The notes under the pieces: generated by a model | Seen by the model: the letters and a program-made list of their open reading frames with translations, nothing else | What the model was told of the DNA's origin: nothing | The model's database searches: none | Translations under genes and position numbers: made by a program | Assembly: GCA_963702425.1 (NCBI GenBank) | Contig: CAVPCQ010000030.1 | Coordinates: 1-64,000, forward strand | Direction: 5' to 3' | Origin: an uncultured Acidobacteriota bacterium | Lineage (GTDB): Bacteria; Acidobacteriota; Polarisedimenticolia; J045 | Length of the DNA: 64,000 nucleotides | In this document: positions 1 through 64,000 of the stretch, one piece after another | Numbering within the stretch: position 1 is the first letter of the stretch | Layout of the letters: each line of letters begins with the position of its first letter

Positions 1-257
1 TCGTCGCGGGGTGATGGGACGCCGGCGACTACGCGGCCACCTCCACGGTGGCGCAGCCGTCAAACGGCTTCGAGGTCCGCCGCGGCATCACGGCGCGCGC
101 CCGCGGCCGGGGCACGGCCTGCCCGTCTTCGCGCAACCCCCGGATGTGAAGCGTGATGGCGACCTGGCTGCAACGGAGGACGGTGTCGAGCGTTCTTGAT
201 GACCCGATCCGGTCGAGCGGCGCCAGCCACGGGAAGTTCCGGATGAGGAAGTCGAGT

Positions 258-410
258 GTTCACCTGCGGATCGGCTTCGTTCCGGCGTAGGTGCCGCCGC
301 GCCGGGATCAGCCGGCGCTTCGGGGCCATCGGCAAGCACGGCAGCATTGCACTCGTCGAGCGCCGCATCCGCACACTCGAGGAAGAGAGTGTGCGGCGCT
401 GGCTCGGGCC
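258..410 (+). mobile_element. Remnant of rve/DDE integrase (same family as 62532..63816)
   Basis: SFRRRCRRAGISRRFGAIGKHGSIALVERRIRTLEEESVRRWL aligns almost residue for residue with SFRRGCRRAGIRQRFGAIGKHGSIALVERCIRTLKDEGVRRWL at ~63390-63520. Only ~50 codons survive. Confidence 0.85.
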
Positions 411-664
411 CACGCGCGAGGTCGGGTTGCTGGCGGCGGCACCAGCGCGGCCAATCAGGCCACGAACTCCTCCGGCTCGAACACGAACGCCGTCGTCGTC
501 GAGGGCAGGCAGAACGAGCATCCCATGATGTCCGTGTCCCGCTTCATGCCCCTGTCCCTGGCCGCCTCGGCGAGGCGAAGAAATCCGCAAGGGAGATGTG
601 AGTGATAATGGAGAGTCTCCCGGCGCCGCGGGAGTCCGGTGACCACTGAAAGCGGGAGGCAACG

Positions 665-1168
665 ATGGGTACACGAGGGCGTGAGATCATCGGAATGGAC
701 GTCGAGCAGCTCCTGAAGCTGCTCAACCAGGCATACGCGAGCGAGTGGCTCGCCTACTACCAGTACTGGCTCGGCGCGAAGCTCATCAAGGGTCCGATGA
801 AGGACGCCGTCGCCGCCGAACTCAACCTGCACGCGACCGAGGAGCTGAACCACGCGGTCCTGCTGGCGAATCGCATCATCCAGCTCGGCGGCACGCCCGT
901 GCTCACGCCCGAGGGCTGGAGTGCGGTGAGCCCGTGCAAGTACGACGCGCCCGAGGACCCCTATGTCGCCGTGCTGCTCGACCAGAACATCGCCGGGGAG
1001 CAGTGCGCGATCACGACCTACAAGGGCCTGATGGACGCCACCAAGGACAAGGACATGGTGACCTACAACCTGGCGCTCACCATCCTCGAGCAGGAGGTCG
1101 AGCACGAGGAGGACCTGCAGAGCCTTCGGGAAGACCTCGAGCTGATGGTGGAACGAGGGAACAGGTGA
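665..1168 (+). CDS. DPS-like (DpsL) / bacterioferritin-related ferritin-like protein
   Basis: 167 aa with di-iron ligands (ASEWLAYYQY, EELNHA, GEQCA, EVEHEEDL) and a Cys pair (SPCKY, EQCAI) like the thioferritin motif. GGAGG RBS upstream. Confidence 0.85.
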   Translation: MGTRGREIIGMDVEQLLKLLNQAYASEWLAYYQYWLGAKLIKGPMKDAVAAELNLHATEELNHAVLLANRIIQLGGTPVLTPEGWSAVSPCKYDAPEDPYVAVLLDQNIAGEQCAITTYKGLMDATKDKDMVTYNLALTILEQEVEHEEDLQSLREDLELMVERGNR

Positions 1169-1399
1169 GCACGCCAAGCGGCGTGCCTGCAGGGAGAGCC
1201 GTCCGCAGGCGTCCCTCGGCCTGCGGCTGAGTGGCGGGCAGAGATGCTGCTGCGCTGGCGCTGATGCGGCGCCGGCCGCAGGGTGCGTGACGTTGGCGGG
1301 AAGGGCCTTACCCGCAGCGACGCTCTCCACCTCAGAGTCCGCGGCTCGAATCGCTCTTCTGACCCTCCGCTCCGGGTCGTCGCGCCGTGGCACAGCAGC

Positions 1400-3358
1400 T
1401 CAGCGCGGGGCGGGCTCCGTGCCGGCTCCGGCCCGATCGGGAGAGGCCAGCCTGCCGGCGCGCTTCCGGGCGAGCGCGGAGATCCTCGGGCTCGCCGCGC
1501 AATCGCGCGCGACGCCGAGCATCTCGGCTCTCCCGTCCTCCGTCCGGCCGAGGCGGACCAGCACGTCGGCGAGTTCGAGCCGCGCACCGCAGGCGGCGAG
1601 GGGCGGGACGCCAGCGAGGTGAAAGTCGGGGCGGGTCCCGGTTCGAGGGCGGTCAGGATCGGCGGCCAGATACCGCTGCATCCACTCCAGGGACTCCTCG
1701 GTACGCCCGTCCTCGAAGCTCGCCCGGGCCAGGCCGTGGATCCCCGACAGGTTCCACTCGACCGCGAGCCCTCGCGCTTCCGCCACGACGCGGTAGTGCG
1801 CATACGCGTCGTCGAAGCGCTTCGCTTCCATGAGCAGGTCGGCGAGGCGAAGGCGGGACGTCACGTCCTCGCCATCCTCGCGCACGGCCTGCTCGGCGAA
1901 GTCGAGCGCGGCCGGAAGGTCTGCCCGGCGCTCGGCGACCGTGGAGAGGTAGAACAACTCGGATGGGGGAAGCGTCGGCCGTGCAGGGATCGTGAAGTAT
2001 CCGACGACTGCGAAGACGGCCGCGGTGCCGAGCGCCGCGAACCGCTCGCGCCGCGACACGTCCCGCCACGACCCGGCGGCTCGTGCGATCCCGGCTGTTC
2101 CGACGGGAAGTGTGAGCAGGATCGCCGCCAGCCGGTAGCGATCGGTGTTGAAGAAGAGCACGGGGGTCAAGGCCCACGCGCCCGCGAGCACCAGCGGCGG
2201 TGCGATCCCTGCGACGCGCCGGGAGCACGCGAGGACCAGGCCACCCGCGATGACGGGCCACACGAGCAGGAAAGGGAGTCCGAACGCACTCCCGAAAGGC
2301 ATGAGCGCGGCCAGGAGCGGCGAGTGGTGCCGGGCGTCTTCGGTCCGCTGCTCGTTCGAGATCTCGAACCCGCTGAACAGCAGGAGCACCTTGGTACCCA
2401 CCCTCCCGACGGCCCCGATCGGGTCCGAGAGGGCCGCCGTCACGGCCTGCCCCACGAAGAAACGCTGGTGATCCGCGCCGCGCGGGGTGCCGAGGTCCTC
2501 CGGGGTGCGAATGAGCCTCGTCCATGTGATCGCGGGGGTCCAGTTGCCCCCCGCCGGGTCGAACCCGGGATCGTTCCCCATGAAGAGGTTGATCCCACCG
2601 TTCCAGGAGATGAGCACGGGGTCGCGCTCGAGAACCGCGTTGCGGAACGTGACCGGTGCGATGACGACCGCGGCCGGCAGTGCCACGAGCATCAGCGCGC
2701 GAGCCGGCCCGATGCGGGGCCACGCTCCCCCTCGGGCGCGAAGCGCCGCGTAGGCCGCGGCGGCGGCGAGGGGCAGGAGCCCGTTGGTTCGCGAGATCGA
2801 GGCCAGGCCCAAGAGCAGGCCTGTCGCGCAGAGCGCTCGCGAGGGCTCGGCGTCGCGACTCGCCCGAAGCAGCAGCGCCGCGGATCCCAGCAGCAGCGCC
2901 GCCACGAGCGACACGTCGAGCAACGCGGCGTCGAGGTACACCGCGGTGCCGTACAGCGCCGCCGTCATCCCGGCGATCCACGCGGCCCTCCTGCCGGCGA
3001 GGCGGTCCGCGACGAGCGCCACGAGGTAGACCGCGACGGTGCCGGAGAGAACAGACAAGCAGCGTCCGGCGACGATGGCACCCTCGGGGCCGAAGATCGC
3101 GATGAGCACGGCGAGCAGATAGGAGTAGAGCGGTCCCTTGTAGAACGCGCCGATGCCGGAGAGCAGCACGTCGTGGTCCAGGACCAGCGTGGCCTCGTGG
3201 AAGTGGAACCACGAATCCGCCACGGGGTGCAGGAACAGGGGGTCTCTCGCCGCGAGGCTGCCGAGGTGCACCGCCCGCACGACGGCCCCGATCGCGGTGG
3301 GAACGATCAGGTGCAGCGGAGGGCCGGCGGGTGGCCCCGAGGTCGACGATTCGCTCAT
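1400..3358 (-). CDS. GT-C (PMT/ArnT-like) multi-pass membrane glycosyltransferase with C-terminal TPR repeats
   Basis: Many TM segments; PVADSWFH, FYKGPLYSYLLA, SWNGGINLFMGN and FFNTDRYRL motifs; TPR-like helices at the C-terminus. Start placed at MSESS. Confidence 0.75.
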   Translation of the reverse strand: MSESSTSGPPAGPPLHLIVPTAIGAVVRAVHLGSLAARDPLFLHPVADSWFHFHEATLVLDHDVLLSGIGAFYKGPLYSYLLAVLIAIFGPEGAIVAGRCLSVLSGTVAVYLVALVADRLAGRRAAWIAGMTAALYGTAVYLDAALLDVSLVAALLLGSAALLLRASRDAEPSRALCATGLLLGLASISRTNGLLPLAAAAAYAALRARGGAWPRIGPARALMLVALPAAVVIAPVTFRNAVLERDPVLISWNGGINLFMGNDPGFDPAGGNWTPAITWTRLIRTPEDLGTPRGADHQRFFVGQAVTAALSDPIGAVGRVGTKVLLLFSGFEISNEQRTEDARHHSPLLAALMPFGSAFGLPFLLVWPVIAGGLVLACSRRVAGIAPPLVLAGAWALTPVLFFNTDRYRLAAILLTLPVGTAGIARAAGSWRDVSRRERFAALGTAAVFAVVGYFTIPARPTLPPSELFYLSTVAERRADLPAALDFAEQAVREDGEDVTSRLRLADLLMEAKRFDDAYAHYRVVAEARGLAVEWNLSGIHGLARASFEDGRTEESLEWMQRYLAADPDRPRTGTRPDFHLAGVPPLAACGARLELADVLVRLGRTEDGRAEMLGVARDCAASPRISALARKRAGRLASPDRAGAGTEPAPR

Positions 3359-3835
3359 CGGTGGGCGACCCCGCGCGTCCGGCGCAGCAGGTCGACGACC
3401 TCGCGCACGGCGCCACGGCCCCCCTGTCGCACGGTGTAGTGTGCCGGCGATTCTCGGGATCTCTCTCCGCGTCTCCATGTCCCATCCCTGCAGAGACCAA
3501 TCATACTCCGCAGCGTGGTCGGGGATGGGAGTGGTTGTAGCGGGCCAGCCACAGTGGGAGATGGATGTCGAAGTTGTCCTGCCGGTCGCCCGCATGGCGC
3601 GCCGCCACGCCGGTCAGCGGGCGGCGCGGCGCGTTGACCAGCAGCACCACGACCTCGAAGGCGACGAGGCCGATCAGCACGCCGGCGAGCGTGAACCGTC
3701 CGCTCGAGGTGGCGACGCAGCCCGGCAGATCCGGAACCGACGCTCCCCCGTCGCTGCCGGCGGCCATCGTGATCCGAGCCGGGGAGTGGTACTTCGTCGT
3801 CGTCCACCTCGCTTCAGCGCTGCCAGCTTGCGAGA

Positions 3836-4903
3836 TCACAGATCCAGCAGCGCCCGGTACCCCGCCTCCCACGCCGGCCACTCGTAGCGCGCCGCCAGCC
3901 CCCGCAGGTCCTGGCCCCGCACGGCGTCGATCGCCTGGATCCGCCGCGCGAGCGCCTCGACCAGCCCCCCCTCGCGGTACAGGTGCCCGGCCGGGAACAG
4001 CTCCGGGTACGACAGCCGGTCCGGCAGCACCGGGAAGCACCCGGCGCGCACCGCCTCCAGGACGGCGACACCGAAGAACTCGTGGAGCGCGGTCGAGACC
4101 ACCAGGTCGCACGAGGCAGCCAGTTCCAGGTAGGCCCGCCGCGACTCGACGAACCCCCAGTGCACGATCCGCGGCCCCAGCCGCTCGCGCGCCGCGTCGA
4201 AGATCGGCGGACGCTCGGCGAACGACTCCCCCGCCACCGCGACCTCGAACGGCAGCCCGGCGTCGGCCAGCCGAAACAGCGCCTCGAAGAACTCCTCCGG
4301 GTTCTTGTCGTGCTCCCAGCGGTGGTTCCAGAGGATCCGCGCCGGCCCGGCCCGCGCCGGCCGCGGCAGATCCGCGAACTCCTCCGGCTCGAGCGGCACC
4401 GGCAGCACGCGCGAGCGCTCCGCGATCCGCTCGGCGACGTGCTCCGGCCGGTAATCGGGGAACTTCTTCAGGAAGCCGGGGATCGCGCCCAGGAACGAGT
4501 CGCGGTTGTAGGCGCTGTTGAACGCCACGCGGTCGGCCGCCAGCGCGGTGGTCACGTTGCTCAGCGCGAAGTGGAAGTCCCACTCCTTCTCCAGCCGCGC
4601 CGGGTAGACGAACTGGTTCTCGTGGAAGTAGACGACCTTCAGCGCGTCGCGCGCCCAGCGCGGTCCCAGCGCCAGGAAGTCCGGCAGCGCCAGGTAGGCC
4701 GACGCGAACAGCACCTCCGCCGGCGGCGCGCCGGCCAGCGCGTCGGCCGCCCAGAGCGCCGCGCCGCGCATCCGCCATTTCCACTTGCGCGGCGTCATCG
4801 TCAGCAGGCGGAAGTCGAACGGCAGGCGCCGGACCATTCCGTCCACGAGCCGGGCGTGAGACTCGCCGTGGTACGGCTCGATCAGCTGGACGGTCGGCGG
4901 CAC
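3836..4903 (-). CDS. DUF3524 / GTDC1(QTMAN)-like GT-B glycosyltransferase
   Basis: EPYHGESH, RKWKWRMRGAA, YFHENQFVYP, LWNHRWEHDKNPEEFF and HEFFGVAVLEA motifs typical of the GTDC1 family. Confidence 0.85.
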   Translation of the reverse strand: MPPTVQLIEPYHGESHARLVDGMVRRLPFDFRLLTMTPRKWKWRMRGAALWAADALAGAPPAEVLFASAYLALPDFLALGPRWARDALKVVYFHENQFVYPARLEKEWDFHFALSNVTTALAADRVAFNSAYNRDSFLGAIPGFLKKFPDYRPEHVAERIAERSRVLPVPLEPEEFADLPRPARAGPARILWNHRWEHDKNPEEFFEALFRLADAGLPFEVAVAGESFAERPPIFDAARERLGPRIVHWGFVESRRAYLELAASCDLVVSTALHEFFGVAVLEAVRAGCFPVLPDRLSYPELFPAGHLYREGGLVEALARRIQAIDAVRGQDLRGLAARYEWPAWEAGYRALLDL

Positions 4904-4919
4904 GCGCCGGCAGCCCCCC

Positions 4920-5966
4920 TCAGGGCCGCGAGAACCGCAGGGCGGTGTCGACCTTCGCGGGCGGCACGGCGGCGCCGTCCACCGCCGCCAGCGGCCAGGC
5001 GACGATCTCCTGCTTCGGCCCCGGGTACTCGGGGACCTTCACGTCGCGGCCGAGCGCGACCTGCGCCCGGTGCTCGTCGATCGCGCCGAAGTAGACCTCG
5101 GCCGCGTCCGGGTAGCGTTTCCCGGCGACGACGTCGATCGGCAGCCACCCCTTCCCTTCGAGCCGGATCTCGGCCCAGGCCTCGTCGGAGACCAGCGAGC
5201 CTTCCTTCGCGGCGGGCGGCAGGACGAAGCCCGAGACGTAGCGCGCCGGGACGCCGACGCTCCGCGCCTCGCCGACGAACAGCGCGACCAGGTCCCGCGG
5301 CCCGCCGGCCTTCGCGTCGAGCACTGAGGCCGCGTCGCCGGCGCCCCAGCTCTCGCCGGTCGGGTCGAGCTTCGCGCCCGCCATCAGCGCGTCGTACAGC
5401 CGCTTCGCCTTCACCACGGGATCGGTCGCGTCGCCGACCGCCGCGCGGGCCGCGGTCGCGACCGCGCCGTCGACCGGCGTCCGCGGGTCGGCGGCCATCC
5501 AGCGCTCGGCCGGGACGCGGCTCCCCTGGCCGGTGAGCGGCGCGGCACCGCGGTAGCCCTTGCGCAGGACGGTGAAGGCCACGGTGACCGGCGCGGTCGT
5601 CCCGCCTTCCGGCGGCGGGGTCAGCTCGAGCACCAGGAAGCGCGTGCCGTACGGGTCGTCGCTGACGAAGCGCATCGTGGTTGCGGCCGGATCGATCCGC
5701 GGATTGCTCACTTCCTGGAGTTCGGTCGACATCGGCATCGGCAGCCAGACCCGCACTGACTTCGCTCCGGCCGGGACGTCCTTGATCCGAACGTCGTAGG
5801 TCAGCACGAACTCGCGCACCGTCACCGCTCGGGCCGGGCCGAACTCCCGGGCCGCGGTCGGGGTTGCGGCCGGTGCCGCGACCGGTACAGCGGCTGGCGC
5901 GGCGGCGGGCGCGGCGGCCAGCAGGGAGAGGGCGAGCGGAACGGCAGCGAGCAGGCGCATCGGCAA
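4920..5966 (-). CDS. Secreted transglutaminase-like domain protein, catalytic residues degenerate
   Basis: Signal peptide; VRVWLPMP, ARSVGVPARYVSGF and AWAEIRLEGKGWLPID motifs. The catalytic GxCxD reads GGPRD and HxW reads EAW. Confidence 0.75.
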   Translation of the reverse strand: MPMRLLAAVPLALSLLAAAPAAAPAAVPVAAPAATPTAAREFGPARAVTVREFVLTYDVRIKDVPAGAKSVRVWLPMPMSTELQEVSNPRIDPAATTMRFVSDDPYGTRFLVLELTPPPEGGTTAPVTVAFTVLRKGYRGAAPLTGQGSRVPAERWMAADPRTPVDGAVATAARAAVGDATDPVVKAKRLYDALMAGAKLDPTGESWGAGDAASVLDAKAGGPRDLVALFVGEARSVGVPARYVSGFVLPPAAKEGSLVSDEAWAEIRLEGKGWLPIDVVAGKRYPDAAEVYFGAIDEHRAQVALGRDVKVPEYPGPKQEIVAWPLAAVDGAAVPPAKVDTALRFSRP

Positions 5967-5987
5967 CCTCCGGGACGACGTCAGAGA

Positions 5988-7512
5988 CTACCCGAGCGGC
6001 CCGACCTCCGCCTCGACCGCCTCCAGCACCGCACAGCCGGCCACTGCGGCCATCATCGCGTTGTGGTCCGGGAAGAGCGGCCGGTCCTCGCCGAGGTGCG
6101 CGACGACCTTGCGCACCGCGCCGTGCGCCGCCTTCACGCCGCGCCCGAAGCCGTGCTCGCGGAAGTCGAGCGCCTGCGCCGCGCCGATGAACTCGATCGC
6201 CAGCACGCCGTGCGCGTTCTTCAGGATCTGCACCGCCTTGAGCGCACCATTCATCCCCATGCTGACGAAATCCTCCTGGTCCGCGGCGGCCGGGATCGAC
6301 TGCGTGCACGACGGCGTGGACAGGATCCGCTGCTCGACGATCAGCATGTCGGCGGTGTACTGGCTCAGCATCAGGCCGGAGAACATCCCGGCGTTCGCGG
6401 TCAGGAAGGGCGGCAGGCCGACCGACAGCGCGGGGTTGAGCAGCCGGTTGAGCCTCCGCTCGGAGAGCACCGAGACCATCGTCACCGCCGCCGCCGCCAT
6501 GTCGAGCGGCAGGCTGATCGGCGAGCCCTGGAAGTTGGCGCCGGTGTAGACGCGGTCCTCCTCGGGCACGAAGATCGGGTTGTCGGCGACGCCGTTCAGC
6601 TCGGTCTCGAGCTGTGCGCGCGCCCAGCGCAGCGCGTCGCGCAGTGCGCCGATCACCTGCGGCGTCGAGCGCATCGAGTAGGCGTCCTGCACCTTGGTCT
6701 TGAGCTTGCCGATGAGCAGGTCGGAGCCGTCCAGCACCGCGCGCAGGTTGGCCGCGCAGGCGACCGCGCCGGGGAAGCCGCGCAGCTCGTGCAGCTTCGA
6801 CTGGTAGGGCTTGAGGTTCGCGATCAGCGCCTCGAGCGTCATCGCCGCGGCGATCTCGGCCTGCTTCGTCCAGCGCAGCGCGTCGTAGAGGAACAGGCAG
6901 CCGATCCCGGTGATCAGGTTGCTGCCGTTGATCGCCGCCAGGCCGTCGCGGGCCTGCAGCCCCGGCACCGGGAACTCCGGCCCGCTCCATCGCCACGCGG
7001 GTCGTCATCCGCTCGCCGTTCCAGAAACACTCCCCCTCGCCCATCAGCGAGAGCGCGAGCTGGCTCATCGGGGCGAGGTCGCCGCAGGCTCCGACGCTGC
7101 CCTTCTCGCAGACCACCGGCGTGATCCCGGCGTTGAGCAGCGCGACGTAGGTCCCGGTGATCTCGGGCCGGCAGGCCGAGTGGCCGTTGGCGTGGACGTT
7201 GATGCGCGACAGCATCGCGGCCCGCACGTGCTCGACCGGCGCCGGCTCGCCGATCCCCGCGGCGTGGTTGTAGATGAGATAGCGCTGGAACTGCGCGACC
7301 TCCTCGTCGTTCAGCACGATCTCCGACATCTCGCCGATCCCGGTGTTGGTGCCGTACATCACCTCGCGCGCGTCGAGCTTGCGCTGCAGCATCGCGCGGC
7401 AGGTCTTGATCCGCTCGAGCGCGGCAGGGTCGAGCTCGACGCGCTCGCCGTGCCGCGCGACGCGGACGACGTCTTCGATCGACAGGGTCTTGCCGGTGAT
7501 GCGGACGGGCAT
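5988..7512 (-). CDS. hutH: MIO-dependent aromatic amino acid ammonia-lyase (HutH/PAL/TAL family); one frameshift at ~6970
   Basis: YGTNTGIG, GSVGACGDLAP, GLAAING, VQDAYSMRSTPQVIG, DNP, GANFQG and QEDFVSMG motifs. The N-terminal half lies in the 4882..10494 frame and the C-terminal half in 5988..6968. Substrate is not certain. Confidence 0.85.
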
Positions 7513-7698
7513 GGGATCCCTCGGCGGGCCGGGGTGGCGGGGGCGTGATTGTAGCCGAGGTGCGCGCTGGAAGGGGCCGGCGACGGAGCGCCCGCCCCTG
7601 GCCTGGCCCTGCGCCCGCGGCGGCGCTCCCGTCCCGGCGACCCGTCGCGCCGGGGCGCCGGCACCCGCGACGCTCGCCTCCGCTACACTCCCTCCTCC

Positions 7699-9804
7699 AT
7701 GGCCGTCCTCCCGACCTCGCTCGATGCTGCCCTCGCCGCCGCCTTCGGCCACGGCGCCTTCCGCCCCGGCCAGCGCGAGGCCGCCGAAGCGCTCTACGCC
7801 GGGCGCGACGTCGTGGCGGTCATGCCGACCGGCGCCGGCAAGTCGCTCTGCTACCAGCTCCCCGCGCTGCTGCTGGACGGCGTGACGCTGGTCGTCTCGC
7901 CGCTGATCGCGCTGATGAAGGACCAGGTCGACGCGCTGTCCGCGAAGGGGCTCGCCGCCGCGGCGCTGCACTCCGGCCAGGGGCCTGCGGAGCGCGCGGC
8001 GGCCGAGCGCGCGCTGGCCGACGGCGCGCTGCGGCTGCTCTACGTCGCGCCCGAGCGGCTCGCCGCGCCGGGTTTCCTGGCGCGGCTCGAGGCGCTGCGC
8101 GTCGCCCGGCTGGTCGTCGACGAGGCCCACTGCATCAGCGCCTGGGGCCACGACTTCCGCCCCGACTACCTGCGGCTCGGCCCGCTGCGCGCGCAGCTCG
8201 GCGTGCCGGCCGGGGCCTTCACCGCGACCGCCACGCCCGACGTGCGGGCCGACATTGCGCGCCAGCTGGCGCTCGACGACCCGCTCGAAGTGGTCACCGG
8301 CTTCGAGCGCCCGAACCTCTCGCTGGCGGTCGTCCCGGTCCGCACGCGCGCCGAGAAGCACCGCGAGCTGGCCCGCGTCGTGCGCGCCGCCGGGACGCCG
8401 GGGATCGTCTATGCGGCGACGCGCAAGGCGGTCGACGAGTGGGCCCACGCGCTGGGCGCGCTGGGCCTCACCGCCGGGGCCTATCACGGCGGCGTGGCCG
8501 ACGCCGAGCGGGTGCGGGTGCAGGACGCCTTCCTGGCGGGGGAGCTGGACGCGATCGCCGCCACCAACGCCTTCGGGATGGGGATCGACAAGCCGGACAT
8601 CCGCTTCGTCGTGCACGCCGACATCCCGGGGGGCGTCGAGGCCTACTACCAGGAAGCGGGCCGGGCCGGGCGCGACGGCCAGCCGGCGCGCTGCGAGCTG
8701 CTCTTCTCGCCGGCCGACATCCGCACGCAGGAGTTCTTCCTCGAGGGCTCGAACCCCGACCAGGCGACCCTGCGGCGCACCTGGGAGCTGCTCGCCGGCT
8801 GCGAAAGCGAGGAGGACTTCGAGTCGCTCGGGACCCGCGCCGGGCGGACCGCGGCGGAGTCGATGGCCGCGGCGACCGCGGTGCGCTTGCTGCGCCAGGC
8901 GGCCGAGGCGCGCGGCGTGGCGCCAGGCCAGGGGCCGCTGCCGCTGGACCTCGACGCGCGCGCGGAGAAGGCGCGGCGCGACCGTCAACGACTGGACGCG
9001 ATCGTGCGCTACGCCTTCCACCGTGCCTGCCGGACGCGCTACATCTACGACTACTTCGCCGGTGCGGCGCGGGGCGGCGTCGCGCCGCGCTGCGGCGCCT
9101 GCGACGTCTGCTCGGGCGAGCGCACGGCGCCGGTGCGGCCGCTCAGCGACGCCGAGTACGAGCGGGTGCGGATCGCGCTCTCGGCGGTCGCACGGCTCGA
9201 CGGCCGCTTCGGCGGAGAGGTCATCGCGCTGGTGCTGTCGGGAAGCTGCGACCGAAAGGTCGTCGACCGCGGGCTCGACGCGCTGCCGACGCACGGCCGG
9301 CTGGCGGCGCTGCCGCTCCCGGCGATCCGCGAGCTGCTCGACGTGCTCGTCTCGGCCGGGCTGGTGGAGCGGCGCGCGATCGCCGGGGCCCGCGCCGGGG
9401 CCGCGGTGCTCGGCCTCGCGCCGGAAGGGGCGCGCGTGATGAAGGGCGAGGTGCGGCCGGAGCTGCCGTTCCCGGCACCGCGCCTCCCCGCCGAACCGCC
9501 GCCACCCCGGGCGCGCCGCCGCGGCGCGCCGCGCGAGGCCGCGCCCGGCCTGCCCGGCGCGGCTGCCGAGGCACCCGACCCGGCCCTGCTCGCCCGGCTG
9601 AAGGAGTGGCGCCGCGGCCGCGCCGCCGCGGCTCGTACCCCGGCGTACACCGTCTTCCACGACAGCGTGCTGGAGGAGATCGCGCGTCGCCGGCCGGGCA
9701 GCCTCGAATCGCTGGCCCGCGTGAAGGGGGTCGGCCCGGCGAAGCTCGACCGCTACGGCGCCGAGCTGCTGGGCCTGATCACGGAACGGGGACAGCAACC
9801 GTAG
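7699..9804 (+). CDS. recQ: ATP-dependent DNA helicase RecQ
   Basis: MPTGAGKSLCYQ, VDEAHCISAWGHDFRPDY and QEAGRAGRDG motifs, Zn-binding Cys, RQC and C-terminal HRDC (PAYTVFHD). Confidence 0.95.
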   Translation: MAVLPTSLDAALAAAFGHGAFRPGQREAAEALYAGRDVVAVMPTGAGKSLCYQLPALLLDGVTLVVSPLIALMKDQVDALSAKGLAAAALHSGQGPAERAAAERALADGALRLLYVAPERLAAPGFLARLEALRVARLVVDEAHCISAWGHDFRPDYLRLGPLRAQLGVPAGAFTATATPDVRADIARQLALDDPLEVVTGFERPNLSLAVVPVRTRAEKHRELARVVRAAGTPGIVYAATRKAVDEWAHALGALGLTAGAYHGGVADAERVRVQDAFLAGELDAIAATNAFGMGIDKPDIRFVVHADIPGGVEAYYQEAGRAGRDGQPARCELLFSPADIRTQEFFLEGSNPDQATLRRTWELLAGCESEEDFESLGTRAGRTAAESMAAATAVRLLRQAAEARGVAPGQGPLPLDLDARAEKARRDRQRLDAIVRYAFHRACRTRYIYDYFAGAARGGVAPRCGACDVCSGERTAPVRPLSDAEYERVRIALSAVARLDGRFGGEVIALVLSGSCDRKVVDRGLDALPTHGRLAALPLPAIRELLDVLVSAGLVERRAIAGARAGAAVLGLAPEGARVMKGEVRPELPFPAPRLPAEPPPPRARRRGAPREAAPGLPGAAAEAPDPALLARLKEWRRGRAAAARTPAYTVFHDSVLEEIARRRPGSLESLARVKGVGPAKLDRYGAELLGLITERGQQP

Positions 9805-9891
9805 GGCGGTGAGCCGGCGGAATCGGCCGCTGCCCCCGATGTCCGGTATCCTTCCCCCCAAGTGACCGCGCGCCGCCCCGGAGGTGACCCG

Positions 9892-10476
9892 ATGCCCGTG
9901 AACCCCAGCGAGAACGAGCAGAAGTACTTCGCCGAGCAGGAAGCCAAGCACCGCCGCGAGGTGCGCGCCGAGATGGAGCGCCGGGCCGCGGAACTGGCCG
10001 AGAAGGAGCGGCTGGCGCAAGCCGCCGGCCTCTCCGACGTGTCGCTGGCCGACCGCCTCAAGGGGCTGGGGATCACGACCGAGACCGCCCCGCTGCTGGA
10101 CCTGTTGCCGCTGGTGATGGTGGCGTGGGCCGACGGCTCGGTCTCGCGTTCCGAGCGGGCCGAGGTGATGAAGCTGGTCGAGGCGCGCGGCTACTCCGCC
10201 GAGAGCAACCCCTGGCTCTTCATGGCTTCGCTGCTGGATACCCGGCCCTCGGGCGCACTGTACGACGAGCTCCGGCTCGTGCTGCGCGACTTCCTCAAGG
10301 GGGACGTGGTCAAGGGCGAGCAGATCGTTGCGCTCTCGCGCCGGGTCGCGGAGGCGTCGGGCGCCTTCTTCGGCCTCGGTCCGCGGATCGACGCGAAGGA
10401 GCAGGAGGCGCTCGATCGGCTGGCGGCGTTCTTTGCCGAGGATGCCCACCGCAAGGTCGCGGACGAGCTGAAGTAG
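9892..10476 (+). CDS. TerB-like (tellurite-resistance fold) protein
   Basis: VMVAWADGSVSRSER and VAEASGAFFGLG...EQEAL motifs; GGAGG RBS before MPVNP. Confidence 0.6.
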   Translation: MPVNPSENEQKYFAEQEAKHRREVRAEMERRAAELAEKERLAQAAGLSDVSLADRLKGLGITTETAPLLDLLPLVMVAWADGSVSRSERAEVMKLVEARGYSAESNPWLFMASLLDTRPSGALYDELRLVLRDFLKGDVVKGEQIVALSRRVAEASGAFFGLGPRIDAKEQEALDRLAAFFAEDAHRKVADELK

Positions 10477-10492
10477 CCGGGAGGACCGCGAC

Positions 10493-11980
10493 ATGTGGGG
10501 CGGTCGCGCAATCCGGCAGCTCGGCCTGTTCCTGCTCTACGGGGCCCTCGGCGCGCTCCTCGCCCTGATCGTGGTCTACGTCGTCCACCTCCACCGCCTG
10601 CCCGAAACGCAGCTCTGGCACCGCATTCCCCTCGACGCGGAGTTCCACGCCGGCGTCGCCGCGACGGTGCGGACGCTGGACGACTACCGGCGCGTCGAGG
10701 ACCGGGTCTTCGAGCAGCTCGAGCGCGAGATCTGTGCCGCGGTCCCGGCGGCCGGCCCGCAGAGCCTCATCCGCTTCGCTCCCGGCAGCAGGAGCAACCC
10801 GCTCTCCCGCCGGCCGAACTGGAACCGCACGTTCGTGCTGGACGTGCCGAACCCGCGGGGCGGCGTGCTCCTGCTCCACGGCCTCTCCGACTCGCCGTAC
10901 TCCACGCGGGCGATCGCCGAGTGGTTCCAGGCGCACGGGTTCCTGGCGGTCGGCCTGCGGCTCCCCGGCCACGGGGCCGCACCGTCGGGGATGCGCGATG
11001 TGAAGGTGGCGGACCTCGAGGCGGCGGTGCGGCTGGGCGCCCGCGCCGTGCGCGAAGCGATCGGACCATCGCGGCCGCTGGTGATCGTCGGCTACTCGAT
11101 GGGCGCCGCGCTGGCCGTCGACTACGAGCTGGCCCGCGTGCAGGGCGAGGACCTGCCCCGCCCGGCCGCGCTGGTGCTGGTCTCCCCCGCGATCGGGATC
11201 TCGCGCGCGGCGGCGTTCGCGCGCCTGCAGGGCCGGCTGGAAGGGATCCCCGGCCTCTCGGGCGCCGCCTGGAGCTCGATCCTGCCGGAGTACGACCCGT
11301 ACAAGTTCAACTCGTTCGCGGTCAACGGCGCGGACCAGATGTACAAGATCACGCGCTCGATCAGGACCCGCCTCGAGGCGCTGGCCGGCCCGCACGGCGT
11401 CGCCGGGGTCGCCCCGATCCTCGCCTTCCAGTCGGTCGCCGACGGTACGGTCTCGACCGAAGCGGTGGTCGACGCGCTCTTCCGCCGGCTCGCTCCGGAA
11501 GGTCACGCGCTGGTCCTGTTCGACATCAACCGCTTCACCGCAAGCCTCGCGCTGATGCTCCCTTCGGCCCGCACGCCGCGCGAGCAACTCCTCCAGGGCC
11601 CGCCGCTGCCGTTCGATGTCACCGTCCTGACCAACGAGAGCCCCGAGAGCGGCGCGCTGGTCGCGCTCCACCGCCTGGCGGGAAGCGGCGAGGTCCGTCG
11701 CGAGCCCACCGGCCTCGAGTGGCCGCACGGGGTCTTTTCGCTCTCGCACGTGGCCCTCCCCTTCCCGCCCGACGACCCGGTGTACGGCGCGCAGCGCCGC
11801 TCCGGCGACGACGGGATCTTCCTCGGCTGGCCGGAAGTGCGCGGCGAGCGCGGCGTGCTCATCCTCGACCCCGGGACCTTCCTGCGGCTCCGGCACAACC
11901 CGTTCTTCCCATACCTCGAGACGCGGCTGGAAGGGCTCCTCGCCGGCCTCCCGGGGCCGGCTGCGGACGCCCCGCCGTAA
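10493..11980 (+). CDS. Membrane-anchored alpha/beta hydrolase
   Basis: N-terminal TM; LLHGLSDSPYS, GYSMG nucleophile elbow, QSVADGTV and SLSHVAL motifs. Confidence 0.85.
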   Translation: MWGGRAIRQLGLFLLYGALGALLALIVVYVVHLHRLPETQLWHRIPLDAEFHAGVAATVRTLDDYRRVEDRVFEQLEREICAAVPAAGPQSLIRFAPGSRSNPLSRRPNWNRTFVLDVPNPRGGVLLLHGLSDSPYSTRAIAEWFQAHGFLAVGLRLPGHGAAPSGMRDVKVADLEAAVRLGARAVREAIGPSRPLVIVGYSMGAALAVDYELARVQGEDLPRPAALVLVSPAIGISRAAAFARLQGRLEGIPGLSGAAWSSILPEYDPYKFNSFAVNGADQMYKITRSIRTRLEALAGPHGVAGVAPILAFQSVADGTVSTEAVVDALFRRLAPEGHALVLFDINRFTASLALMLPSARTPREQLLQGPPLPFDVTVLTNESPESGALVALHRLAGSGEVRREPTGLEWPHGVFSLSHVALPFPPDDPVYGAQRRSGDDGIFLGWPEVRGERGVLILDPGTFLRLRHNPFFPYLETRLEGLLAGLPGPAADAPP

Positions 11981-12055
11981 CGCGTCCTCCGCCCGGACGG
12001 CCGCTGCCCCGTTTCTCGGGTACATTTGCGGCACCCCCTCGGGAGTCCTCCGCTC

Positions 12056-14524
12056 ATGCCGCGCTTGCCCGGCCTCGGCCGGATCCGCCTGCTCGCCGCC
12101 CTTCTCGTGGCGGCCTCTCTCCCCCTTCTCCTCGCCGCCGGCCCCGCGCCGCGCCCGATCGGTCCCCTCGGCCGCGCTGAATACCGGATCGTGCAGATCA
12201 AGGGCGCCGGTCCGGTCGAGTTCGCCGAGCTGCTCAACGCCGGCTTCGACGTCGAGCGTGACGAGCAGCGCGAGGTGATCGCCTACGTCACCGCCGAGGA
12301 GCTGGAGAAGCTCGAGGCGCTGGGCCTCTCGTGGACCGAGCTTCCCGACCCCGGCCTGGCGGAGTTCCTCGCCCGGCAGCAGCAGAAGGACGGGCCGCTC
12401 GCCCCCGAGGCCACCTACCACGACTACAACGCCTGGACCACACAGCTGCAGCAGGTGGCGAACGACCACCCAGCGATCACGCGCCTCAGCTCGGCCGGCA
12501 AGAGCGTGCAGGGACGCGAGCTGTGGTGGCTGAAGGTCACCGACAACCCCGACGCCGAGGAGGACGAGCCGGCGTTCAAGTACGTCGGCAACATGCACGG
12601 CGACGAGAAGGTCGGGACCGAGAACCTGCTGCGGCTGATCGACTGGCTGACCGACCGCTACGCGACCGACGCGCGCGTCCAGCGGCTCGTCGACAACCTC
12701 GAGATCTGGATCATGGTCTCGATGAACCCCGACGGGAACGTGCTGGCCCAGCGCTACAACGCGGCCGGCGTCGATCTCAATCGCGACTTCCCGGACATCT
12801 GGAACGACCCGGTCAATACGACCGCCGGCCGCGCCAAGGAAACCGGGCTGATGATGAACTGGCAGTTCGCGCACCAGACCAGCCTTTCGGGCAACTTCCA
12901 CGGCGGGGCGGTCGTGACGAACTACCCCTACGACGGCAACACCAGCGGGCTTCCCAATTACTCGGTGGCCCCCGACGACGACGTCCTGATCGACATCGCC
13001 CTCGACTACAGCGAGGACAACGCGCCGATGCGCGGCAGCGGCTCGTTCTCGCAGGGGATCACCAACGGCGCGGACTGGTACGTCATCTACGGCGGGATGC
13101 AGGACTGGAACATGGTCTGGCAGGGCGACCTCGACTTGACGGTCGAGCTGAGCGGCCCCAAGACGCCGGCCGCCAGCACCCTCGACGGCTACTGGAACGA
13201 CAACCGCGAGTCGATGCTGTCGTCCATGGAGCGCGCGCTGACCGGCGTGCGGGGGCGGGTCACCGACGTCACGACCGGCGCGCCGCTCGCCGCCACGCTG
13301 CGCGTCGACGGCCGCCAGCACCCGTTCTTCACGGACCTGCCGGTGGGCGACTACCAGCGCGTGCTGAAGGCCGGCTCGTACCAGCTGGAGGTCAGCGCCG
13401 ACGGGTACCAGACGCGGGTCCTTCCGTTCACGGTGGCCAGCTCGCGCGGCGACGCGACGCGGCTGGACGTGACCCTCGCGCCGAACCCGATCGGGCTGGC
13501 CGTGGCCGCCAGTCGCGCCGCGCAGGAGACGAACGCGGACGGCTGGTTCGAGCCGGGCGAGGCGGGACAGCTCGCGGTGACGGTGCGCAACGCCGGCGGG
13601 TCGGCGACCGGGATCACCGGCACGCTGCGGCCGCTGACCGAATACGGCCGTCCGCAGACCGGCGCCGCCGTGGCCCGACCTCGGGACCGGCGCGTCGGCC
13701 GAGACGGTCGCGCCGCACTTCGGCCTCTCCGTCGCGCCGAACGCGCCGGCCGGGCACAAGCTGGCGTTCGCGGTCGACTGGACGACGGCGCAGGGAGCCT
13801 CCGGCACGACCGACGCCTTCTTCGTCCCGCTCGGCTCGCCGCTGCTGACGCAGCGCGATGCCACCGACACCCCGAAGGCGATTCCCAACCCCGGGAAGAC
13901 GACCTCGGCGATCGGCGTGACGCTCGACGAGGAGCTGGAAGAGGTCGACGTGCGGGTGCAGATCACGCACCCCTACATCGCCGACCTGCGCGTGACGCTC
14001 GTCGCGCCCGACGGGACGCGGGTGCGCCTGCACAGCCGCCAGGGCGGCTCGGCCGACAACATCGACACGACCTACGACACGCTGACCGCGCCGGTCGACA
14101 GCCTCGACGTGCTGCGCGGCCGGTCGTCGCTCGGGACCTGGACGCTCGAGGTGCAGGACGCCGCGGCCGGCAACGTGGGCTCGCTGCAGTCCTGGCGCCT
14201 CGAGCTGAAGACGCGCCCCTGGGAGACCCCGCTCCCGGAGGTCCTGCTGCGCGGCCTGTCGCGGCAGGCCGGCGGCGCGACGGCGCTGACCTGGTGGCCG
14301 GTCGGCTCGGCGCTGACCTACAAGGTGTACCGCGGCAGCGACCCACACGACCTTCGGTAGCTTCATCGGACGTCACCGGCGAGGATGTCAGCGCGTCCGA
14401 CACGGCGTTCACCGACCGCTCCGCGTCGGCGCCGGGCTCGCTGAGCTGCTGGCTGGTGTCGGCGGTCGGGGTGAAGGGCGAGGGGCTGCTCGGGCCACTA
14501 CAGGCCGGTAGGCGGTGCCACTGA
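12056..14524 (+). CDS. Secreted M14 zinc carboxypeptidase (N/E-subfamily-like) with transthyretin-like, proprotein-convertase P-domain and C-terminal FnIII-like module; frameshifts at ~13670 and ~14350
   Basis: GNMHGDE, DLNRDFPD, NFHGGAVVTNYPYD and GITNGADWY..GGMQDWN motifs. The P-domain (ITHPYIADLRVTLVAPDG...GTWTLEVQD) is in the 13917..14360 frame. Confidence 0.85.
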   Translation: MPRLPGLGRIRLLAALLVAASLPLLLAAGPAPRPIGPLGRAEYRIVQIKGAGPVEFAELLNAGFDVERDEQREVIAYVTAEELEKLEALGLSWTELPDPGLAEFLARQQQKDGPLAPEATYHDYNAWTTQLQQVANDHPAITRLSSAGKSVQGRELWWLKVTDNPDAEEDEPAFKYVGNMHGDEKVGTENLLRLIDWLTDRYATDARVQRLVDNLEIWIMVSMNPDGNVLAQRYNAAGVDLNRDFPDIWNDPVNTTAGRAKETGLMMNWQFAHQTSLSGNFHGGAVVTNYPYDGNTSGLPNYSVAPDDDVLIDIALDYSEDNAPMRGSGSFSQGITNGADWYVIYGGMQDWNMVWQGDLDLTVELSGPKTPAASTLDGYWNDNRESMLSSMERALTGVRGRVTDVTTGAPLAATLRVDGRQHPFFTDLPVGDYQRVLKAGSYQLEVSADGYQTRVLPFTVASSRGDATRLDVTLAPNPIGLAVAASRAAQETNADGWFEPGEAGQLAVTVRNAGGSATGITGTLRPLTEYGRPQTGAAVARPRDRRVGRDGRAALRPLRRAERAGRAQAGVRGRLDDGAGSLRHDRRLLRPARLAAADAARCHRHPEGDSQPREDDLGDRRDARRGAGRGRRAGADHAPLHRRPARDARRARRDAGAPAQPPGRLGRQHRHDLRHADRAGRQPRRAARPVVARDLDARGAGRRGRQRGLAAVLAPRAEDAPLGDPAPGGPAARPVAAGRRRDGADLVAGRLGADLQGVPRQRPTRPSVASSDVTGEDVSASDTAFTDRSASAPGSLSCWLVSAVGVKGEGLLGPLQAGRRCH

Positions 14525-14746
14525 CGGCAGTCCCGGGGCGGGAGTTGCGCGCTGTCCGGCGTCTCCCGTCCCCGTTCGCTCCCAGCGCCGCCTGCGCAGC
14601 GCGCCAGCGATTCGGCGGGCAGGCTGATTCCTGAACGCGGCGGACCTCGTGCCTCGAGCGATTTCGCGCGAACCGCCAGGCACCGCGCAACCCATCCCGG
14701 CGTACTATCAAGGCTCATTCCTGCCGGGCCCCCGGCCGGAGGTCAC

Positions 14747-17700
14747 ATGCAGCGTCGAGTCTCCCGGCTTCTGTTCGTCTCGTCGGTCGCTTTCCTCGTC
14801 ACGTCATTGTTGCCAGGGCCCGCAGTCGCTGCGGCGCGCGGCCCGCTCACGATCGAAGAGCGTGTGGAATACCAGCTCCGGCTGGAGCGACTGGCGCACG
14901 CGCGCCGGATCGAACAGGCCCCCGATCCGAAGCCGGCGTTCGAGCAGGCGATGCCTCCGGGCGCGGTACGCACCAAGGTCGAGCGCTCTCACGCGCTCTC
15001 GGCCGCGTTGGGGACTTTCTGGCAGCGGCCGCTGACCGCCTTGCAGCTCCAGGCGGAGATCGGCCGCCTTGCCCGCGACACCAAACAGCCCGACCGCCTG
15101 CGGGAGATGTTCGCCGCGCTCGGCAACGATCCCTTCGTGATCGCGGAGTGCCTCGCGAGGCCGCTGCTGGCCGAGCGGCTGGCGCGCGAGTGGTACGCCT
15201 TCGACCAGCGCTTCCACGGTGCGCTGGAAAAGCGGGTGGAGGCGGAGGTCGCCTCGATCGCATCGGGGGCGGACTCGAAGTCGGCGGGCGGCGCGTACTC
15301 GGAAGAGATCCTGCGGCGCCGGACGAGCGCGGGAGTGGCGGAGGATGCCGCGGCGCCCGGCGCCGGCGGCCGTGGGTCGCTCGACGCAGACTCCTGGGAC
15401 GAGCTGCTGCGCGCGCTCGCCGATCGATTCGGCGTGGACGACTCGTCGCGGATCCCGATCGGGACCTGGTCGCCGCTCGAGCGCACGGCGACGGACTTCG
15501 AGATCCAGGCGGTGCTCGAGCGCACGCCGGATTCGATCCGCGTGGCCTCGCTGCAGTGGGAGAAGACGAGCTTCGACGCGTGGTGGGAGGGCGTGCGCGG
15601 GGCGCTGGAGAAAGACGCGGCGGCGGCCGTGTCGCCCGGCCTCGCGCGTACGAGCTGCCGGTGATCCGCGGCAGCGGCTGCGGAGCGGACGACACCTGGC
15701 GGCCGACCCAGGGGCTGCCCAACCCGCGCTTCGGCCACAGCGCGGTCTGGACTGGCGCGGAGATGATCGTCTGGGGAGGGGGCGATCCGCACGACCTGCA
15801 GTTCGTCAACAGCGGCGGACGCTACGATCCGGCGACGGACAGTTGGACCCCGACCAGCGTCGGAACGGGCGTTCCCAGGCCGCGCCACTCGCACACGGCC
15901 GTCTGGACCGGCACCGAGATGGTGATCTGGGGCGGCTTCGGCTCCGGGACCTCGGGGTACGTGAACACGGGCGCGCGGTACAACCCGGCGACGGACCGCT
16001 GGACACCGACGAGTGTGGGCGCGAACGCGCCGTCTGCGCGTTGCTACCACACCGCCGTCTGGACGGGCACAGAGATGATCGTCTGGGGGGGTACCGAGTA
16101 CTATGGGGACCCGGTGCGGAGCGGCGGGCGCTACGACCCGTTGCGCGACGCATGGGCTCCGATGGCTGGCGGTGACCTCGCCCCGACGGGTCGGATCGAC
16201 CACACGGCCGTGTGGACTGGCTCCGAGATGATCGTCTGGGGCGGCGAAGACTATCAAGTCGGCCGCGTGGGTACCGGGGGGCGGTACGATCCGTCAACCG
16301 ATCGCTGGACCGCGACGAGCGTCGGACCGAACGCGCCGTTGCACCGATACGATCACACGGCGGTGTGGACCGGGACCGAGATGATCGTCTGGGGCGGTAA
16401 TGGCAGTGGCGGGTACGAGTTCAATTCCGGCGGACGATACGATCCGGCGACGGACAGTTGGCGCAGCACGGATTCGGGGACGCAGGCCCCGCTCGGACGC
16501 GCGGGGCACACGGCGGTGTGGACCGGCACGGAGATGATCGTCTGGGGCGGCGCCGGCGAAGCCTACCTCGCGTGGCTGAGTTCCGGCGGGCGCTACGACC
16601 CCGTCGCGGACCGCTGGGCTCCGACCACGGCCGGAGCGAACGTGCCACGCGGACGGCGGGACCACACGGCGGTCTGGACCGGAACCGAGATGATCGTCTG
16701 GGGCGGCTGGTACGCGGACCCCTATTGGCTCTACAAGCTCAACTCCGGCGGCCGGTACGACCCGGCGCGCGACAGCTGGGTGCCGACCAACGCCGCCGCG
16801 ACCGCTCCATCGCCTCGGAGGTATCACACCGCCGTCTGGACGGGGACCGAGATGATCGTCTGGGGCGGCTACGGCGCCTATTCCAGCTCCCGGGTCAACA
16901 CGGGAGGGCGGTACGACCCGGCGACGGATCTCTGGCTGCCGACGAGCGTGGGCCCCAACGTCCCGTCGCGACGCTACGGTCACACGGCGGTCTGGACCGG
17001 GACCGAGATGATCGTCTGGGGCGGCTACGACATGACCGGCGGCCGCTACAACCCGGCGACGGACAGCTGGACGCCCACGCGATTCGACGCGGACACGCCG
17101 AGCGGGCGCTTGGGGCACACGGCGGTCTGGACCGGCCGGGAGATGATCGTCTGGGGCGGCTCCAACTACACCGCCTCCGGAGGGAGGTACGACCCGGCGA
17201 CCGATCGCTGGCGGCCGACGAGCGTCGCGAACGGCGTACCGGTCGGGCGGGAGGGCCACGTCGCGATCTGGACGGGGACCGAGATGGTCGTCTGGGGCGG
17301 CGCCCTGCCGGGCTACGTCCCCATCAACTCCGGGGGGCGATACGACCCCGCGACGGACCGCTGGGTTCCGACGAGCGCCGACGAGAACCTGCCGCATCCG
17401 GTCTGGGGAGCCGCGGCGGTCTGGACCGGGAAGGAGCTGGTCGTCTGGGGCGGCTCCTATCCCGACCACGACGTCGGCGCGCGCTACGACGCGGCGACCG
17501 ACACCTGGCAGCCGACCAGCATGGAGGGCGCGCCGAGGAGGCGCGCTAGCCACACGGCGGTGTGGACGGGGTCCGAGATGATCGTCTGGGGCGGGTGGTC
17601 CCCCCTCGACACGGGCGGCCGCTACGACCCGTCGAGGGACCTCTGGCGGCCCACGGGCCTGGGCCCGAACACTCCGTCCCCGCGGAGCTCGCACACGGCG

Positions 17701-18681
17701 GTCTGGACCGGGACGGAGATGATCGTCTGGGGCGGTTACCCGCTCGAGACCTGGGGCGGCATCTACTGCTCGACGCCGCCCCCCGACAACACGCCGCCAC
17801 GAGCCGACGCCGGCGACGACCACGTCCTTGAATGCACCGGTGAGCGGCAAGCGACGGCGACGCTCGACGGCTCGCGAAGCACGGATCCCGACTCGACGGC
17901 CGGGACGAACGACGACATCGTGAGGTTCGAGTGGAACGAGGACGCCGTCGGGGTTGCAGCAGGTGAGGTTGCGGTCGTTCCCTTCGCGCTCGGAACCCAC
18001 GCCGTCACGCTGACGGTGACCGACTCCGCGGGCGCGGCGGACAACGACGAGGTGTCCGTCGAGGTCCGCGACACGCTGGCGCCTGTGGGGAGCATGACCT
18101 TCCCGGCCCCCGGCCAGTGCTTCGGCCCCCCGGCGCTGCCGGTGACTGTGACCGACGACTTCGCGGACCGCTGCGATCCCCAACTTACGCGCGCCTATCG
18201 GCCGCAGGGCGGCCCGGCGTACACGGCGCATGGCGATGTCAACCTGCTGCTGACGGTGACCGACTCCTCGGGGAACGAGGCGGCGGACGAGCGCTCGTTC
18301 ACGGTCGATCTCGTCCCTCCCGTCGTGACGATCCTCTCGCCGCCGCAGCAGCCGACGGCTCCCGGCGGCCTTCCGTTCTCGCTGACCTTCGTGTCAGCGG
18401 ACGATGATGCCGCGTCCGGCGGGCCGGTCCGCGAAGTGGTCCTCCTCGACGACTGCACGCTCTACGACGGATCGCTGTACGGCGACGGCGACGGCCTGCT
18501 GAGCGACGAGTCCCTGGTGATGGACGAGGCGGCCCTGTGCCGGGCCGTCCGCCTCTGTCATCGGCGCGAGTGGCAGAATCCCGTAATCTCGGTCGACGCC
18601 TGGGACTGCGGTGGCAACCGCGGAGAGGTGAGACGCGTCGTGCCGGAGTCGTTCCGGGTTCCGTCTTCGCGCTGTCCGTAA
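14747..18681 (+). CDS. Large secreted Kelch-repeat protein (14 repeats) with PKD-like domain; frameshift at ~15645
   Basis: Signal peptide plus helical N-domain (14747..15664), then 14 copies of HTAVWTGxEMIVWGG...GGRYDPATDxW and a PKD-like ADAG...LDGSRSTDPD...VTLTVTD segment. Confidence 0.85.
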
Positions 18682-18723
18682 TGAGAGGTCGGCGGAGTCC
18701 TGCCGGGCCTCCGCCGACCGGTC

Positions 18724-19083
18724 TCAGGTGCGTTTGCGGCGGCCCGGCCTGGCACGCCGCAGTTCCCGCGGCAGCCCGTCGCCGTGCACGCCGTAGCCCG
18801 CCTCGTGCAGCCGGATCGACAGCGCGCGCTCCAGCTCCAGCGCCTCCGCGCGCGTCGCCACGGCCTCGATCGTCCCATACAGTTCCGGAAGCAGCGGGCC
18901 GCAGCGGCCGTCGGTCCACTTCGTCGTCTTGCCGCGGACGCCTTCGGCGTGCTCGCGCCAGCGCTCCTCCAGCCGCTTGGCGGTGTGGCCAACGTAGATC
19001 CACGGGATCGACGGGTCACCCTGCCAGCCGTCATCGTTGAGCAGCTCGATGACGTAGACGCGGTAGCGGCGGCGGGCGGCCAC
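18724..19083 (-). CDS. Small stand-alone GIY-YIG nuclease-family protein
   Basis: VYVIEL...IYVGHT...ERWREH..G and a conserved Glu in ALELE. 119 aa. Confidence 0.7.
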   Translation of the reverse strand: MAARRRYRVYVIELLNDDGWQGDPSIPWIYVGHTAKRLEERWREHAEGVRGKTTKWTDGRCGPLLPELYGTIEAVATRAEALELERALSIRLHEAGYGVHGDGLPRELRRARPGRRKRT

Positions 19084-19092
19084 GGCCGGGGC

Positions 19093-19986
19093 TCAACGCT
19101 CCGACTTGACCGGTGGCGCGAAACGCGCGTTGGATAGCCTGACATCCAGCTCGACGGTCTCGAAGACGAAGACCTGCCGGTCGCGGCCGTCCTTCAACCC
19201 GGTCTCGATCCGGAACGGCACCGCGATCCGCGCCTCCTTCCCGGCCTCCCCGACCTTGCGCCAGTCCGCCGTGCGGATCACGTAGGCCACGTCGGTCGAC
19301 CCGGCACGGCGCGTCCCCTCTTCCTGAACGTTGAGCAGCGTCTCGGCGTCGAGCCAGATCGTGCGCGGCGTGCGCCCCTTGGGTGTGACCTTCAGCGCGT
19401 AGGTCCGGCGCCCGTCGAGCGGCTGCTCGCCGATCCACTCGACCTTGTTTCCCTTCGTCTTGGGGAGGATCAGCGGGCCGGCCAGGTCGGCCTGCTCGGC
19501 GGCGAGCCGCTCCTCCTCGGGCATCATCGGTTTCGGATCGATCGGCGCCCCCTCGCGCAGGACGAGCGAAAAGCCGTGTTTGCCGTCGTAGGCGCGAACG
19601 ACGGTCGCGCCGCTGGTGCGGTACTCGAGCCGGATCTTGTCGGGGCGCCGGACCTCGAGCGTGAACGGCACCGGTGCGGCGCTGCCGAGCGTCATCGTGC
19701 CGGAGGCGCGCATCGAGTGCGTGCCGTTGAGCGCACCGAGGCCGCCGCGCGCCTTGACGTAGCCGGAGAGGATCTCGTCGAGGGCGGGGGTCCCGGCGGG
19801 CGCGGGAGGCGACGCGGGTGCGGCGATCGCGCCGGCGCACAGGGCTGCGGCGACACAGATCGCGGCCACGGCAGTGACACCGGCCGCGATCCGGGGAGCC
19901 AAGGCGCTTCTCACGGTCCAACGAACAGCTCCGAGCATCCTCTCGCTTCCTCCGGGGCTTGGCGCCCCCGCATCCCGCGCAGGCAA
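19093..19986 (-). CDS. LolA-like outer-membrane lipoprotein-sorting family protein (start uncertain)
   Basis: Signal peptide; LDEILSGYVKARGG, RPDKIRLE, AYDGKHG, TYALKVT, IWLDAETLL and DWRKVG...PFRI motifs. Confidence 0.65.
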   Translation of the reverse strand: MPARDAGAPSPGGSERMLGAVRWTVRSALAPRIAAGVTAVAAICVAAALCAGAIAAPASPPAPAGTPALDEILSGYVKARGGLGALNGTHSMRASGTMTLGSAAPVPFTLEVRRPDKIRLEYRTSGATVVRAYDGKHGFSLVLREGAPIDPKPMMPEEERLAAEQADLAGPLILPKTKGNKVEWIGEQPLDGRRTYALKVTPKGRTPRTIWLDAETLLNVQEEGTRRAGSTDVAYVIRTADWRKVGEAGKEARIAVPFRIETGLKDGRDRQVFVFETVELDVRLSNARFAPPVKSER

Positions 19987-20084
19987 CGGCGGGGTGACGA
20001 TTCTCCGGCTCCCCGTACCCTCGGCCCGGCATTCGTCGTATTCTCTCCCAGAGCGTCCTTTCCCCCCAAGTTCGAGAGGCCCCC

Positions 20085-20537
20085 GTGGACAGTTGGCGCG
20101 ACCGGGACCGGGAACGGGACCGTGGCGGCGCTCAGCGCGACCGCCGCACTCCCGAGAAGCCCCCCCAGCGGCCCGACCTCGGCAACGAGGAGCAGGTCAA
20201 GCGGCTCAAGCGCGGCATGGAGCGCTCGGCGGCGGAAGTCATCCGCTGCCAGAAGTGCGGCCACCAGCAGCCGGCCGAGGCGGCCTTCATCGGCCCGATG
20301 ACGACCTGCGACAAGTGCGGGACCGCGCTGCACTCGTGCCGGCACTGTGCCTTCTTCGACAGCGGCGCTCGCTTCCAGTGCAAGAAACCGGTCCCGGCGG
20401 CGATCGGCGACAAGTGGGCACCGAACGCGTGCGACCTCTACGAGCCGCGGCTGGTGCTCGACGCCACCGGCAAGCGGCTCGCCGGCGTACCCACTCAGAA
20501 CAACAAGTCGCTGTTCGATTCGCTCTTCAAGAAGTAG
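20085..20537 (+). CDS. Cys-rich zinc-ribbon protein
   Basis: CQKC, CDKC and CRHC plus two further Cys; ends FDSLFKK. Confidence 0.7.
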   Translation: MDSWRDRDRERDRGGAQRDRRTPEKPPQRPDLGNEEQVKRLKRGMERSAAEVIRCQKCGHQQPAEAAFIGPMTTCDKCGTALHSCRHCAFFDSGARFQCKKPVPAAIGDKWAPNACDLYEPRLVLDATGKRLAGVPTQNNKSLFDSLFKK

Positions 20538-20642
20538 GCGAAGGGTCTCGTAGGCTACGGTGCGCCCGCGCTGCAGCAGCCGGCGGCTGCGCCGCCGCCG
20601 CTGAGCGGGGGCTGGCGTGTCGCGCCACGGTGATGCGCCCTG

Positions 20643-20669
20643 CGGGCCGGGACGGAGCCCGGCCCCTAC
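20643..20669 (-). repeat. GTAG-type REP element (single copy)
   Basis: Minus strand GTAGGGGCCGGGCTCCGTCCCGGCCCG; its TAG is the stop codon of the HMG-CoA lyase gene. Confidence 0.75.
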
Positions 20670-21625
20670 CGGTCCGCGATCGCGAACCGGAAGTAGCGCG
20701 ACGGGATCGCCAGCCCCAGCTCGTCGCGCAGCCACTGCGAGGCCGCGACGATCCCCTCGAGGCCGACGCCGGTCCCGATTCCCAGCCGGTCGAGCAGGTA
20801 GAGCAGGTCCTCCGTCGCCAGGTTCCCCGCAGCGCCCGGCGCGTAGGGGCAGCCGCCGATCCCGCCGGTCGAAGCGTCGAGCGTCGCGACCCCCTCTTCC
20901 AGCGCGGTGAGCGCGTGAACGAGGCCGGTGCCGCGCGTGTCGTGCAGGTGGAACGCGACGCGCTCGGCGCCGAAGGTGTCCAGCGCGCGGCGCGCGGCGC
21001 GGCGGATCTGGTCCGGCTCGGCCATCCCCGTCGTGTCACCGAGCGCCACCTGGGCGACGCCCATCTCGAGGTACTCCTCCGCCAGCCGCAGCACGCGGTC
21101 GAGCGGGACATCCCCCTCGTAGGGGCAGCCGAAGGCGACTGACACGTAGCCGCGCAGCGTCGCGCCGGCCGCCAGCGCGCGGGCCGCGACGCGCCGGTTC
21201 TCGGCCCGCACGCGGTCCACCGAGCGGTTGATGTTCTTGCGGCTGTGGGTCTCGCTGGCCGAGGCCAGCAGCCCCAGGTGCGCGGCGCCCGCGGCCAGCG
21301 CGCGGTCGAGGCCGCGCTCGTTCGGGACCAGCGCCCAGTAGCGGACCCCGTCGCGCGCGGGGAGGCGCCGCACCAGCTCGTCGGCGTCGGCCATCTGCGG
21401 CACCCACTTCGGGTGCACGAAAGCGCCGACCTCGATATCGGAGAGCCCGGCCGCGATCAGCTGCTCGACGAAGCGCAGCTTCTGCTCGAGCGGGACCAGC
21501 AGCGCCTCGTTCTGCAGTCCGTCGCGCGGTCCGACCTCGAACAACCGGACGGCGCCGGGTCGCCGGGCGACGGCGGGGCCGGGGTTCGCGGGGTGCGCCC
21601 CGCCCGCGCCGCCCGCCCTGCTCAC
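20666..21625 (-). CDS. Hydroxymethylglutaryl-CoA lyase
   Basis: EVGPRDGLQNE, AFGCPYEG, HLHDTRG and GGCPYAPGAAGNLATEDL motifs. The GTG start overlaps the upstream stop. Confidence 0.93.
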   Translation of the reverse strand: MSRAGGAGGAHPANPGPAVARRPGAVRLFEVGPRDGLQNEALLVPLEQKLRFVEQLIAAGLSDIEVGAFVHPKWVPQMADADELVRRLPARDGVRYWALVPNERGLDRALAAGAAHLGLLASASETHSRKNINRSVDRVRAENRRVAARALAAGATLRGYVSVAFGCPYEGDVPLDRVLRLAEEYLEMGVAQVALGDTTGMAEPDQIRRAARRALDTFGAERVAFHLHDTRGTGLVHALTALEEGVATLDASTGGIGGCPYAPGAAGNLATEDLLYLLDRLGIGTGVGLEGIVAASQWLRDELGLAIPSRYFRFAIADR

Positions 21626-22563
21626 GGCGCCCCCGGCGCGGCCAGTCCGCGCTGGAAGGCGCGAATGCTCTCCAGCAGCAGCTGGTCCTGCTCGTAGATG
21701 TCGTAGATCCCGGGTTCCAGGACCTGCGCTACTCCATTGCCGCTCGCGGTGGGGACCTGTGCCGCCGCCCACAGTTCACCGGCTGTGCCGCTGACGAAGA
21801 TCGGCGCGGCGCGGTAGACGTAGACGCCGAGCGAGTTGCGCGCGATCAGCGTGACCGGGCCGGTGGTCACGACGTTGACCCGCCCGCCCCCTTCGAGCAG
21901 GCCGTCGGCCGGGTTCCCGGCGAGCAGGCGAGGTGTCTTCTCCTGGGACATCAGCCAGACCAGGTGCGCCCCCTCGACCGCGAAGCGGAAGCTGACCTCG
22001 CCCCCGCGCGGCAGCATGACCGGCTGCAGCGACCAGTCGGTGATCCGGAGCGTCCCGGTCTCCTCGGTCAGTGTGCGCAGCACGACCTCGCGCCGGTCGT
22101 CGGCCGGGACCTTGTCCCAGGCCGCGAAGCCGGGAACGTTGCGCGCCAGCTCGGCCTCGAGGATCGCCCCCTCCAGCGCCGGGTCCTTCGGGTCGATCCA
22201 GACCTCGCACAGCGCCACCCGCGCCGCGGGCAACCCCTCGTCGCCGCGGCAGGTCCCGACCGCCTGCCCGCCGCGGTGGAGCCTGACGTCGAGCCGGAAC
22301 GGCGAGGCCAGGTCGTGCGCCGACTCGTTCTCGATCAGCGCCCGCACCAGGACCCGGCGCTCGTCGCGCGACACCAGGACCTGATAGGCCTTCAGTTCGA
22401 TGATCCCGAGGTTGGGCGGGACGCTCCCGGCGGGCATCCGCAGCTCCAGCGCCGGGGAGTCGAGGAGCGGCGATTCGGGCTCGTCCGAACCGGGTGAGCA
22501 GCCGCCCGCGAGCGACGCGAGCAGCGCGGCGGCAGCCAACGCGGGCGAGAGGGGCGTGCGCAC
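21622..22563 (-). CDS. Hypothetical lipoprotein (CARDB/Ig-like beta domains)
   Basis: Lipobox-like LASLAGGC after a hydrophobic leader; coding-like composition in the 3' part of the 21622..23595 frame. Confidence 0.6.
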   Translation of the reverse strand: MRTPLSPALAAAALLASLAGGCSPGSDEPESPLLDSPALELRMPAGSVPPNLGIIELKAYQVLVSRDERRVLVRALIENESAHDLASPFRLDVRLHRGGQAVGTCRGDEGLPAARVALCEVWIDPKDPALEGAILEAELARNVPGFAAWDKVPADDRREVVLRTLTEETGTLRITDWSLQPVMLPRGGEVSFRFAVEGAHLVWLMSQEKTPRLLAGNPADGLLEGGGRVNVVTTGPVTLIARNSLGVYVYRAAPIFVSGTAGELWAAAQVPTASGNGVAQVLEPGIYDIYEQDQLLLESIRAFQRGLAAPGAP

Positions 22564-22571
22564 CGGGTGAC

Positions 22572-22595
22572 TATAATCCGGCTTTCGGAGGAGAG
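22572..22595 (+). promoter_or_regulatory. Candidate -10 box (TATAAT) and RBS (GGAGGAG) for the dehydrogenase gene
   Basis: Perfect TATAAT at 22572-22577 in the short divergent intergenic gap; no clear -35. Confidence 0.45.
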
Positions 22596-22599
22596 CCCG

Positions 22600-23649
22600 A
22601 TGGCGGCCGCGACGGCGATGCGCGCGTACCGGATCCACGAGCACGGCGGCCCCGAGGTGCTGCGGATCGAAGAGCTCCCCCTCCCCGAGCCTGGCCCGGG
22701 TGAGGTCCGGCTGCGGCTCGAGGCGATGGCGCTCAATCACCTCGATATCTGGGTCCGGCGCGGGATCCCCGGTGTGCGCTTCCCGTTGCCGATCGTCCCC
22801 GGTTGCGACGGCTCGGGGCGGATCGACGTGCTGGGAGACGGGGTGGCCGGGCCGCTGCCGGGGACGCGGGTCTTCGTGATGCCGGGCGTCTCGTGTATGC
22901 GCTGCGAAGCCTGCCTGGCCGGCCGGGACAACCTCTGCCCCAGCTACGCGATCCTCGGCGAGGCGCGCAACGGGACCGCGACCGAGTTCCTCGTGCTGCC
23001 GGCGACGAGCGTCTGGCCGCTGGCCGACGCGCTCGACCTCGAGAGCGGCGCGTCGTTCGCGCTGACCTTCCTCACCGCGTGGCACATGCTGGTCCACAAG
23101 GCGCGCGTCGAGCCCGGGATGCGGGTGCTGGTCCACGCCGCGGCGTCGGGGGTCTCGGTGGCGGCGATCCAGGTCGCGCGCCTCCACGGGGCACGCGTCG
23201 TCGCCACCGCGGGGACGCCGGAGAAGCGCGCCCTCGCGCTCACGCTGGGGGCCGAGGAGGCGTTCGATTCGAAGGACCCGGGGTGGGTGAAGAAAACCCG
23301 CGAGTGGGCCGGCCCGCGCGGGATCCAGATCGTCGCCGACCACGTCGGGCAGGAGACCCTCCCGGGCTCGCTGCAGACGCTGGGCAAGGGGGGCCGCTAC
23401 GTCTTCGTCGGGGCCTCGTCGGGCTTCGAGCTGAAGGCCGACTTCCGGCCGCTCTTCTTCAGGAACCTCGAGATCCTGGGCTCGACGATGGGCCGCCGCG
23501 CCGACCTGGTGACGATCGTGCAGCTGATCGGGGCGGGACGGCTGAAGGTGGTCGTCGACTCGGTCTTCCCGTTCGAGGAGCTGGCCGCCGCGCACCGGAA
23601 GCTGGAGGAGCGGCAGGCGCTGGGGAAGGTCGTGGTGCGGATCCGGTAG
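22600..23649 (+). CDS. Zinc-binding MDR alcohol dehydrogenase / quinone oxidoreductase-like protein
   Basis: GGPEVL, ALNHLD, PGCDGSG, structural Zn site CMRCEAC...C and AASGV nucleotide-binding motifs. Confidence 0.9.
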   Translation: MAAATAMRAYRIHEHGGPEVLRIEELPLPEPGPGEVRLRLEAMALNHLDIWVRRGIPGVRFPLPIVPGCDGSGRIDVLGDGVAGPLPGTRVFVMPGVSCMRCEACLAGRDNLCPSYAILGEARNGTATEFLVLPATSVWPLADALDLESGASFALTFLTAWHMLVHKARVEPGMRVLVHAAASGVSVAAIQVARLHGARVVATAGTPEKRALALTLGAEEAFDSKDPGWVKKTREWAGPRGIQIVADHVGQETLPGSLQTLGKGGRYVFVGASSGFELKADFRPLFFRNLEILGSTMGRRADLVTIVQLIGAGRLKVVVDSVFPFEELAAAHRKLEERQALGKVVVRIR

Positions 23650-23674
23650 CGAGACCGGCTTCCGTGCCGGCCCG
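23646..23674 (+). repeat. GTAG-type REP element (variant)
   Basis: GTAGCGAGACCGGCTTCCGTGCCGGCCCG; its TAG is the stop codon of the dehydrogenase gene. Confidence 0.6.
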
Positions 23675-23733
23675 AATGGGCGCAGGGAACGCGTGGACAG
23701 CTCGGAGCCCGCACCGCGCAGGATGTTCCATTC

Positions 23734-24315
23734 TCATGGAAGCGCCTCGATCTCCTCCGCGATTCGATGGAAAGCAACGGCACGCACTCCTTCCCGGAGA
23801 GGGAAACTGTGTGCTCCAGCATGCACGAGATCGATGCTCGGGAGCCCGAGCGCTTCTCGCGCGGCGTGCATCGAACGCGTCGTCGACGGCAACGTGGTGC
23901 GCTTGATCTCGAAGTCGCGGCGGACTGATCCGCGGACGATGAGCAGGTCCAGTTCCGCGCCGGTGGGCTTGCCCCAGAAGTAGCACTCCTCGGGCCTTGC
24001 CTCGAGGCGCGTGACGAGTTCTTTCACGACGAACCCCTCCCACGAGGCGCCGACCTTCGGGTGCGCGTCCAAGTCGCCCGGCGTCTCGATCCCGAGCAGG
24101 GTGTGCAGCAGGCCGGTGTCGCCGAGGTACACCTTCGGCGCCTTGACTTGTCGCTTGCCGACGTTCTCATACCAGGGCGGGAGCAGCCGCACGACGAGCG
24201 CTCCTTCCAGCAAGTCGAGATAGCGCCGCACCGTCGAGCCCGCAACGCCGAGCGCGCCCCAGCTCAGAGGCGTTCCAGACCTGTGCGTGCTGGTGAGCGA
24301 GCATCCGCCAGAAGC
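23734..24315 (-). pseudogene. 3' remnant of AAA+ ATPase with DUF4143 domain
   Basis: WRMLAHQHAQVWNASELGRA, a frameshift, then LGVAGSTVRRYLDLLEG...KRQVKAPKVYLGDTGLLH...GASWEGFV...ELDLL...FEIK. The N-terminal P-loop half is missing. Confidence 0.8.
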
Positions 24316-24416
24316 ATTGTTCACGATTGCCCGAAATGATCCAAGCTCGGAAAGACGGGCCGCGGCCTCGCCCTGCGGCCGCGACGCCAACGGAAACGCG
24401 TCCGCCTCCTCGCTCC

Positions 24417-25403
24417 TCAGTCGCGCTCGAAGAAGCCGACGCGGGCGTACTCACTGACGCCGCACTTCCCCCGTTCGCCCCCGGCCCTCCAGGTGTAGAC
24501 CAGCCCCCCGTCCTTGACCCGCTTGAACTCGACGACGACGTTCGACGGGCGGGTGTTCGTGCGCTTCGCCGTTTCCTCCCGGCACTTCTGTGCGCCGCGC
24601 GAGATCTGGTCCTGGCTCGGGCGGCCGGAGTCGTACCAGTCGTAGGAGTTGCCGCGGCCCTGCAGGGCGATGAACTCGCCGGTCCGCGCGTTCAGCTCGC
24701 AGGCCCCGCGCTCGCCGGCGCCTCGCCAGTCGATGAACATCGTGCCTCCCGCGTACTCGGGATGCGACAGGTTGATGTCCTGGCGCGACACGCCGACGCG
24801 CCGCTCGACCTCACGGCGGCAGGTGTCCTCCGGGCTGCGCTGCCAGCTCGGCTTCGGACTCGAGGCGTTTCCCCAGCCCCAGTCGTTGAACTCGACGACG
24901 CGGCCCCGGTCGTTGGCGATGCAGTTGCCGCGCTTCCGGTCCGCGCGCCAGACGAACTCGCTGTTGGCGTTCCGGCCGTCGTCGTACTCGAGCCGGACGT
25001 CCTGCGAGCGGACGGAGAGGCGCCGCGCGACCTCGGAGCGACAGGCCTCCGACGCGCTGCGGTGGGTGCCGTAGTCGTTGTCCCAGGAACCTCCGCCCGA
25101 CTTCTTCACCCCGCTGATGCGGCTGCTCTCCCGCTCCTTCTTGCCCACCGTGTGCTTCAGGGCGCACTCGGTCGTCTTGGTGCGGTACACGTACGCCTGG
25201 CACCGCCGGTCCTCGCGGCAGGCGTCCACGCAGTTGTCGAGGTGACCGGCGCGGAAGGTGCGGTAGTCGCCTCCCGGCCGCTTCCAACCCCATTCCTCGG
25301 TCATCTCCTGCGCATCCGCGATGCCGATCCCGGCCGCGAGCAGCATGGAAGTCGCGATCAGCGGGCGCGCGAGCCAGCAGGCTGTCTTAACGGGCATCTT
25401 CAC
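24417..25403 (-). CDS. Secreted PAN/apple-domain protein with three Cys-containing repeats
   Basis: Signal peptide; RPGGDY...C..AC..D.RC.AY.Y....C.LK (PAN_4-like); three repeats of CR.E...R......V......WR....G.C...... Confidence 0.7.
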   Translation of the reverse strand: MKMPVKTACWLARPLIATSMLLAAGIGIADAQEMTEEWGWKRPGGDYRTFRAGHLDNCVDACREDRRCQAYVYRTKTTECALKHTVGKKERESSRISGVKKSGGGSWDNDYGTHRSASEACRSEVARRLSVRSQDVRLEYDDGRNANSEFVWRADRKRGNCIANDRGRVVEFNDWGWGNASSPKPSWQRSPEDTCRREVERRVGVSRQDINLSHPEYAGGTMFIDWRGAGERGACELNARTGEFIALQGRGNSYDWYDSGRPSQDQISRGAQKCREETAKRTNTRPSNVVVEFKRVKDGGLVYTWRAGGERGKCGVSEYARVGFFERD

Positions 25404-25478
25404 TCTCCTCCTGAGGACCGGGCGGGCGGGAGAATACGGGACGTCTACGGACGCGGCAAGAGGCGGACGACGGCCTCC

Positions 25479-26162
25479 TCACCCCACCAGCATGACCAAC
25501 GCGACGCCGACCGCGGCGACCAGGCAGAAAAACGTCGCCTTGACGACGCTCCAGGCGGTCACGAGGAACGCTCGGCCCGTTCCGACGCCGAGTTGTCGGC
25601 GGAACCACGCGGTCTCGGCCCAGAAGTACCAAGCGGTTCCCGCCACCGCGAGCGCTGCGGCAGCCGCATGCGCCGCGGCTGACGACATCCGCGCCAGGTT
25701 CCCGGCCAGGGAGAGGGCGAGCACGAAGGGCGCCGCCAGGAAGCACTGGCTGAAGAACGGGCCACGCAGCGACTTTCGATCGAGGGCGAGCTTCCTGCGT
25801 CCGATGAGAGTCGTGGCCGCCACGAGGGGGAAGATGCTGAACAGGATCGCCCGCAGCATCAAGAGCCCCTGCGCCGAGCCGAGCAGCGCCTTCCCGATTT
25901 CGGATCCCGTCTCCGGCATCCTCAGACCCGTGCCGAGTTCGAACCCGTGCGCGATCAGGAGCGTGAGCATCAGCAGCAGCGGCGGGCTCAGCGAGTCGGT
26001 GTACTGCTCGGCCGCGGCGTCGCCCAGCTCGTGCTCCGAGTAGCGCGTCGCGGCCTCCGGGTGGATCACGATACGCGCCATCGTCCGGGGGGAGAAGACG
26101 AGCCAGGTCATGACCTCGTAGAGCAGCTCCTCGAGCGAGCGGATGACCTTGAGGAAGTCCAT
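25479..26162 (-). CDS. Conserved membrane protein (permease-like)
   Basis: MDFLKVIRSLEELLYEVMTWLVF, YTDSLSPPLLL and LRGPFFSQCF; about 5 TM segments. Confidence 0.7.
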   Translation of the reverse strand: MDFLKVIRSLEELLYEVMTWLVFSPRTMARIVIHPEAATRYSEHELGDAAAEQYTDSLSPPLLLMLTLLIAHGFELGTGLRMPETGSEIGKALLGSAQGLLMLRAILFSIFPLVAATTLIGRRKLALDRKSLRGPFFSQCFLAAPFVLALSLAGNLARMSSAAAHAAAAALAVAGTAWYFWAETAWFRRQLGVGTGRAFLVTAWSVVKATFFCLVAAVGVALVMLVG

Positions 26163-26403
26163 CGAGCCGTCCTTGCCCGGCCGTTCGAAGGAGCACAGCA
26201 GGGGCGCCGGGCCGGCCAAGGTAACACCGCGACGCGGCGAGCGGAGACCGGCCGCGGCAGGGTCGGACTCCGGAGCCAGGGCTAGCGCTCCGGCGGGGCA
26301 TGCCGCTCGAGGGTCGCGGCGCGCGCATGAGCAGTGGTTAGAGCGGCGCTCGCCCAGCGGCACGGGCGGACAGGGTCTTCATTCCAGGGAGAACACGCAC
26401 GCC

Positions 26404-26700
26404 ATGCGCACAACCGTATCCGTCCTCGTCGTCGCCCTCTTCGCCTTCCTCCCTCGCCCCGCTGCCCCGGAGAAGGTCCCGACCAAGTCCAGCTCCGCGA
26501 TGGGGGTCGCCCGGACCGCGCCGCCGACCGAGCCGAAGCCCGGCGAGTACTTCTGGTACCCCGAGGCCTCGCCGGAGGGGCGATCGTGATGGTCCCGGGA
26601 ACGACGATGGTCGTCACCCCGACTGCAGCCACCGCGGAGACGACGACTCCCGCCGGCTTCACGGTCGTGGAAGCGGCGCAGGAGAAGAAGAAAGCGGGGT
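26404..26700 (+). pseudogene. Internally deleted L,D-transpeptidase-family gene
   Basis: Signal peptide and KPGEYFWYPEASPEG(P)IVMV are joined directly to PGTTMVVT...ETTT..GFTV. These resemble the two termini of a known L,D-transpeptidase subfamily (from memory). No YkuD catalytic core. Confidence 0.55.
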
Positions 26701-26878
26701 GGCCGCGGCGGGATCCCGCGCTCGACGGCGCGGCCCGCCCGAGGAATGTCGTGCGATGAAGTCCGCGACGTTGGGAGTCGTTTTGATGTTCGTCGGCGAC
26801 ACCGGTGCCGACTTCGACCGCACGCTCTCTGGCGACGCCTGGCCTTCGACGGCCAGACCGAATCGCGCCCCGGACACT

Positions 26879-27311
26879 TCAGCGCCTGTAGTCGCCGTCG
26901 GGGGCGTTGGCGATCGACTCGACCCGGCGCTCGGCGTTCAAGTGGACCATCACGCAGCGTCCGCTCGACGCCTTGCGCCAGGAACTCCAGACCTCGTCCC
27001 CGGAGACGCTGTCCATGACGTGCTCGTGGCGGCGCCGACTGAGCTCGTCGTCGACCTCTCCGCCGACCTCGGGTCCGAGGACGAGGTCACGCAGGTCCTG
27101 CGGCGTATCCACCCCGCCCTGCGATTCCGACTGGCCCTGGTTGCTGGCGCTGGCGCTGCCGAAAGATGCAGGGACTGGATGCTCCCGCCGCCGTTTCGCC
27201 GCCCTTGCGGAGCTGGCAGGTCGCCTCGGCGGTGTCCGCTGTCGCGGTCGGGATCGAGGCGGACATCGCCAGGATCAGGGAGGAGATCGAGAAGATCGTT
27301 GCCGTAATCAT
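26879..27311 (-). pseudogene. Fragmented small secreted protein
   Basis: Signal-peptide ORF 27087..27311 (ADTAEATCQL...PCIFRQRQ) overlaps DTPQDLRDLV...WSSWRKASSGRCVMV...ESIANAPDGD in another frame; RBS GGAGG upstream. Confidence 0.4.
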
Positions 27312-27419
27312 GGAGCCTCCCTGGGGCTTACCGGTGATTTGTCGCGGACGTCCACGGTGATGGGAAGCGCCAGATTCTCAGATCGATCCGCCGGGCTGTT
27401 CAATCAGCGCGGACTGCTT

Positions 27420-27494
27420 GCAGGGGCCGCCCTCTGTGGCGGACCGCTACCGACGTGCCGCGTGATGCGGGCCGGCACGGAGGCCGGCCCCTAC
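27420..27494. repeat. REP doublet (REPIN-like inverted pair)
   Basis: GCAGGGGCCGCCCTCTGTGGCGGACCG ... CGGGCCGGCACGGAGGCCGGCCCCTAC; the right copy provides the dgt stop codon. Confidence 0.8.
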
Positions 27495-28655
27495 GGCCGC
27501 GTCGCGAACGGAAACGCGTCCGGTCCCGGCCCGCCGCACAGGCGGCGGTGCTCCTGCAGCGCGAAGCGGTCGGTCATGCCCGCCAGGTAGTCGCTCGCAG
27601 CGCGCGCCGCGCCTTCCGCCTCGGCCAGCGCGGCGAAGCGCTCCGGCATCTCGGCCGGACGCGCGGCGTAGGCCCCGAACAGGTCCCGCAGCACGTCGGC
27701 CAGGTGGCGCTTCGTCTCGAGGATGCGCGGGTGACGGTAGAGGTGCTCGTGCAGGTAGTGCTTCAGCACGCGGTTCTCGGCAGCGACGGGCGGCGAGAGC
27801 GCGGCCAGCCCGCGGGCCTGCGCCCGGACGTCGTCCACCGAGTGCAACCCGCGCGCCGTCAACTCGGTCCGCGTGGTGTCGACGAGATCGCTCACCAGGG
27901 TGTCGATCACCCCGCGCAGCGCGATCTTGACCCACATCCGCTCGCCCTGTGCCGGCCAGCGCCGCGCTGCGCCCGTGTAGACCCGGCCGAACAGCGGCAC
28001 CGTGCGGACCAGGTCGTCGACGTCGAGCAGCCGCGACTCCAGCCCGTCGTCGATGTCGTGATGGTTGTAGGCGATCTCGTCGACGAGGTCGATCATCTGC
28101 GCCTCGACCGGCGGGGGCACGACGCGGGTCGTACTCCGCCGCCTCGGGGAAGCGCGCCAGGTCCGGCGTGCCGCTGTGCTTGGCGATCCCTTCGCGCACC
28201 TCCCAGGTCAGGTTGAGCCCCGGGAAGTCGGGGTAGCGCTGCTCGAGGATCTCGACGATCCGCAGCGTCTGACGGTTGTGCGAGAACCCTCCCAGCGCGC
28301 GCAGCAGCGGGTCGAGCACCTCCTCGCCGAGGTGCCCGAACGGGGTGTGGCCGAGGTCGTGCGACAGCGCCAGCGACTCGGCCAGGTCGGCATTGAGCCC
28401 GAGCGCTCGTGCCACCGTGCGGGCGATCTGCGCGACCTCGATCGAGTGGGTCAGGCGCGTGCGGTAGTGGTCGCCCTCGTGGTTGACGAAGACCTGCGTC
28501 TTGTACTCGAGGCGGCGGAAGGCGCGGCAGTGGATGATCCGGTCGCGGTCGCGGGCGTAGACCGGACGGTATCCGTGTTCCGGCTCGTCGTGGCGCCGGC
28601 CCCGCGTCCGCGCGTCGGGCTGCGCCCAGGGGGCGAGCGCCGGGGCCTCTCCCAT
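27491..28655 (-). CDS. dgt: Deoxyguanosinetriphosphate triphosphohydrolase (dGTPase-like HD protein); frameshift at ~28120
   Basis: [56 protein letters not shown] and [11 protein letters not shown] motifs. Confidence 0.92.
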
Positions 28656-28656
28656 C

Positions 28657-28920
28657 TCAGCGCTTCTTGTACCAGTCGGCGTTGATCGCCGTGAAGTTCT
28701 TCCACTTCTCGGGGACGAACTCCTCCTCGAAGATCGCGTCCACCGGGCACTCCGGCTCGCAGGCGCCGCAGTCGATGCAGGTCTCGGGGTCGATGTAGAG
28801 CTGGCTCTCGGCCGCGAACTCGGGCTCGTCCTTGGTCGGGTGGATGCACTCGACGGGGCAGACCGCGACGCAGGAGGCATCCTTCACGGTGATGCACGGC
28901 TGGGTGATCACGTAGGTCAT
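28657..28920 (-). CDS. fdxA: Ferredoxin (FdxA-type, 3Fe-4S/4Fe-4S)
   Basis: MTYVITQPC...[11 protein letters not shown]...[24 protein letters not shown]. Confidence 0.93.
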
Positions 28921-28989
28921 GGAGTCCTCGTCCCGGGGGCCGGCCGGCCGGGCCCGGCCACGCGGGGAGCGGGCATGTTGCCCCCGCGG

Positions 28990-29730
28990 TCAGGGCTTGG
29001 CAAGCGAGTCTTCGTCGGGCCGGAGATTGACCTCGTAGCGCAGGTACAGCTCGTCGCCGACGCGCTCGGACTCGAGCAGCGTCAGCCGCCGCCGGTCGGC
29101 GAAGGCCCAGCCCTCGCCCTCGACCGGGGTCGGCGCGTCCCTGCCGCCGAGCAGCGCCGGAACCAGCGTCAGGCGCAGCTCGTCGAGCAGCCCGGCCGCG
29201 AGGAACGCCGCGACGACGTCGCCCCCCCCTTCGACCACGATCAGCCGCGCCCCGTCCTCGTGCAGCGCGGCCACCAGCGCGTGCAGGTCCACCGCTCCCG
29301 CGCCGGCGCGCAGCACGCGCACCCCGCCGCTCGCCGCGAGCGCTTCGTACGGTGCGGTCGCGAAGGGGTCGAGATCCGCGGGAACGGCCAGGATCTTCTG
29401 CGGCGCGTCCCCGCCGAGGAAACGCGCATTGAGCGGGATGTCGGCGGTGCGGCTGAGCACGACCGGGATCGGGTGCGCCGGGCGTCCCTCGCCGAGCCGC
29501 TGGTGGCGACGCCCCGGATCGCGCACCCCCATCGGCGGATCCTCGGCCCGGATCGTCGCGGCGCCGACGACGACCGCGTCGGCCTCGGCGCGCAGCTCGT
29601 CGACCCGATCGCGGTCGAGTCGCGAGCCGAGGCCCCGCCCCTCGCGGTAGGCGCTGTCGATCTTGCCGTCGGCGCTCATCGCGAGGTTGGCGACGATCCG
29701 GGGGCGAAGGCTCGATTCGTGGCTGCGCAC
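28990..29730 (-). CDS. RibD C-terminal / pyrimidine reductase (DHFR-fold) family protein
   Basis: AMSADGKI, LRAEADAVVVGAATIRAEDP, VEGGG and LLDELRLT motifs. Confidence 0.88.
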   Translation of the reverse strand: MRSHESSLRPRIVANLAMSADGKIDSAYREGRGLGSRLDRDRVDELRAEADAVVVGAATIRAEDPPMGVRDPGRRHQRLGEGRPAHPIPVVLSRTADIPLNARFLGGDAPQKILAVPADLDPFATAPYEALAASGGVRVLRAGAGAVDLHALVAALHEDGARLIVVEGGGDVVAAFLAAGLLDELRLTLVPALLGGRDAPTPVEGEGWAFADRRRLTLLESERVGDELYLRYEVNLRPDEDSLAKP

Positions 29731-29757
29731 CGGGCGATTCTAGGCTGCCCGGGCGGC

Positions 29758-32700
29758 TTACGGGCAAGCGCCCACGCTGCGCGGCGTGCCGTCGCTGGAA
29801 TCGCCCCATGACCCGGCGGCGCAGGCGTTGCGGGCCCTCACCAGGTAGCGGAAGCCGGTTCCGGCCGCGGGTCGCCCGGCGTCCGCGAACGATGCGGCGG
29901 GCGTCCCCTGGACAAGACAGGCCCCCCCCGGCGCGGCTCCCGCCGGCACGCGCTCCGCGGCCTCGCGGTAGAGGTCGTGGACGGTCCCGCCGCCGCTCGC
30001 GGGCGCTGCGGAGTCCCAGGCGACCGTCTCACGGTCGGCGGCGAGCCGGAGGCCCGTCACCTCCCGGGGCGCAGCGAACACCAGCGGATCGCTCGGCGCG
30101 CAGTCGCAGGCGTCGCCGTGAAGGTCGCCGTCAGCGTCGAGCTGGTCGGGGTTGACCGCCGCGGGGCAGTTGTCCTCGGGGTCGAAAACGCCGTCGCGGT
30201 CCGGGTCGGGGCGCCGGACCTCGAGGAACGTGACCCCCTGCGCGACCAGGCGCGTCGGCAGTTCGAGCCGACCGCCGGAGACGGCGTGACGCTTCGGCAC
30301 GCCGCACGGTCCGAGCTGCGCCGCCGCTTCGAACGCCGCCACCTCCTCCGGCCGGTAGACCCCGTTGTCGCCGCGCGCCGGGAGCGCCTCGAGCGCCGCC
30401 CGTGCCGGGTGCTCGCGGTCGAGCCGGTACTCTGTCACCTCGACCAGCGGGAAGCGCAGGTTCGCCAGCGTCAGGGTCACGTCCCAGCCTCCGCGCTCCT
30501 CGCCCGGCGCGTCGTCGGCGTCGTGGGCGTAGAGCAGCACCAGGTCGGCCGCGGGCTCGACCGAGCGCCAGCCGGAAAGCCGGGCGCCGGCGTCGTCCGT
30601 GACCGCCAGGGGCGCCACCTCGTGCGACATCCGCGCCGCAAGGTGCGCCATGTGGAAGAACGGGATCGGCACCGCGTCGACGCGGTCCTGCGTCCCGTCG
30701 CCGTCGAGGTCGATCCGGAGCTGGCCGGCGATCGCGGCGTAGCCCGCAAAGTTGGTGTTGAACGGCCAGGTCGTCAGCGTGACCTCGCCGGCGCGCTTGC
30801 GCGGGTCGGCCACCCCCTCCTCCAGCACGCGCCGGAAGAAGTCGGCCCCCCACGACGAGAAGTAGCCGCCCCAGCGGTACATCTCGCGCGAGCCGGGATC
30901 GCGCCCGGGGACCCAGTCCGGCGTGGTCTCGTGGCTGTTGACCGAGAGCCCCGCGAAGTACGACCCGTCGATCGAGAGGGCCTGATTGCGGGCCCCGATC
31001 AGGGTCGCCGCGGCCTCGGCGGCACGCTTGTAGGAGTGGACGGAGATCAGGTCGAGCGGCGTGCCGCGGTCCTGATGCGCCGCGCAAAGTGCGGCGATCC
31101 GTTGCGAGAGCAACGGCGCGAAGGCCGGGTCGAGGCAGACGAAGTTGCGCTCCTCGAAGCCCGGCCACGGGTTCACCGCAGTCGGCGAGGCGTGGTAGAG
31201 GATCTGGGTGATGTAGCCGTCGAAGATCCCGGTCGCCTCCGGGCCGCCGACGCGGATCCGCGTGCTGTCGATCCCGCGGTCCTCGAAGGCCTTGAAGACC
31301 GCGTTCGCGGTGTGGTCGTAGAAGGCCAGGAATTCGTTATCGGTCCCCTTCCAGAAGATGTCGAGGTCCGGCTCGTTGCCGATCGTGTAGGTCCAGTCGG
31401 CGACCCGCGCGCCGTATCGGTCAAGGATGTGGAAGACGACCGCCCGGACCACGTGGTGCCACTCGGTCCAGTCCTTCGGCGGGTAGGGCGAGTCCCCGCC
31501 CGAAGGGTCCTGGCCGAGCGCCGTGCGGCTGAGGTCGTAGGACGGGGCCGCGAAGTTGACGTGCGGCCGCCGGCCGTGCGCGACGTGGCGGTCCCACTCG
31601 TCGTCGAGCCGCTTCCAGTAGTAGCGCGGCGTCCCGGCCGGCGAGAGCTTGCGCAGCGAGCCGAGCGGCAGTGAGAAATTGTCGGGCGTGGCCGGGTTGT
31701 CCTGCGGCGTCGAGCCGACCCAGTTCAGCGTCCACCCGCTCGGCGGGGTCGAGAGGCGGCTGACGTTCACCTGGCGCAGGGCGTCGCTGACCGACTGCAC
31801 GGTCGCGGTCTCGCACTTGTTCCGGTCGCAGACCAGCACCTGGTCGCCCGCGTGGTAGTCGGTGGAGAGCGGCCGGTTCGGCGCGATGTTGTAGAGCGGC
31901 GCCTCGAGCATGTCGGCCAGGGTCAGGACCGTGCGCGTGCCGCCGTCCTGCATCTGCGTGATCCGCCGCGTCTCGCGCTCGCGCACCAGGTTCGGGTTGC
32001 CGTCGAAGAAACCGTTGGCCTGCCAGTAGTCGGCGAACAGCGGCCAGTCGCGCTGCTGAAGGAAGAACTCCGGCGCGTCGGCCCGCGCGGCGTCGATCAG
32101 CGCGTAGATCGGTTCCTGGTCGAACAGCTCCGAGGTGCCGAAGTTGGGCTTGATCGCGCCGGCGAAGAACCGCCCCTGCCAGATCAGCGTGGGCGCGGCG
32201 AGGTCGACCTCGAAGCGCGCCGTCGAGCCGTCGAGCGCCCGGCGGGTGGTGAAGGACCAGGCCGCGCCGACGGGATCGAGCGCCGCGCCAAGGAGGGTTC
32301 GCGCGTCGATGCGCACCGTGTACACGGTCGAGGTCCGCAGCGGTTGCCGCGGCTCGATGAAGAAGCCGTAGCCGCGGCGCCCACCATCGGTGAAGAGCGG
32401 GATCGTGCGGCCGGCGAACCCCTCGCCGGAAACCTGGCCCGGCAGGAGCATCGACAGCGGGCCGCCGCCGGGCCACGAGAGCATGGCGGTGACGCTGTTC
32501 GGGTCGACGTCGTGGGCCGCGGGGTTCGTCGCGGGGACGGTGACCTCGAAGTAGATCGTCGTGGCGGGCGGCACCTCGGTGGTGCCATCGCAGGGCCGCG
32601 GCAGCGTGTTGACGCGCGGCGCGCAGTCGTGCGTCACCGCCGGAGGCTGCGCCGCGAGCGCGGGCGGCGCGGCCAGTCCCGCCGCGAGAGACGCCGCGAG

Positions 32701-32769
32701 ACACGCGGCGAGGCCGGCCCTGCGGCCGGTGGCGCCGCCGGACACGCGACTTGCACGGCTGGGCGGCAT
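29758..32769 (-). CDS. Large secreted GH39-like (clan GH-A) glycoside hydrolase with Ig-like, TSP3 and C-terminal FnIII-like module
   Basis: Signal peptide; PPKDWTEW, WTYTIGNEPDL, RVGGP, DLISVHSY, NSHET and YRLDREH motifs; DRDGVFDPEDNCP repeat; ends YLVRARNAC...GTPRSVGACP. Confidence 0.7.
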   Translation of the reverse strand: MPPSRASRVSGGATGRRAGLAACLAASLAAGLAAPPALAAQPPAVTHDCAPRVNTLPRPCDGTTEVPPATTIYFEVTVPATNPAAHDVDPNSVTAMLSWPGGGPLSMLLPGQVSGEGFAGRTIPLFTDGGRRGYGFFIEPRQPLRTSTVYTVRIDARTLLGAALDPVGAAWSFTTRRALDGSTARFEVDLAAPTLIWQGRFFAGAIKPNFGTSELFDQEPIYALIDAARADAPEFFLQQRDWPLFADYWQANGFFDGNPNLVRERETRRITQMQDGGTRTVLTLADMLEAPLYNIAPNRPLSTDYHAGDQVLVCDRNKCETATVQSVSDALRQVNVSRLSTPPSGWTLNWVGSTPQDNPATPDNFSLPLGSLRKLSPAGTPRYYWKRLDDEWDRHVAHGRRPHVNFAAPSYDLSRTALGQDPSGGDSPYPPKDWTEWHHVVRAVVFHILDRYGARVADWTYTIGNEPDLDIFWKGTDNEFLAFYDHTANAVFKAFEDRGIDSTRIRVGGPEATGIFDGYITQILYHASPTAVNPWPGFEERNFVCLDPAFAPLLSQRIAALCAAHQDRGTPLDLISVHSYKRAAEAAATLIGARNQALSIDGSYFAGLSVNSHETTPDWVPGRDPGSREMYRWGGYFSSWGADFFRRVLEEGVADPRKRAGEVTLTTWPFNTNFAGYAAIAGQLRIDLDGDGTQDRVDAVPIPFFHMAHLAARMSHEVAPLAVTDDAGARLSGWRSVEPAADLVLLYAHDADDAPGEERGGWDVTLTLANLRFPLVEVTEYRLDREHPARAALEALPARGDNGVYRPEEVAAFEAAAQLGPCGVPKRHAVSGGRLELPTRLVAQGVTFLEVRRPDPDRDGVFDPEDNCPAAVNPDQLDADGDLHGDACDCAPSDPLVFAAPREVTGLRLAADRETVAWDSAAPASGGGTVHDLYREAAERVPAGAAPGGACLVQGTPAASFADAGRPAAGTGFRYLVRARNACAAGSWGDSSDGTPRSVGACP

Positions 32770-32869
32770 TCCAAGCATCCGCGACCCCCGCGGGAAGATA
32801 CGCCGATCGGCCCGGGGCCGGAGACGGGGCGCGCGAGGGCGGGGATAATGCCCTTGGAAGGAGCGGCCC

Positions 32870-33649
32870 TTGCTCTCCGATGCCACACCGATCGTTCTCT
32901 CCGCCGGCCGGCTGGATCCCACCGGCGAAACCGGCCTCGGCCTCGACGGCGCATTCCTGGCGCGCCTGGGCGTGCGGATGGCCCCGGTCGCGGCGGCGAT
33001 CGCGGTCGACCGCACGCTCGGCTCGCGGCCGGGGCGAGCGGTGGATCCCGGCACCTTCACCGACCAGCTCGCAGCCGCCGTGCAGGCGCTGCGCGGCGCG
33101 GTGCGGGTGGTCCACGCGGGGATCCTCACCGGAGAGCCACAGGCCGAGGCGGTGGCCGGGATCGCGGAGGAGCTGGGCGTGGCGCTGGTCGCCGACCTGG
33201 CGTGGCGCGGGCCGGGGGCGCTCGGGGCGATCGCGCGGGCGGCGCTCGTCGTCGCGAGCGCGGCCGATGCCGTCCAAGTGACGGGACGGCCGTACGACGG
33301 GTCGCGGGAGTCGCTCCTGGAACTCGCCCGCGTGCTGGCGGGGCCGGCGCGGGTCGCGCTCGTGGTCGCAATCGCGGGCGGGGCCGGCAGGGGCGCGGAT
33401 CCCGCCGCCGGAACGCTGGCGGCTCTCGCCGGCCCGGCGGACGCGTCGATCGTCGAAGCCGTCGCGACCGCTCACGCCGACAGCCGCGGGGCCTCGGGGG
33501 CCCGGTCGATCGCCGCGGCCGGCTACCTCGCACTGGGTCTGCCGGCCGCCGACGCCGCCGCCGCCGCACACCGCTTCGTCGCCAGCGCGCTCGCCGCGGC
33601 GTCGCCGGTCGCGGATCGACCGGCCGCTCCCGAACCCTGGCGCGTCTGA
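32870..33649 (+). CDS. Degenerate ThiD/PfkB (HMP kinase-like) protein
   Basis: VLSAGRLDPTGETGLGLDG corresponds to the ThiD N-terminal motif; VHAGIL; RGASGARSIAAAGYLALG replaces HGTGCxLSAAI. Confidence 0.6.
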   Translation: MLSDATPIVLSAGRLDPTGETGLGLDGAFLARLGVRMAPVAAAIAVDRTLGSRPGRAVDPGTFTDQLAAAVQALRGAVRVVHAGILTGEPQAEAVAGIAEELGVALVADLAWRGPGALGAIARAALVVASAADAVQVTGRPYDGSRESLLELARVLAGPARVALVVAIAGGAGRGADPAAGTLAALAGPADASIVEAVATAHADSRGASGARSIAAAGYLALGLPAADAAAAAHRFVASALAAASPVADRPAAPEPWRV

Positions 33650-33691
33650 CCGCCCGCAGCGCGGTCGGACCGGGCCGCGATCCGTCCGCGG

Positions 33692-34204
33692 TCACTCCGG
33701 GGGCGGCGGGCCGCTTCCGACGCGCGGCGTCCCCCGCTCGACCGGCAGCTGGTTGGTGCGCACCTCGTAGTGCCGCAGCTCGGGGCGGCGGACCTGCCAG
33801 CCCGAGACGACCGCCCACGCGCCGAGCAGCGCCGCGACCGCCGCCGCGAGCGCCGAGGCCAGCGCGAGCCCGCGCGTGACCCCGCCTCGCGCCTTCATCC
33901 GGCCGCGGGCCCGCCAGGCCACGGCGCCGGCGAGGACTGCCGCGCCGGTCGCGAACAGGCCGGCGGTGCGGTGCGTCTCGGCGTGCGCTGCCGAGTAGCC
34001 GTCCGCGAAGGCCACCGCGTTCAACGCCGGCCATCCGGTCAGCGTGGCGGGTAGAGCGCAAGCCGCCGCACCCAGCAGCAGCGCGAGGCCGCGCGCAAAC
34101 AGCTCCCGCCGCCCGCGCGCGACTCCCACCGCCAGCGCGACGGCCGCCGCGAGGGCGAACAGCCCCGGGACGACCGCGAGCAGCAGGTGAAGTGCGAGCA
34201 GCAT
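33692..34204 (-). CDS. Membrane protein (DUF2231-like, His-containing 4-TM)
   Basis: LHLLLAVVP, ATLTG, AETHRTAG and SGWQVRRPELR motifs; four hydrophobic helices. Confidence 0.55.
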   Translation of the reverse strand: MLLALHLLLAVVPGLFALAAAVALAVGVARGRRELFARGLALLLGAAACALPATLTGWPALNAVAFADGYSAAHAETHRTAGLFATGAAVLAGAVAWRARGRMKARGGVTRGLALASALAAAVAALLGAWAVVSGWQVRRPELRHYEVRTNQLPVERGTPRVGSGPPPPE

Positions 34205-34215
34205 CGGGGGGAGGG

Positions 34216-34325
34216 TCAGCCGGAGTCGGCACAGCTGAGGTCGTAGCCGCACCCGGCGGTCTCGCAGAAGAGCCTGCACTTCCGCTCGGCCAGCCCGCGG
34301 CGGTAGCTGGGACGGGTCCGGATCG
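34216..34325 (-). other. Possible small Cys-rich (zinc-finger) microprotein, apparently degenerate
   Basis: IRTRPSYRRGLAERKCRLFCETAGCGYDLSCADSG resembles CPxC...KCKLxC..CGYxxSCxD microproteins, but the first CxxC reads RPSY. Start unclear. Confidence 0.35.
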
Positions 34326-34413
34326 CCCGCTCGGCGGGGCCCGACAGCAGCGGGATCGGGGAGGGCTGGGAGGGGGGGCGCATTCCGCCCGCCATGATGA
34401 CCAAGGCGGCCCG

Positions 34414-34448
34414 AAAAGCGAAGGGCCGGGACCCGGGTCCCGGCCCTT
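34414..34448 (-). terminator. Rho-independent terminator after the OMP gene at 34472..35158
   Basis: Minus strand AAGGGCCGGGACCCGGGTCCCGGCCCTT hairpin followed by CGCTTTT. Confidence 0.7.
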
Positions 34449-34471
34449 GCGCACGATTCCGTGTGGCGCGG

Positions 34472-35158
34472 TCAGTAGCGGAAGGCGATCCCCGCCTGCG
34501 CGATCCACGGGTTGACGTCGACGCCGAGGTTGTCCTGGCCCTCGCCGTCGATCGTCAACTTTCCGTAGTACTCGGTCACGAGGTACTTCACCGAGGCGTA
34601 GAAGGCCCAGCCGTGTCGAGGCGCCGGGACTTCGATCCCGAGGTTCAGGCCGTAGATGAAGTTGGAGTCGACGTCGATCGCCACCGTCGAACCGTCGACC
34701 TCGGCCGACACGTCGTCGTACATCGCGTAGCCGAACAGCGGCCCGACGAAGACGTCGACCGGGCTCTTCTCGGGGGTCACGTGCACGTTCAGGCCGAGCG
34801 TGACCGGCAGGAAGGCCGTCTGGCCGATCGTGCCGAACCCGCTGACGTCGATGTCGTGTTTGGCGTAGAGCGCGTTGAGGTCGATCCCGACCCAGTGGCC
34901 GCAGCGGAACTCCCACCCCAGCGAACCGCCCCAGCCGCTGGCCGCCTCGACCGTTGAGCCGAAGAAGTCGCCGTCGCCGGTCGGGCTGACGTAGGCCAGC
35001 GACCCCCGGACGCTGGCGTGCGGCGTGTGGAGGTAGGGGTTCTCGGCCGTCGAGACCACCTTGATGCCGGGCTCGTAGACGTTCGTAGCTTGCGCAAGCG
35101 CGGCGGGCGCCAGGGCGATGGCCAGCATGGCGAGGGCGAGGACCTTCAGCGAGTTCAT
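34472..35158 (-). CDS. OmpW-like outer-membrane beta-barrel protein
   Basis: Signal peptide MNSLKVLALAML; alternating beta strands; ends DVNPWIAQAGIAFRY. Confidence 0.8.
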   Translation of the reverse strand: MNSLKVLALAMLAIALAPAALAQATNVYEPGIKVVSTAENPYLHTPHASVRGSLAYVSPTGDGDFFGSTVEAASGWGGSLGWEFRCGHWVGIDLNALYAKHDIDVSGFGTIGQTAFLPVTLGLNVHVTPEKSPVDVFVGPLFGYAMYDDVSAEVDGSTVAIDVDSNFIYGLNLGIEVPAPRHGWAFYASVKYLVTEYYGKLTIDGEGQDNLGVDVNPWIAQAGIAFRY

Positions 35159-35343
35159 GCGGTGCGTCTCCTCTCGGGGGCCGGCCTCCCGCCGGCGCAG
35201 GCGAACCGCCCTGACCCGCGGGTCGCCGCTCCCTGACAATGTGGGGCCCGGAGGGCCGCCCGACAACGGGCCCCGCTTCCGACGGGGCGGATCCGCGAAA
35301 CCGCCCGTCCCGCAAGGCCTCCCGCCCGGGATCCGGGCCGCGG

Positions 35344-35377
35344 AAAAGAAACGGGCGCGGCCCGGAGGCCGCGCCCG
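35344..35377 (-). terminator. Rho-independent terminator between the two OMP genes
   Basis: Minus strand CGGGCGCGGCC-TCCG-GGCCGCGCCCG followed by TTTCTTTT. Confidence 0.8.
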
Positions 35378-35432
35378 CGATCGGTTTGGGACGCCCCCGC
35401 AGCCGCCGGGAAGCGGCCCCAGGGAGCGCCGG

Positions 35433-36137
35433 CTACCACTTGTAGAGGACGCCCGCCTGGAGCACCCAGGGGTTGACCTTCAGGTTGTAGTTGCTGACGT
35501 CCGACTGGCCGCCCGAACTGCTCGAACCGCCCGGTTCGCTGCCGTCGGGGATCCCGCCGCAGAACTCGCAGTCCTGGGTGTTGGTGGTATCCGGCTCCAT
35601 GATCAGGTACTTCACGCGCGCGGTGAAGTTCCAGCCCTTCTCGTCGTCGCGTCCCGAGAACGGGACGTCGATGCCGAGGTTGGCGCCGTAGACGAACGTG
35701 TTGTCGATCTCGAAGTTCGCGGTGCCGAGATCGACCGCATCGAACGTCGCGAGCCCGATCACCGGGCCGGCATAGACCTGCACGCCGCAGTAGTACAGGA
35801 AATGGAAGTTCACCTCGGCCAGGTACTGAATGACCGAGGTGTCGCCATCACCCGAGAAGTCGTTGACCAGATCGCTGAACTTGAAGTCGTGAGTGGAGTA
35901 GATGATCTCGCCGTCGAGCTGCCACAGCTTGTCGAAGCGGTAGCCGCCGAGCAGGCCGAAGCCCCAGCCGTTGGCGAGTTCCGAGCTCACGCCCTCCACG
36001 TCGACGTTGCCGGTGGGCGACACGTAGGCGAGTGCGCCGCCGAAGTAGGGTCCGGTGAAGTCATCCCCGGCCAGCGCCACCGCGCCGAACAGCATCATCA
36101 TGCCCAGAGTCAGTACCGCTGCCTTGGTCCAACGCAT
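35433..36137 (-). CDS. OmpW-like outer-membrane beta-barrel protein (paralog)
   Basis: Signal peptide; shares LAYVSPTG, FVYGANLGIDVP, VKYL and VNPWVLQAGVLYKW with the adjacent paralog. Confidence 0.8.
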   Translation of the reverse strand: MRWTKAAVLTLGMMMLFGAVALAGDDFTGPYFGGALAYVSPTGNVDVEGVSSELANGWGFGLLGGYRFDKLWQLDGEIIYSTHDFKFSDLVNDFSGDGDTSVIQYLAEVNFHFLYYCGVQVYAGPVIGLATFDAVDLGTANFEIDNTFVYGANLGIDVPFSGRDDEKGWNFTARVKYLIMEPDTTNTQDCEFCGGIPDGSEPGGSSSSGGQSDVSNYNLKVNPWVLQAGVLYKW

Positions 36138-36333
36138 TTTCGTCTCCTTCTCGGCATCTCAAGGACGGGAAGGGCGGCCGGGCGGAGTGCCTGCGGCACG
36201 AACTCCCGCTCCCCTCCGAACGTCTCAAAACACGGGCAAAGTAGTCCGGTTTCCTGCGGGCGTCAATCGCGGGCCGGTCCGCGACGGGTCCACCGTGTCC
36301 GGGGGTAAAGTCTCGCCTCTTCGGGGCTTCCGG

Positions 36334-37443
36334 TCAACGGAGTCGCCGATCCCAGCCGGCGAGGGCACCGGCGATCCGCTCCGCGGCCCGGCCGTCCCAG
36401 CCCTCCGGCAGCGCCCCTCGCTTCTCCTTCCCCGCCAGGACCTCGAACGCCGCGTCGCGCAGCCGGGCCGGGTCGCGCCCGACCAACCGGTTCGTTCCCA
36501 CCTCCACCGTCACCGGGCGCTCGGTGTTCTCGCGCAGCGTCAGGCAAGGGATCCCGAGCGCGGTCGTCTCCTCCTGGACCCCCCCGGAGTCGGTCATCAG
36601 CAGGCGGGCCCCGGTCATCAGGCCCAGGAAGTCGAGGTACCCGAGGGGGTCCTGGACGACGAGACCGGCCGGGACGCCGCCGCGCGCCGCTGCCCAGCGC
36701 TCGAGGGTCGCGCGGGAGCGGGGGTGGACCGGGAAGACGACCGGCAGCCGCGCCGCGACGTCGGCGATCGCGTCCATCAGCGGCCCGAAGATGGCCGGGT
36801 CGTCGACGTTGGAGGGGCGGTGCAGCGTCATCAGCGCGTAGCCCCGTTCGGGGAGCCCCAGGCGCTCGCGCGAGCCGGTCGCCACGGCCCGCGGCAGGTG
36901 CCTGCGCAGGGTGTCGATCATCACGTTTCCGACCGGGACGATCCGCTCGGCCGGAGTCCCCTCCGCGCGGAGGTTCCGTTCCCCCGACGGCTCGGAGGTG
37001 AAGAGCAGGTCCGACAGCGCATCGGTGACGAGGCGGTTGATCTCCTCGGGCATCGAGCGGTCGAACGAGCGCAGCCCGGCCTCGACGTGGGCCAGCCCGA
37101 CGCCGGGGATCTTCTTCGCCACCATGGCGCAGGCCGCGGTGCTGTTGACGTCGCCGACCACGACGACGAGATCGGGCCGCCGCTCGAGTACGACCGGCTC
37201 GAAGCGCTTCATGATCTCGGCGGTCTGCGCCGCGTGCGTGCCCGAGCCAACCTCGAGGTTGACGTCCGGTGCCGGGATCTCCAACTCGTCGAAGAAGAGC
37301 CGGCTCATCGCGGCGTCGTAGTGCTGGCCGGTGTGGACCAGGCTGACGTCGAAAAGCGGCCGCGCGACGAGCGCGCGGTGGACCGCGGCGATCTTCATGA
37401 AGTTCGGCCGCGCGCCGGCGATCAGCATCACGCGCAGGATCAA
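36334..37443 (-). CDS. wecB: UDP-N-acetylglucosamine 2-epimerase (non-hydrolysing)
   Basis: GARPNFMK, VHTGQHYD, HVEAGLRSFDRSMPEEINR, TDSGGVQEETT and RENTERP motifs. The TTG start overlaps the nth stop. Confidence 0.95.
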   Translation of the reverse strand: MILRVMLIAGARPNFMKIAAVHRALVARPLFDVSLVHTGQHYDAAMSRLFFDELEIPAPDVNLEVGSGTHAAQTAEIMKRFEPVVLERRPDLVVVVGDVNSTAACAMVAKKIPGVGLAHVEAGLRSFDRSMPEEINRLVTDALSDLLFTSEPSGERNLRAEGTPAERIVPVGNVMIDTLRRHLPRAVATGSRERLGLPERGYALMTLHRPSNVDDPAIFGPLMDAIADVAARLPVVFPVHPRSRATLERWAAARGGVPAGLVVQDPLGYLDFLGLMTGARLLMTDSGGVQEETTALGIPCLTLRENTERPVTVEVGTNRLVGRDPARLRDAAFEVLAGKEKRGALPEGWDGRAAERIAGALAGWDRRLR

Positions 37444-38153
37444 CGTGGCCTCCGTTTCTTCCCCTCCGGTCGCTTCGCGCCGAGGAACGCCGAAGGGCAA
37501 TGAGGGGCGAGGCCGCAGGTCTCGCAACGCGGCGCCCGGGCCTCGCAGACGCGGCGGCCGTGCCAGATCAAGGCGTGGCTGACGAACCCCCAGCGCTCGC
37601 GCGGGAACAGCCGCGTCAGGTCGTCCTCGATCCGGCGCGGGTCGGTCGCGGCGGAGAGGCCGAGCTTGCCGGCCAGCCGGATGACGTGCGTGTCGACCGC
37701 CAGGGCCGGCTCCCGGAAGGCGGTCGAGAGCACGACGCTGGCCGTCTTGCGGCCGACGCCGGGGAGCGCCTCGAGCGCTTCGCGTTCGCGCGGGACCGCG
37801 CCGCCGTGGAGCTCGACCAGCGCCCGCGCCGCGCCGACGACCGACCTCGCCTTGTTGCGGAACAGGCCGATGGTGGCGATCAGCGGCTCGACCTCGAGCG
37901 GGTCGGCGACAGCCAGCGCCCGGGCTTCCGGAAAGCGCGCGAACAGTCCCGGCGTGACCTGATTCACCGCCCGATCGGTCGTCTGGGCCGACAGGATCGT
38001 CGCCACCAGCAGCTGGAACGGGTCGACGTGGACCAGCTCGCAGTCGGCGTCCGGATAGAGCCGCTCGAGGCCGGCCAGGATCGCCGGCGCACGCGCCGCG
38101 GCCTCGGCAGCAGCGCCGGCGGTTGCGCGGGGAGGCCTGGGGGTCGTCGGCAT
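37440..38153 (-). CDS. nth: Endonuclease III
   Basis: [12 protein letters not shown], Hh[16 protein letters not shown] and Fe-S motif [17 protein letters not shown]. Confidence 0.95.
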
Positions 38154-38305
38154 CGAAGGGGGCCGGGAGGACCGGGATGATGCCCTGCCGGGGCGCGGGG
38201 CGAAAGGCCCCCGATGGTCACGCTGCCGCGGCGGACCGGAGCGCGGGCCCTCCGCATCCGCCGCGCCAGCGTGACAGCCGGGCAGCCGGAGACGAGAATC
38301 TCCGA

Positions 38306-39157
38306 ATGCAGCGGCGTCTCATTCCGGTCGCGGGAAACACCCAGCGGCTCGACGGCGGGTCGATGTTCGGCAACGCGCCGCGCGTCGTCTGGGAGCGCTG
38401 GATCGCGCCCGACCAGCGGCACCGGATCCCGCTCGCCTGTCGCGCGCTCCTGGTGCGCGAGCCGTCGCGCAACATCCTGTTCGAAACCGGGGTCGGGACC
38501 TTCTTCGAACCGCGGCTGCGCGAGCGCTTCGCGGTTCAGGAAGAGCGGCACGTGCTGCTCGACAGCCTCGCGCGCCACGGGCTGACCGACCTCGACATCG
38601 ACGTCGTCGTGCTCAGCCACCTGCACTTCGACCACGCCGGCGGCCTGCTCGCGCCGTGGGAGGAGGGCCGGCCGCTGCGGCTGCTCTTCCCCCGGGCGCG
38701 GATCCTGGTCGGCCGCGGGGCCTGGGAACGCGCGCTCGCGCCGCACCCGCGCGACCGGGCGTCGTTCATCGCCGGGCTCCCGGCGCTCCTGCACGACAGC
38801 GGGCGGCTGGAACTCGTCGACGGCGGGCACAGCGACACGCTCGGCCCGGGCTACCGCTTCCACCGCTCCGACGGCCACTCGCCCGGACTGCTGATGAGCG
38901 AGATCGCGACCGACGACGGCCCAGTCGTCTATCCCGGCGACCTGATCCCGGGCGCGGCGTGGGTCCACCTGCCGATCACGATGGGTTACGACCGCTTCCC
39001 CGAGCTGGTGATCGACGAGAAGCGCGCGCTGCTGGAAGACCTGGTCCGGCGCCGCGGCCGGCTGGTTTTCACCCACGACCCGGTCGTCGCGGCGGGGCGC
39101 GTCGTGCGCGATGACGACGGCCGCTTCTCGGCCGAGCCGGTCGACCTCGGGGCGTGA
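38306..39157 (+). CDS. MBL-fold metallo-hydrolase (YtnP-like)
   Basis: [32 protein letters not shown] and FTHDP motifs. Confidence 0.9.
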
Positions 39158-39164
39158 GGGACCC

Positions 39165-39794
39165 GTGACCCGCGGCGGCCAGCGCTTCGAGATCCACCCG
39201 GTCACGCCCCAGGTGCGGCTGGTCGAGCGCGCCGGTCGCGTGCTCTCCGACCACGGCGTGATCGTGATCCCGACCGATACCTGTTACGCCTTCGTCGCAC
39301 TGCCCGGCTCGCGCCAGGCGCTGGACCGGATCGCGCAGCTCAAGGCGATGAACCCGGACAAGAAGCTCTTCTCGCTGATCGTCCCCGACCTGTCGGACGT
39401 CGCCACCTACGCCCTGGTCGACACGCACGCCTACCGCATCTTGAAGCGCTACCTGCCGGGTCCCTACACCTTCGTCCTGCCGGCGACGCGCGAGGTGCCG
39501 CGGATCCTGCTGGCCAAGCGCAAGACGATCGGGCTGCGGGTGCCGGACAACGCGGTCTGCCGCGCGGTGGCCGCCGCTGCCGGCGGGGCGCTGCTGGCGA
39601 CGACGGTCCGGCTCCCGGGCGACGATCTGCCGCTCGCCGACCCGGACGAGATCGAGCAGCGGGTCGGACACGCCGTCGATCTGTTTCTCGACGGCGGCTG
39701 GGGCAGCGTCGAACCGTCGACGGTCGTGGCGCTGGCCGAGGGGGGCGTCGAGGTGATCCGCGAAGGGGCCGGCGACCCCGCGCCGTTCGTGTAG
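39165..39794 (+). CDS. YciO/TsaC (Sua5/YrdC family) protein
   Basis: IHPVTPQ.RL, IPTDTCY, LPGPYTFVL, KRKTIGLRVPD and EPSTVV motifs; YciO-type N-terminus. Confidence 0.88.
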   Translation: MTRGGQRFEIHPVTPQVRLVERAGRVLSDHGVIVIPTDTCYAFVALPGSRQALDRIAQLKAMNPDKKLFSLIVPDLSDVATYALVDTHAYRILKRYLPGPYTFVLPATREVPRILLAKRKTIGLRVPDNAVCRAVAAAAGGALLATTVRLPGDDLPLADPDEIEQRVGHAVDLFLDGGWGSVEPSTVVALAEGGVEVIREGAGDPAPFV

Positions 39795-39804
39795 TCGCCA
39801 CCCG

Positions 39805-41274
39805 TCAGAGGAGCGTGCCGCGGCCGAGGATCCCGGCCGGGTCGAGCGCGCGCCGGACCGCGCGCATCCGCTCCAGCACCTCCGGCGGGTAGAGCAGCGC
39901 GAGGTCCCCGGCCTTCAGCTTGCCGAGGCCGTGCTCGGCCGAGGTGGTCCCGCCCAGCGCGACCGCGATCGCGACCAGCCGCCCGTAGACCGCGCGCGCG
40001 GTGGCATACTCGCCCGGATCGCGCGCCAGGATGTTGACGTGCAGGTGGTCGTCGCCGATGTGGCCGAAGACCGCGTGCTCCAGCGACTCGCGGGCCAGCT
40101 CCTCGCGGCTGCGGCGCAGCAGCTCGCCGGCCAGCCCGCGCGGGACCGCGGTATCGGTGCTCACCTTCGCGACCCCGCGGCGCGCCAGCTTCTCGTTGAT
40201 CGAGGCCGGCACCTCGTGCCGGAAGTCGCGGAACTTCTGGTGGTCGCGCGCGCCCTCCGCGACCCACGAGTCGTCGCTCGCCCCCGCCACCGTCCCGAGC
40301 GCCAGCCAGGCGTCGAGCGCCGAGGCCTCATCCGGCGCCATCTCGGCCTTGCGCTTCGAGTTCCCGCTGGGTCCCAGGGCCTCCTCCCAGAAGATCGCGG
40401 CACGTGCCGCTGCCGGGAGCGCGACCCCCTTCTCGCGCAGCAGCTCGAGCGCGCTGGCGTCGAAGAACTCGAGCGAGAGCGGGGTGACCGGCGCACCCGG
40501 CGCCCGCGCGCCGTCCACGAACGCCAGCGCCGGGACCTCGCCAGGGAAGAAGAAGATCCCGGCGAGGAACGCCTCGGGCGCGTCGATCAGCCGGAGGTCG
40601 GCCTCGAGCACGACACCGAGCGTCCCCTCCGAGCCGACGAACAGATCGACGAGATCCATCCCCGGCGCGCTGTAGTAGCCCGCCGCGTGCTTGGTGGTGC
40701 GCGGCAGCATCCAGTCCGGAGCCGGCACGACGAGGGGCGGGCCACCGCCGCGCGGGATCGCGAAGCGCCCCCCTTCCGCCCGCACCGCTCCGCGCGGCAG
40801 GTCGAGCAGGCTCCCGTCCGGCAATGCGACGAGCAGCCGCTCGACCCAGCGCCGGGTCGGCCCGAAGCGGAAGGTGCGCGCGCCGGAGGCGTTGGTCGCG
40901 ACCGTGCCGCCGATCGAACAGCCCCACTCGGTCGGGTCGGGCGGGTACCAGAGGCCTTCCCGGCCGGTGGCCTCGAAGACCTCGGACAGCAGCGCGCCCG
41001 CCTGCACTCGGACATGACTCCGGCCGAGTTCGAGGATCCGGTTCAGCCGATCGAGCGCCAGCACGACGCCGCCCTGCGGGACCCGGCCGCCGGCGATGCC
41101 GGTGCCGGCACCCGAAACCGTGACCGGCGTCCTGGAGGCGGCGCACTCCCGCAGGATCTCGGCCGCCTCGCCCGGCGACGCGGGCCAGGCCACCTCCGCC
41201 GCGCAGCCGCCGCTCATGCGGCTCTCGTCGACGAGGTACTTCGCGATGTCGGCTGGATCGCGGCTGCGCTTCAT
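39805..41274 (-). CDS. FAD-binding oxidoreductase (GlcD / D-2-hydroxyacid dehydrogenase family)
   Basis: GAGTGIAGG, YPPDPT, IGGTVATNASG, FVGSEGTLG, FGHIGDDHLHVN and SAEHGLGKLK motifs. Confidence 0.9.
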   Translation of the reverse strand: MKRSRDPADIAKYLVDESRMSGGCAAEVAWPASPGEAAEILRECAASRTPVTVSGAGTGIAGGRVPQGGVVLALDRLNRILELGRSHVRVQAGALLSEVFEATGREGLWYPPDPTEWGCSIGGTVATNASGARTFRFGPTRRWVERLLVALPDGSLLDLPRGAVRAEGGRFAIPRGGGPPLVVPAPDWMLPRTTKHAAGYYSAPGMDLVDLFVGSEGTLGVVLEADLRLIDAPEAFLAGIFFFPGEVPALAFVDGARAPGAPVTPLSLEFFDASALELLREKGVALPAAARAAIFWEEALGPSGNSKRKAEMAPDEASALDAWLALGTVAGASDDSWVAEGARDHQKFRDFRHEVPASINEKLARRGVAKVSTDTAVPRGLAGELLRRSREELARESLEHAVFGHIGDDHLHVNILARDPGEYATARAVYGRLVAIAVALGGTTSAEHGLGKLKAGDLALLYPPEVLERMRAVRRALDPAGILGRGTLL

Positions 41275-41323
41275 GCGGGGGACAGGATACCCAATCCCCT
41301 TGCGCCGGGCGCTGCGCTCGAGG

Positions 41324-41695
41324 CTACTCCTCGTGCGAGGGGTTGTCGCCGACGCGCATGATCGCGTGGTCGACGGCGCGCGAGAGCGATTCGATGATGT
41401 CTTTCGGCGCCCCCTGGTCCACGAGCCGCCGCGCGAAGCTCGAGGCACTGTGGTAGTAGAGCGACGGCACGCGGTTGAGCGCGAGGCAGTACATGTCCTC
41501 GACGCATTGCTGGCACTGGCAGACCTCGGGGCACGACTCCAGCTTCTGCTCGAGGATCCGGCACGCCAGCACCTCGACCGCGTTGCGGATCCGGTCGACG
41601 CGCAGACCGCGCACCGTGCGCATCTCCCACAGCGACGACTCGCGTTCCGAGGTGGCGGTCCCGGCACTGTCCTGCGGCCTGCGATCGGTCTCCAC
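41324..41695 (-). CDS. ComFB-family protein
   Basis: RN..E...C.CQQCVEDMYCLALNRVPSLY...AIMRVGDNPSH pattern. Confidence 0.8.
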   Translation of the reverse strand: METDRRPQDSAGTATSERESSLWEMRTVRGLRVDRIRNAVEVLACRILEQKLESCPEVCQCQQCVEDMYCLALNRVPSLYYHSASSFARRLVDQGAPKDIIESLSRAVDHAIMRVGDNPSHEE

Positions 41696-41781
41696 GTGCC
41701 CCTCCGCGAGCGGGCGGCGCCCCCTCCGGGGGGAAGTTGGTGCCCGGCCGGGGGGGCGTCAAGGGTCGTATCCTCCCGCAC

Positions 41782-43473
41782 ATGCGCGAACCCCGAGGCG
41801 GCTTCCCCTGGAGCGGGGTGGCGGCCGTGCTCCTGGCCGCGGCCGTCGTCGGAGGGCTTTCCCTCGGCCGCCGGGACCTCTGGGCCCCCGACGAGCCCAA
41901 GTACGCGCTGGTCGCGCGGGAGATGATCGAGTCCGGGGAGTGGTTGATCCCCCACGTCAACGGGCGGCCCTACCCCGACAAGCCCCCGCTGATGTTCTGG
42001 GCGATCGCGGCCGCCTCCCCGCTGGCCGGCGGGGTCGGGCAGCCGGCGGCCGTCCTTCCCTCCCTGCTCGCGGCGCTGGCCGTGCTGGCCGGGACGGCCG
42101 CTACCGCCTGGCTGCTCTCCGGCCGGCGCGACCGGGAGGTCCCGGTCGTCGCAGCGGGGTTCCTGGCGGTCGCCTTCACCTTCGTGAGCCTCGCCACCCG
42201 CGGGCAGCTCGACATGCTGCTGACCGCGGGGACGACCTGGGGCTTCTTCCTGCTGCTGCGCGGGACCGGCCTCCACCCGGGGGGCGAGCGCCGGCGCGGC
42301 GACGTGACGCTGGCCTTCGCGCTCTTCGGGCTGGCGACGCTGGCCAAGGGACCGGTCGGGCTGATCGTTCCCGCGGGGGGCCTGCTGCTCGGCGCGTGGA
42401 TCTCCCGGCAGCCGGTGCCGTGGCGCGAGCTCCTGCGCTGGAAGCCGTGGGCGGCGTACGCCGCGGTCGTCCTCGCGTGGCTCGCGCCGGCCGCGCTCCA
42501 CGCGCTCGCCACCGGGCAGGAGGCGTGGCTCTCGAACCTCCTGTTTCGCCAGACGGTCGTCCGGTACGCCGATTCGTGGCACCACGAGCAGCCGGTCTGG
42601 TACTTCCTGCTCGTGCCCTGGTACGACTTCCTGCCGACGATCCTGCTGCTTCCCGCCGCGCTGCTGGGCCGCTTCGGGCCGGAGTCCGGCGCGGCCCGGC
42701 CGCGGCCCTTCACCGCGCTCCTGGCGGGCGCGTGCCTGTTCGCGGTTCTCTTCTTCTCGATCCCGGCCGGCAAGCGCGGGATCTACCTCGCGCCGGCCTA
42801 CCCCTGGGCCGCGACCTGGTTCGCGATCGACTTCCTGACGCGGGCCCGGGCCGGGGGGCGTGCGCTCGGCCCGGTACGGGCCGCGTTCGGCGTGCTGGCC
42901 GGGCTGGGGCTGGGGCTGGCCGTCGCCGCCGAGCTGCACCTGACCGCGGAACTCCCGGCGCGCGGGGTCGATCTGCCCGATCACGCGCTGGCGCTCCTCG
43001 GCGGGTTGATCGGGCTCGCCTCCCTCGCGCTCGCGCTGCGCCCCGCGTCGCGCCGCACGCTCGCCGCCGCCGGGCTGGCGTGGGCGGTCTTCTACGGCGG
43101 CGTGGCGGTCGTCGTGCTTCCGGCGCTCGACGCGCGCAATTCGGTCGCGCCCTTCGTGCGCGCCGCGCACGCGGTGCTGGTCGACGGCGCGCGCGGCGGG
43201 ATGGTCGACTGGCGCGCGCAGTACTCCTTCCACGCCGGGCCGCTCGACGAGGCGCAGCGCGGCAGTCGTGCGGAGCTCGCGGCGCTGGCCGCGCAGCTCG
43301 CGGGAGACGCCCCGTATTTCGTCATCGCGAGCGAAGAGGACGCCGAGCGGCTGCTCCGCCAGGTGGCAGGCGAAGCGCCGATGGTGGCGCTGCGCGGCAC
43401 GGTGGGCAGCGAGGCGATGCTGGTGCTGGCGAACCGGGCCGCCCTGCACGCCGGCCCGACGGACGAGCCGTAG
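41782..43473 (+). CDS. ArnT-like GT39 membrane glycosyltransferase
   Basis: WAPDEPKYALVAREM, YPDKPPLMFW, LAKGPVG, HHEQPVWYFL and KRGIYLAPAYP motifs. Confidence 0.88.
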   Translation: MREPRGGFPWSGVAAVLLAAAVVGGLSLGRRDLWAPDEPKYALVAREMIESGEWLIPHVNGRPYPDKPPLMFWAIAAASPLAGGVGQPAAVLPSLLAALAVLAGTAATAWLLSGRRDREVPVVAAGFLAVAFTFVSLATRGQLDMLLTAGTTWGFFLLLRGTGLHPGGERRRGDVTLAFALFGLATLAKGPVGLIVPAGGLLLGAWISRQPVPWRELLRWKPWAAYAAVVLAWLAPAALHALATGQEAWLSNLLFRQTVVRYADSWHHEQPVWYFLLVPWYDFLPTILLLPAALLGRFGPESGAARPRPFTALLAGACLFAVLFFSIPAGKRGIYLAPAYPWAATWFAIDFLTRARAGGRALGPVRAAFGVLAGLGLGLAVAAELHLTAELPARGVDLPDHALALLGGLIGLASLALALRPASRRTLAAAGLAWAVFYGGVAVVVLPALDARNSVAPFVRAAHAVLVDGARGGMVDWRAQYSFHAGPLDEAQRGSRAELAALAAQLAGDAPYFVIASEEDAERLLRQVAGEAPMVALRGTVGSEAMLVLANRAALHAGPTDEP

Positions 43474-43528
43474 GCTGCAGACTCCGCCGCTCGCGGACAG
43501 CGGCGGGGCGCACCGGTAGAATGGCAAA

Positions 43529-44464
43529 GTGAGCCGGAGAGCGAAGCGCCTCGTCTCGTCGCGCGCCCCGCGCGACCCGCTGCAGGTCAACCTGCGGCGG
43601 GTGGTGCGGCTCATCCTGCTGCTCGTGATCGTCCCGACCGTGGTCCTGACCGGGATCGGGATCGGCGTCATGTTCGCGCGCAAGGACGTGCCGCAGCTCG
43701 TGCTCGGGCTGCTCGTCTCGAGCTTCGCGGCCTCGGTCATCGCCGGCGCCGTGCTGCTGCTGGTGCTCACCGGGCGCGGCGCGCGGCTGGCGCGGGTGCA
43801 GGAGACGTTCCTGTCGCAGATGGGCCACGAGCTGATGACGCCGCTCGCCGGCATCGGCCTGCACACCCAGATCCTGTCCGGCATGGAGCTGCCGGAGGAC
43901 GCCGAGCGCTCGATCGCGGCGATCGACCACGAGCGCCGGCGGCTGCAGGAACTGGTCGAGCGCACCCTGCAGTGGCGGCAGGTACGCTCGCGCAAGCACC
44001 TCTACAAGCGGCAGCGCACCGACGCCGCGGAGGTCGTCGAGCAGGCGCTGGCGCGCTCCCCCGACCGCGATCGGATCGTCGTGCGCGCGCCCGCCGCCGG
44101 GCTGACGATCAGCGGCGACCCGGAAGCGCTCGCCGACGCGCTGGGCAACTTCCTGCGCAATGCCGCCAAGTACGGTGGCGACGGCCAGCCGATCGAGCTC
44201 ACCGCGCGGCGCTGGGGTCGCCTCGCGGTCTTCTCGGTCTCGGACCACGGACCGGGGCTTCCCCCCGGGCCGAGCGCTCACCTCTTCGAGCCGTTCTACC
44301 GGCACGTGCCCGAAGGACGCCCCGACCCGGGCGGCACCGGGCTGGGTCTCTCGATCACGCGCCAGATCGTGGAGGACCACGGCGGGCGGGTCGCCGCCTG
44401 CGCGCGGCCCGGCGGCGGGGCGTGTTTCTTCTTCACGATCCCCCTGGGAGCGGACCGCGGATGA
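43529..44464 (+). CDS. Sensor histidine kinase
   Basis: Two TM helices; H-box MGHELMTPL; NFLRNAAKY, DHGPG, FEPFY and GTGLGL motifs. Confidence 0.92.
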   Translation: MSRRAKRLVSSRAPRDPLQVNLRRVVRLILLLVIVPTVVLTGIGIGVMFARKDVPQLVLGLLVSSFAASVIAGAVLLLVLTGRGARLARVQETFLSQMGHELMTPLAGIGLHTQILSGMELPEDAERSIAAIDHERRRLQELVERTLQWRQVRSRKHLYKRQRTDAAEVVEQALARSPDRDRIVVRAPAAGLTISGDPEALADALGNFLRNAAKYGGDGQPIELTARRWGRLAVFSVSDHGPGLPPGPSAHLFEPFYRHVPEGRPDPGGTGLGLSITRQIVEDHGGRVAACARPGGGACFFFTIPLGADRG

Positions 44465-45144
44465 GCGGCGGCACGAGGATCCTCGTCGTCGAGGACGACG
44501 CCACGCTGCGCGAGGGCCTGCGCACCGTGCTGACCAAGGCGGGCTACACGGTGACCACCGCGATCCGCGGCGAGTCGGCGCTGAAACTGATCCGCGAGGA
44601 GCCCTTCGACCTCGTGATCCTCGACCTGATGCTCCCCGGGCTCGACGGCAGCTACGTGCTGGAGCGCGCCCGGGAAGAGGGGTTCACCGCGCCGGTGATC
44701 ATCCTCTCGGCGCGCTCTTCGGTGGAGGACCGGATCCGCGGCCTGCGCACCGGCGCCGACGACTACGTCGTCAAGCCGTTCGACCTGGGCGAGCTGCTGG
44801 CCCGGATCGCGGTGCGGCTGCGCCGGCCCGAGCGGGACGAGTCGGTGCGGTTCGGCGAGATCGCGGTCGATCGGGAGGCCCGGGTGGTGACTCGGCGCGG
44901 CGACGTGGTGCACCTCACCCCGAAGGAGTTCGACCTGCTGCTGTTCTTCATCGAGAACGCGGACCGCGCGCTCGGCCGCGGGCGGATCCTGGAGGACGTC
45001 TGGGGCACCGACTACCGCGGCACCCGTCGCACCGTGGACAACTTCGTCCGCGCCCTGCGGATCAAGCTCGAGGATCTGCCGGATGCGCCGCGCTACATCC
45101 AGACGGTGCGCGCGCGCGGCTACCGCTTCGTGCCGCGCGGCTGA
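44461..45144 (+). CDS. OmpR/PhoB-family response regulator
   Basis: ILVVEDD, LDLMLPG, GADDYVVKPF, LTPKEFDLL, RTVDNFV and TVRARGYRF motifs. The ATG overlaps the kinase stop. Confidence 0.95.
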   Translation: MSGGTRILVVEDDATLREGLRTVLTKAGYTVTTAIRGESALKLIREEPFDLVILDLMLPGLDGSYVLERAREEGFTAPVIILSARSSVEDRIRGLRTGADDYVVKPFDLGELLARIAVRLRRPERDESVRFGEIAVDREARVVTRRGDVVHLTPKEFDLLLFFIENADRALGRGRILEDVWGTDYRGTRRTVDNFVRALRIKLEDLPDAPRYIQTVRARGYRFVPRG

Positions 45145-45151
45145 CGGGGAC

Positions 45152-48100
45152 CTACGGGTCCGGGGTGGTTGTTCCCGTCAGCGAGCCGGCGGTCAGGCTC
45201 TCGAAGCGGACGGGACTCGACTTCTCGTTGCTGATGACGGCACGTCCGGGGGTGAGGATCCGCGGCAACGCGTCCCACGCCGGCTGGCCGCTCGCGCCGT
45301 CGTCGAGGAAGGTCGTCTTGAGCTCCCACGCACTGCCGTTCCAGACGTAGACCGACAGGCGGACCGCGCTGCCCTCGGTTCTCGCCTCGCAGCGCACCCG
45401 CCACGGCGCCGGCCCGAGGTCACCCGACCAGCCACCGACGCCGCTCGCCCTCGCGCCGTTCACGTACTTGTTGAAGCGGATCGTGTCGTTCGCGACCAGG
45501 CGCTCGACCTTGCAGCGGTACGAGCTGTGCGTCGCGCCGGTCCCCGACGAGCGCACGCCCCACGAGAAATCGAAGTTCTGGTCGGTGGGGGTGGCCGGCC
45601 TGAGCGTCGCGACGGCGAACGAATCCGCCGCCGCGGTCTCGAGCGCGGTCTGGGCGCGGGCCGAGGCGTTGCCGGTGGGGTGCACCGCCGCCTCGCGCTG
45701 CACGCGGAAGTACTCGTTGCCGGTCGTCGTCGGCTCGGCCAGCGCGGGGGGCCAGAAACTGCCGCCACGATCGAGATTGTCGGGACGGTTGCTCGAGATG
45801 TCCGGGCCGTTGAAGCTGTCGGCGAACTCGATCGTGCCGGGGGTCGCGCCGGATGAGCCGTCGTCTGCGGGCAGCGGGACGGCCGCAAAAGGCCGGGACG
45901 GCGATTCCGGCGACCAGCCCGACGCGTCCCGGTGGGCGACGCGCGCGTAGAGCGTTCCGCCGGTCCGCGGCGCGGCATAAAGCGCGCGCACTTCGGCCAG
46001 CGGCGGCACCGTCGTCGTGACGTCGAAGATGACGTTGGCATCGAACGCGGCGCCGTCGGCGGTCGAGATCCGCCAGCGGCTCGAGAGGTGCGTGACCGTC
46101 CCTTCGTACGGCGTCCCGACCAGCCAGACCCCGAACGCCTGCGCGTCCTTGGCGGAGGCGATCGCCGGCACGCCGTCGCGCTCGCAGGCGTCGCCGGTCC
46201 CGTCCAGGTCGGCGTCGGCCTGGCCGGGGTTGGCGGCGTCGGGGCAGTTGTCCCCGCCGTTCGCGACGTCGTCGCCGTCGCGGTCGGCGTCGCAGGCGTT
46301 CCCCGTGTCGTCGCCGTCGAGATCGGCCTGCGCGGCATTGACCAGGTCCGGGCAGTTGTCGTCGACGTTGGCGACGCCGTCGCCGTCGCGGTCGGGGTCG
46401 CACGGGTCGCCGGTGCCGTCGGAATCCATGTCCTGCTGACCGGGGTTGAAGACGAGCGGGCAGTTGTCGGAGAGATCGGGTCGTCCGTCGCCGTCCTTGT
46501 CCGGATCGCAGAGATCGCCGGTGCCGTCGGCATCGAGGTCTTCCTGGCCCGGGTTCGCGTTGGCGGGGCAGTTGTCGCAGACGTTCGGGATTCCGTCGCC
46601 GTCGCCGTCGGGGCCGGCACAGTCGCAGGCGTCGCCGGTCCCGTCGCCGTCGGCGTCGGCCTGGCCGGGGTTGGAGATGTCCGGGCAGTTGTCGAGCAGG
46701 TCGGCGACGCCGTCGCCGTCGCCGTCCGGGCAGCCGTCGCTGAGCGGCCGCGGGGCGCCACTCGACGCGCTCCCGGTCCCGCTCTCGCCGAAGCAGTTGT
46801 CGGCCGTGACGAGGTAGTAGAAGAGCGCCCCGGGCGCGGGGCGCGCGGAGTCGGCCGCCTCGGGCGCCGCGAGGTCGCGGCGGAAGCAGGTGTGCCGGTA
46901 GCCGAACGGCTCGCCTGCCGCGATCCGTCCCTTGTAGAGCTGGTAGCGCTCGGCGTCGGCGCGCGGCGGCCAGGCGATCGTCGCGCGGTCCGCGCCGAGC
47001 TGCAGGCCGGCGCCGATCTCGCGGGCCCGCTCGTACACGCCGCCGGCGAGCGGCGCGCAGTCGCAGGCGTCACCGAGCGGGTCCCCGTCCTGGTTCTGCT
47101 GGCCGGCGTTGGGCGTGATCGGGCAGTTGTCGGCGTTGGCGCCGAGCCCGTCGCGATCGATGTCGTTGGCGGGGTCGAGCGGGAAGGCGTCGCACGGGTC
47201 GCCCGCACCGTCGGCGTCGCTGTCGGACTGGCCGGCGTTGGCCAGGAGCGGGCAGTTGTCGGACGAGGTGCAGATCCCGTCGGCATCGGCGTCGTTCGGC
47301 GCGTCGTCGGGGCAGGCGTCGCAGAGGTCGCCGATCGCGTCGCGGTCGCGGTCCGGCTGCGCGGGATCGCTCACCGCCGGGCAGACGTCCAGCAGGTCGG
47401 CGATCCCGTCGGCATCGGTGTCGGCGCAGCCGTCGGGCCCCGGGCGCGTCGCGCCGGTCGAGTTCGGGCCCAGGTCCGACTCGCCGAAGCAGTTGCCCGC
47501 CGCGGCGAGGTAGTAGAAGACCTCGCCCGGCACCGGCAGGCGCTCGTCGCTGGCCTGCGGCGCCGCGAGGTCGCGCGCGAAGCAGGTGTGTCGGTACGAG
47601 AACGGCTGGCCCGGCGGGATCCGTCCCTTGTAGAGCGCGTAGCCCGCGGCCCCGGCCGTGGCCGGCCAGGCGAGCGTCGCGCGGTCGGCGCCCACGACGA
47701 GCCCTTCCGCGACCGCGGCGGGCGGCGCGAAGATCGCCGGGTCGGCCGGCGCGCAGTCGCAGGCGTCGCCGGGCGGGTCGCCGTCGCCGTTGGCCTGGTC
47801 CGCGTTCGGCACGCCGACGCAGTTGTCGCAGGCGTCGCCGTCCCCGTCCGCATCCGCGTCGGCCTGGTCGGCGTTCGCGACCGCCGGGCAGTTGTCGGCG
47901 TCGGCGCAGCGGCCGTCGGCGTCGGCGTCGTTCGCCGCGTCCAGCGGGCAGACGTCGCAGGCGTCGCCGAGCCCGTCGCGGTCGCCGTCGAGCTGCGTCG
48001 GATTCGCGACCGCCGGGCAGTTGTCGGCGTCGGCGCACAGCCCGTCGGCGTCGGCGTCGTTCGCCGCGTCCAGCGGGCAGGGGTCGCAGCGATCCCCGCT

Positions 48101-49816
48101 CCCGTCCGCATCCGCGTCGGCCTGGTCGGCGTTCGCGACCGCCGGGCAGTTGTCGACCTCGGCGCAGCGGCCGTCGGTGTCCGCGTCGTTCGCCGCGTCC
48201 TGCGGGCAGGCGTCGCAGAGATCCCCGCTCCCGTCCGCATCCGCGTCGGCCTGGTCGGCGTTCGCGACCGCCGGGCAGTTGTCGACCTCGGCGCAGCGGC
48301 CGTCGGTATCCGCGTCGTTCGCCGCGTCCTGCGGGCAGGCGTCGCAGAGATCCCCGCTCCCGTCCGCATCCGCGTCGGCCTGGTCGGCGTTCGCGGCCGC
48401 CGGGCAGTTGTCTGCGTCGGCGCAGCGGCCGTCGGCGTCGGCGTCGTTCGCCGCGTCCTGCGGACAGGCGTCGCAGGGGTCGCCGAGCCCGTCGCGGTCG
48501 CCGTCGAGCTGCGTCGGATTCGCGACCGACGGGCAGTTGTCGGCGTCGGCGCACAGCCCGTCGGCGTCGGCGTCGTTCGCCGCGTCCAGCGGGCAGGCGT
48601 CGCACGGGTCGCCGGCACCGTCCGCGTCGCGGTCCTCCTGCCCGGCATTCGGGAGCAGCGGGCAGTTGTCGCTGGAGGTGCAGACCCCGTCGGCGTCGAG
48701 GTCGTTCGGCGCGTCGTCGGGGCAGGCGTCGCAGAGGTCGCCGATCGCGTCGCGGTCGCGGTCCGACTGCTCCGGGTCGCTGGTCGCGGGACAGACATCG
48801 AGCAGGTCGGCGAGCCCGTCGCCATCGGCGTCTGGGCAGCCATCGGGCCCCGGCCGAACCGCCCCCGCCGCGTCAAGGCCGAGATCCGACTCGCCGAAGC
48901 AATTCGCCGCAGCGGCCAGGTAGTAGACGACCTCCCCCGGGACCGGGAGCCGCTCGTCGCGTGCCTCCGGCGCGGCGAGGTCGAGCGCGAAGCAGGTGTG
49001 ACGGTAGGAGAACGGCTCGCCGGGCGGGATCCGGCCCTTGTAGAGCGCGTACGAGCGGGCGTCCGGCGCGCCGGGCCAGGCGATCGTCACGCGGTCGTCC
49101 TGGACCACGAGTCCCGACCCGACCGGCGCGGGGCGCGCGAAGATCGTGCCGTCGGCGGGCGCGCAGTCGCAGGCGTCGCCGGCAGGATCGCCGTCGCCGT
49201 TCGCCTGATCCGGGTTGGGCAGGCCGAGGCAGTTGTCCACACCGTCCAGGACGCCGTCCCCGTCGAGGTCGTCCTCCGGGCCGTCCGTCCCGGCCGCTCC
49301 GGCCGTCGCGGCCGTCGCGGCCGCCGGCGCATCGCACGCGTCGCCCGTGCCGTCGAAGTCCGCATCGTCCTGCCACGCGTTGAAGAGGTCGCCGCAGTTG
49401 TCGACGAGATCGGAGACGCCGTCCCCGTCGCGGTCGGCGCAGGCATCGAGCAGGCCCGGCGCGGGCAAGCCCGCGACGCCGACGAGGTAGTAGTAGAGCT
49501 CGCCGCGCCCCGGGTGCGCCGGATCGCGCGACACGACCGATCGCGTCGTCTCGTGGCAGGTCAGCGCGAGCGAGAACGGCTCGCCGGCCCGGGTGCGCCC
49601 CTTGTAGACCGCATACGCCGTCGCCCCGTCGGCCGGGGTCCAGGTGATCGTCTGCCGGTCGAGCTCGAAGGCGACGCCGCGGACCTCCGGGGCCGCCGCG
49701 ACGCCCGCGACGCCCGCGACGCCCGCGACACCCGCGGCGCCGGCCGAGGCGCAGGCCAGCGCGAGCAGGGCGAGGCCGGTCCAGCGCAGCGCAGGACGCA
49801 CCTCGAGCCGCCGCAC
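45152..49816 (-). CDS. Very large secreted thrombospondin type-3 (Ca-binding) repeat protein with four FnIII-like modules
   Basis: Signal peptide; dozens of DxDxDGxGDxCD/DNCPxxxNxxQ repeats; beta-rich C-terminal domain. Start approximate. Confidence 0.85.
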   Translation of the reverse strand: MRRLEVRPALRWTGLALLALACASAGAAGVAGVAGVAGVAAAPEVRGVAFELDRQTITWTPADGATAYAVYKGRTRAGEPFSLALTCHETTRSVVSRDPAHPGRGELYYYLVGVAGLPAPGLLDACADRDGDGVSDLVDNCGDLFNAWQDDADFDGTGDACDAPAAATAATAGAAGTDGPEDDLDGDGVLDGVDNCLGLPNPDQANGDGDPAGDACDCAPADGTIFARPAPVGSGLVVQDDRVTIAWPGAPDARSYALYKGRIPPGEPFSYRHTCFALDLAAPEARDERLPVPGEVVYYLAAAANCFGESDLGLDAAGAVRPGPDGCPDADGDGLADLLDVCPATSDPEQSDRDRDAIGDLCDACPDDAPNDLDADGVCTSSDNCPLLPNAGQEDRDADGAGDPCDACPLDAANDADADGLCADADNCPSVANPTQLDGDRDGLGDPCDACPQDAANDADADGRCADADNCPAAANADQADADADGSGDLCDACPQDAANDADTDGRCAEVDNCPAVANADQADADADGSGDLCDACPQDAANDADTDGRCAEVDNCPAVANADQADADADGSGDRCDPCPLDAANDADADGLCADADNCPAVANPTQLDGDRDGLGDACDVCPLDAANDADADGRCADADNCPAVANADQADADADGDGDACDNCVGVPNADQANGDGDPPGDACDCAPADPAIFAPPAAVAEGLVVGADRATLAWPATAGAAGYALYKGRIPPGQPFSYRHTCFARDLAAPQASDERLPVPGEVFYYLAAAGNCFGESDLGPNSTGATRPGPDGCADTDADGIADLLDVCPAVSDPAQPDRDRDAIGDLCDACPDDAPNDADADGICTSSDNCPLLANAGQSDSDADGAGDPCDAFPLDPANDIDRDGLGANADNCPITPNAGQQNQDGDPLGDACDCAPLAGGVYERAREIGAGLQLGADRATIAWPPRADAERYQLYKGRIAAGEPFGYRHTCFRRDLAAPEAADSARPAPGALFYYLVTADNCFGESGTGSASSGAPRPLSDGCPDGDGDGVADLLDNCPDISNPGQADADGDGTGDACDCAGPDGDGDGIPNVCDNCPANANPGQEDLDADGTGDLCDPDKDGDGRPDLSDNCPLVFNPGQQDMDSDGTGDPCDPDRDGDGVANVDDNCPDLVNAAQADLDGDDTGNACDADRDGDDVANGGDNCPDAANPGQADADLDGTGDACERDGVPAIASAKDAQAFGVWLVGTPYEGTVTHLSSRWRISTADGAAFDANVIFDVTTTVPPLAEVRALYAAPRTGGTLYARVAHRDASGWSPESPSRPFAAVPLPADDGSSGATPGTIEFADSFNGPDISSNRPDNLDRGGSFWPPALAEPTTTGNEYFRVQREAAVHPTGNASARAQTALETAAADSFAVATLRPATPTDQNFDFSWGVRSSGTGATHSSYRCKVERLVANDTIRFNKYVNGARASGVGGWSGDLGPAPWRVRCEARTEGSAVRLSVYVWNGSAWELKTTFLDDGASGQPAWDALPRILTPGRAVISNEKSSPVRFESLTAGSLTGTTTPDP
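47830..48740. repeat. Intragenic tandem repeat, 129-bp (43-aa) unit
   Basis: GATCCCCGCTCCCGTCCGCATCC recurs at 48091, 48220 and 48349; the central units are nearly identical. Confidence 0.85.
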
Positions 49817-49934
49817 GGGCGGCCGATCACCACGCCGAGAACCCCTCACGGCGCGGAAGGTACGGGCGCGACCCCGGGGGAACAACGGAAAGCGACCCCG
49901 GGGACGCGATCTCCGGACGCAGGACGGGGGTGGT

Positions 49935-50534
49935 TCAAGACGGCGGTCCACCCGGAACGAGCGTGAACGGGTCGATCCCCCCGCGGCGCAGCGCCTGTTC
50001 CCAGACCCGCTCCGGATCGGACGCGAAGACGAATTCGTCGCTGGCCTCGAGCGGGACCCAGGTCCCCTCCGCGAGCTCGCGCTCCAGTTGGCCCGCGCCC
50101 CAGCCCGAGTAGCCGAGAAAGCAGCGCAGCCGCGCGGTGCCGCGTCGCGCCAGCGCCGCGAGGCCTTCGCGCGCCGTCACGAGACGGATGCCGGAGGTGA
50201 TTTCGAGCTCGTCCTCGGAACCCTCCGGATGCAGCGGCGCATCACCGTGGAGCACCAGCAGGTGGCTCTCGCCCTGAACCGGCCCGCCGAGGAAGACCGA
50301 CAGGTCGTCGGGACCGGCCCAGGCAATCTCCTGCGAGCGGCAGAGCTCGCCGACCGAAAGCGGCACCGGCCGGTTGATCACGAGCCCGAGCGCCCCGTCC
50401 TCGTCGTGGCGCAGCAGCAGCACGACGGTGCGCCGGAAGTTCGGGTCGTCGAGCTGCGGCATCGCGGCGATGAAGCCGGGAGCCAGCCAGTCGCGCCCCG
50501 GGCCGCGGACGCCGCGGGCCTCGCGCCCGCTCAC
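49935..50534 (-). CDS. YqgE/AlgH family protein
   Basis: AMPQLDDPNFRRTVV, GALGLVINRP, FLGGPV and FLGYSGWGAGQLERE motifs. Confidence 0.92.
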   Translation of the reverse strand: MSGREARGVRGPGRDWLAPGFIAAMPQLDDPNFRRTVVLLLRHDEDGALGLVINRPVPLSVGELCRSQEIAWAGPDDLSVFLGGPVQGESHLLVLHGDAPLHPEGSEDELEITSGIRLVTAREGLAALARRGTARLRCFLGYSGWGAGQLERELAEGTWVPLEASDEFVFASDPERVWEQALRRGGIDPFTLVPGGPPS

Positions 50535-52211
50535 GCCGGCACCACGAGGGAGGCGTCGAACTCCGGCGGCGGCGCCAGACCGAGCAGTGTCAGCAGCGTC
50601 GCCGCGACGTGGGCGATCCCGGCCTGCGGCAGGTCGGCGGCGAGGGACAGCGCTCGCCCTGGCCCGTCGAGCACCAGGAACGGCACCGGGTTGAGGGTGT
50701 GCGAGGTGCGCGCCCGGGCGCGGCCGTCCGGCCAGCGCTGCGGCTTGCCCGCCTTGTCGCGCTCGGCCATGTCGTCGGAGTTGCCGTGGTCGGCGGTGAC
50801 GACGAGCGTTCCACGCGCGGCCATGACCACCGGCAGGATCCGGGCGATCGCCTGGTCCACCGCCTGCACGGCCATGATCGCCGCCTCGAGGTTCCCGGTG
50901 TGCCCGACCATGTCGCCGGCCGCGAAGTTGGCGCGGATGAAGCGGAAGCGCCCGCCCCGCACGGCGGCGATCACCGCGTCCGCGGTCTCGGCCGACTTCA
51001 TCCAGGGGCGCTGCTCGAACGGGATCCGGTCGGACGGAATCTCGAGGTACTCCTCCAGCTCGGGGTCGAACATCCCGGAGCGGTTGCCGTTCCAGAAGTA
51101 GGTCACGTGGCCGTACTTCTGGGTCTCGGCGACCGCGAACTGAGCGATCCCGTTGCGCGCCATGAACTCCGCCAGCGTCTTCTGCACCTCCGGCGGGTCG
51201 ACCAGGAAGCGCGACGGGATCGAGAGGTCGCCGTCGTAGAGCATCATCCCGGCGAAGAAGACGTCGGGGCAGCGGCCGCGCTCGAACTTGTCGAAGCCGT
51301 CCCCTTCCTCGAAGGCGCGACTGATCTCGATCGCGCGATCGCCCCGGAAGTTGAAGAAGATCACCGCGTCGCCGTCCTCGATCGTCGCGACCGGCGCTCC
51401 CCCTTCGCCCACGACCACGAACGGCGGCAGGAACTGGTCGATGACGCCGGGTTGGTCGATGCGGAGAGTCTCGATCGCGGCGCGCGCCGACGGGAAGCCG
51501 CGCCCCTCGCCGTGCACGTGCGCCTTCCAGCCGCGCTCGACGACCGCCCAGTCGGCCTCGTAGCGGTCCATCGTCGTGACCATGCGGCCGCCGCCGGAGG
51601 CGATCCGGTAGTCACGGCCGCCCGCCGCCCGGAGCTCCGCCAGCACCGCCTCGAGCCGGTCGACGTACTCCAGCGCCGAGGTCTCCGGCACGTCGCGCCC
51701 GTCGAGCAGCGGGTGGACGCAGGCCCGCGCGATCCCTTCCTCGGCGGCGCGTCGCAGGAGGGCGTGGAGGTGCTTCTCGTGGGAGTGCACGTTGCCGTCC
51801 GACAGCAGCCCGATCAGGTGCAGCCGGCCGCCGGTCCGCGCGAGGTACTGGACCGCCTCGCGCCAGGCGCCGCGCCACGCGGTGCCGGTCTCGAGTGCCC
51901 GATCGACCAGCTTCGCCCCCTGGTCGAAGACCCGGCCCGCCCCGAGGATGTTGTGTCCCGACCTCGGAGTTCCCCATGTCGGCGTCCGAGGGGAGGCCGA
52001 CCGCGGTGCCGTGGGCCTTGAGCGTCCGGTAGAGCGCCTCGCGGCGCAGCCGGTCGAGGACCGGGGTGCGGGCCACGGCGACCGCGTCGAACGCGTCCCC
52101 CGGGCCGATCGCGACGCCGTCCATGATCAGCAGCACGACCGGTCCCGACGGCGCGGGAACGCGCGGGTGGGGCGCCAGGTCGAAGCCGGGGGCGGGGTCC
52201 AGCGGGGCCAT
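50531..52211 (-). CDS. gpmI: 2,3-bisphosphoglycerate-independent phosphoglycerate mutase; frameshift at ~51955
   Basis: LIMDG, AVGLPSDADMGNSEVG(H), FNFRGDRA, ETQKYGHVTYFWNG, GDMVGHTG, TADHGN and SHTLNPVP motifs. Confidence 0.93.
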
Positions 52212-52399
52212 GAGGGGGCGTTCCTCCGTGAGAAGCGCCGATTATGGTCCGGCCCGGCGATCCGCCCCAGCGCCTCCGCCGCCGGGGGCCTCGCCGCGGG
52301 CGCGATTTGCCGCCTGGCCCCGCCCCAAGTAGCCTTCCGGGTCGCGGTCACGGTGAGCGCCCGCCGGGCGAGGCCCCGCCGCCAGAGGAGATCCGGTCC

Positions 52400-53443
52400 A
52401 TGAAGGCCTTCAGCCAGCTCGTTCTCGTCCTTGCCGCCGTCGCGCTCGCGGTCGGTTTCGCGGTGGCCGCCGACCCGGCGACCGAGGTCGTCGCCAAGGT
52501 CGGTGAGAAGACGATCACCCGCGCCCAGCTGACCCAGGAAGCGGCCAGTGCGCTCGCCAAGATCCGGCAGCAGGAGTACGACATCCTCGCCCAGCAGCTC
52601 GACCAGATGGTCGACGAGATGCTGCTCGAGGACCTCGCCAAGAAGGAAGGCAAGACGGTCGAGCAGCTCGTCGACGAGCGGGTCGAGAAGAAGGTCGCGA
52701 TGCCGACCGACGAGCAGGTGCAGAAGTTCTACAACGAGAACCCGCGCCTCGTTCAGGGTCAGCCGCTCGACCAGGTCAAGCCGCGGATCATCCAGCAGCT
52801 CCAGCAGCAGGAGAAGCAGACGCTCTACGTCGAGCTGATGGACGGTCTGGCCAAGCAGACCTCGGTCGTCGTGCTGCTCGAGCCGCCGCGCACCGTGGTC
52901 GCCGCCGACGACGACCCGATCCGCGGGCCCAAGGACGCCCCGGTCCAGATCGTCATGTTCTCCGACTACCAGTGCCCGTTCTGCACCAAAGTCGAAGACA
53001 CGATGAAGCAGGTCCGCGAGAAGTACGGCGACAAGGTCGTGATCGTCTTCCGCGACTTCCCGCTGTCGTTCCACAACCGCGCCCAGAAGGCCGCCGAGGC
53101 CGCGGGCTGTGCCGGCGAGCAGGGCAAGTTCTGGGAGATGCACGACAAGCTGTTCGCCAACCAGCGCGCGCTGGAGCCCGCGAACCTCGACCAGTACGCG
53201 ACCGAGATCGGGCTCGACATGACGAAGTTCAAGGCCTGCCTCGATTCCGGCCAGCGCGCCCCCGAGATCGCGGCGGACATGATGGCCGGCCAGGCCGTCG
53301 GCGTGACCGGGACCCCGGCGGCTTTCGTCAACGGCCGCTTCGTCAACGGCGCGCAGCCCTTCGAGGCCTTCGCGAAGATCATCGACGACGAGCTGGCCCG
53401 CGCGGCGAGCAAGGCTGCGGTACCGGCGGCCGCCAAGAAATAG
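52400..53443 (+). CDS. DsbA/thioredoxin-domain protein with SurA-N-like region
   Basis: Signal peptide; SDYQCPFC, FRDFPL, QGKFWEMHD and GVTGTP motifs; GAGGAG RBS. Confidence 0.9.
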   Translation: MKAFSQLVLVLAAVALAVGFAVAADPATEVVAKVGEKTITRAQLTQEAASALAKIRQQEYDILAQQLDQMVDEMLLEDLAKKEGKTVEQLVDERVEKKVAMPTDEQVQKFYNENPRLVQGQPLDQVKPRIIQQLQQQEKQTLYVELMDGLAKQTSVVVLLEPPRTVVAADDDPIRGPKDAPVQIVMFSDYQCPFCTKVEDTMKQVREKYGDKVVIVFRDFPLSFHNRAQKAAEAAGCAGEQGKFWEMHDKLFANQRALEPANLDQYATEIGLDMTKFKACLDSGQRAPEIAADMMAGQAVGVTGTPAAFVNGRFVNGAQPFEAFAKIIDDELARAASKAAVPAAAKK

Positions 53444-53448
53444 CCACG

Positions 53449-53521
53449 GATGGGGCCGGCCTCCGTGCCGGCCCGTCTCCCGTTCCGCCAGCTTCGGGCC
53501 GCCACGGAGGGCGGCCCCTAC
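53449..53521. repeat. REP doublet (REPIN-like inverted pair) between convergent genes
   Basis: GATGGGGCCGGCCTCCGTGCCGGCCCG ... CGGGCCGCCACGGAGGGCGGCCCCTAC; the right copy gives the ADP-ribosylglycohydrolase stop. Confidence 0.85.
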
Positions 53522-54507
53522 AAGCGGGACGCGGCAACGAGCGCGTCGGCCAGCTCGATCAGCCGCTGCGGCTCGCGCAGGGCCTCGATCCAGCGGGCCG
53601 GGATCGCCCGCGCACCGAAGCGCGCGCCGAGCGCGGCGCCGGCGACCGCGCCGTTCGTGTCGGTGTCCCCGCCGCGCGACACGATCCGCACCAGCGTCTC
53701 CTCGAAGTCGGTCCCGGCAGTCGCCGCCCACAGCCCGACCTGCAGCGCCAGCAGCGTGTAGCCGCTGCCGGGCTCGCGGTCGAGCTGCATCGTCTCCGGC
53801 CGCTCGCTCGCGGCGGCACGGATCGCGTCGGCGGTCTGCCCCTCGTCATGCGTCTCCTCGGGCACGGCGCGCGCCAGCCGTTCCAGGTCCACCGTCCCGC
53901 CGCCGAGCGTCACCGCCAGCGCGACGTTGAAGGCGAGGCAGCTCATCACGCAGCGCGGGTCGTAGTGCGTGACGAGGCAGGAGCGCGCCGTCTCCTCGAC
54001 CATCACGTCGCCATTCCCGTGCCAGCGCAGCGCAACCGGCGCGCAGCGCATGACGGCGCCGTTCCCCGCCGCGCGCGGGTGGATCTCCTCCCAGGCGTGG
54101 CGCGCGGCGTCCGCCGCCGGGACGCCCTGCTTCCAGGACTCGACGAGGCGATAGGTCAGGTTCCCGATCCCGCGCGCGTTGTCGTCGAACCACACGGTCA
54201 GGCGCCGCGCGAGGTCGTCGCGGGTCATCCGGCCGTTCCCGGCGAGCATCGCCTCGGCGAGGATCGCGGTCTGGGCCACGTCGTCGTCCCAGGGGTGGAG
54301 GTGCTCGGCGGGGTCGATCTCGCGCAGCCCCGCGGGGTGCGCCGCAGCGATCTCCTCGGCGTCCCAGAACTCGGTCTGCACGCCGAGGGCGTTGCCGACG
54401 GCGAGTCCCAGCATCAGCCCCCGGCCACGGTCCGCGAGGTCGATCGTCGCCCCCGAACCGGATCGTGCCGCCTCGTCCACGATCCGGGCAAGATCCTCTC
54501 CCGCCAT
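53518..54507 (-). CDS. ADP-ribosylglycohydrolase family protein
   Basis: GLAVGNALG, WDDD, AGNGAVMRCAP, VTH and GGDTDTNGAVAGA motifs. Confidence 0.92.
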   Translation of the reverse strand: MAGEDLARIVDEAARSGSGATIDLADRGRGLMLGLAVGNALGVQTEFWDAEEIAAAHPAGLREIDPAEHLHPWDDDVAQTAILAEAMLAGNGRMTRDDLARRLTVWFDDNARGIGNLTYRLVESWKQGVPAADAARHAWEEIHPRAAGNGAVMRCAPVALRWHGNGDVMVEETARSCLVTHYDPRCVMSCLAFNVALAVTLGGGTVDLERLARAVPEETHDEGQTADAIRAAASERPETMQLDREPGSGYTLLALQVGLWAATAGTDFEETLVRIVSRGGDTDTNGAVAGAALGARFGARAIPARWIEALREPQRLIELADALVAASRL

Positions 54508-54727
54508 GTCTTCTCCCCCCCCACCCCGGGCGGCCGCACGACCGCGAACGAATAAGTCCAACGAAGTGTAACAGTTGGTGTTGACGATCGCCCGGCGCCC
54601 CGGCGGCCCGATCCTGTGCCGGGGAACCGATTCGCGTTAGACTCGCGGGCCGTTTTCCGGGGCGGCGGCCCCGCTCCCGGGGCCGTCTCCGCCCGGTCCG
54701 GTTTCCGCCCGCCGAAAAGGACCGACG

Positions 54728-55819
54728 ATGCCGCTCAAGGACACCCGGACCTTCACCATCCCGTTCCTCCAGGTGCTCGATGAGGATGGGAAGGTCGATC
54801 CGAAGCTGGACCCGAAACTGGGGGACGATCGGCTCCTCGAGCTGTATCGCGGGATGGTCCTCGGCCGCGAAGCGGACCAGCGGATGCTCAAGCTGCAGCG
54901 CCAGGGGCGCCTCGGGACCTTCAGCCCGTCCACCGGTCAGGAGGCCGCCTCCTGCGGCCCCCTGCTCGCCATGACCGAGCGCGACTGGCTGGTCCCCGCG
55001 TTCCGCGAGCTGGGCGGGATGCTGATGCGCGGCGTCCCCTTCTCCCGGATCCTGATGTTCTGGGGCGGCCAGGAGGAGGGGAACGTCTTCCCCGGCGCGC
55101 CGAACACGCTGCCGATCGCGGTCATCGTCGGCTCGCAGATCCCGCACGCGGCCGGCGTGGCCTACGCGCTCAAGTACCGGGGCGAGAAGAACGCCGGCGT
55201 CGTCACCTTCTTCGGCGACGGCGCGACCTCGCAGGGCGACTTCCTCGAGGGGGCCAACATGGCCGCCGTCTGGAAGGTCCCCGCGGTCTTCATCTGCCAG
55301 AACAACCAGTGGGCGATCAGCACGCCGATCACCAAGCAGACCGTCTCCGAGACGATCGCCCAGAAGGGGCTCGCCTTCGGGATGACCTCGCTGCGCGTCG
55401 ACGGCAACGACGCTCTGGCGATGTACAAGGCGACGCGCGACGCGCTCGACCAGGCCTACCGCGGCGACGGTCCGACCTTCATCGAAGCCGTCACCTACCG
55501 CCTGATGATGCACACCACGGCCGACGACCCGACCAAGTACCGCAGCGAGGAGCAGGTGAAGGAGTGGGAGAAGAAGGACCCGCTGATCCGCTTCCGGATC
55601 TACCTGCGCGGCAAGAAGCTGTGGGACGACGACAAGGAAGCAGCGCTCCTGGAAGAGGTCAAGCAGGAGATCGACGCCGGGGTCCGCGAGTACGAAACGC
55701 GCGAGATCGCCCGGCCCGAGACGGCCTTCGATCACGTCTACGGAACCCGCCACGCCCACCTCGAGGAGCAGCGGGCCGAGTTCCTGGGGGCCCTGCACCG
55801 GAGCACGCCCCATGGCTAA
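54728..55819 (+). CDS. pdhA: 2-oxoacid (pyruvate) dehydrogenase E1 alpha subunit
   Basis: LQRQGR, GQEA, FGDGATSQGDF, CQNNQWAIS and HTTADDPTKYR motifs. Confidence 0.92.
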   Translation: MPLKDTRTFTIPFLQVLDEDGKVDPKLDPKLGDDRLLELYRGMVLGREADQRMLKLQRQGRLGTFSPSTGQEAASCGPLLAMTERDWLVPAFRELGGMLMRGVPFSRILMFWGGQEEGNVFPGAPNTLPIAVIVGSQIPHAAGVAYALKYRGEKNAGVVTFFGDGATSQGDFLEGANMAAVWKVPAVFICQNNQWAISTPITKQTVSETIAQKGLAFGMTSLRVDGNDALAMYKATRDALDQAYRGDGPTFIEAVTYRLMMHTTADDPTKYRSEEQVKEWEKKDPLIRFRIYLRGKKLWDDDKEAALLEEVKQEIDAGVREYETREIARPETAFDHVYGTRHAHLEEQRAEFLGALHRSTPHG

Positions 55820-56792
55820 GATGACGATGGTGCAGGCGATCAATCTCGCCCTGCTGCAGGAGATGGAAAAGGACCCCTCGGTCATCGTGCTGGGCGAGGA
55901 CGTGGGGATCAACGAGGGCGTGTTCCGCGTCACCGCCGGGCTGTACAAGAAGTTCGGCGAGGACCGCGTGATCGACACCCCGCTGGCCGAGTCGGGGATC
56001 CTCGGGACCTCGATCGGGATGGCGCTGGCGGGCCTGAAGCCGGTCTGCGAGATGCAGTTCGACGGCTTCTCCTACCTCGCGATCGGGCAGCTCGAGGGGC
56101 ACGCCACGCGCTACCGCTCGCGCACGCTGGGCCACTTCACCTGCCCGCTCGTGATGCGCTTCCCCTATGGCGGCGGCGTGCGCGCGCTCGAGCACCACTC
56201 GGAGGCGCGCGAGTCGATGTACGCGCTGATGCCGGGGATCAAGGTCGTCATCCCGTCCGGCCCGCGCAACGCCCGCGCGCTGCTGGTCGCCGCGATCCGC
56301 GACCCGGACCCGGTCGTCTTCATGGAACCCAAGCGCTCCTACCGCGCCTTCCGCGAGGAAGTGCCGGAGGAGGAGGAGACGCTCCCGATCGGCCAGGCCC
56401 ACGTCGTGCAGGAGGGCGCGGACCTGACCGTCGTGACCTGGGGCGCGATGATGCGCGCGACGCAGCAGGCGGTCGCCGAGGTCCAGGACCGGCGCGGGGT
56501 CTCGATCGAACTGATCGACCTGCTGACGCTGGCGCCGCTCGACCAGGCGACGATCGCGGCGTCGGTGAAGAAGACCGGGCGCTGCGTGGTGGTCCAGGAG
56601 GGACCGCGCTTCTACAGCGCCTCCTCCGAGATCGTCGCGACGCTCAACGACAAGGTGTTCGAGTACCTCGAGGCGCCGATCAAGCGCGTCACCGGCTACG
56701 ACGTGGTCACGCCCTACTTCAGCCGCGAGGAGCACTTCATCCCCGGTCCCGACAAGGTCGCTCACGGGATCGAGGAGACGCTGGACTTCTAG
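55812..56792 (+). CDS. pdhB: 2-oxoacid dehydrogenase E1 beta subunit
   Basis: GEDVG...GVFRVT, DTPLAE, EMQF and PYGGG...EHHSE motifs. Confidence 0.92.
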   Translation: MAKMTMVQAINLALLQEMEKDPSVIVLGEDVGINEGVFRVTAGLYKKFGEDRVIDTPLAESGILGTSIGMALAGLKPVCEMQFDGFSYLAIGQLEGHATRYRSRTLGHFTCPLVMRFPYGGGVRALEHHSEARESMYALMPGIKVVIPSGPRNARALLVAAIRDPDPVVFMEPKRSYRAFREEVPEEEETLPIGQAHVVQEGADLTVVTWGAMMRATQQAVAEVQDRRGVSIELIDLLTLAPLDQATIAASVKKTGRCVVVQEGPRFYSASSEIVATLNDKVFEYLEAPIKRVTGYDVVTPYFSREEHFIPGPDKVAHGIEETLDF

Positions 56793-56814
56793 CATCGACA
56801 ACGGAGACGCCGCC

Positions 56815-58245
56815 GTGTACGAGTTCAAGCTGCCCGACCTCGGGGAAGGGATCCACGAGGGTGAACTTCTGAAGTGGCACGTCGCTGTCGGCGGCACGAT
56901 CCGCGAGGACGAGCCGCTGGTCGACGTCGAGACCGACAAGGCCGCGGTGACGATCCCCTCGCCGCGCGGCGGCACGATCGCCGCGCTCAACGGCGGGGTC
57001 GGCGACACGCTCACGGTGGGGTCGGTGATCGCGGTGATCGACGACGGCAGCGCCGCGTCGCCGGCGAAGCCGGCGACGTCGGCCCCGGCGAAGCCCGTTG
57101 CGGCCCCCTCGGCGCCGGCAGCAACCCCACCGCCTCACGGGCCCGCGGCGAAGCCGGGGCCCGCACCAGGAGCGAAGCCCGCCCCCGCCCCAGCGAAGCC
57201 CGCGGCGCCGGCCGCGAAGCCCGCGCCGAGGCCGGCCGCCGGCCCGCCGCCCGACGACTTCGTCGCCAGCGGCCCGATCGCGGCCTCCCCCGCCGTGCGC
57301 CGCGAGGCGCGCGAGATGGGGATCGACATCGCGCGCGTGCGCGGCAGCGGCCCCGCTGGACGGATCGCGGCCGAGGACCTGCACCGCTACGCGGCCGCGC
57401 TGGCCGCGGGCGCGGGGGCCGGCGTCGAGCCGGAGCCCGAGGTCGAGGCCGGCTACGACGAGCCGGCGCACGCCGCGCCGGGGACGCCGGTCGGGATCCC
57501 CTTCTTCGAGCTGGAGCCGCTCCCCGACTTCACCGTCTTCGGCGCGACCGAGCGCGAGCCGCTGCGCTCGATCCGCCGCAAGGTCGCCAGGCGCATGGTG
57601 ACCTCGATGGTGATGGTCCCGCACGTCGCGCTGCTGGACGAAGCGGACGTCACCGAGCTCGACCTCTTCCGCCGCCGCGAGCAGGACCGCCGCGCCGGCC
57701 AGCCGGGCGCCAAGCTGTCGCTGCTGTCGTTCGTGGTCAAGTCGATCGCGACCGGGCTGGTCGATTTCCCGATGTTCAACGCCTCGCTCGATCCCTTCCA
57801 GGAGGAGATCGTCTACAAGAAGTACTACTCGGTCGGGATCGCGACCGACACGCCGAAGGGGCTGATGGTCCCGGTGGTCAAGGACGCCGACCGCAAGTCG
57901 ATCTCCGAGATCGCGGCCGAGATCGAGCAGCTCGCGCTGCGCGCGCGCGCCGGCGCGATCGACGTCGCCGACCTGCGCGGCGGCACCTTCTCGATCACCA
58001 ACGTCGGCCCGCTGGGCGGCAAGGGGCTGATCCCGACGATCAACTACCCCGAGGTCGCGATCCTCGGGATGGGCCGCGCGGAGCCGCGCGCGGTCGTCCG
58101 CGACGGCCAGGTCGTCGTGCGCACGATCCTCCCGCTGACGCTGACCTTCGACCACCGGATCGCCGACGGCGCCGACGCCGCGCGCTTCATGGCGGCGGTC
58201 ATCCGGCGCCTGTCCGACCCGCTCGGCTGGCTGCTGGAGGCCTGA
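56815..58245 (+). CDS. pdhC: Dihydrolipoamide acyltransferase E2
   Basis: Lipoyl domain (PDLGEG, VETDKA), Pro/Ala linker, E3-binding ASPAVRR and catalytic FDHRIADG. Confidence 0.92.
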   Translation: MYEFKLPDLGEGIHEGELLKWHVAVGGTIREDEPLVDVETDKAAVTIPSPRGGTIAALNGGVGDTLTVGSVIAVIDDGSAASPAKPATSAPAKPVAAPSAPAATPPPHGPAAKPGPAPGAKPAPAPAKPAAPAAKPAPRPAAGPPPDDFVASGPIAASPAVRREAREMGIDIARVRGSGPAGRIAAEDLHRYAAALAAGAGAGVEPEPEVEAGYDEPAHAAPGTPVGIPFFELEPLPDFTVFGATEREPLRSIRRKVARRMVTSMVMVPHVALLDEADVTELDLFRRREQDRRAGQPGAKLSLLSFVVKSIATGLVDFPMFNASLDPFQEEIVYKKYYSVGIATDTPKGLMVPVVKDADRKSISEIAAEIEQLALRARAGAIDVADLRGGTFSITNVGPLGGKGLIPTINYPEVAILGMGRAEPRAVVRDGQVVVRTILPLTLTFDHRIADGADAARFMAAVIRRLSDPLGWLLEA

Positions 58246-58247
58246 CG

Positions 58248-59661
58248 ATGGTGATGGGGAGCCTGAACCAGGAGACCGAGGTCGTCGTCGTCGGCGGCGG
58301 CCCCGGCGGCTACGTGGCCGCGATCCGCGCCGCGGACCTGGGCCGCGAGGTGCTGCTGGTCGAGGAACGCGAGGCTCTCGGGGGCGTCTGCCTGCTCGAG
58401 GGCTGCATCCCGTCGAAGACGCTGATCCACGCGGTCGAGGTGATCCACGGCGCGGCGACGGCGAAGAAGATGGGGATCGGCTTCGGCGCGCCGGCGATCG
58501 ACCTGGCCAGCCTGCGCGGCTGGAAGCAGGGGGTCGTCGACGGGCTCTCCAACGGCGTCCGCAGCCTCCTGAAGCAGCGCGGGATCGAGGTCGTGCGCGG
58601 CCGCGCGCGCTTCGCCGGCCCGCGCTCGCTGACGCTCGAGCATTCCGACGTCTCGGGGATCGACTTCAAGCACTGCATCCTCGCCACCGGCTCGCGGCCG
58701 GTCATGCCGTTCGACGAGGGGCTCGGGTTGTGGACCTCACGCGAGGCGCTCGAGCTGCCGGAAATCCCGGCGCGGCTGCTGGTCGTCGGCGGCGGGTACA
58801 TCGGGCTCGAACTGGGGTTCGTCTACGCGGGGCTGGGCTCGAAGGTCTCGGTCGTCGAGCTGCTGCCGCAGCTCCTGACCGGCGCCGACCCGGACCTGGT
58901 CGCGATCGTGCACCGCAGCGCGAAGAAGCGCTTCGCCGACGTCTGGATCGAGTCCAGGGTCACGAAGATCGAGACGCAAGGGGGACGGCTACCAGGTCTC
59001 GATCGAGGCCAGGGGGGAGACCAAGCAGCACGAGTTCGACCGCGTGTTGGTCGCCGTCGGACGCAAGCCGAACACCGAGAACCTCGGGCTCGAGAAGACC
59101 GCGATCGTGCTCGACTCGAAGGGACTGATCGAGGTCACGCCGGAGTGCCGGACGCGCGAGTCGCAGATCTTCGCGATCGGCGACATCGTCCCCGGGCCCG
59201 CGCTCGCGCACAAGGCGAGCCGCGAGGGGAAGGTCGCGGCGGAGGTCATCTCCGGGAAGAAGTCGGCGATGGACAACGTCTCGATCCCGGCGGTCGTCTT
59301 CACCGAGCCGGAGCTGGCCTGGGCCGGACTGACGGAAGAGGAAGCGAAGCAGAAAGGGATCCCGATCAAGGTCGGGAAGTTCCCGCTGGCCGCGCTCGGC
59401 CGCGCCAAGACCGTCGGCAGCATCGACGGGATGGCGAAGGTGATCGCCGACCCCGACAGCGGCCTGCTGCTGGGCGTCGGCATCGTCGGGCCGCACGCCT
59501 CGGACCTGATCGCCGAGGCGGCGCTGGCGCTGGAGATGGGCGCCACGCTCGAGGACCTGATGGCGACGATCCACCCTCACCCGACCTTCTCCGAGCTGCT
59601 GATGGAGGCCGCCGAGGTTGCCGCCGGCGAGCCGGTCCACATCTTCGTCAAGAAACCGTAG
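58248..59661 (+). CDS. lpdA: Dihydrolipoamide dehydrogenase; frameshift at ~58980
   Basis: GGGPGGYVAAI, GGVCLLEGCIPSK, GGGYIGLE, AIGD and IHPHPTFSE motifs. Confidence 0.94.
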
Positions 59662-59727
59662 GGGCCGCCCTCCGTGCCGGCCCGAAGAGAGATCGCGATG
59701 CGGGCCGCCACGGAGGGCGGCCCCTAC
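59658..59727. repeat. REP doublet (REPIN-like inverted pair)
   Basis: GTAGGGGCCGCCCTCCGTGCCGGCCCG-16 nt-CGGGCCGCCACGGAGGGCGGCCCCTAC; the left GTAG contains the lpdA stop. Confidence 0.88.
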
Positions 59728-59742
59728 GATTCCCGCTCGTCC

Positions 59743-60402
59743 GTGCCGCTGACGATCGGTCGCTACGACGCCGACGACGCCCTGCTCGCCGCCGTGCGCG
59801 CCGACGGCATCGCGCGCCTGACGGCGACGCGCCCCGCTGCCCCGCTCGTCGTCCTCGGCGCCGGAAGCAAACCGGAGCGCGAGCTTCATCTCGAAGCGCT
59901 CTCGTCAGACGGCATCCGGGTCGCGCGTCGCGCCGGCGGCGGCTGCTCGGTCGTGCTCGACCCCGGGAACGTGGTCGTCTCGATCGCGCTGCCGGTCGAG
60001 GGTCTCCCCGGGATCCGGACCGCCTTCGACTGGATCTCGGGATTCGTGATCGCCGGGCTGGCGCGGATCGGGCTGCCCGGCGTGACCTGCGAGGGGATCT
60101 CCGACCTCGCGCTCGGCGGGCGCAAGCTCGCCGGCGCCTGCATTCACAAGGACCGCAGCCTCGTCTACTACTCGCTCACGATCCTCGCCGACCCAGACCT
60201 CGGCCTGCTGCCGCGCTACCTCCAGCACCCGCCCCGCGAGCCGGAGTACCGCCGGTCGCGGAGCCACCTGGAGTTCGTCCGGGCGCTGGCCGACCTCCAC
60301 CCGGACTGGACCGCGCCCCGACTGGCTGCGGCGCTCGATGCCGCGCTCGCCCCCGCGACGCTGCTGGGCACGCCCTTCCCGGAGCGACGGCCGGCACGCT
60401 GA
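59743..60402 (+). CDS. Lipoate-protein ligase A family protein
   Basis: VVLG, RRAGGGCSVVLDPGN, GISDL...RKLAG and REPEYR..RSH.EFV motifs; adjacent to the pdh cluster. Confidence 0.85.
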   Translation: MPLTIGRYDADDALLAAVRADGIARLTATRPAAPLVVLGAGSKPERELHLEALSSDGIRVARRAGGGCSVVLDPGNVVVSIALPVEGLPGIRTAFDWISGFVIAGLARIGLPGVTCEGISDLALGGRKLAGACIHKDRSLVYYSLTILADPDLGLLPRYLQHPPREPEYRRSRSHLEFVRALADLHPDWTAPRLAAALDAALAPATLLGTPFPERRPAR

Positions 60403-60427
60403 CTGACATCCGCGGTCGCCAGGAGAC

Positions 60428-60685
60428 TGAAGTGGGCCAGCGATTCTGCGGACTCCGCGAGTCGCAGCAACGCCGTCTCCCGGCCGGACGTTCCCCCTCT
60501 TCGCTGCGAAAAACACGGGATCGGGCGACGGATCTGCCTGGCTCTCCCGGCAATCGTCGTGCGGAAGAGAGCGCTCAAGGGCCTGGCGCCTAGCGGAGCC
60601 ACGGCCACCCCGGGTCCGTACGACTCTCAGAGAGCTCCAGTCGACCGGCGGGCGCCCGACTTCCCGCGCACCGTCGCGCCTCTCC
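60428..60685. repeat. ~258-bp non-coding repeat, copy 1
   Basis: Begins TGAAGTGGGCCAGCGATT. About 80% identical by manual alignment (one 1-bp gap) to 61466..61722; flanks diverge immediately before the TG. Confidence 0.9.
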
Positions 60686-60718
60686 GCCCCCCTGGCCGAA
60701 CGCCCCGATCACGCTCGT

Positions 60719-61136
60719 CTAGGGCTGCCAGGGATTCACGACCTTGACGCCGCAGCCTTCGAAGTCGTCCACGTTGCGGGTGGCGACGGTCGCGCCCGTG
60801 GCCCACGCGATCGCCGCGATCCTGCATCCAACTGCGAGATGGGCCGTCCCGCTCGGCGCCGGTCGGTCGCGATCTGGCGTAGGGCGGGGCTGCATCGGAG
60901 CCGAACCCAAGGATCCGGCCTTCGAAGTCCTCCGCGAACATGGAGGTCACAGCGGCCTCGAGCGCACGCCGACGGCGACCGGCCGGAAGGAGCATGAGGC
61001 CGTGGAGGATCTCGGCCTGGGTGATGGCCGTCGTGTACAGGCCGGCCGTGGGCTGCTCGCCGATCCAGGCCACGAGCGGCGCGGCGGGTTTCGGTTTCAT
61101 CAGCTCCGAGAGCACGTTCGTATCGAGGATGATCAT
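60719..61136 (-). CDS. vapC: FitB/VapC PIN-domain toxin (two frameshifts at ~60875 and ~60822)
   Basis: MIILDTNVLSELMK...TAITQAEI / RRRAGRPISQLDA / IAAIA...VATRNVDDF...VVNPW, spread over three frames. Confidence 0.85.
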
Positions 61137-61381
61137 CGGCCCGGCCTCGGCGGGTCACGGATCGGCTCGCGAGCGGGGATCTCGAACTCGACGCCGCCCA
61201 GTCGGCGAAAGCGGGCCCGAATGGAGTCGGCCAGGCTGCCCCGTGGAACGGCGTCCTCGCCGAGCGCAGACCGCAGGAGCGAGCGGGCCTCTTCCTCCAT
61301 CGAGCGACCGTGCTGGGCGGCGCGCACGCGCAGTCGCATCTTCGTCTTCTCGTCGAGCTTTCGAATGGTCAGGCTCGCCAT
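61133..61381 (-). CDS. fitA: FitA-like RHH antitoxin
   Basis: MASLTIRKLDEKTKMRLRVRAAQHGRSMEEEAR; ATGA overlap with the toxin; AAGGAG RBS. Confidence 0.9.
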   Translation of the reverse strand: MASLTIRKLDEKTKMRLRVRAAQHGRSMEEEARSLLRSALGEDAVPRGSLADSIRARFRRLGGVEFEIPAREPIRDPPRPGR

Positions 61382-61393
61382 CCTGAGTCTCCT

Positions 61394-61417
61394 TTGAAAG
61401 CACTGACATCAGTGTAT
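61394..61417 (-). promoter_or_regulatory. Candidate fitAB promoter/operator
   Basis: Palindrome CACTGA-CA-TCAGTG at 61401-61414. Minus strand reads TACACT (-10-like) then TGATGTCA-G-TGCTTTCA, similar to the FitA half-site TGCTATCA. Confidence 0.55.
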
Positions 61418-61465
61418 GCACTGCAGGCCAAGCCGTCCAGCGGCGCCCGCGAACGCTGCAGTGGA

Positions 61466-61722
61466 TGAAGTGGGCCAGCGATTTTTCTGACTCCGTGAAT
61501 CGCGGTAACGCCGACTCCCGGCCGGCTGCTCCCCTCTTCGCCGCCGAAAACACGGGGTCGGGCGACGCGTCTGCCTGGCTCTCTCGACGATCGCAGAGAC
61601 GATGAGAGCGCTGCAGTCCCTGGCACCTGGCAGAGCCTCGGCCACCCTCGGTCCGTGCGACTCTCAGAGAGCTGCAGTCGACCGGCCGGCGCCCGCCTTC
61701 GCGCGTCCCCTCGCGCCTCTCC
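61466..61722. repeat. ~257-bp non-coding repeat, copy 2
   Basis: Direct repeat of 60428..60685 with the same TGAAGTGGGCCAGCGATT start and TCGCGCCTCTCC end. Confidence 0.9.
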
Positions 61723-61836
61723 CATCCTCCCGGCCCTCCCGGGACACACCTTCCCCGTTAACCGCCGCTCCCGAAGTTCGAAAAGTGGAGGATTGGCTCG
61801 GCATTCGGAACGCATCTCAAACGACGACTGCCAGCC

Positions 61837-62056
61837 CTACAACTTTTCCCACCGCGCTCTTGTGATCCCTGCCTGCCTGAGGACGATCTTCAACAGCGTG
61901 ATCCCGATGTCCCCGCCGTGGGGATTCGGGATCGTCAGAACCAGGTCGTCTCTTCTGCATGAACTCGTGCCGACCACCCGAGTACGGCCCCGTGAATCCC
62001 GCCCGCCGCAAGGCGGCGACCAGCTCGCGGCGTTTCACCGGCCGCCAGGAAGGCAT
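61837..62056 (-). CDS. hicA: HicA-family toxin (frameshift at ~61950)
   Basis: MPSWRPVKRRELVAALRRAGFTGPYSGGRHEFMQK / DLVLTIPNPHGGDIGITLLKIVLRQAGI...WEKL*. The ATG overlaps the hicB TGA. Confidence 0.85.
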
Positions 62057-62295
62057 CAGCCTGCCTTCCGGATCCTGATTCTCACGCCCCCGAGCGCTGG
62101 AATGTCGAGCCCTCGAGCGACGCGGACGAGGATCCACTCCTCGACGACCTCCTGCAGCTGTGAACGACAGGACTCCAGGGTCGCGCCCGTCGCGATCGCC
62201 CCGCGAAGGCCGCGTACCTCCGCGCAGTACGAGCCATCTTCGAGCTGCGTGTATCGAGCCCGCTCCAGCGCCGCATCGGTATAAGCTCGGATCAT
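62056..62295 (-). CDS. hicB: HicB-family antitoxin (short, no DNA-binding domain)
   Basis: MIRAYTDAALERARY..LEDGSY.AEV.GL.G..ATGATLE.CR..L.EVVEEWI. Confidence 0.88.
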   Translation of the reverse strand: MIRAYTDAALERARYTQLEDGSYCAEVRGLRGAIATGATLESCRSQLQEVVEEWILVRVARGLDIPALGGVRIRIRKAG

Positions 62296-62531
62296 CTTGG
62301 CCTCTCGCGTCCGGGCTGCGCCCGGCACTCCCCGGGGGATCAGGCTCCCCTGCAGTATCCGCGTCGCGCCGCACGGGCGCGTACCGGTCTGGTGATCATA
62401 CCGCATCCGTTCTTTCGTTAGACACGCCAGGGACGGCCGGTACCGATCCGGCCGGCCTCGTTGCACGATGCTCCGGCGCCGCCCGATCCGCTTCCCGACT
62501 GGCGGATCCCATGCCGGGGGAGGATCTCGAT

Positions 62532-63816
62532 ATGGAGCCCGCGCTTCCCCGAACCTGGCCCCGCCGCGCCCGCTCCGCGATCCTCCACGCCCTCTCCCTG
62601 GCCCGGATCGCGTTGCTTGCGGCCACCGACCGCGTCGCCGTCTCCGTCCGCCTGGAGCATGAGGTGGCCCTGCTCCGCGAGGAACTGCGCATCAAGGACG
62701 CTCGCCTGGAGCGCGTCCCGCCGCGTCACCGCCCGCACTACTCCGCGGTCGAACGCCTCGCGATCCTCGAGCTCCGCGCCGCTCAGGGCTGGTCGGCAGC
62801 GCAAACCGCCGAGCGATTCTTCGTCACGGAGGCGACCGTCGCCTCCTGGATGACGCGGCTCGACGAGGACGGGTCCTTCCGCGCCCGTCCAGACGCCCGA
62901 ACCCGTGAACAGGTTCCCGGACCTCGTTGCGCACATCGTGCGGCGGCTGAAGGTGCTCTGCCCCGCGATGGGGACGGCGCGGATCGCCGCCGTGCTCTCC
63001 CGCGCCGGGCTTCACCTCGGACGGACCACCGTCCGCCGGATGCTGAAGCGGCGGCCCCGGCGCGTGGCGCCTGCCGCGACGGTCCGCAGCGGGCGTCGCA
63101 TCCGGTCGTCGCGACCGAACCACATCTGGCTGGTCGACCTGACCACCGTCCCGACGCTCGCCGGGTTCTGGATCCCGTGGCTGCCCTGGTCGCTTCCCCG
63201 GCGCTGGCCGTTCTGCTGCTGGGTCGCCGTCGGTGTCGACCACTTCTCCCGGCGGATCATGGGCGTCCGGGTCTTCCGGGGCCGGCCCGCCGCCGTGGCG
63301 ATGAGCGCCTTCCTGGCCGGCTCGATCCGGGCCGCGGGGCAGGCGCCACGACACCTGATCACGGACCGCGGGAAGCAGTTCACGGCGAGGTCGTTCCGGC
63401 GCGGCTGCCGTCGTGCCGGAATCCGGCAGCGCTTCGGCGCGATCGGAAAGCACGGCAGCATCGCGCTCGTCGAGCGCTGCATCCGGACGCTCAAGGACGA
63501 AGGCGTGCGGCGCTGGCTGGCGCCGGTCCGGCGGCGGAGCGTCGGGCGGGAGATGTCGCTCTTCGCCGACTGGTACAACGGCCAGCGCCCGCACGCCGGG
63601 CTGGCGGGTGCGACCCCCGACGAGATCTACTTCGGGCGCCGGCCGGCGCATCATCGGCCGCGCTTCGAACCCCGCGCGCGATGGCCGCGCTCGTCGCGCT
63701 GCGCCAGGCCGCAGGCGCCGGTCCGCGGGCGGCCGGGCGTGCGGCTCGCGCTCGAGGTGCGGTACCTGCAAGGGCGAGCGCACCTTCCCGTCGTCGCGCT
63801 GACCCGCGCGGCCTGA
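62532..63816 (+). mobile_element. HTH + rve (DDE) integrase/transposase, IS481/IS3-like; frameshift at ~62880
   Basis: N-terminal coiled coil and HTH (GWSAAQTAERFFVTEATVASW); RPNHIWLVDLT (D), ITDRGKQF (D), ALVERCIRTLK (E) and WYNGQRPHAGLAGATPDE motifs. Confidence 0.9.
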
Positions 63817-64000
63817 GGGAGGTATCTGCGGTTCTGTTCCGGCCGGGGGCGCCGTGTGCGCTCGTGCAGCCCAGCATGCCGCTCGACGAGCGATCTCCGT
63901 CGCTGTGCTGACGCTCGGCCCGATTTCGCCGCGCTGAGTGAGCGCCGCGACGGCCTTGCGATGCCGAGAACCGCATCCGGCCGCGACCCAAAGTCGGTGG

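Follow-up and report, generated by a model that had tools for sequence, protein, structure and literature searches.

The apparent cassette array near the right-hand end of the window (the whole stretch of DNA analysed here, 64,000 nt long) is best explained, at a probability that we put at about 75%, as one toxin-antitoxin (TA)-carrying insertion sequence (IS) nested in another, the repeat being the long left arm of the element and not the site of an integron-like system. The unit consists of a left terminal inverted repeat (IRL), a left arm of ~350 nt that closes with a 3' fragment of tRNA-Asn, a TA pair, a 434-aa transposase and a right terminal inverted repeat (IRR), and measures 2.5-2.9 kb. 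It is a variant of passenger-carrying IS not known before, from soil and sediment Acidobacteriota, and its stacking is best read as the outcome of self-insertion. The features of the locus are as follows.

59674..60402, plus strand: LplA/LipB-type lipoate-protein ligase gene, chromosomal flank (Pfam LplA-B_cat 1.4e-24)
60428..60712, plus strand: left arm of element A, IRL at ~60428-60447, truncated after ~285 of ~350 nt
60719..61136, minus strand: toxin gene with a PIN domain (fitB/vapC), carried by element A and lacking 1 nt at two places compared with intact copies
61133..61381, minus strand: fitA antitoxin gene (ribbon-helix-helix), cargo of element A (Pfam FitA-like_RHH 5.4e-19)
61457..61465, plus strand: 9-nt remnant TGCAGTGGA of the decayed inner IRL of element A, followed by the start of element B
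61466..61830, plus strand: left arm of element B, IRL at ~61466-61485, conserved inner block and degenerate tRNA-Asn 3' fragment at ~61790-61830
61837..62053, minus strand: hicA toxin gene, cargo of element B, one surplus base at ~61952
62056..62310, minus strand: hicB antitoxin gene (UPF0150-like), cargo of element B (Pfam UPF0150 1.1e-23)
62511..63816, plus strand: DDE transposase gene (HTH + rve + rve_3), IS481/IS3-like, split by one frameshift at ~62874
63817..64000, plus strand: right arm of element B, with the IRR starting at 63993 and continuing to contig position 64009

Read on the minus strand, the order is hicB, hicA, repeat B, fitA, the PIN gene, repeat A, 25 bp and the stop of the lipoate ligase; ORF coordinates and Pfam matches agree on this with the first-pass annotation, which had also described the rve gene as divergent. 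The same annotation gave fitA-fitB a promoter of their own, for which a consensus scan of 60300-62700 offers no sigma-70-like site, returning only one weak terminator-like site. The lplA region is syntenic with that of the relative G010, at 92% identity up to the repeat, and fitA shares 96-99% identity with its counterparts in C25 and G010. The stretch from lplA to the pseudo-tRNA-Asn/gltA is an IS-rich hot spot, present in a far shorter version in one relative. In the window assembly hicA, the PIN gene and the rve gene are all frameshifted. The PIN gene has indels at ~60823 and ~60873, the missing base being present at both positions in short-read contigs from four studies, and an intact copy encodes 139 aa (C25:79737-80156, Pfam PIN 1.5e-12). 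Split over two frames in the window, with a C-terminal piece matching Pfam HicA_toxin at E = 0.0017, hicA is intact as 72-aa ORFs in C25c and G009:C5, and short-read contigs from four studies have one base fewer at the extra base. The transposase frameshift, located by three-frame translation, is absent from other copies and from short-read contigs. Errors in the long-read consensus may account for the interruptions of all three genes.

We then considered the repeats themselves. The direct repeats at 60428-60685 and 61466-61722 share 83% identity and a sharp TGAAGTGG at the outer end, and the repeat search reported them as 192 nt in register at 83% (60494-60685/61531-61722) and 69 nt at 84% (60428-60496/61466-61534), the latter separated from the 192-nt family by a 1-nt indel; the initial description of ~80% identical, TG/CA-ended repeats with a 1-bp indel and a sharp end was accurate. 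MAFFT alignment showed that both copies become alike exactly at TGAAGTGGGCCAGCGAT and that the likeness fades ~257-285 nt into copy A. The conserved left arm extends over ~350-385 nt in most copies, and not over the ~257 bp first given as the repeat length; copy A is truncated. In arm A, nhmmer covers profile positions 1-280, and the outer 17 nt fit the inverted repeat pattern with 0 mismatches. Nine copies were found by nhmmer in the same genome at E <= 8e-9, which exceeds chance, and one more match had E = 0.92.

The first ~17-20 nt of each repeat form the IRL, an inverted repeat of the far end (IRR) of the rve gene module, in line with the suggestion that the repeat is a DDE-transposase end. 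Similarity is lost exactly at TG(A/T)AG... at six left ends and at ...CT(A/T)CA at nine right ends; when the nine right ends are compared, conservation stops at ...CC(T/A)(T/A)CA. Left and right ends agree at about 14-15 of 17-18 positions, and for element C25a the repeat search independently reported a 22-nt, 77% inverted repeat. The IRR lies at contig 63993-64009, where the inverted repeat pattern fits with 0 mismatches up to position 64009. Its first 8 nt are inside the window and the other 9 nt past the window end, so that it was invisible to the reader of the first-pass annotation, where the opposite end was reported as missing. That annotation had also proposed looking beyond 64000 for an inverted copy together with a target-site duplication: the former is this IRR, and no target-site duplication was found, either in the flanks of the six left and nine right ends, compared by eye, or around any complete element. 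The terminal inverted repeats measure 17-22 nt with TG...CA ends, and no direct repeat flanks any complete copy. Beyond them, no subterminal motifs common to left and right arms were evident. In the flanks of element ends, G(G) tends to precede TG on both sides. With 3-4 or 2 mismatches allowed, the loose inverted repeat pattern gives ~0.11 matches per kb per strand in this GC-rich genome; matches were kept only when confirmed by extended homology, and those at L120:3360, L092:1982 and L138:2539 were dropped as being at chance level.

The gene between these ends is uninterrupted in the intact transposases P0001 and P0002 (434 and 433 aa). Pfam places rve (4.6e-14), HTH_23 (2.7e-7) and rve_3 (3.5e-6) on the transposase, and the NCBIfam IS481 model (NF033577) is the top-scoring IS model at 121.2 bits against a cut-off of 224, with IS3 (NF033516) at 94.3 bits against 160. 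On these best models the protein would be assigned to the IS481/IS3-like (rve, DDE) superfamily, below both curated cut-offs. IS481-family elements have terminal inverted repeats and a 4-15-bp target duplication, and IS3-family elements have two overlapping ORFs joined by a programmed -1 frameshift. The IS3-type two-ORF layout was not found here, as the intact copies are a single ORF with an rve core and an N-terminal HTH, as in the IS481 family, and score below the IS3 cut-off. All four uninterrupted full-length transposase ORFs in the genus sit in TA-bearing elements, and the cargo-free copies are all deleted or broken; these small numbers are compatible with a stabilising effect of TA modules on the elements that carry them.

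Across the genus, in which all genomes compared are MAGs, we counted 27 left-arm copies over five genomes. Twelve of them are followed in the same orientation by the transposase, always as arm, 0.7-1.5 kb of cargo, transposase and right arm, which bears out the proposed link between the repeat and the rve integrase family. The first-pass annotation had named a dispersed IS end with random neighbours as the alternative: the repeat is an IS end, but its neighbours are not random. In the 12 units, the TA pairs between the outer IRL and the transposase are non-transposition genes inside an IS-sized element, and Pfam distinguishes six different TA pairs in this slot, so that the cargo does vary between copies and relatives, as had been supposed. 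Two observations favour movement of the unit as a whole: copies of the hicAB unit in three different contexts (C30, C25 and G009:C5) share 92-94% identity over 2.1-2.5 kb, and a unit carrying DUF433/DUF5615 occurs in four genomes. The DUF433/DUF5615 pairs are oriented opposite to the other cargo. Cargo-free IS copies (C23, C19 and C12) have the same IRL 108-145 nt upstream of the transposase alignment start. No convincing ORF was found in the 250-300 nt between arm and cargo in C25b and G011:C20.

Relatives outside the genus are built similarly. A Terriglobia MAG encodes a relative with 59% amino acid identity, in an element with an outer IRL/IRR pair (45 nt at 80%) and an intact inner IRL 112 nt before the transposase gene; between outer and inner IRL it carries an HTH/YoeB-like pair and a DUF4261-like gene. 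Three metagenome contigs contain tandem IRL-leader units or a miniature element, and their inserts share one spot, immediately behind a GAGG that is itself 6-8 nt ahead of the start codon.

These data bear directly on the possibility raised by the first-pass annotation, namely a DDE-driven, integron-like platform. On that view the repeat would act by itself as an att site, at which TA cassettes would be added singly by the rve enzyme beside its own gene. Integrons use the IntI tyrosine recombinase, attI and attC cassettes, their sites being 60-140-nt hairpins, and TA cassettes are frequent in chromosomal integrons. The divergence of recombinase and cargo, the repeat after each cargo, the single slot with six alternative TA cargos, the stacked modules in three lineages and the left ends stacked in distant relatives too would all suit such a platform. 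However, each repeat opens with a full IRL pairing with the IRR beyond the transposase, for which a whole-element end suffices, and no free unit of cassette plus site was seen without an IS end. Arm-cargo and cargo-transposase junctions shift by tens of nucleotides among cargo types, with no fixed cassette core site, and cargo orientation is mixed, the DUF433/DUF5615 pairs being reversed. Moreover, no conserved hairpin or attC-like palindrome was detected (the repeats are 285-385 nt long, and RNAalifold on 12 copies gave no covariation support on either strand), and the adjoining gene is rve/HTH by Pfam, with no other recombinase ORF, of the tyrosine type or otherwise, between lplA and the contig region examined. 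We thus consider the integron-like reading very improbable. What stands of the proposed DDE gene-capture platform is that modules stack before one transposase; there is no stand-alone att site, as each module forms the left-hand portion of a whole transposon and brings an IRL of its own. The likeness to integrons is a superficial geometry only, a recombinase divergent from small modules each with a repeat, together with frequent TA cargo. In contrast to integrons, no tyrosine recombinase lies at this locus, the ~350-nt repeats are transposon ends, and the cargo consists of complete operons in either orientation with junctions that are not fixed.

The nested-IS reading is supported by the junctions. 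Element A (fitAB) runs from 60428 as far as the first 9 nt of its decayed inner IRL, where element B (hicAB, contig 61466-64009) takes over, and in C25b the same fitA-upstream sequence runs into TGCGGTGGATCAGCGCT, followed by the simple-IS leader and the transposase. The fitA-to-arm-B junction is identical in G010, where the order A-fitAB-B recurs, and is bridged by one short-read contig; the array is therefore no assembly artefact. In G009:C5, an element of the same type with a complete IRL follows ~36 codons of the transposase of a fitAB-type element, and G008:C85 shows arm, cargo, transposase (aa 1-112), arm (positions 216-355), cargo and transposase. Past the IRR of element B come ~395 nt of other sequence and then, at contig 64407-64706, a right-end fragment of 300 nt. 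What element A should continue with (the remainder of the inner IRL, the leader and the transposase) is absent there, so that nested insertion needs a later deletion or recombination.

Based on these observations, a complete element opens with the IRL (TGAAGTGGGCCAGCGAT...) and a non-coding arm of ~330 nt, which leads into the degenerate tRNA-Asn 3' fragment and a two-gene TA module, then in some types a decayed inner IRL and a ~115-nt simple-IS leader, and finally the 434-aa transposase, ~195 nt and the IRR. By analogy with IS3/IS481-type elements, the transposase would act on the outer IRL and the IRR, moving all that lies between. Element B would have entered element A at nt 9 of the inner IRL, and element A would then have lost its transposase part, probably through recombination between two ~90%-identical transposase genes or by deletion. 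The outcome would be two modules of left arm and TA pair ahead of one transposase, resembling a cassette array. The whole array, with its outermost IRL and IRR intact, could be movable as one unit. The junctions suggest that cargo was exchanged by recombination, both illegitimate and homologous, between conserved arm and transposase gene, and not by site-specific capture.

Homologous recombination or unequal crossing-over, between left arms or transposase genes of separate elements in the hot spot, might also have produced the tandem itself. Arm B is indeed a mosaic: compared with arm c, which has the same cargo, its 60-nt bins are 90, 91, 72, 71, 72 and 94% identical, and in bin 181-240 it is closer to the neighbouring arm A, at 88%. 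In addition, arm B of G010 (98-100% identical up to ~position 240) is joined straight to the pseudo-tRNA/gltA flank, which in G000 follows a different, 73%-identical arm on C25, as fits a crossover between direct arms. Nevertheless, the window junction lies at nt 9 of the inner IRL and continues with a complete IRL, outside any arm or transposase gene, and G009:C5 has a complete IRL after transposase codon ~36. Complete element ends at junctions are a mark of transposition, not of homologous exchange, and we regard this origin of the tandem as rather unlikely.

The inner end of the arm deserves separate attention. Solo arm copies run into an intact tRNA-Asn gene, the only one in the genome, and this arm-tRNA-Asn layout is kept at one locus in four of the five genomes of the genus, because of which part of the arm could be chromosomal in origin. 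The inner 60 nt are, moreover, the best-conserved part of the arm. One might accordingly take the repeat for mainly a host feature, a tRNA-Asn 3' trailer or a structured or regulatory RNA that was copied around with IS inserting beside it. Against this, the outer end is a bona fide IRL, ~26 nt being identical to the IRL of the cargo-free IS, and the arm lies on the inner side of the IRL, so that it cannot be the flank of an inserted IS. The arm has no Rfam match: cmscan against Rfam 15 at E <= 1 gave four matches, all on a hairpin at 59647-59737 and none on the repeats. RNAalifold covariation terms of +1.96 and +0.12 kcal/mol on the two strands give no structural support either. A DNA search found the arm in none of 18 genomes from the 11 other genera of the family, which already suggests that an arm-like trailer behind tRNA-Asn is absent in sister genera. 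A host feature as the main identity of the repeat is hence scarcely credible. Islands that target tRNA genes have a tyrosine or serine integrase, and each of their borders carries the tRNA 3' end as a direct repeat; such an integrative island was considered for the tRNA-Asn 3' fragment inside the arm and rejected, as the search gave no integrase of either type and the element is bordered by inverted repeats of the IS kind.

Excised circles or precise empty sites, which the first-pass annotation had proposed as a check, did not appear: no such joint occurs in contigs from four public DNA runs. Joints skipping 1.0-1.3 kb between arms A and B were discarded as evidence of excision, the simplest explanation being other arm copies that align partly to each. 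When the C23 simple IS and its flanks served as query, no clean empty site was found in four relatives, the flanks lying on different contigs or beside other sequence.

Among known elements, the closest in layout are IS481-family elements with two passenger genes such as ISArsp12/ISPfr21 (PMC6305408). In the passages of that article describing them, they share with our elements one rve-type DDE transposase, short TG-starting inverted repeats, two passengers inside these repeats and a size of ~2.6 kb. Compared with those descriptions, our passengers are TA pairs, with six alternatives in one genus, and they are preceded by a conserved arm of ~350 nt with a tRNA-Asn fragment at its end. In several types a second IRL persists internally in decayed form. 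No target duplication was found, and the transposase scores 121 against 224 bits for IS481. Tn3-family transposons, in the portion of Lima-Mendez et al. 2020 (PMC7157771) that treats TA pairs embedded in transposition modules, likewise acquired diverse type II pairs (PIN, HEPN and others) repeatedly, directly beside the transposition genes and not among ordinary cargo. Recombination between related elements is proposed there for TA exchange, as it is here. Tn3 elements differ in having a Tn3 DDE transposase, a resolvase and a res site, whereas ours are much smaller, with a single rve transposase and no resolution site. As to stacking, the sections of Olasz et al. 2022 (PMC9333248) on IR-targeting and IS dimers in IS30 offer the likeness of a copy-out-paste-in-type IS inserting at or near resident ends, with multi-end structures that then rearrange. 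IR-targeting as presented in them gives only IRL-IRR junctions, whereas here left end follows left end in direct order, and the junctions fall 9 nt into an IRL, within the leader shortly ahead of the start codon, or near the beginning of the transposase gene.

A bolder and, in our opinion, unlikely though not far-fetched extension is that the family is a self-stacking TA carrier. Its transposase would prefer the inverted repeat, leader or 5' region of resident copies for insertion, recombination of the two transposase genes would leave one behind a growing row of IRL, arm and TA modules, and the row would stay mobile through its outermost IRL and IRR. If true, cassettes could accumulate through a DDE transposase, in a functional parallel to integrons, and the conserved arm of tRNA-Asn origin would, like the transposase gene, also provide homology for cargo swapping. 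Overall, an integron-like puzzle becomes a defined mobile element whose ends are mapped, and TA pairs riding directly beside a transposase are now seen in a further case that does not belong to the Tn3 family. How small IS gain and exchange cargo can be approached from two leads, the recurrent stacking of left ends and the arm derived from a tRNA-Asn flank. For annotation, the arm accounts for contig breaks and for the variable hot spot of 20 kb and more between lplA and gltA in this Acidobacteriota genus.

A repeat search of the window returned direct repeats at 60494-60685/61531-61722 (192 nt, 83% identity) and at 60428-60496/61466-61534 (69 nt, 84% identity), the second pair being offset by 1 base from the first. 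The pairwise alignment shows 28 unrelated nt in front of TGAAGTGGGCCAGCGAT, the point at which both copies abruptly become similar. The two direct repeats, with the 1-nt shift and the sharp end described in the first-pass annotation, are thus real, and the gene order that it gave was found again:

minus strand, hicB (UPF0150, 1e-23)
minus strand, hicA remnant
minus strand, fitA (FitA-like RHH protein, 5e-19)
minus strand, PIN gene
LplA-type ligase gene, ending 25 bp before repeat A (60428 onwards)
rve gene, beyond hicAB and divergent from the toxin-antitoxin (TA) genes

Rfam gave no match on the repeats; its only four matches, all sub-threshold, fall on a hairpin at 59647-59737. This hairpin (59654-59731; 31 nt, 94% complementary, 16-nt loop) is situated where the dihydrolipoyl dehydrogenase gene ends and lplA begins, overlaps the annotated lplA start, and has a weaker copy in the related genome G010. 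The models placed on it are spurious sub-threshold microRNA models, and they are the sole Rfam contact in the region.

We then examined the repeat in the host genome (5.1 Mb, 42 contigs). A profile search detected nine copies at E <= 8e-9, two on the window's own contig (C30, of which the window is positions 1-64000), four on contig C25 and one each on C29, C37 and C17. Moreover, BLAST of C30:60000-69823 against the genome showed that repeat B, hicAB and rve (61466-64002) recur on C25 as one 2.5-kb block at 93% identity, and that fitAB recurs there at 97% beside another rve copy; the repeat is therefore multi-copy, and the adjoining rve module is repeated as well. When nine rve-distal ends were aligned, conservation stopped at ...GGTGGCCGCC(T/A)(T/A)CA, and this end, reverse-complemented, agrees with the repeat's opening 17-18 nt at approximately 14-15 positions. 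A pattern scan placed perfect matches to the inverted repeat at contig positions 60428 and 61466 (plus) and 64009 and 64704 (minus), and for C25a, one of the copies on C25, the repeat finder itself reported the terminal pair (22 nt, 77%). Since the rve-distal ends, the pattern scan and the C25a pair all point to the start of the repeat, the latter carries the left terminal inverted repeat (IRL) of an element. The opposite end, which the first-pass annotation did not see within the window, came to light in the search beyond 64000: the right terminal inverted repeat (IRR) lies at 63993-64009 and ends nine bases past the window.

The transposase ORF is uninterrupted in two copies, of 434 and 433 aa, and contains HTH_23, rve and rve_3 domains. 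Among NCBIfam models it scores best with IS481, at 121 bits (cut-off 224), and with IS3, at 94 bits (cut-off 160). Both scores fall short of the cut-offs, and for this reason we regard the enzyme as IS481/IS3-like and assign it to neither family. Every transposase copy, including that of the window (62615-62631), carries at codons ~33-38 a 17-mer, TGCTTGCGGCCACCGA(T/C), resembling the terminal inverted repeat at 14 of 17 positions; a nested element on contig C5 of genome G009 is inserted exactly at this 17-mer. A second, unrelated rve-type IS (C17:29617-30756; L011:4618-5757) abuts a truncated left arm in the host genome. Its N-terminus contains ...ENLALRHQL..., it scores 68 bits with IS481 and 63 bits with IS3, and related sequence of ~1.4 kb occurs at more than 15 places on C17, C18, C19, C23 and C32.

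Single frameshifts interrupt the transposase copies of the window and of C25c. In the window they join two 1-nt deletions in the PIN gene and one extra base in hicA (positions 60823, 60873, 61952 and ~62874). At every site, the difference that restores the frame is present in short-read metagenome contigs of four studies, and hicA is intact in C25c and on G009:C5, so that the window frameshifts may be consensus errors of the assembly or private to the strain; no conclusion here rests on them. Other genes of the window may also carry single-base consensus errors of the kind suggested by these contigs.

The conserved left part of the element, hereafter the arm, was found by DNA search in all four other genomes of the genus, and in none of 18 genomes from the 11 other genera of the family; the transposase is present in four of the five genus genomes, which are Acidobacteriota MAGs. 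A multiple alignment of 22 copies showed the arm to be conserved over ~350 nt, longer than the 257 nt first assigned to the repeat, and strongest in the last 60 nt, ending GGATTGGCTCC. When profiles of the arm, the transposase and the right arm were mapped on the fetched loci, 27 distinct arm matches came out. In twelve the transposase comes 0.7-1.5 kb after the arm and in the same orientation, four adjoin an intact tRNA-Asn gene, two adjoin a pseudo-tRNA upstream of gltA, two lead into a further arm (in the window array and in its counterpart in G010), and seven are fragments, pieces at contig ends or matches with other content. The slot between arm and transposase holds six different pairs:

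HicA/HicB
FitA/PIN
DUF433 and DUF5615 (Mut7-C/PIN-like)
MNT (NTP_transf_2) and HepT
DUF6036 nucleotidyltransferase and an unassigned 234-aa protein
DUF4258 (below cut-off) and an MqsA/HTH-like protein

Solo arm copies pass directly into an intact tRNA-Asn(GTT) gene in reverse complement, which ARAGORN identified on C29 of the host and on G010:C5, G008:C4 and G009:C6; the host copy is the sole tRNA-Asn among 62 tRNA genes found. Cargo-bearing arms continue into a degenerate 30-45-nt copy of the tRNA-Asn T-arm and 3' end, and then into the cargo. Because the arm is located inward of the IRL, it cannot simply be the flank of an inserted IS. Either it derives from a tRNA trailer, or the tRNA-Asn gene of the genus was brought in on such an element. 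The C29 gene (74379-74454) with its solo arm has orthologous loci in G008, G009 and G010, being kept in four of the five genus genomes, and this locus adjoins a Pro/Gly/Lys-rich gene (MSPPNKTGGRPP...).

The same IRL recurs in cargo-free copies on C23, C19 and C12, all deleted or broken, where it precedes the start of the transposase alignment by 108-145 nt. In three cargo types (fitAB in C25b, DUF4258 in G010:C2 and DUF6036 in C37), a decayed second IRL directly follows the TA pair and precedes the simple-IS leader and the transposase. The hicAB and DUF433 types retain no leader, and their junction falls within the first ~10 transposase codons. In addition, arm-side junctions differ between cargo types by tens of nucleotides in the 22-copy alignment; with junctions variable on both sides, nothing resembles a fixed recombination core. 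On G009:C16 (L042:1453-7134), ~5.2 kb is bounded by a left arm and by a right arm that has an IRR; it contains no copy of the family transposase, and its ORFs look like another transposase. This unit may be a non-autonomous derivative with larger cargo.

The window array itself is best read as a nested insertion. Upstream of fitA, element A and C25b are collinear as far as the inner IRL of the latter (TGCGGTGGATCAGCGCT). In the window and in G010, only the first 9 nt of this inner IRL are left (TGCAGTGGA), with the complete IRL of element B following at once, and on this basis we take element B to have inserted into a fitAB element, 9 nt inside its inner IRL. What should remain of element A was not found after the IRR of B on the contig, where 64012-64406 is other sequence and 64407-64706 a right-end fragment of 300 nt that has an IRR of its own. 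To account for the missing remainder, it has to be assumed that a deletion followed, or that the two transposase genes underwent a crossover. Independent nestings occur on G009:C5, where the leader and ~36 transposase codons of a fitAB-type element lead into the same B-type element, and on G008:C85, which reads arm, DUF433 pair, transposase (aa 1-112), then arm (positions 216-355), MNT/HepT and transposase. Moreover, a short-read contig joins fitA to arm B (X1, record 4), and such bridging contigs support the array independently of the host assembly.

In G010 (5 contigs), synteny extends at 92% up to arm A, fitAB and arm B are 98.8% identical, and from approximately arm position 346 the sequence passes directly into pseudo-tRNA-Asn and gltA. 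In the host, gltA and the pseudo-tRNA lie on C25 behind a different, 73%-identical arm, with three more complete elements upstream. The simplest account would be a crossover between direct arms that deleted more than 20 kb in the G010 lineage. Compared with arms c and A, arm B is a mosaic; homologous exchange between arms therefore occurs, and cargo could plausibly be swapped by this route. Just downstream of this IS hot spot, outside the window, a pair of 1.1-kb segments (C30:66040-67156 and 68280-69401; 92% identical), with clusters of 66-68% identical paralogues on C40 and C33, looks like a multi-copy gene family.

Relatives were also found outside the genus. An element in a Terriglobia MAG (transposase 59% identical in amino acids) has a 45-nt outer IRL/IRR match at 80% and, 112 nt ahead of the gene, an intact inner IRL. 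The 2 kb of cargo between its two IRLs include genes for an HTH_3 protein and for a partner weakly resembling YoeB (E = 0.0013), in divergent orientation to the transposase. A second relative, 53% identical, is a simple IS that has an IRL/IRR miniature of 142 bp in its vicinity. A metagenome scan gave 63 loci, of which the 15 with usable flanks were examined together with three genome contig loci (L092, L098 and L095). As the loose inverted-repeat pattern alone is unspecific (0.11 matches per kb per strand), cases were counted only when confirmed by extended homology. A canonical IRL stands 91-112 nt before the start in 8 of these 18 loci (metagenome contigs L120, L121, L125, L128, L133 and L148, together with L092 and L098, the two relatives just described). 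L120, L121 and L125 carry an extra IRL-leader unit or an 80-nt miniature at the same spot, directly after the GAGG situated 6-8 nt ahead of the start codon. Left-end stacking is thus a recurrent trait of the family.

In a limited literature search, no published account was found of an IS481 element or tIS with TA passengers in this arrangement. The IS481-family elements ISArsp12 and ISPfr21 are described with two passenger genes (PMC6305408), similar in this respect to the two-gene TA cargo seen here. Tn3-family transposons are reported to bear TA pairs beside their transposition genes, acquired repeatedly and exchanged by recombination (PMC7157771), and IS30 is described as inserting next to its own ends, with IRL-IRR junctions only (PMC9333248). 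Overall, judged from sequence comparison, what had been proposed as an integron-like cassette system is better described as a real, well-delimited, passenger-carrying IS. From the same comparisons we infer stacking by self-insertion and mobility of the composite. The features of moderate interest are the exchangeable TA cargo, the putatively tRNA-Asn-derived left arm, and the apparent tendency to stack left ends by self-insertion.
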